Virus record (IMG/VR): IMGVR_UViG_2061766007_000582
Source: an uncultured virus (IMG/VR IMGVR_UViG_2061766007_000582)
Lineage: Duplodnaviria; Heunggongvirae; Uroviricota; Caudoviricetes
Length of the DNA: 20,000 nucleotides
Direction: 5' to 3' (one strand)
The notes below the pieces were generated by a model. The model had not been told where the DNA came from and searched no databases. It saw only the letters and a program-made list of their open reading frames with translations. Position numbers and translations under genes: made by a program. Within the stretch, counting starts at the first letter, position 1. Every line of letters starts with the position of its first letter. Positions 1 to 20,000 of this stretch are shown one piece after another.

Positions 1-243
1 CTTGCTCCGAGTTTAAGGGGCAACCCTCGTGGTGTAAGCCTCAGTACAGTGCTTGCTAACGCCAATGCTCGTTACAGTGGCTCTACTCCTGATACTTCAA
101 GAGCCATGAGACAGCAACAGAGGCTTTCGACAATCATGGATTCCTATATCGCATCGAAGCAGTATCAGGATGCAGGTATCGGTAAGAACGTCCAGACTAT
201 CGTAACAATCATGGGTAAACGTACACCCTTATTCTTAAATTGA
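1..243 (+). CDS. 3' end of a virion structural gene, possibly tape measure (partial, starts before the window)
   Basis: Frame 1 is open from position 1 to TGA at 241-243, and the stop overlaps the RBS of the next gene. Product is guessed from position upstream of tail genes only. Confidence 0.45.
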   Translation, partial: LAPSLRGNPRGVSLSTVLANANARYSGSTPDTSRAMRQQQRLSTIMDSYIASKQYQDAGIGKNVQTIVTIMGKRTPLFLN

Positions 244-251
244 GGTGGATA

Positions 252-2333
252 ATGGCAGATACAACATACACAACTAAGTGCTATCTAAAGGGTAGTGTTC
301 AGACCTCGATTGACAATTCGGGGAATATTACGAAGAACTTCACTTGGATGGTGCTTAATGCAAACGAAACCAATACATTACTGGAATGGTTGGCGTTTCA
401 GGATTACGTAGAGACTGAATGGGCAGGTAAATCCGGCGATAACTGGAAGAAACCTATTCAGCAGTCTGGAAGCAAGGAATGTACTGCTTTTGATAGTACG
501 GACGATAGTTTCATTGTTGCAGACCTGACCATTGAAACACCTCCGGGCAGAACGCATGTTGAGGTTACTTATACCTGCACTGGAAACCCGAATAAAATCA
601 AGCACTTTACGGATGGCGGTCTTTCCATCAACTCTTCGGATGAGCGTACTAAATCCTTCAGTTTCAAATATGTTATTCCGGAAAAGCAGGTTACGCTTGG
701 TGATGATACTTGGACTGCACCTGATTTGGAGACGGTCGAAACTACTATTGACGGTCTTTTCAAGATAAACGATAATGTCACTTGGGCTGATTCTGAAGGT
801 CATACTTACGTTGTTGATAACGTTTCTGTAAATCAAGAATCTCCAAGTGTTTACAACGTCACTGTGTCCCTTAAAGACATGGCTAAGATGCGTGTCGGTC
901 TGATTTCCGTGAATGAAGATAGTTACGGACAGAAGACAATTTCGATTACTTGGCGGCTCTCTAAGGAAGAATATGACGAAACTGACCTGCCTAATTCCGG
1001 TGATGCTGTCGGTACTTGGGTTGGTGAGGGCTATGACGGTGTTGGTTATGACAATTACGTTGTGACTGGTGTTGAACATAGTCCTGACGGTAATCTCGGC
1101 TACCTTGTTACAATCAATGCAAAAGACACCACCTTTACCAGACTTCATACCCAGCGTGATTACAAGTGGAACGGTACAGGTCTTGAGAAATCAGCCAATG
1201 TTGTTTATCAGCTTCATAGCAAAGAGGACGCAGAACAGTTCCTCAATAATCTTGGTCGTGAAACGCTTGATGTTGATGGTGAATCGTTTACGGTAAGAGA
1301 CGCCAATATTACCCAAAGCGGTAAAGACGATTATGAGCTGTCCCTTTCGCTTTCTGATGATTTGACACCGCTTATTGTCAACATTGGTAGCAACACCCCT
1401 GATGATTTGGACAAGGATATTCAGGTTTCCATGACTTACGGTACTTTCAGGCTCACTTCTCATCAGTGCGGTCTGTTCCGTAGTCTGTCTAACCTTGCCT
1501 ACTATCCAATCAATAATCCGCCTAACACCAAATTCAACACACGGATTTTGGTTTCCGACCTGCAAGAAATGGACAGCAGATGGACAAACGCTATGCTGAA
1601 AAACATTATAACAAGCCCCAACCCTCGTATCGGTTTTTCTGACATTATAGCTTGTTATGACGGCAGTGACAATAAGGTGAAGAAAGAGCTGTGGAGTACA
1701 TATCCTGTTGGTGATGTGTCTGGTGTTGGCTCTAAATTTATCAATAGTTTTAAGCTGTCGCAGTATGTTTACCCACAGCCTACATTTACTGAATCTGCAT
1801 ACGGCGAGACACCAAAGTACAGCGAGTTCTTCGTTCCGTGGGTTGCTAAGAATGATTTGCTTGTTATTCCCGGTGGCAGTACGATTGAGGGTAGGATGCT
1901 TAATCTTGACCTCAGCAATTACCCGAAATATGACAACGGACTGGATAAAGCACTGCCTCAGAGGTGGTTAAACAGGAAGATACCTTACATGGATTGCACC
2001 GTTACCATGAACTATCGCGGAAACCTTCAGTCCAACATCAAAAAGAATTGGGATGATTACTTCCTGAAAGCAATCAAGCAAATCTGTAAGGAAGCCGAGC
2101 TGATTGGTAAAGATTCCAATTCCAACTTCAACAAATACTTTATGATGCCTTACGAAAAAGCCGCAAGGAATCATAGCCAATATCCACTTACCAGCTTCAA
2201 ACGCACTGGTATGTCTGTTCAGCGAATTATTGACACCAAGGGTCACGAATGGACACAAATCACAATGAACATTCAGGCTCTTTGTGGCGATTATTGGAAC
2301 TACAACTACAAAGATAAGGTTGACTTTGAATGA
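252..2333 (+). CDS. Putative tail tip/baseplate protein with about 4 tandem beta-rich modules
   Basis: ATG at 252 follows GAGGT (242-246). Acidic and T/D/S-rich. Repeated pattern such as SFIVADLTIE..HVEVTYTCT, TYVVDNVSVN..YNVTVSLKD, NYVVTGVEHS..YLVTINAKD, SFTVRDANIT..YELSLSLSDD. ATGA overlap with the next gene. Confidence 0.6.
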   Translation: MADTTYTTKCYLKGSVQTSIDNSGNITKNFTWMVLNANETNTLLEWLAFQDYVETEWAGKSGDNWKKPIQQSGSKECTAFDSTDDSFIVADLTIETPPGRTHVEVTYTCTGNPNKIKHFTDGGLSINSSDERTKSFSFKYVIPEKQVTLGDDTWTAPDLETVETTIDGLFKINDNVTWADSEGHTYVVDNVSVNQESPSVYNVTVSLKDMAKMRVGLISVNEDSYGQKTISITWRLSKEEYDETDLPNSGDAVGTWVGEGYDGVGYDNYVVTGVEHSPDGNLGYLVTINAKDTTFTRLHTQRDYKWNGTGLEKSANVVYQLHSKEDAEQFLNNLGRETLDVDGESFTVRDANITQSGKDDYELSLSLSDDLTPLIVNIGSNTPDDLDKDIQVSMTYGTFRLTSHQCGLFRSLSNLAYYPINNPPNTKFNTRILVSDLQEMDSRWTNAMLKNIITSPNPRIGFSDIIACYDGSDNKVKKELWSTYPVGDVSGVGSKFINSFKLSQYVYPQPTFTESAYGETPKYSEFFVPWVAKNDLLVIPGGSTIEGRMLNLDLSNYPKYDNGLDKALPQRWLNRKIPYMDCTVTMNYRGNLQSNIKKNWDDYFLKAIKQICKEAELIGKDSNSNFNKYFMMPYEKAARNHSQYPLTSFKRTGMSVQRIIDTKGHEWTQITMNIQALCGDYWNYNYKDKVDFE

Positions 2334-3331
2334 GCATACTTAGAGACAAGTACCAGACAGTAAGCCAGTTCTTCAAAGATGTAAAACGTGCTGTTGAGGA
2401 TGTAGCAACACGTCTTGCCAACGTTGAAGCAACAATGGATAACTTCGGGGGCGGCGGTATTCCTCAAGAAGAAGACCCACCGAACTATGAAGCAGGGGAA
2501 GGTATTGCGATTGAAGATGATGAAATCAGCCTGAATTACGATGGTCCATTTGCTGTTCACGTACATCACTATAATGAAGAAACACCTACTACAATGTACG
2601 TACAGGCAAATTCCGGGCGTATTATGATTGACCAGACTTCGGTGTTCTCTACTGCTCCGGCTGAGGGTGTTTATACGACATTAGGTTCTGGTCAGGTCAT
2701 GTGGTTAAAAGTTAACTTTGCTACAATGACAAGCATTACAACCGAATATTTGGCGGCGGCTGAGGATTTTTATACTGACACCCAGAGCGTCATTTATATT
2801 CGGCTTGCAAAAAACGTTGATGGTACGCTTCGTCAGTATCAGTTCGGTGACATAAAGTACAGACGGCAGGGTGTTTCCAAATTGTCCAACGTTGATAACA
2901 ACACTGCAAGAATCACAGGACAGGCAGGTTACATTGAGGGTACTGGTCCTCTTTCACTACAGGTTTACAGTGGCAGTACACCTACACCCCCCACACCCCC
3001 TGTTAGCAGTGGTGGGATGATGTTTCCGAATTACATGAACCTTGCTGACACTTCTCCATACGGTACTTCAATGTATGAGGGTGTTACCTATACGATGGGT
3101 AACGCAGGTTGGATTCGTTTTACTTGCTTTGGTACAACATTGGCTGGTGCTTGTGAGTTTATACACATCGACAACAATGCAATAGGTATGTATAAGGGTG
3201 GCGGTGGTGGTTATACTACATTCCTACCTGTCCACAGTGGTGCTGTTGTTTACTATACTGGTGGTGTTCCGTGTCTTGTTAAATTTGACGGTTATGCAAC
3301 AAGTGGCGGTACAACTTCCAGTACGGTGTAA
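2330..3331 (+). CDS. Putative tail fibre/tail-associated protein
   Basis: 333 aa: N-terminal coiled coil, YEAGEGIAIEDDEISL fibre-type motif, TPTPPTPP linker and a Gly-rich C-terminal beta domain (GVTYTMGNAGWIRF...FLPVHSG). Confidence 0.6.
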   Translation: MSILRDKYQTVSQFFKDVKRAVEDVATRLANVEATMDNFGGGGIPQEEDPPNYEAGEGIAIEDDEISLNYDGPFAVHVHHYNEETPTTMYVQANSGRIMIDQTSVFSTAPAEGVYTTLGSGQVMWLKVNFATMTSITTEYLAAAEDFYTDTQSVIYIRLAKNVDGTLRQYQFGDIKYRRQGVSKLSNVDNNTARITGQAGYIEGTGPLSLQVYSGSTPTPPTPPVSSGGMMFPNYMNLADTSPYGTSMYEGVTYTMGNAGWIRFTCFGTTLAGACEFIHIDNNAIGMYKGGGGGYTTFLPVHSGAVVYYTGGVPCLVKFDGYATSGGTTSSTV

Positions 3332-3369
3332 ATTTCCTGAAATAAACTATAATTATGTTGCAGATACAT

Positions 3370-3397
3370 TTGACTTTTAAGTTTTCCAAAGTATATT
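3370..3397 (+). promoter_or_regulatory. Putative sigma70-like promoter
   Basis: TTGACT (3370-3375), 16 nt, TATATT (3392-3397) in an AT-rich intergenic gap, followed by an AGGAGG RBS and ATG at 3420. Confidence 0.5.
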
Positions 3398-3419
3398 TAG
3401 ATACCAACAGGAGGACGAA

Positions 3420-4373
3420 ATGCAGAAAACATTAGTCAACATTGATATAAACACACGAAGTCAGATTACACAGACAGGGCAGTTTGTGAATCGACAGGCT
3501 GATTACGTGCGTATTGAACGTGCATCTTGGTCTGTCCTGTGCTTTCAGTTCTATGACAGGCAGATAACGGACGAGGGTGGTGTTGTTCTTACTCCGTACC
3601 CCATCACCAATCTTTCGTTGGAGCTTCTGGTTGATAATGACTTTACAACCGAAACGCCAGTGATGATTAAATCTGTTGCTTCGGCTACCGTATTCGNNNN
3701 NNNNNNNNNNNNNNNNNNNNNNNNNATTGCCGGAGACTGGATTGACGGCGGTAATGCAGACCCCCTTCTTGGTCAGGTTTCCATTCGTATTTATTCCGGC
3801 ACTGAACGTCTTGAACAGGAATTTCAGCCATCTGGAAGAACACCGCCATCTGAACTGAAAAGCTGTTACCTCAGTCTGCGTCAGAAAGACCTTGAGGTTG
3901 CAACAACTACACCTCTTGTATGGATTCCTGTTATTCCGTATAACACCATTCTTGAGGAAATGCCCACTGAATATGTGATACCGCCTACTGAGGTTCTTTC
4001 ACAGGCACTCGCGGCTTACTTTACTCAGCCATTCACACTCAGCTACGCACAAACGGCTGATGCGACAAATTGGCACAGTACACCACAACCTGACGATAAC
4101 TTCATGGTTTTCAATCTCGGTCAGGTTGGTGCGATTCCTTCTGCACATTCGGGTCCTCTTCCAATTCCGAAACGCAGTATTATCCGTTACAGTGTAGATG
4201 ATGACCCACAGAGTATGGACGATGTTCTTGAGGAACCAAACGCCAATACTTACTTTGTGGCAATCATCAGCACAATAAAGGATGAAGCGGACATCGAACT
4301 CAGTGATTTTCAAAACAAGTGGTATCAGGCAAGAGCTTATGCAACTGAACCTATTTGGCAAACTGGAAACTGA
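3420..4373 (+). CDS. Putative baseplate/fibre attachment protein (N gap 3697-3725)
   Basis: Strong RBS; lies between tail genes and the long fibre; the motif SYAQTADATNWHSTPQPDDNFM resembles phage tail protein motifs. Confidence 0.5.
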   Translation: MQKTLVNIDINTRSQITQTGQFVNRQADYVRIERASWSVLCFQFYDRQITDEGGVVLTPYPITNLSLELLVDNDFTTETPVMIKSVASATVFXXXXXXXXXXIAGDWIDGGNADPLLGQVSIRIYSGTERLEQEFQPSGRTPPSELKSCYLSLRQKDLEVATTTPLVWIPVIPYNTILEEMPTEYVIPPTEVLSQALAAYFTQPFTLSYAQTADATNWHSTPQPDDNFMVFNLGQVGAIPSAHSGPLPIPKRSIIRYSVDDDPQSMDDVLEEPNANTYFVAIISTIKDEADIELSDFQNKWYQARAYATEPIWQTGN

Positions 4374-4403
4374 TAACATATATTAAAATAAGGAGCTTTT
4401 ATT

Positions 4404-7400
4404 ATGGCTACTGGTTCCCCTGTTTCTTTCTGGTACGGTACTCGCGCACAGTTTGACAGTATCGCTACCAAACTCGACACAACACTCTATTTCATTACGG
4501 ACGAACAGGCTCTTTACAAGGGTTCTATCAAGTTCTCCGGCTCTGGTGTTGATACCCTGCTTTCCGTTGGTACTTCTGCTCCGGCATCCAATCAGCCGTA
4601 TGATAAGTATTTCAACACAAGCACTGGTCTCATTTACGTTCTGAGTGCTACTGGTTCTACTATTTCCAGTTACACCCCTGCAAATGGCGCACTGTATTAC
4701 AACGCCGATTCCCAGAGATTCATTACCCTTACTTACGACGGTTCTGCTTGGTCTGAAAACGACCTGTATGACGCAGGCATCAGTGTTGAGGACGGCACTG
4801 GTCTGTATCTGTCCGGCACTACTGTTGGCGGTCTTGATGCTACAACTTCCTCCAAGGGCGTTGTTCAGATTGGTTCAAACATCACCGTTTCCAATGGTCT
4901 GATTTCTGTTCCTATTGCCACCAATGCTGTTTTCGGCGTGGTCAAGACAGGAGACAACATCACAAATACCAATGGCGTTCTCTCTATTGCCAAAGCTACT
5001 GCATCTTCTCTTGGTGTTGTGAAGACTGGTACTCTTAGCGACACTGCGATTGGTATTGATGCAACAGCCAAGATTAGCGTTGCTGTCGCCAGTGCCTCTC
5101 AACGTGGTGCTGTCAAAATCGGCACTAACATCAATGTTGATGCAAACGGTGTTATCAGTGTCCCTATCGCAAGCAGTGGCACTATGGGTGTTGTCTCTGC
5201 TGGCGAAAACGTGAATAACCTCAATGGTATTCTTTCCGTCAGTAACGCAAGCACTACTTCTAAAGGCGTCATTAAGATTGCCTCTCCGTTCAGTTGCGAT
5301 TCCAGCGGTATTCTTGACATTGGTTACGCCTCCACATCCACAAAGGGTGTTATTAAAGTTGCCGCCCCATTCTCTGTTACTAACGGTGTTCTTGATATTG
5401 GTTACGCCTCCAATTCCGCTAAGGGTGTTGTCAAGATTGCCCTGCCTTTCAGTGTTTCGGATGGTGTTCTTGGTATTGCCAGTGCCACAGCATCCGCTAA
5501 AGGTGTTGTTCAGGTCGGTACAAACATTGACGTGAACTCCGGTGTTATTTCCGTCAAGACAGCTTCTACATCTGATAAGGGTGTTGTTCAGCTTCTCAAT
5601 AACCCTGCCAGTCTATCTTCTGAAACAACTGCTATCACCCCACATGCGGTAAGTCTTATTACAGAAGACCTCAATGCTTCTATCAACACCAAGCAGAATA
5701 CCCTCACACCCGGCTTCGACATTACACTTACCTCTGGTTCTACAATAAGTGTTCCTCGGTATCGTGATGTTGTGAACGTGACTGGTTCTTCCGTTACACT
5801 TCAGGCTGGTTACGCTTACAATATTCAGGCTACTACTGGCGCGAAGAAGCTGTTTACCGAGACCATTCCTTCCGGTCAGTTCGGTATGGAAGGTCACGCT
5901 GAAATCTACGTGACTGACACTGGTTACATTCAGACAGACACCAATGTTGTCCTTGTTGACGCTCTTGAACCGAACTCTGTAAATAACTGCACAATCCGCT
6001 TCCATAATGGTCTGTGCCTTATCAGCATTGAAGACCACGTTGCAGGTTACGTTGTTCGCACTGCCACAGGTACAGCTAACGGCTCCATTTACTATGGTAT
6101 GACCACTGACGCCAAAGAATATATCTCCGTTGATGCTTCTCTGAACGGACACCTGCTTGAAACGGATGAAGCTGTTATCACCATCAATAAGATGTTTGTT
6201 GGTAACGGTCAGGATGTTACTATCGTTGAAGGAGATATGACAGTCAATGCCGCCTTCTCGATGGTTGAATGCACTGTAAAGCCAATGAATATCTCCGGCA
6301 CTGGTTCGCTTGCTCTTGCCAACGCCGTTCTTGATTTCACTGATGCTACAAGTGCTGAACCTATCGGACTTACGGATGGTGTTAAGGTTGGTGCTAACGT
6401 TACGATTATTGACGGTGAAGGTGCTGAAAAACATCTTGACCCACGCACATACGGCACAATCAAGAAAGACGGTACTACTGAAGCCGCCAATTATGTTTAC
6501 GGTTATGCTCAGGGTCTTACTCAGGCTACCGCGAACTATGTTCCGATTGTGCTTTCCAATAACGTTATCAGCAAGGTTGATGCGCTTGACGCCTCCAAGA
6601 TGGCTTGCCATGAGCGTCGTGTTTGCGTTATGGACAATCTTTCTACTCGCCATATCAACTATTACCTGAATCCTGAGAACCTGAACAAGAAACTTGACGG
6701 CGGTGATGCTGTTCTTGACGGTACTGACGGTGATGTTATGACGGAGTTCATGCCCAGCTACTTCCTGAGCATCCAGCTTACTCCTCAGAACGATACTACA
6801 CCGCGTAACTGCATCCTCATGTCTCGTTATCCTTTCACATTCACTGACAGCAATAACGTTGAACATGTTGCGGTTATTCATGATTCGTTCAAGATTTCCC
6901 CGGATGGTGCTACTGTTCGTCCTCAGTACATGGGTTACTATCAGGCTTCCACCATCACTGACAATGGAACAAAGAAGCTCCGTTCTATCAGCTCCAAGAG
7001 TACAGCCTACATTTATCCTACCGTCAGCCTTAAACTCGGTCCTGTCGGTAATGACGCTGATACTGTTGACAGTTTCCTGAATCGTGCTATTGCCAATGGT
7101 GGTTCTGTCTGTAACGAACTGCATTACGAGTGGCTTTTCCATCTGTTTGTCTGCCAGAAGCTCACTGTTCATACACAGGACACCACTAAGGGTTCTCTCG
7201 GTTTCGGCTGGGCAAGCACTACATCTTGGGGTAGTTTCTATCCTCGTGCTTGCGGTTACACCAATGAGACGGAAAACTTCTACGGCGGTTCCACTTANNN
7301 NNNNNNNNNNNNNNNNNNNNNNNNNNNNNNNNNNNNNNNNNNNNNNNNNNNNNNNNNNNNNNNNNNNNNNNNNNNNNNNNNNNNNNNNNNNNNNNNNNNN

Positions 7401-8201
7401 NNNNNNNNNNNNNNNNNNNNNNNNNNNNNNNNNNNNNNNNNNNNNNNNNNNNNNNNNNNNNNNNNNNNNNNNNNNNNNNNNNNNNNNNNNNNNNNNNNNN
7501 NNNNNNNNNNNNNNNNNNNNNNNNNNNNNNNNNNNNNNNNNNNNNNNNNNNNNNNNNNNNNNNNNNNNNNNNNNNNNNNNNNNNNNNNNNNNNNNNNNNN
7601 NNNNNNNNNNNNNNNNNNNNNNNNNNNNGAATTGGGCTTATGTTTACACCAAAGCCTCTGACGGTATGCCAACCACTTCTACCAAGCTCTACACTGATGC
7701 GGCTTGCGAGACTGAATCTACACTGACAATTTCCAGNNNNNNNNNNNNNNNNNNNNNNNNNNNNNNNNNNNNNNNNNNNNCCGTGGGGTAGCATTTGGCA
7801 GAACCTCGCTGGTCTTCTCCCGATTTGCACTGGTGACAACATCGGTTACTTCCGTACAACAAGTACGAACCGCTACAAAGAGCTTCTCAAGGTTCCCATT
7901 AGTGAGGCTGGTACTTCTCGTGCCGCTTCCGAAGGTAATGCCGCTATTGATTGGGTTAGCTTCGCATGGCCCGCAACCTCAAACTGGGTCACTACATGGA
8001 ACATGGAGACCTTCTTGCCGACCAGTACAGGTACAAATGTGATGCAGGATTATTTCTATAATTCTACAACTGCAAGTCCTCGCGCTGGCCTCCGTGGTGG
8101 TNNNNNNNNNNNNNNNNNNNNNNNNNNNNNNNNNNNNNNNNNNNNNNNNNNNNNNNNNNNNNNNNNNNNNNNNNNNNNNNNNNNNNNNNNNNNNNNNNNN
8201 N
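4404..8201 (+). CDS. Long tail fibre/receptor-binding protein, DGR target with a C-terminal CLec-like domain (gaps 7298-7628, 7737-7780, 8102-8201; stop probably in or near the last gap)
   Basis: AAGGAG RBS; ten AS/TxxxKGVV repeats; LDGTDGDVMTE motif. After the gaps, 7781-8101 reads openly as PWGSIWQNLAG...DYFYNSTTASPRAGLRGG, resembling the GNxWEW...RGG signature of CLec-fold DGR targets. Frame changes coincide with N gaps. Confidence 0.85.
4836..5650 (+). repeat. Ten tandem ~26-31 aa fibre shaft repeats
   Basis: Examples: ATTSSKGVVQIGSNITVSNGLISVPI, ASTTSKGVIKIASPFSCDSSGILDIGY, ASTSTKGVIKVAAPFSVTNGVLDIGY, ASTSDKGVVQL. Resembles the ASTTxKGIVQL phage fibre repeat. Confidence 0.85.
8077..8201 (+). 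repeat. DGR variable repeat (VR); only 8077-8101 is sequenced
   Basis: TCCTCGCGCTGGCCTCCGTGGTGGT (8077-8101) matches TR 8379-8403 at 24/25 nt. The only mismatch is TR A8392 versus VR C8090. The flanking position is also A8378 versus G8076. Confidence 0.9.
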
Positions 8202-8234
8202 AACGAGAAAGAGATAGGGTGCGATGAACGAACG

Positions 8235-8314
8235 GACGAGAACGAGGACGTGGGGCGGTAAGTGGCAGGGAGGCTTTATGCCGACCGTAACGATAGCCCC
8301 TATCCTCGCTCGTC
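8235..8314. other. Long imperfect inverted repeat downstream of the VR
   Basis: GACGAG-aa-CGAGGAcgTGGGGC (8235-8256) pairs with GCCCCTATCCTCGCTCGTC (8296-8314). Inner CGGT/ACCG and GGCA/TGCC stems. Confidence 0.65.
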
Positions 8315-8318
8315 TAAT

Positions 8319-8347
8319 TCTGAAAATATTTAATCTTAGTATAAAAT
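8319..8347 (+). promoter_or_regulatory. Putative promoter for the TR-RT transcript
   Basis: AT-rich patch with a -10-like TAAAAT (8342-8347) and a weak -35 (CTGAAA, 8320-8325). The predicted start at about 8353-8355 coincides with the 5' arm of the TR-enclosing helix. Confidence 0.4.
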
Positions 8348-8354
8348 GTACTAA

Positions 8355-8648
8355 GGTGGGGTATATTGTGGACGGCTATCCTCGCGCTGGCATCCGTGGT
8401 GGTAACGCGAACAACAACTCCAACGATGGTTTGGGTTACGTCAACGTGAACAACGCTGTCGGCAATGCTAACGATAACATTGGGGCGCGGCTCTCTGCAT
8501 TTCTCTACAACTCTATGAGAAGTAGAAATGACACAGTATATTCCCATCACCGGACAGTAGGTGGCATAATGGACCGAATAGGAGTTAGTAAATTATCGTA
8601 TGATAAAGCTGAAAGCTCTCGGTTAAAAATGCAGACTGGATTAGCAAT
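8355..8648 (+). ncRNA. Predicted DGR RNA (5' arm, TR, ~145 nt structured spacer)
   Basis: 8355-8370 pairs with 8532-8548 (16 bp including G-U, one bulge). An AGUA/GAA loop-E-like hairpin lies at 8581-8620. Directly precedes the RT start. Confidence 0.6.
8378..8503 (+). repeat. DGR template repeat (TR)
   Basis: Reads PRAGIRGGNANNNSNDGLGYVNVNNAVGNANDNIGARLSAF with 11 AAC/AAT codons and a GC-rich GGGGCGCGG end, homologous to the VR. The 3' boundary is approximate. Confidence 0.93.
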
Positions 8649-9677
8649 ATGAAAAGAATACACGACATCTTTCCCTTTATGACTTCGTATCGCGTCCTCT
8701 ATATCGCGTACCTGAAGCTGAAAGCAAACAGCGATAAACGCCACATGAGACGAGTTATAAGGTTTGAAAAAGACCTTGTGATGAATCTGTTGCGTCTTTG
8801 TTTCATGCTCAAAGCCCAGACGTGGAAGATGGGTAATTACAGACACATGTTCAGACCGGAATCCGGTAAGTTACGTGAAATCTGGTACTCTTCAAATTTT
8901 GGCTGTCTTGTTGTTCAATGCGCTATTGGCATTACGCTTGGTAGATTGCTCAATAATAGCCTGATTGAAGATACTTATGCGGGTATTCCCGGACGCAGTA
9001 TGCACAAAGGGATGAGACGTTTGTTCCGTAAGATAAAGAGCTTCGGTGACAGACCAATCTTTGTGTATAAGCTGGACATGAAACAGTTTTACGCTTCAAT
9101 CGACCATGAGCTTCTCAAACAGGCATTAGCACGTAAAATCAAAGATAAGAGGGCATTGGCGTTGCTTTACAACATTATTGATAACTGCCCATTGAAAGTA
9201 GGTCTGCCTATTGGTAACTTCCTTTCTCCGATTCTTGCCAACTTCTACCTCAATGCATTAGACCGAATGGTTAAGAACGCTCACTTTGCTTATTACAGGT
9301 ATAATGACGATATTATTGCTCTGAGTGATTCCAAAGACAAGTTACACATACTCAAGGACATGGTTCACACAAAAGCCGCTGAATTAAAGCTCACTATCAA
9401 GAAGAATGAACAAATTTATCCGATTGAGCGCGGCGGTATTGATTTCATGGGCTATATTGTGCAGAGAAAGCGTGTCCTTGTCAGACGCAGAATTGAAAAG
9501 CATATGAGAAGAGATGCAAGGAAATTCGGTCTACATCCAACACCACACAGAGCCAAAGCATTAAGTTCTCGTTGGGGTTGGTTCAAGAGGGTTAAATCAG
9601 GTAAAAACTTCTGGTTCAAACAAATAGGGTGTACGATTGATAACTTTAACGACTTACAGGTGGCATTATGCAGTTAG
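8649..9677 (+). CDS. DGR reverse transcriptase
   Basis: 342 aa basic protein with RT motifs: ESGKLREI, IEDTYAGIPGRSMH, YKLDMKQFYASIDH, GLPIGNFLSPILANFYL, YYRYNDD, GIDFMGY. Adjacent to the TR; no maturase or endonuclease extension. Confidence 0.95.
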   Translation: MKRIHDIFPFMTSYRVLYIAYLKLKANSDKRHMRRVIRFEKDLVMNLLRLCFMLKAQTWKMGNYRHMFRPESGKLREIWYSSNFGCLVVQCAIGITLGRLLNNSLIEDTYAGIPGRSMHKGMRRLFRKIKSFGDRPIFVYKLDMKQFYASIDHELLKQALARKIKDKRALALLYNIIDNCPLKVGLPIGNFLSPILANFYLNALDRMVKNAHFAYYRYNDDIIALSDSKDKLHILKDMVHTKAAELKLTIKKNEQIYPIERGGIDFMGYIVQRKRVLVRRRIEKHMRRDARKFGLHPTPHRAKALSSRWGWFKRVKSGKNFWFKQIGCTIDNFNDLQVALCS

Positions 9678-10120
9678 ACAATGAGATTCTGAATATTGCC
9701 GATATTGCTCCTAACAGAACGGTTCTTGAAGGACGCAAAACGAAAATGAGCGAAATAGTAAATATGTCACTGGTATTTACTGGCTGGACATTTACCGAAT
9801 CTAAATTTCAAAACAAAAGAAAACACGAGGACTTTTACCCTGATGAACACGTCGAGGTTATTGAAGAAAAGAGCAAGACAAAGGATGAAGCCAGTGTTTC
9901 AGAGGATGAGCAGAATAAGGACAAAGCAAAGAAGACAAAGGAGAAAAGAGAATGCCTTACGTTACAATTCACACTTGATGGAGATTTACGTATCGTATTC
10001 ACATCTTCTGCGGTACTTATACAGCAACTCAGAGATTTCCTGAAAGTGAAACCAGATGCAACAAGTTTCAGAGCAACCATTAAACACATCGACAATCGTT
10101 TCTATAAATTTTCCACATAA
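9668..10120 (+). CDS. Candidate non-Avd DGR accessory protein
   Basis: Overlaps the RT stop by 10 nt. Beta-rich core (LEGRKTKMSEIVNMSLVFTGW...LTLQFTLDGDLRIVFTSSAVLIQQL...SFRATIKHIDNRFYKFS) with a charged low-complexity insert. Confidence 0.6.
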   Translation: MQLDNEILNIADIAPNRTVLEGRKTKMSEIVNMSLVFTGWTFTESKFQNKRKHEDFYPDEHVEVIEEKSKTKDEASVSEDEQNKDKAKKTKEKRECLTLQFTLDGDLRIVFTSSAVLIQQLRDFLKVKPDATSFRATIKHIDNRFYKFST

Positions 10121-10132
10121 GGAGGATATGAC

Positions 10133-10534
10133 ATGAAAACTTATACATTTGAAGGCGTTACCTACACCGAACTTCCAAAGAAGCTGAAACTCTCCAATGG
10201 CGATACTGTTTCTCCGGTGACTGAGTTTATCTTTCAGTCCCTTGGCGGTGTAATTAATGATGACGGACAGCCTACACCAGCCGAAGCGTTCAAGGATGCT
10301 ATCAATGATTATCTTGAAGCTCTTGAAGCTCAGGTTACGGAACTCGGTCTGCATATCACTGTCGCGGAGTTCAAAGAAGCGGCTCGTACCAAACTCTCCA
10401 CTGACCTGATTACGTGGGCAAAAGGTAAGAATGTGCCTGATGAAGTGATTGACGTTGCAAGACAGAAGATTATCGAGCTGATTGCTGATGGTAGCCGCCT
10501 TGGTCTTACTTGGAACGACCTTTTTGCGGATTAA
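10133..10534 (+). CDS. Hypothetical protein, possibly a tail fibre assembly chaperone
   Basis: AAGGAGG RBS; 133 aa and acidic. Function is inferred from position only. Confidence 0.5.
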   Translation: MKTYTFEGVTYTELPKKLKLSNGDTVSPVTEFIFQSLGGVINDDGQPTPAEAFKDAINDYLEALEAQVTELGLHITVAEFKEAARTKLSTDLITWAKGKNVPDEVIDVARQKIIELIADGSRLGLTWNDLFAD

Positions 10535-10549
10535 TGAGGAGGTAAAGAG

Positions 10550-10990
10550 ATGACATATAGCGAAGTCAAACAACTGAGACGGATGGCTGTTGAGGCTGGT
10601 CTTGATGGTGCGAATAAGCTGAAACGTTATTCCATTGAGGACTTGAAGAAGATTTACAACGGAATCGGTTCTGACAGTTTCCCTGAATGGTTACGTGCTG
10701 TTATCTCTTATCTGCACCCAACACTCGGTCCTGTTGCCATGATTCACGATGTTGAGTGGCATAAATCGGACGGAAAGATGGCTACGTTTACAGCTTCAAA
10801 TGACCGCTTCAAAGCAAACGGATATAAGATTGCAAAGTATCGGTATTGCTTCTTGGACCCACGGCGTTATATCGTTATGCATCAGGCGCGTAAATTTGCA
10901 AACGTGTGTCAGCTTTTCGGTTGGTCTGCGTGGACATCTCCTTGTGAGTGTGCTATTTGCAGAGCTAAAAGGAAAGGGAAGGCAAAATGA
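10550..10990 (+). CDS. Putative phospholipase A2-like protein
   Basis: GAGGAGG RBS. YNGIG...PVAMIHDVEW...F..SN.RF resembles the NGCG...HD PLA2-like pattern. Confidence 0.5.
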   Translation: MTYSEVKQLRRMAVEAGLDGANKLKRYSIEDLKKIYNGIGSDSFPEWLRAVISYLHPTLGPVAMIHDVEWHKSDGKMATFTASNDRFKANGYKIAKYRYCFLDPRRYIVMHQARKFANVCQLFGWSAWTSPCECAICRAKRKGKAK

Positions 10991-12006
10991 CACAAACAGA
11001 GCAGAAAATCATGGACATTTTGCTTGACATTCAGAGTAAGGTATCGAACATGAGTGCCAAGGTTCAAAACGATTACTTAGCTCTTCATGGTAATGGCAAA
11101 CCCGGTCTTCTGAAAGAGGTTGAGGAGCTTACCAAGAGGGTCGTAGCAATCGAAGTCAAAGATTCTACAAACCATACAGCCGCAGGTAAAGTGGCTGNNN
11201 NNNNNNNTAATCCGAATCGAAAACAAACTTCAAGGTGTCAGTTACGATTTTGCTCACATTCACACTTATCGTTTCAAGCGTGTAAGTGGCTGTTTCCTTG
11301 ACGTAAGCCTGTAATGCCAGTGCAAGGTCGTATTCCAGATTAAGTGCCTTCAAATCGCCTTCGTAGCGGCTTAATGCTGATTTTGCCTTATCCCGGTTGT
11401 ACGAGGCAATATCAATATAGTGTTGCATGTCTTTTATCGTCATATCAGACACCTTCGAGGAACTTGGAATACTTCTCTTGGAACTTGGCGAGACCTTCAT
11501 CAAGTTCCTGTTGTTTCCTGTTGAGTTCCGTTGTGATTTCCTCAATGGACAGCTTGATTGCCTGAGCCAAATCGTTACCTGCTTTGACCTTTTCGGCTAT
11601 ACGTGGATTCTGCATAGCCTGTTCCTTCAAAGCTGACATTTTACCTAAAGCCTTGTTGTACTGTGACTTGGCTTCTTCGATTTTGGATTTGTATTCGGAG
11701 ATTGAGTTATTCATACATCGCCTCAAACATGGTTAAGAGTTTATCTCGGTTAGGGTCATTTGCAATAATGTGCTTGAAGTTGTCTTTGAAGCTAAGGGAA
11801 AGCTCAAAGCTGTCATCAATCGTACTCATCATACCGCTTATCTTGGCGTAGAGTGCTTTCTTCTCGTCAATATGTTCGCGGTGGATTTCGTACTCCAAAG
11901 GAAAGTAAAAATCATTGATACGCAGAACTTTATTGTTGGTCATATCGTATTCAACAANNNNNNNNNNATCATAGCATTAGCCGCCCTATTCAAACCCATC
12001 GTGTGA
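10987..12006 (+). CDS. Putative holin-like membrane protein, split by a gap-flanked insert (real parts 10987-11197 and 11968-12006)
   Basis: Coiled N-terminus (GNGKPGL..VEELTKRV) ends AAGKVA at a gap. After the second gap IIALAALFKPIV* reads as the end of a transmembrane helix. Confidence 0.5.
11208..11957 (-). repeat. Diverged second copy of the sbcD 3' end, small ORF and sbcC-C start, flanked by N gaps
   Basis: 11208-11317 matches 13483-13592 and 11697-11957 matches 13603-13863, with substitutions. The middle 379 bp would fill gap 13593-13602. Confidence 0.9.
11445..11714 (-). CDS. Small coiled-coil protein normally lying between sbcD and the sbcC C-terminal gene
   Basis: MNNSISEYKSKIEEAKSQYNKALG...; the start overlaps the sbcD stop (ATGAATAA); heptad-like composition. 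Confidence 0.6.
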   Translation of the reverse strand: MNNSISEYKSKIEEAKSQYNKALGKMSALKEQAMQNPRIAEKVKAGNDLAQAIKLSIEEITTELNRKQQELDEGLAKFQEKYSKFLEGV

Positions 12007-12007
12007 G

Positions 12008-12637
12008 GTGAAAATGCCCGGTTTAATGATTTGGTGTACGTGTGCCGAAAACAACAAAGAAATCTACCTGAAACGTGTCGCTCATTGGTACGAACAGGTA
12101 AAGTCTATTTTCGGCAAATTCAACCCGGACTATTATGTCTTCGTTGACGGAACTATAACGGAAGACGATATAGTTAGGGCTGACCTGTCTTTGGTGAATG
12201 TGAAATTTGTGAACCAGACACCTAAGCTGGGTCGTGCGAATGTAGCCGTGTTTCAGGGGTGGAAGCGTTCATTGAAAACCGCCCTTGAGTACGGAAGAGC
12301 ATACAAATACATCATTCATATCGAGAATGACGTCAAAATCCTTCACACGGATAAGATATTCAAATACATGAAAGAACCCGAAGTTTACATGGGAGTATGC
12401 AGAAAGTACGGATTCCCTGAAACTGCATTTATGATTCTGAACGACCAAGAAGTTAATGCGGAAATCGTCAGACATTATGCAAATGAAGCGAATCTGTACG
12501 AACTTGCTATCGCTGAACATGTTATCGGCAGAATCGCAAACGGTAAATGCCATTATGTGTTCAAGACCGACCGTTTAGAAGACCCCGGACGTTTTAATCC
12601 AGATTATGATTACGTTTGTCAATACCAATACACCTAA
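12008..12637 (+). CDS. Putative GT-A-like glycosyltransferase
   Basis: 209 aa. YYVFVDG, LGRANVAVFQGWKRS and YKYIIHIENDV resemble the hhhEDD metal-binding motif. Confidence 0.5.
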   Translation: MKMPGLMIWCTCAENNKEIYLKRVAHWYEQVKSIFGKFNPDYYVFVDGTITEDDIVRADLSLVNVKFVNQTPKLGRANVAVFQGWKRSLKTALEYGRAYKYIIHIENDVKILHTDKIFKYMKEPEVYMGVCRKYGFPETAFMILNDQEVNAEIVRHYANEANLYELAIAEHVIGRIANGKCHYVFKTDRLEDPGRFNPDYDYVCQYQYT

Positions 12638-12654
12638 CATAAGGAGATAGAAGT

Positions 12655-13041
12655 ATGAAGAAACTTGTTACAATCCTCGCTTTCGCCCTCACTTTCATGG
12701 TCACTTCCTGTGGTCATAACTTCGGCACTGTTGTTCACGGCAAATTTGTGAACCTCGGCTATGACCCTGAACTGAATAAGTTTGGGATTCAGTACGTTGA
12801 CGGTGTTATGATGACTGGCATGAACAAGGAGAAATCCAAAAATGCCTTTAAGTTCACCGACTCTGCTGAAAAGGGTGATGCGAAAACAACCACCATCGTT
12901 GAATATACAAACGAGAATGGCGCACAGGTTACAGGCTATCAGGTTGACTTGGTTGAAGCTATGGGCGAAGCCAACGTTGATAAAGATGAGGTGATTCAGA
13001 CCAAGAAAGATGTTGCTGAAATCGTTGAAGAACCCAAATAA
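12655..13041 (+). CDS. Lipoprotein (possible spanin or exclusion protein)
   Basis: AAGGAG RBS; signal peptide MKKLVTILAFALTFMVTSC ending in a lipobox-like VTSC. Confidence 0.7.
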   Translation: MKKLVTILAFALTFMVTSCGHNFGTVVHGKFVNLGYDPELNKFGIQYVDGVMMTGMNKEKSKNAFKFTDSAEKGDAKTTTIVEYTNENGAQVTGYQVDLVEAMGEANVDKDEVIQTKKDVAEIVEEPK

Positions 13042-13065
13042 GCCCCAACTCCTCCTTGGGTTTAC

Positions 13066-13111
13066 ATAAAGTGAGGCTCTCAGGTGTGGTTCCCTGAGAG
13101 CCTCTTTATTT
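13066..13111. terminator. Bidirectional intrinsic terminator
   Basis: Perfect 12-bp stem GAGGCTCTCAGG (13073-13084) / CCTGAGAGCCTC (13093-13104), flanked by ATAAAGT and TTTATTT, between convergent genes. Confidence 0.88.
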
Positions 13112-13115
13112 ATGC

Positions 13116-13592
13116 TTAAAGAACTGCACCCGGTACAAATTCTTCGGAATCAAAGCATTTAGCCTCTGTAAATCCGTAGTTTGCACCATGAGCCGCAATC
13201 ATAATTATTTGAATACCAAGCGTTTTTGACAGATATTCAAGTAACTTGCCAACCATAGGCTGATAGTTGGTACTCACAGCTCCGGCAGGTTCATCGAGGA
13301 TTAGAGTACGCCTCAACTTTCTTTTGTCCATACAGAGAACAGCAACACGCAGGGCTATGGCAACCATATCTGCAATACCGTCTCCGTTCTGGCTCCGAAT
13401 GTCAAATATCTCCTCGCCCTTGTAAAGATACATGGAACAGGACATATTACCGTACTTGACATTGAAATCGAGAACAAACTTATAATCCGAATCGAAAACG
13501 AACTTCAAGGTATCTGTTACGATTTTGCTTACATTCACACTAATCGTTTCAAGCGTGTAAGTGGCTGTTTCCTTGACGTAAGCCTGTAATGC
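13116..13592 (-). CDS. C-terminal half of an SbcC/Rad50-like ATPase (5' end in the gap; the copy starts MTIKDM at 11443)
   Basis: Degenerate signature SQNGDG, ALRVA, Walker B LILDEP and H-loop IMIAAH. Confidence 0.8.
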   Translation of the reverse strand, partial: ALQAYVKETATYTLETISVNVSKIVTDTLKFVFDSDYKFVLDFNVKYGNMSCSMYLYKGEEIFDIRSQNGDGIADMVAIALRVAVLCMDKRKLRRTLILDEPAGAVSTNYQPMVGKLLEYLSKTLGIQIIMIAAHGANYGFTEAKCFDSEEFVPGAVL

Positions 13593-13612
13593 NNNNNNNN
13601 NNAGAGATTGAG

Positions 13613-14566
13613 TTATTCATACATCGCCTCGAACATGGTTAAAAGTTTGTCGTGGTTTGGGTCGTTTGCAATAATGTGCTTGAAGTTGTCTTTGAAGTTA
13701 AGGGAAAGCTCAAAGCTATCGTCAATCGTGTTCATCATGCCGCTTATCTTGGCGTAGAGTGCTTTCTTCTCGTCAATATGTTCGCGGTGAATGTCGTAGG
13801 TCAAAGGCAACGGATAGTCTTCAACGTTCAGGATTAGGTTGCTGTCCATGTCGTATTCAATAATCGTAGCCTTTGGCTTGTAGTCGATTTGGTCGGCGCG
13901 TAATCTGAAAACAGAACCACAGTTGATACAGGCTATGCCGTCAATCTCCTGTGAGAACGGTTTATGATAGTCGCCGGAAATAATCAACCGTGTATTCTCT
14001 GACGTACAGTTCTTGACAAACCATTCGATGTTGTTTTCTTCCTTGGCTTCATCAAACGGCTTATCCTTGTAGTACATCCCTTTGTGCATGACAATAATGG
14101 GTCTGCCGTTCTTTTTAACAGTACCGTCATGTAAATCATCGGAATAGTACACAGGATAATACAAACCCTGATTCTTGTCAAGGTGTCTGAATACCCCCAT
14201 ATTCGCCATAAGCGTGTAGGGAGAACGTTTCAGCTCGTCAGGATTACCACCCATGCTGTCGTGGTTTCCGGGTATGCAACTAAGGTTGCCATCACGATTA
14301 ATGCCATTAGCTCCTCTACAGGCATTATTGAGCTGACTTAACCAACCTGCACATTGAATAAGAAACTGCATTGTGTTTGTACGCCAAGAATCAAAAATGT
14401 CACCGGCGATTATAATGTGATTCACGTGCCGTTTCTTTGCCAATGTAGCGATAAACTGGATTTTATTGTCGATTGTTGCAATCCAATCTTCCTGTTCATC
14501 GCGGCACTCAGGCTTGTTTTCCTTTAAGTGCAGGTCAGCCAAAGCAAGGATTTTATGGATTCTCAT
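13613..14566 (-). CDS. sbcD: SbcD/Mre11-like metallophosphoesterase nuclease
   Basis: Motifs ADLH, AGDIFD, PGNHD, VMH, SGDYH, NCGS. Confidence 0.88.
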   Translation of the reverse strand: MRIHKILALADLHLKENKPECRDEQEDWIATIDNKIQFIATLAKKRHVNHIIIAGDIFDSWRTNTMQFLIQCAGWLSQLNNACRGANGINRDGNLSCIPGNHDSMGGNPDELKRSPYTLMANMGVFRHLDKNQGLYYPVYYSDDLHDGTVKKNGRPIIVMHKGMYYKDKPFDEAKEENNIEWFVKNCTSENTRLIISGDYHKPFSQEIDGIACINCGSVFRLRADQIDYKPKATIIEYDMDSNLILNVEDYPLPLTYDIHREHIDEKKALYAKISGMMNTIDDSFELSLNFKDNFKHIIANDPNHDKLLTMFEAMYE

Positions 14567-15609
14567 ACTTCACCTATAACCTGTCCGCAAGTTGGGCAAA
14601 CAGTACCGACCAGAGCATGAAGTTTGTCCTCGTACTCTTTATACATGTTCTTTGCCTGTTTTCCTTGCTGAATCAGTGTTTTGAATGTGGATTGTTCGGC
14701 TTGCAGTTCGTTGAGGTTCTGACGGTACTCAACAATGTCGTGCTGAATACGGCTGAGGGAGATAATGTCAGATTCAGCCTCAGTGATGTTATTGTTCTGC
14801 AACTTGACAACAACATCCTTGAGCTGGCTTCTCAACAGTCTGATTTCGTACAGCTCGTTATACTGCTCATCCGCAACCTGTTTGAGTTGTTCCAGTACGC
14901 ACAGGTCTTTATCTGCATCAGCGTAGCGTTCATAACCAGCCATAGCACGTTGAATCCAAAACAGCTTGTCTTTGTACTCGGTGATTGCTTTTAGTTCTTC
15001 TTGCAATTTAATGCAAACATCACGGTCGGCAGTGTATGCTTTCAGCAGTCCAGCCGCCATGTCAATATCAGCGTAAAAAGCAAGCTCTTCTTTAGCCTTT
15101 GAGATACAGACTTTGAGTTTCTCCACATTATCGGCAGTCTGTTTGACATAGCGATTTGTGTTTGACGTAACAGTCTGAATCTCGTTAAGGTCAAGCATCG
15201 TACTGAACTGTTCCGCTGTTTCAGAGCCTTTGTAGTAGACCATAAACGGCAAATCTCGTCTGTCCTGAATCGAGATAGCGTCCATGTTCACCAGTAATGC
15301 AATATCACCGGGTACACTGGTTCTGAATGACTTATACAGATTGTCATTCAGCTTGTAGGTATTGCTTGAGGCACTGTACGACCTCTCAACCACATTACCG
15401 TCAATCGTTGCTGATACGGTGCATTTCTGAGTGCCGTGTTTGACGAGTTTGCTTGAATCTCCGTCATTCATCAACACCCACTTCAACCCACGGAATATGG
15501 CTGTTTTACCTGAATCCGTAGGTCCTGTGATAACGTTGACACCCTCAATGAAGTTCAACGTAATGTTTTCGTGTTTCTGTAGATTGGTAGCTTTTAATTG
15601 CTCAATCAT
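14563..15609 (-). CDS. sbcC: N-terminal half of an SbcC/Rad50-like ATPase
   Basis: MIEQLKATNLQKH, Walker A GPTDSGKT, coiled coil, ends just after zinc hook CPTC. No Walker B. Start taken after the AGGAGG RBS. Confidence 0.85.
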   Translation of the reverse strand: MIEQLKATNLQKHENITLNFIEGVNVITGPTDSGKTAIFRGLKWVLMNDGDSSKLVKHGTQKCTVSATIDGNVVERSYSASSNTYKLNDNLYKSFRTSVPGDIALLVNMDAISIQDRRDLPFMVYYKGSETAEQFSTMLDLNEIQTVTSNTNRYVKQTADNVEKLKVCISKAKEELAFYADIDMAAGLLKAYTADRDVCIKLQEELKAITEYKDKLFWIQRAMAGYERYADADKDLCVLEQLKQVADEQYNELYEIRLLRSQLKDVVVKLQNNNITEAESDIISLSRIQHDIVEYRQNLNELQAEQSTFKTLIQQGKQAKNMYKEYEDKLHALVGTVCPTCGQVIGEV

Positions 15610-15808
15610 CGAAACCTCCTGTATTGTTCTCAAGAATTAAGCGATAATCGGACAGCATAAACTTTTTAGCCAGTCTTTTAGCCACGCGAATATCCTGTAC
15701 TCCGTAGTTGATAAGACGAATAGCCTGACGCTTATGCAGTCCGGTTATCTTACATACTTGCTCTGTGGTAAGTCCCATCTGAGCAACAATGTTAAACAGC
15801 TTTGTCAA
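15602..15808 (-). CDS. Small HTH DNA-binding protein
   Basis: MGLTTEQVCKITGLHKRQAIRLINYG is XRE-like; overlaps both neighbours. Confidence 0.55.
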   Translation of the reverse strand: MTKLFNIVAQMGLTTEQVCKITGLHKRQAIRLINYGVQDIRVAKRLAKKFMLSDYRLILENNTGGFDD

Positions 15809-16208
15809 GAGTAGCCACCGAAATTCTTATTTTTGGTGTGTCACTGTATAGCTTGAATGAGTGCCTGACAGCTATTAAACTATCGTCTGCCCATAGAATC
15901 CCTGTTAAGGCGTCTTGCAGGGCTTTTCCGCAGTTGTCAATGTCTGGTCTGGTAATCTTATAGACCGGACTGCCTTTGAGCGATTTTGGTGGCTTAAAAT
16001 AAAAACCAAAGTGTACCTCTAATGGAACACCACTAAAAAGAGGTATGGTTTCATGTTTCAAATCCTCTGTAACGTATTCGGCAACCTGTTTCTTGAAGTT
16101 TACGACTTTTGCAGGTTGGTAGGTGGTGATATGTTTTCCGATACGGCGAACCCTTACGGATTGAACAGGGATTACCTCAAAAGGAATCTCTATTTCGTAT
16201 CGAGCCAT
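15792..16208 (-). CDS. rusA: RusA-family Holliday junction resolvase
   Basis: RPDIDNCGKALQDALTGILWADDSLI catalytic motif; GAGGTG RBS. Confidence 0.9.
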   Translation of the reverse strand: MARYEIEIPFEVIPVQSVRVRRIGKHITTYQPAKVVNFKKQVAEYVTEDLKHETIPLFSGVPLEVHFGFYFKPPKSLKGSPVYKITRPDIDNCGKALQDALTGILWADDSLIAVRHSFKLYSDTPKIRISVATLDKAV

Positions 16209-16209
16209 T

Positions 16210-17202
16210 ATTCACCTCNNNNNNNNNNTGCTTTTGAATCAGACCATAGTAATCACAGAGTTTGATGAAATACTTATAGTCAAACTCATCAGGAACCAAC
16301 TCAAAGTAAGGAACACCACCAAGAGGAAGACGAACCAGTTTATCCCATAGGGCAAGTTCACCGTTCTTTTGGGCATCCTCAATCTTTTTGACAAGGAGTG
16401 ATGGCTTTCCTGATGGTGTTCTGATTGTTCCGGTAAGCAGATATTCAAGCGCACGATTCTCACCGATACCTCTAACACCCGGAACTGCATCAGAGTGACA
16501 CCCAGCCAATGCTTTCACGTCAGCAAATCGACTTGGATGCATACCACGGAGTTTTGGGCTGTTCATGGCTCTCGCTTCGTTGTAGACAGTAACGTTATTG
16601 CCGCCACCGTATTCCCTGACCGAAGCCATAGCCACGTTTTTCCTGATAAGCTGAATGTAATCGTTATCGTCAGAGTAGATAACAAAGTATCTGTCAGGGT
16701 AGGAATCAACGATACTGGCAATAATATCGTCACCCTCATATCCGTCAGCCTTGTAGCAGTTCTTGAAGCCGAGTTTTGGAACTACCTCAGTCTCAATGAT
16801 TTTCCAGAAATACTCGCACTCTTTACGGATTTGCAGGTTTTTATCCATAGCCTCCGTATTTCTTTGGCTTGTGTGCGGCATTTCTTTTTCAGGATTCCAT
16901 CCAGCCCGATTGTTTTTATAATCAGGATAGAGTTTACGTCTGATACTGGTTTCCCTTGAACAGTCCCATGCAAACACTAACTTTGTGGTATTCAGTGCTT
17001 TGCAAATGAACTCGATTTTATCAAAGAAACAGTTCAGGATAGTAGCCTCACGCTCTTCCTGACTTCTGACATTCGGGTAGTTTTTGTATGCCTTGAATGT
17101 AGCGTTCCAGCATACACAACGGCTGTCAACTAAAATGGTAATGCGGTCTTTCGGCATATTCAGGAAGTTGACAGCTCGTTCACGGTTCGTTAAGTTTGGC
17201 AT
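16210..17202 (-). CDS. 5'-3' exonuclease/flap endonuclease (T4 RNase H or Pol I N-terminal family); 3' end uncertain at gap 16219-16228
   Basis: ILVD, FAWD, RRKLYPDYKNNR, GYEGDDIIA, SDDND, LAGCHSDAVPGVRGIGE. Confidence 0.9.
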
Positions 17203-17512
17203 CTATAATAGCTCTCCTACAGTAATCTATGGAGCGTTGCATTTTTCTTGATACACGTTCAGCGTTATTTAGAGTTACGTTAGGGACTTGTACCGTACAT
17301 TCAACGTAGGCTCTATCTCGTCCTTCGCTGATGTTCATGGCATAACACCAAGCCTCATCCGTAAGCCCCGAACGCTTCCTGAAATCCAAGTAAGCCCGAT
17401 TCCTCACGACCATTTCCTTATAGTCGGCTACGGTCATGTTTGATTCAGGAATGTCGGACAGATTGATTGTAAAGGAATCGTCTTCGGGGTTCTCTAAATA
17501 ACGCTTCTTCAT
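17180..17512 (-). CDS. Hypothetical protein, possibly HTH-containing
   Basis: FRKRSGLTDEAWCYAMNISE resembles an XRE HTH; tightly packed in the operon. Confidence 0.45.
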   Translation of the reverse strand: MKKRYLENPEDDSFTINLSDIPESNMTVADYKEMVVRNRAYLDFRKRSGLTDEAWCYAMNISEGRDRAYVECTVQVPNVTLNNAERVSRKMQRSIDYCRRAIIDAKLNEP

Positions 17513-17514
17513 GT

Positions 17515-17712
17515 TCAGAAATCCGGTAGACGTGCTTCACCTGCGTGCTGCAAGTCATACACGTGTTTTTCACAGATTGAATCCACCTTTTCAATAAGTT
17601 CCTTGATGGATTCTTCGTATTCAGGCTTAACCTCATTCTCGTTGAGTTTGACTTCGAGAGCTATGGATTCGTAAGCCTTTGTCTGCATGGTTCGTCTGTA
17701 AGAAATTTCCAT
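17515..17712 (-). CDS. Small hypothetical protein
   Basis: 65 aa, AAGGT RBS, in operon orientation. Confidence 0.55.
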   Translation of the reverse strand: MEISYRRTMQTKAYESIALEVKLNENEVKPEYEESIKELIEKVDSICEKHVYDLQHAGEARLPDF

Positions 17713-17764
17713 TGTGGTTTACCTTTATTGGGGTGGTGGCATAATAACCACCACCCCTGTTTTG

Positions 17765-18868
17765 TTAAGCGTCAATATCGAAGTCACTAAGCTCGAAATC
17801 ATCGCTCGGCTGGACTTCCTCTTCTGTGGCAAAGCCCGAAGGATTCTGTGGCATAGCTTCAACGGAGGGGATGTTGGCAGGTTCTTTCGGACCGTATGCC
17901 TTATCGAAAACCTCGTCAACCTTCTTCTTCAGTTCAGGGTTGCTCTCAACGTATGCGACAGCTCCTTCGATAGCTTCTCTTGTGCTTACCGGACGTTCAG
18001 CATCCCCAGTGTCAATACCGATTTCAGGCTGTTCTTCCTGTTTTGGAGCCGGAACATTAACCGGACGCTCATCAATCAGAGCATACAGTTCCTCGTAAGA
18101 CGGAGCTTCAGGAATCAGCAGGTCAAGGTCAGCCACGTAATCAAAGAGCTGTTCAGGAAGCATCTTGGACGTGGAAAGGTCGAGCTTCACGTCAAGCAAC
18201 TGCATCATCTGCTTGGACTTCGGATTGGTAGCAACAGCCGGAGCCATGCCGAACCGAGCAGTGAACCAGTAACCAAGTTCAATGTCGGAGTAGCTGTAAA
18301 TTTTATCAGCTTCTTTCGGTTTGAACTGTTCTTCCGCTTTCAGAGCCTTGTCAAAAATGGGAATGAAGTAGAACTCGGTGCATTTGACAACACGAGGAAC
18401 AACCTTCACACTGCCACTTTCCGTAGGAGTTTTGAAGACGGCATTGAACAGAAGCATCTTTTTGGGTCTGAGCTTGCTGTACGGAGACTGGTTTGTCTTG
18501 TCGTTCTTGATTTCATCCCAATGCGCCGCAACAGTCTCGCACAGGGGGCATTTCTTACCGTAAGTGGTCGGACACACAACGGTACGTCCATCAGGCAGGT
18601 TATGGGTCTTGTAGCGTCTGAAAGCACTGAACTCACCGGGTTTCGTACCACCTGCATTGACAGCTTTTGTGGTCTGGAAGTCAACGATACGCATGATAGC
18701 CTCTTCCGGTTTGTCATTCTGAGGCCACCAGAGCTTCACACCTTTTGGGAGTGTACTGGTGTTAAGAATCTCCCTGAAATTACCAGTGAGGACAGCTTTT
18801 GCCGCCGCCACTCGTGCATCATGGGATTCGCGCATACGTTTGATGTCAGCCATTGTGAAATTGCTCAT
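17765..18868 (-). CDS. gp32-like single-stranded DNA-binding protein
   Basis: AAGGAG RBS; H...CPTTYGKKCPLC zinc motif; acidic C-terminal tail SDDFELSDFDIDA; replication context. Confidence 0.75.
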   Translation of the reverse strand: MSNFTMADIKRMRESHDARVAAAKAVLTGNFREILNTSTLPKGVKLWWPQNDKPEEAIMRIVDFQTTKAVNAGGTKPGEFSAFRRYKTHNLPDGRTVVCPTTYGKKCPLCETVAAHWDEIKNDKTNQSPYSKLRPKKMLLFNAVFKTPTESGSVKVVPRVVKCTEFYFIPIFDKALKAEEQFKPKEADKIYSYSDIELGYWFTARFGMAPAVATNPKSKQMMQLLDVKLDLSTSKMLPEQLFDYVADLDLLIPEAPSYEELYALIDERPVNVPAPKQEEQPEIGIDTGDAERPVSTREAIEGAVAYVESNPELKKKVDEVFDKAYGPKEPANIPSVEAMPQNPSGFATEEEVQPSDDFELSDFDIDA

Positions 18869-18885
18869 AGTCTTCTCCTTTGGGA

Positions 18886-19218
18886 TTAGTTATTGTTGTG
18901 GTCAAGGAACATATCACGTGCGAAATCAAGCTCAACTTTATAGCAATCGAGCTTTGCCTGTGCTTCAAGAACCTTAGCATTGAGTTCTGCAAACTCAGTG
19001 ATGGTCATGCTTCTGATGCACTCTTCGGAGTATTTAGCACCAGCCATCTTTTCTCTGTAAAGTTCGGTACGCTTGGAGTGGCGCGCTCTGTCATAAGCGG
19101 CAGTAAGGTTTGCCAACTCGATTCTTGCGTTTTCATAGTTGCTCATAGCTCGTGCGTAGTTGCATTTGAGCAGGTTCTTGTCGTTCAGTTCGATTGCAGA
19201 TTCCATGTTATCTGTCAT
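18886..19218 (-). CDS. Helical protein, possibly a UvsY-like recombination mediator
   Basis: 110 aa coiled coil next to the SSB gene; AGGAG RBS. Function is inferred from size and context. Confidence 0.45.
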   Translation of the reverse strand: MTDNMESAIELNDKNLLKCNYARAMSNYENARIELANLTAAYDRARHSKRTELYREKMAGAKYSEECIRSMTITEFAELNAKVLEAQAKLDCYKVELDFARDMFLDHNNN

Positions 19219-19247
19219 TGTGGTTCTCCTCTATTGGGGTTGTGGAC

Positions 19248-19287
19248 TGCTTTAAGTATAATATAGCACACTTAAAGCAAAAATCAA
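19248..19287 (-). promoter_or_regulatory. Extended -10 promoter overlapped by a 10-bp inverted repeat
   Basis: Minus strand TTGATT (19287-19282), 16 nt, TGcTATATT (-10 at 19265-19260). TGCTTTAAGT (19248-19257) and ACTTAAAGCA (19270-19279) flank the -10. Confidence 0.65.
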
Positions 19288-19313
19288 GCGAAAATCAATA
19301 AAAAGTTAAAAAT

Positions 19314-20000
19314 TTATTCAGGTAAATCTCGAAAACCCTTGAAAATTGGGAATCTGAGGGAAGGTTTGCCTGTTGCATCGGTTGTTTCCTCAAAGTATTT
19401 CACGGTTATCTTGCGTCCGAGGTATTTATCAGGGTTGTTATAGAGGTCAATCCTAAGCTCGTCAGAAAGCCCACTGCCAACAGCTACAGGATTACCCTTA
19501 TAACGAATAACCATAGCCCCAGCCAGTTTCGTTTCTTCCATCTGACCTGTTTTTACATTGAGGATATTTTTGGTGGTTCCTGTAATGTCCTCAATAATAA
19601 ACTCATCATCGGTGAACTTCTTGACCTTCAGCAAATCAGCAGTACGACCAGACTGATATGGAGCATCAGCACGAAGAATCAGACCCTCCCATCCCTTACG
19701 TTCGACAAGCTGAGTTGCCTTATCGAAGTTCTCAGGCGTGTATTTACAATGCCCAATTACGCTGAATTTAGAGCTTGTGAAATTCTGAAACATGAACTCC
19801 AAAGCATTTAATCTCAGGCGGTAGGGTCTGTCTGATTTGATGCCTAAGAACTCCTCCGGGGTAAGCATATCGAACATCTTGTAGTGCGGTTTGAGCATTG
19901 TCTCGTGCCGCCTGATTTCCGATACTGCCTGTTTGAAGTTCTCCTTGTTATTCTCGTCAATGACACACAATTCACCATCGAGATAACAAGATGTGCCAAA
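19314..20000 (-). CDS. ATP-dependent DNA ligase (partial, starts beyond the window end)
   Basis: Frame is open from 20000: YLDGEL, FD, WEGLILR, YQSGRTADLLKVK, VGSGLSD, ITVKYFE, SLRFPIF. Confidence 0.92.
   Translation of the reverse strand, partial: FGTSCYLDGELCVIDENNKENFKQAVSEIRRHETMLKPHYKMFDMLTPEEFLGIKSDRPYRLRLNALEFMFQNFTSSKFSVIGHCKYTPENFDKATQLVERKGWEGLILRADAPYQSGRTADLLKVKKFTDDEFIIEDITGTTKNILNVKTGQMEETKLAGAMVIRYKGNPVAVGSGLSDELRIDLYNNPDKYLGRKITVKYFEETTDATGKPSLRFPIFKGFRDLPE

Follow-up and report, generated by a model that had tools for sequence, protein, structure and literature searches.

A DGR aimed at the tail-fibre tip of a cattle-gut phage, in an Avd-less class and with a candidate RT-coupled accessory protein

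The DGR of Bordetella phage BPP-1, with the gene order mtd-avd-TR-brt, varies a receptor-binding protein of the phage at its C-terminal VR, using an AAY-rich TR that lies upstream of the RT and is separated from it by a spacer of ∼140 nt. Avd is not found in every such element, however. In the portions of Wu et al. 2018 (PMC5758913) drawn on here, avd accompanies just 275 of 372 DGRs, 75 of the 372 have the layout target-TR-RT with no accessory gene, and one group, Lineage 3, 'notably lacks avd'. The same portions describe Avd proteins as 'very poorly conserved' and state that, in genomes with avd-less DGRs, a profile search found avd nowhere else. The excerpted text of Morozova et al. 2020 (PMC7290462) describes a tail-fibre DGR of the same layout in the crAss-like phage LMMB, again without avd and placed by its authors in Lineage 3.

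We analysed a 20,000-nt stretch of DNA from an uncultured tailed phage, referred to here as the window. An earlier reading of its sequence alone had proposed a host-range-switching DGR at 4404..10120. The element is a real DGR directed at the tip of the tail fibre, at the C terminus of that protein, as judged from the placement of the RT, the geometry of TR and VR, differences confined to adenines in close relatives and environmental contigs, and homology of the target domain to a known DGR variable protein. We think it likely, with good but not complete confidence, that the locus is a functional-type DGR of a ∼76-kb phage from cattle-gut metagenomes, belonging to the Avd-less target-TR-RT class and having ORF150 as its accessory. 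The nearest complete relative, G001, has 29% of sampled k-mers in common with the window, with 75–96% identity across the locus. The features are as follows.

4404..8201, + strand: DGR target gene, a tail fibre (ORF start at 4404) whose N-terminal half holds 26-aa repeats and whose C terminus is a CLec-type domain closed by the VR.
8077..8201, + strand: VR, readable at 8077-8101 only, the remainder being N; the homologous G001 VR is L006:1958-2079.
8252..8300, + strand: GC-rich imperfect hairpin in the VR-TR gap.
8333..8357, + strand: AT-rich 11-bp hairpin just 5′ of the TR.
8379..8500, + strand: TR, 122 nt with 28 adenines and 11 AAY codons, its GC-rich 3′ end common to the VR.
8501..8648, + strand: TR-RT spacer, of which 8543-8638 resembles Rfam RT-17 (RF03020).
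8649..9677, + strand: DGR RT, 342 aa.
9668..10120, + strand: ORF150, candidate accessory subunit, sharing its first 10 nt with the end of the RT gene and carrying a charged insert of ∼45 aa.

The target gene matches Pfam Phage_tail_C (7.2e-7) and phrog_5302 'tail protein' (9.3e-9). Its stop codon is hidden because N runs interrupt the gene at 7298-7628, 7737-7780 and 8102-8201. The lengths of these runs disagree with G001, and the reading frames and the ∼175 bp between VR and TR are therefore nominal. From that distance it had been argued that there is no room for avd; in G001 the gap is 212 nt. In DGRs the VR closes a target gene whose product has a ligand-binding domain of CLec or Ig type. 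An uninterrupted target ORF is present in L008 and G001, with the stop directly after the VR. A profile of 19 target C-termini aligned with TaqVP (5vf4_A; PDB 5VF4), the Thermus aquaticus DGR variable protein of FGE-type CLec fold, at E 4.5e-6 over chain residues 58-383, the VR included. Identity to TaqVP is low, and the window protein differs in being a tail fibre of >1000 aa with N-terminal repeats. An AF2 model of the target domain (pLDDT 52.5) was too poor for confirming a CLec fold.

The start of the VR, 8077-8101, is identical to TR 8379-8403 at 24 of 25 bases, the exception being an A in the TR (8392) that is a C in the VR, exactly as first read; by our own estimate the chance of such a match in 7 kb is ∼1e-5. 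Because 8102-8201, the entire mutable body of the VR, consists of 100 N, this is the one informative VR/TR mismatch in the window, and adenine specificity is shown only for relatives. In the VR frame the 11 AAY codons of the TR, together with 5 single-A codons, encode 15^11 x 4^5 = 8.9e15 possible peptides and can create no stop codon, which agrees with the earlier hand count. Between the window and G001 the TR has 11 differences in 122 bases, none of which alters the peptide encoded in the VR frame. DGRs typically have an IMH closing the VR and a non-identical IMH* closing the TR. In G001 the final 21 nt of VR and TR are identical and GC-rich, with divergence immediately beyond; no IMH/IMH* difference was located in the G001 VR/TR ends, and the window VR end is N. 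A hairpin between VR and TR had also been reported. It is present (RNA fold −22.5 kcal/mol, z −2.1) but only modestly better than shuffled sequence, 6 of 200 shuffles folding as well, and the hairpin next to the TR folds at −9.9 kcal/mol (z −1.75). Both are identical in G001, where the block 8251-8378 is conserved at 114 of 128 positions.

The adenine-only pattern is clear among relatives. All 15 VR/TR mismatches in G001 fall at TR adenines. Contig X9, from another study, shows 0 differences from G001 over 2054-2450, TR and spacer being identical, and 19 in the VR, every one at a TR-adenine offset (chance probability ∼8e-16). A further contig, X3, has 10 of 10 differences at such offsets among those listed. 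More broadly, 72 of 80 related loci contain a TR/VR pair in which TR adenines account for at least 80% of the mismatches.

A DGR-type RT had been read after the TR, and profile searches bear this out. The product of 8649-9677 matches Pfam RVT_1 (4e-17) and phrog_1423 (3.4e-79), both PHROG and profile span being shared with BPP-1 Brt. Among solved structures the best match was 8ub7_A, a 328-aa RT aligned over its full length (8.3e-22, residues 3-310), compared with 6.3e-13 for a group II RT; the letters of 8ub7 aligned to the window RT are those of BPP-1 Brt, to which identity is 28%. NCBIfam models for group II, retron and DRT enzymes gave no match to the window RT at cut-off, the best reaching 95 bits against 300. 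Rather than grouping outside the DGRs, an outcome that the sequence-only reading had named as fatal to its call, the window RT lies inside a 78-row clade of phage DGR RTs (support 100) in a quick maximum-likelihood tree of 86 RTs, with 4 group II RTs apart (support 100). DGR RTs carry the hallmark [LIV]GxxxSQ at motif 4. The window RT reads IGNFLSP, and so departs from the SQ of BPP-1. Across the rows examined, IGxxxSQ occurs in 66 of 82 DGR RTs, IGxxxSP in 8 of 82, these being the window subclade plus L079, and QGxxxSP in 4 of 4 group II RTs. Because loci with SP show mismatches at adenines only (L006 15/15, L009 13/13, L015 14/14 and L019 17/17), we take IGxxxSP to be a lineage variant that excludes nothing.

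The element belongs to the known Avd-less target-TR-RT class, and by association, the curated reference RTs of Wu et al. lying outside the 86-RT tree, it would be placed in their Lineage 3 / Architecture A1. Its order, target-VR-TR-RT with no avd, is that of the Lineage 3 / A1 DGRs of Bacteroidetes and of LMMB; the tail of the VR, ...G(A/S)RL..., looks CLec3-like when compared by eye with the excerpted supplement of Wu et al.; and the named homologues of ORF150 are all from Bacteroidota. The crAss-like RTs fall within the same 78 rows, and RTs of loci with the PAG1 arrangement described below also share the clade. However, the window phage is not itself crAss-like: its RT is just 33% identical to those of crAss-like phages, and no close relative at the DNA level was found for it in the collection of phage genomes. 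The proposal of a 'non-canonical class' as something new is thus not upheld, the layout being already described in the cited portions of Wu et al. 2018 (PMC5758913) and Morozova et al. 2020 (PMC7290462). What is new here is the RT-coupled ORF150 family and a conserved RT-17-like spacer.

That spacer is far more constant than the RT gene, which is 75% identical to that of G001: 135 of 136 positions (99.3%) are the same over 8501-8636. The RT-17 model RF03020 aligned with the window over its full length at 24.7 bits (E 0.007-0.02), below the gathering score of 40.4, with both stems formed and the conserved 3′ AAAAUGCAGAC tail present. Spacers of relatives scored 44.9 (L065) and 43.1 (L030), both above the gathering score, and 38.7 (L038), and the same scan found 0 matches to RF03020 at E<=0.1 in 9 other sources. 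Judged from these alignments, the spacer probably forms a structured 3′ portion of the DGR RNA. The Rfam entry RF03020 presents RT-17 as a motif without a stated function, and Weinberg et al. 2017 assigned only RT-10 to a DGR, namely that of BPP-1, whereas the window spacer resembles RT-17.

A further difference from BPP-1 is that the window lacks avd between VR and TR, none was found elsewhere, and the RT is followed by a small protein rich in beta structure. This protein, ORF150, is the unknown ORF of the earlier reading and the feature of the locus that tells us most. It had 0 matches in Pfam, PHROG, NCBIfam and PADLOC. It belongs to a large family, labelled 'hypothetical' throughout, of beta-rich and mostly basic proteins of ∼100 aa, comprising 1196 representative clusters at E<=1e-3 (family alignment A3; 50% identity clusters). 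The family median pI is 8.9 (n=59), although neither the window copy (6.8) nor the G001 copy (5.4) is basic. Of the 80 related loci, 54 encode a member directly downstream of the RT, and another 2 have a distant one in the VR-TR gap. The AF2 model of ORF150 is built of five strands and a single helix, its beta-rich core having pLDDT>90. Its fold matches are weak: VIA-align placed it closest to 2cqa (Z 6.2, rmsd 2.8, 69 residues) and then to many SSB, RPA and PriB chains (Z 3.4-4.9); Foldseek with the same model returned 0 matches at E<=0.001. We considered and rejected the identification of ORF150 with Avd itself, as A3 aligned to three Avd proteins with an hhalign probability of 0.08% and the beta-rich model is not a four-helix bundle, Avd being a basic protein of that fold with ∼120 aa.

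From this sequence and context we infer that ORF150 is probably an accessory subunit of this lineage. It could instead be an ordinary phage gene that acts in tail-fibre assembly, say, or encodes a small SSB-like product, and that is merely syntenic with an RT acting alone or with host factors. What its model resembles are OB folds of a generic kind and SSBs, and Phi29_Phage_SSB annotates 44% of the ESM-Atlas neighbour cluster of ORF150, although Pfam scans of 35 members gave this no backing. Moreover, a family member went undetected in 24 of the 80 related loci, all the crAss-like ones among them, and so the protein is not universal among Avd-less DGRs; the consulted text of Wu et al. 2018 (PMC5758913) warns that genes common to few DGRs may be just conserved phage genes. 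Against this, a reverse scan starting from the family found a DGR-type RT directly upstream in 69 of 69 independently identified loci, the median gap being −10 nt and the genes overlapping or nearly touching in 66 of them. Two proteins, P0340 and P0263, join RT and family member in one chain; at least one is taken as a fusion, but both could be frameshift artefacts of overlapping genes. The family also spans proviruses, named Bacteroidota genomes and archaeal viruses, and the window phage encodes a gp32-like SSB elsewhere, at 17765-18868. We therefore regard a gene unconnected with the DGR as rather unlikely.

Comparison with accessory genes described elsewhere also suggests that the ORF150-type gene travels with the cassette. 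PAG1 ('potential accessory gene 1') was described by Wu et al. 2018, in the excerpts used, from three Alistipes/Bacteroides DGRs. It resembles the ORF150 family in its small size (∼115 aa) and in the order of its conserved blocks, and it occurs in avd-less cassettes of Lineage 3, but its gene fills the avd slot in the VR-TR gap and does not follow the RT. ORFs occupy this position in L041, L079 and L089, and we equate them with PAG1 on the wording of the excerpted supplement. A3 aligned to these ORFs over 85 columns with an hhalign probability of 71% (E 3.7e-5), and hmmsearch with the ORF150 family found two of the three (E 3.5e-4 and 0.008) and missed the third, which points to a distant homology. 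CH1 of the same paper, an acidic protein of 160-169 aa encoded immediately after the RT in Lineage 3a, is like ORF150 in position and rough size in the excerpted description, but the sequences look unrelated, by eye only. In the archaeal virus ANMV-1 (Paul et al. 2015) the target, TR and RT are followed by a 98-aa ORF that shares 40% identity with a consensus-like member of the family, whereas its RT falls outside the 78-row clade. The Avd profile phrog_3206 found nothing in ANMV-1; an 'Avd' ORF, which may be this 98-aa one, is named in the Fig. 1b legend of Paul et al. 2015.

The earlier observation that no Avd-like gene is evident in the window is confirmed, 24 window ORFs giving 0 Avd family matches, although its premise that DGRs need Avd fails on the counts of Wu et al. 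given above. An Avd might nevertheless be present and have been missed, either as too divergent for three profiles or as supplied in trans by the host. The poor conservation already cited speaks for this, as does a phmmer search with BPP-1 Avd alone, which had 0 matches even among other DGR loci, and the whole-genome search was that of relative G001, the window phage being represented by its 24 window ORFs. However, PF05635, phrog_3206 and TIGR02436 each gave 0 matches at E<=10 in the complete G001 genome, and in 47 related virus records, of which 10 are >=90% complete, phrog_3206 gave 0 matches while finding both positive controls. VR-TR gaps of 107-319 nt in the window subclade are too short for avd, and the avd-less genomes of Wu et al. 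lacked it elsewhere by profile search as well. An overlooked Avd is in our view very unlikely. Just as improbable is an inactive relic, with a cassette intact in sequence and a tail fibre no longer diversified: the window VR is unreadable, its sole visible mismatch is one base and motif 4 departs from SQ, but none of the RT, ORF150, the TR and the spacer is disrupted, with the near-invariant spacer and solely synonymous TR changes relative to G001 noted above, SP-variant loci have adenine-only mismatches, and sister-strain contigs from different studies differ only at VR adenine sites.

For an active Avd-less DGR, the BPP-1 paradigm and the adenine-only pattern of the relatives together suggest the following scheme. 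An RNA spanning the TR (8379-8500) and the conserved RT-17-like spacer (8501-8648) would be the template; the RT (8649-9677) would copy the TR into cDNA, misincorporating opposite adenines; and the cDNA would take the place of the VR, where the tail-fibre gene ends. In this way as many as 16 codons of the CLec-type receptor-binding tip would be varied, never yielding a stop codon, and host-range switching by a putatively diversified fibre tip is a reasonable inference. In place of Avd, ORF150 (9668-10120) may partner the RT as an OB-like protein that binds nucleic acid. We further propose, tentatively and at slightly less than even chances, that the ORF150 family, which has no Pfam entry, is the missing substitute for Avd in the Avd-less DGR lineage: an OB-like, usually basic protein, translationally coupled and now and then fused to the RT, which would join the RT and the RT-17-type spacer in an RNP unlike bRT-Avd, with PAG1 as a displaced distant member.

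The window DNA is that of a phage and carries, on the + strand, a block of structural genes whose last member is a long tail-fibre ORF matching Pfam Phage_tail_C (7.2e-7) and phrog_5302 'tail protein' (9.3e-9). The features concerned are as follows.

From 4404, + strand: tail-fibre ORF, the DGR target
8077-8201: VR (readable at 8077-8101)
8379-8500: TR
8501-8648: spacer between TR and RT
8649-9677: RT
9668-10120: ORF150, a small ORF directly 3' of the RT
13116-20000, - strand: replication/recombination module (Pfam and PHROG matches)

The module comprises a phrog_15167 ATPase fragment, an SbcD-like metallophosphoesterase, an SbcC-like ATPase, RusA, a 5'-3' exonuclease, a gp32-like SSB and an ATP-dependent DNA ligase. 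A search of the phage collection found no DNA near-identical to the window. A 128-aa ORF at 12655-13041 has a lipoprotein-signal-like N-terminus (Cys after a hydrophobic stretch) and a weak Pfam Ntox47 match below threshold (E 0.001, 19.7 bits; cut-off 25). Within the tail-fibre gene, a 33-nt core recurs in at least seven copies over 4839-5594, the final four at 78-nt spacing, and each repeat encodes 26 aa with the motif A-S-x-S-x-K-G-V-V; a 519-aa open frame antisense to the gene (5613-7172, - strand) was treated as incidental to the repeat-rich coding strand.

The RT that follows the TR is of the DGR type, as had been read from the sequence (RVT_1 4e-17, phrog_1423 3.4e-79). Its best solved relative was 8ub7_A (E 8.3e-22, nearly full length), whose aligned residues are those of BPP-1 Brt, followed by a group II intron RT (6.3e-13). 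The window RT is 28% identical to Brt over 313 residues, and the two match one PHROG across a common profile span; none of the NCBIfam models for group II, retron or DRT RTs came near its cut-off for the window RT. We built a quick IQ-TREE phylogeny of 86 RTs, with SH-aLRT support only, from 94 sequences less exact duplicates, those containing X or shorter than 290 aa having been removed earlier. The window RT fell in a 78-row clade (support 100) together with its IMG/VR relatives and crAss-like RTs, four group II RTs split off with support 100, and BPP-1, two Ideonella DGR RTs and ANMV-1 lay outside the 78-row clade. The window RT and seven other rows have IGxxxSP at motif 4, where 66 of the 82 DGR rows have IGxxxSQ and all four group II RTs QGxxxSP; at loci whose RT has IGxxxSP, mismatches are still adenine-only. 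Of 80 IMG/VR loci retrieved with the RT alignment, 72 have a TR/VR pair in which TR adenines account for at least 80% of the mismatches, and in six of the eight loci lacking a pair the RT lies within ~250 nt of a contig end.

Eight N runs interrupt the window (3697-3725, 7298-7628, 7737-7780, 8102-8201 and four of 10 N), the second to fourth of which fall towards the 3' end of the tail-fibre gene. The run at 8102-8201 is the entire mutable VR body, which is why the sequence-only reading could see no more than the first 25 VR bases. These (8077-8101) are indeed identical to TR 8379-8403 at 24 of 25 positions, the downstream copy having A at the other. The arithmetic of that reading is likewise correct: with the TR in the frame of the upstream copy, 11 AAY and five single-A codons allow 9e15 peptides and no stop codon. 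The hairpin it placed between VR and TR is present, as two (8252-8300 and 8333-8357), but these score only ~2 sd better than shuffles. Since the window VR is N, adenine mutagenesis is not demonstrable in the window itself; it is clear in close relatives. The nearest complete relative, G001, is a viral genome of 76,348 bp that carries direct terminal repeats and is rated 100% complete; our whole-genome statements rest on it. It matches the DGR region of the window at 78-96%. Its stretches corresponding to the three tail-fibre N runs differ from them in length (331 N against ~177 nt, 44 against ~61 and 100 against ~130), so that apparent frame breaks in the window gene are uninformative; the gene is a single open frame in G001 and in another retrieved locus, L008. 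G001 has a complete VR (1958-2079 of its DGR region, L006) and TR (L006:2292-2413), each 122 nt, which differ at 15 positions, all of them TR adenines (28 A in 122 nt). The VR closes the tail-fibre ORF and is followed directly by the stop codon.

Part of 8203-10120 was found in 20 metagenome runs from 14 studies, all as assembled contigs and most labelled bovine gut metagenome, and we compared contigs of four runs with the VR-TR region of G001. One contig of run X4 is identical to G001, which may come from that run. A 650-nt contig of run X9, from a different study, shows no differences over 2054-2450 (the post-VR region, TR and start of the spacer) and 19 differences from G001, all inside 1971-2053; all 19 fall at TR-adenine offsets (chance probability ~8e-16). 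Two short contigs of run X3 carry further VR alleles, with 10 of 10 listed differences at adenine offsets in contigs of low depth (a depth below 5 can carry errors), and in run X1, from which the window may derive, no Logan contig covered the VR core of the G001 reference. The sister strain thus shows recent adenine-directed diversification. The TRs of the window and G001 are identical at 111 of 122 positions and all 11 differences are synonymous in the VR frame, as expected if non-adenine TR bases dictate VR scaffold residues. Although non-coding, the TR thus seems to change under a constraint at the protein level, presumably as it dictates the invariant VR scaffold.

The C-terminal 360 residues of the target had no Pfam match, and their AF2 model was poor (pLDDT 52.5), which makes a Foldseek search with it meaningless. 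A profile of 19 target C-termini gave one clear match among PDB sequences, 5vf4_A (E 4.5e-6), with the VR within the alignment; 5VF4 is described in the consulted text of PMC6328139 as TaqVP, a DGR variable protein of Thermus aquaticus with an FGE-type CLec fold.

Profile searches beyond the window agreed with the proposed absence of Avd. Six-frame searches of G001 with PF05635, phrog_3206 (the family containing BPP-1 Avd) and TIGR02436 gave no match at E<=10. Both positive controls were matched by phrog_3206 (BPP-1 at 5.9e-31, an Ideonella plasmid twice), and it found nothing in 47 related IMG/VR records, of which 10 reach a completeness of 90% or more, nor in ANMV-1, whose paper labels an ORF 'Avd' in a figure legend. 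Iterative phmmer/hmmsearch from BPP-1 Avd over all locus ORFs recovered the query alone, and the VR-TR gap in the window subclade, 107-319 nt, is too short for avd. The further claim, that the locus represents a non-canonical class, did not hold, such DGRs being already in print (Wu et al. 2018, PMC5758913; Morozova et al. 2020, PMC7290462). In the sections of Wu et al. 2018 available to us, avd is reported in 275 of 372 DGRs, leaving about a quarter of known DGRs without it, and 75 of the 372 are given a TR-RT architecture free of accessory genes. Lineage 3 DGRs have no avd there, a profile search elsewhere in those genomes being negative, and an Avd-independent mechanism is proposed in those sections with no components named. 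The crAss-like phage tail-fibre DGR outlined in the accessible text of Morozova et al. 2020 has the same layout (target-VR-TR-RT, no avd, a Lineage 3 RT). The window locus is a real DGR of a phage tail fibre and falls within the already known Avd-less target-TR-RT kind. The mechanistic and structural DGR work found in our literature search concerns bRT-Avd throughout.

ORF150 starts 10 nt before the RT stop codon, and searches of Pfam, PHROGs, NCBIfam and PADLOC gave no match to it. Twelve homologues came from a single-sequence search, and an HMM built from them detected an ORF 3' of the RT at many of the 80 loci. With a 35-sequence alignment (A3), family members were recognised at 56 of these 80 loci, and at 54 the member is the next gene behind the RT, in the RT orientation; in L079 and L089 a weak match sits between VR and TR. 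Of 970 candidates from a word-index search with A3, 520 proteins reached E<=1e-3, all 'hypothetical' and free of Pfam domains, the named ones all from Bacteroidota, and an exhaustive search matched 1196 representative clusters at E<=1e-3 (679 at E<=1e-10). Five of 12 members tested match phrog_19665, 'unknown function', and no Pfam family is common to more than one of the 35 members. We also scanned IMG/VR in reverse, blind to RTs, with a 12-sequence alignment of a 98-aa subgroup. This returned 69 loci, ~16 of them on contigs of the first set, and in 69 of 69 a DGR-type RT lies directly upstream on the same strand, with a median RT-ORF gap of -10 nt and overlap or a distance of at most 20 nt in 66. 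The two are even joined in one protein: P0340 (420 aa) is an RT (RVT_1 71-268, IGxxxSQ) fused to an ORF150-family domain (320-420), P0263, a fragment, belongs to this fusion type, and P0284 has the domain in two tandem copies behind an acidic N-terminus. Members also follow the RT in ANMV-1 (L099, 3986-4282) and a Methanosarcinales virus (phage record BK063673, 38032-38304), both archaeal viruses, and the family therefore crosses domains. We found no earlier description of this RT-downstream protein in the literature, bioRxiv supplements and figures lying outside the search.

No family member was found in 24 of the 80 loci, all crAss-like ones included, and several of these have a different small ORF behind the RT. 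This second kind (L013:1572-1916, L072:8016-8360, L031:1285-1569, L041:6266-6565, L079:7941-8309 and L089:3929-4294), from crAss-like and some other loci, carries the motif '...YS-x-(S/D)-(D/E)-E-x-x-L...', has no significant family match, and may be another RT-linked family or a tail-fibre-associated gene.

AF2, given 13 sequences, modelled ORF150 with a beta-rich core predicted at high confidence, a single helix and a charged, disordered loop (51-90). The resemblance of the model to known folds is weak and lies mostly with OB folds, led by 2cqa (Z 6.2), with chains of SSB, RPA and PriB next (Z 3.4-4.9); Foldseek returned nothing at E<=0.001, and the A3 profile nothing meaningful among PDB sequences. 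The family has a median pI of 8.9 (n=59), the window protein one of 6.8 because of its insert. ORFs between VR and TR in L041, L079 and L089 nearly match the PAG1 sequences of Wu et al. 2018, read by eye, and align with A3 in hhalign (probability 71%, E 3.7e-5, 85 columns). A tblastn search of phages with the PAG1-position ORF gave no match, and PAG1 is deemed tenuous in the text of Wu et al. (PMC5758913) at hand, being present in only three or four DGRs. CH1, described in the same text as an acidic protein directly behind Lineage 3a RTs, was rejected as the identity of ORF150 since its sequences look unrelated, compared by eye alone. Phi29_Phage_SSB, an Atlas lead, had no support from Pfam scans of the 35 members. 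Avd itself was dismissed, the ORF150 model being beta-rich rather than a helical bundle and hhalign of A3 against three Avd proteins giving a probability of 0.08%.

The spacer between TR and RT is more conserved than its neighbours: 135 of 136 bases (8501-8636) are identical in the window and G001, compared with 772 of 1029 for the RT and 63% for ORF150. The Rfam model RF03020 (RT-17) aligns in full to 8543-8638 with both stems formed, at 24.7 bits (under its gathering score, 40.4), and reaches 44.9 bits in the spacer of L065, 43.1 in L030 and 38.7 in L038; nothing was found at E<=0.1 in nine other sources searched. In the consulted part of Weinberg et al. 2017 (PMC5737381), RT-10 is placed in the BPP-1 spacer and other RT motifs are speculated to serve other DGRs. 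A MAFFT alignment of eight spacers yielded 0 pairs in RNAalifold and no covariation support. An ORF across the TR and spacer (8224-8652) was rejected as a gene, its frame reaching the RT start in only six of 18 loci and the spacer being conserved at the nucleotide level.

On its own, the window DGR is one more tail-fibre-diversifying DGR of a rumen phage. What it adds together with its relatives, judged from context and conservation, is a pair of concrete candidates for the Avd-independent mechanism: the small RT-coupled protein as a putative partner of the RT, and the conserved RT-17-like spacer RNA, both testable with reconstitution assays already used for BPP-1.
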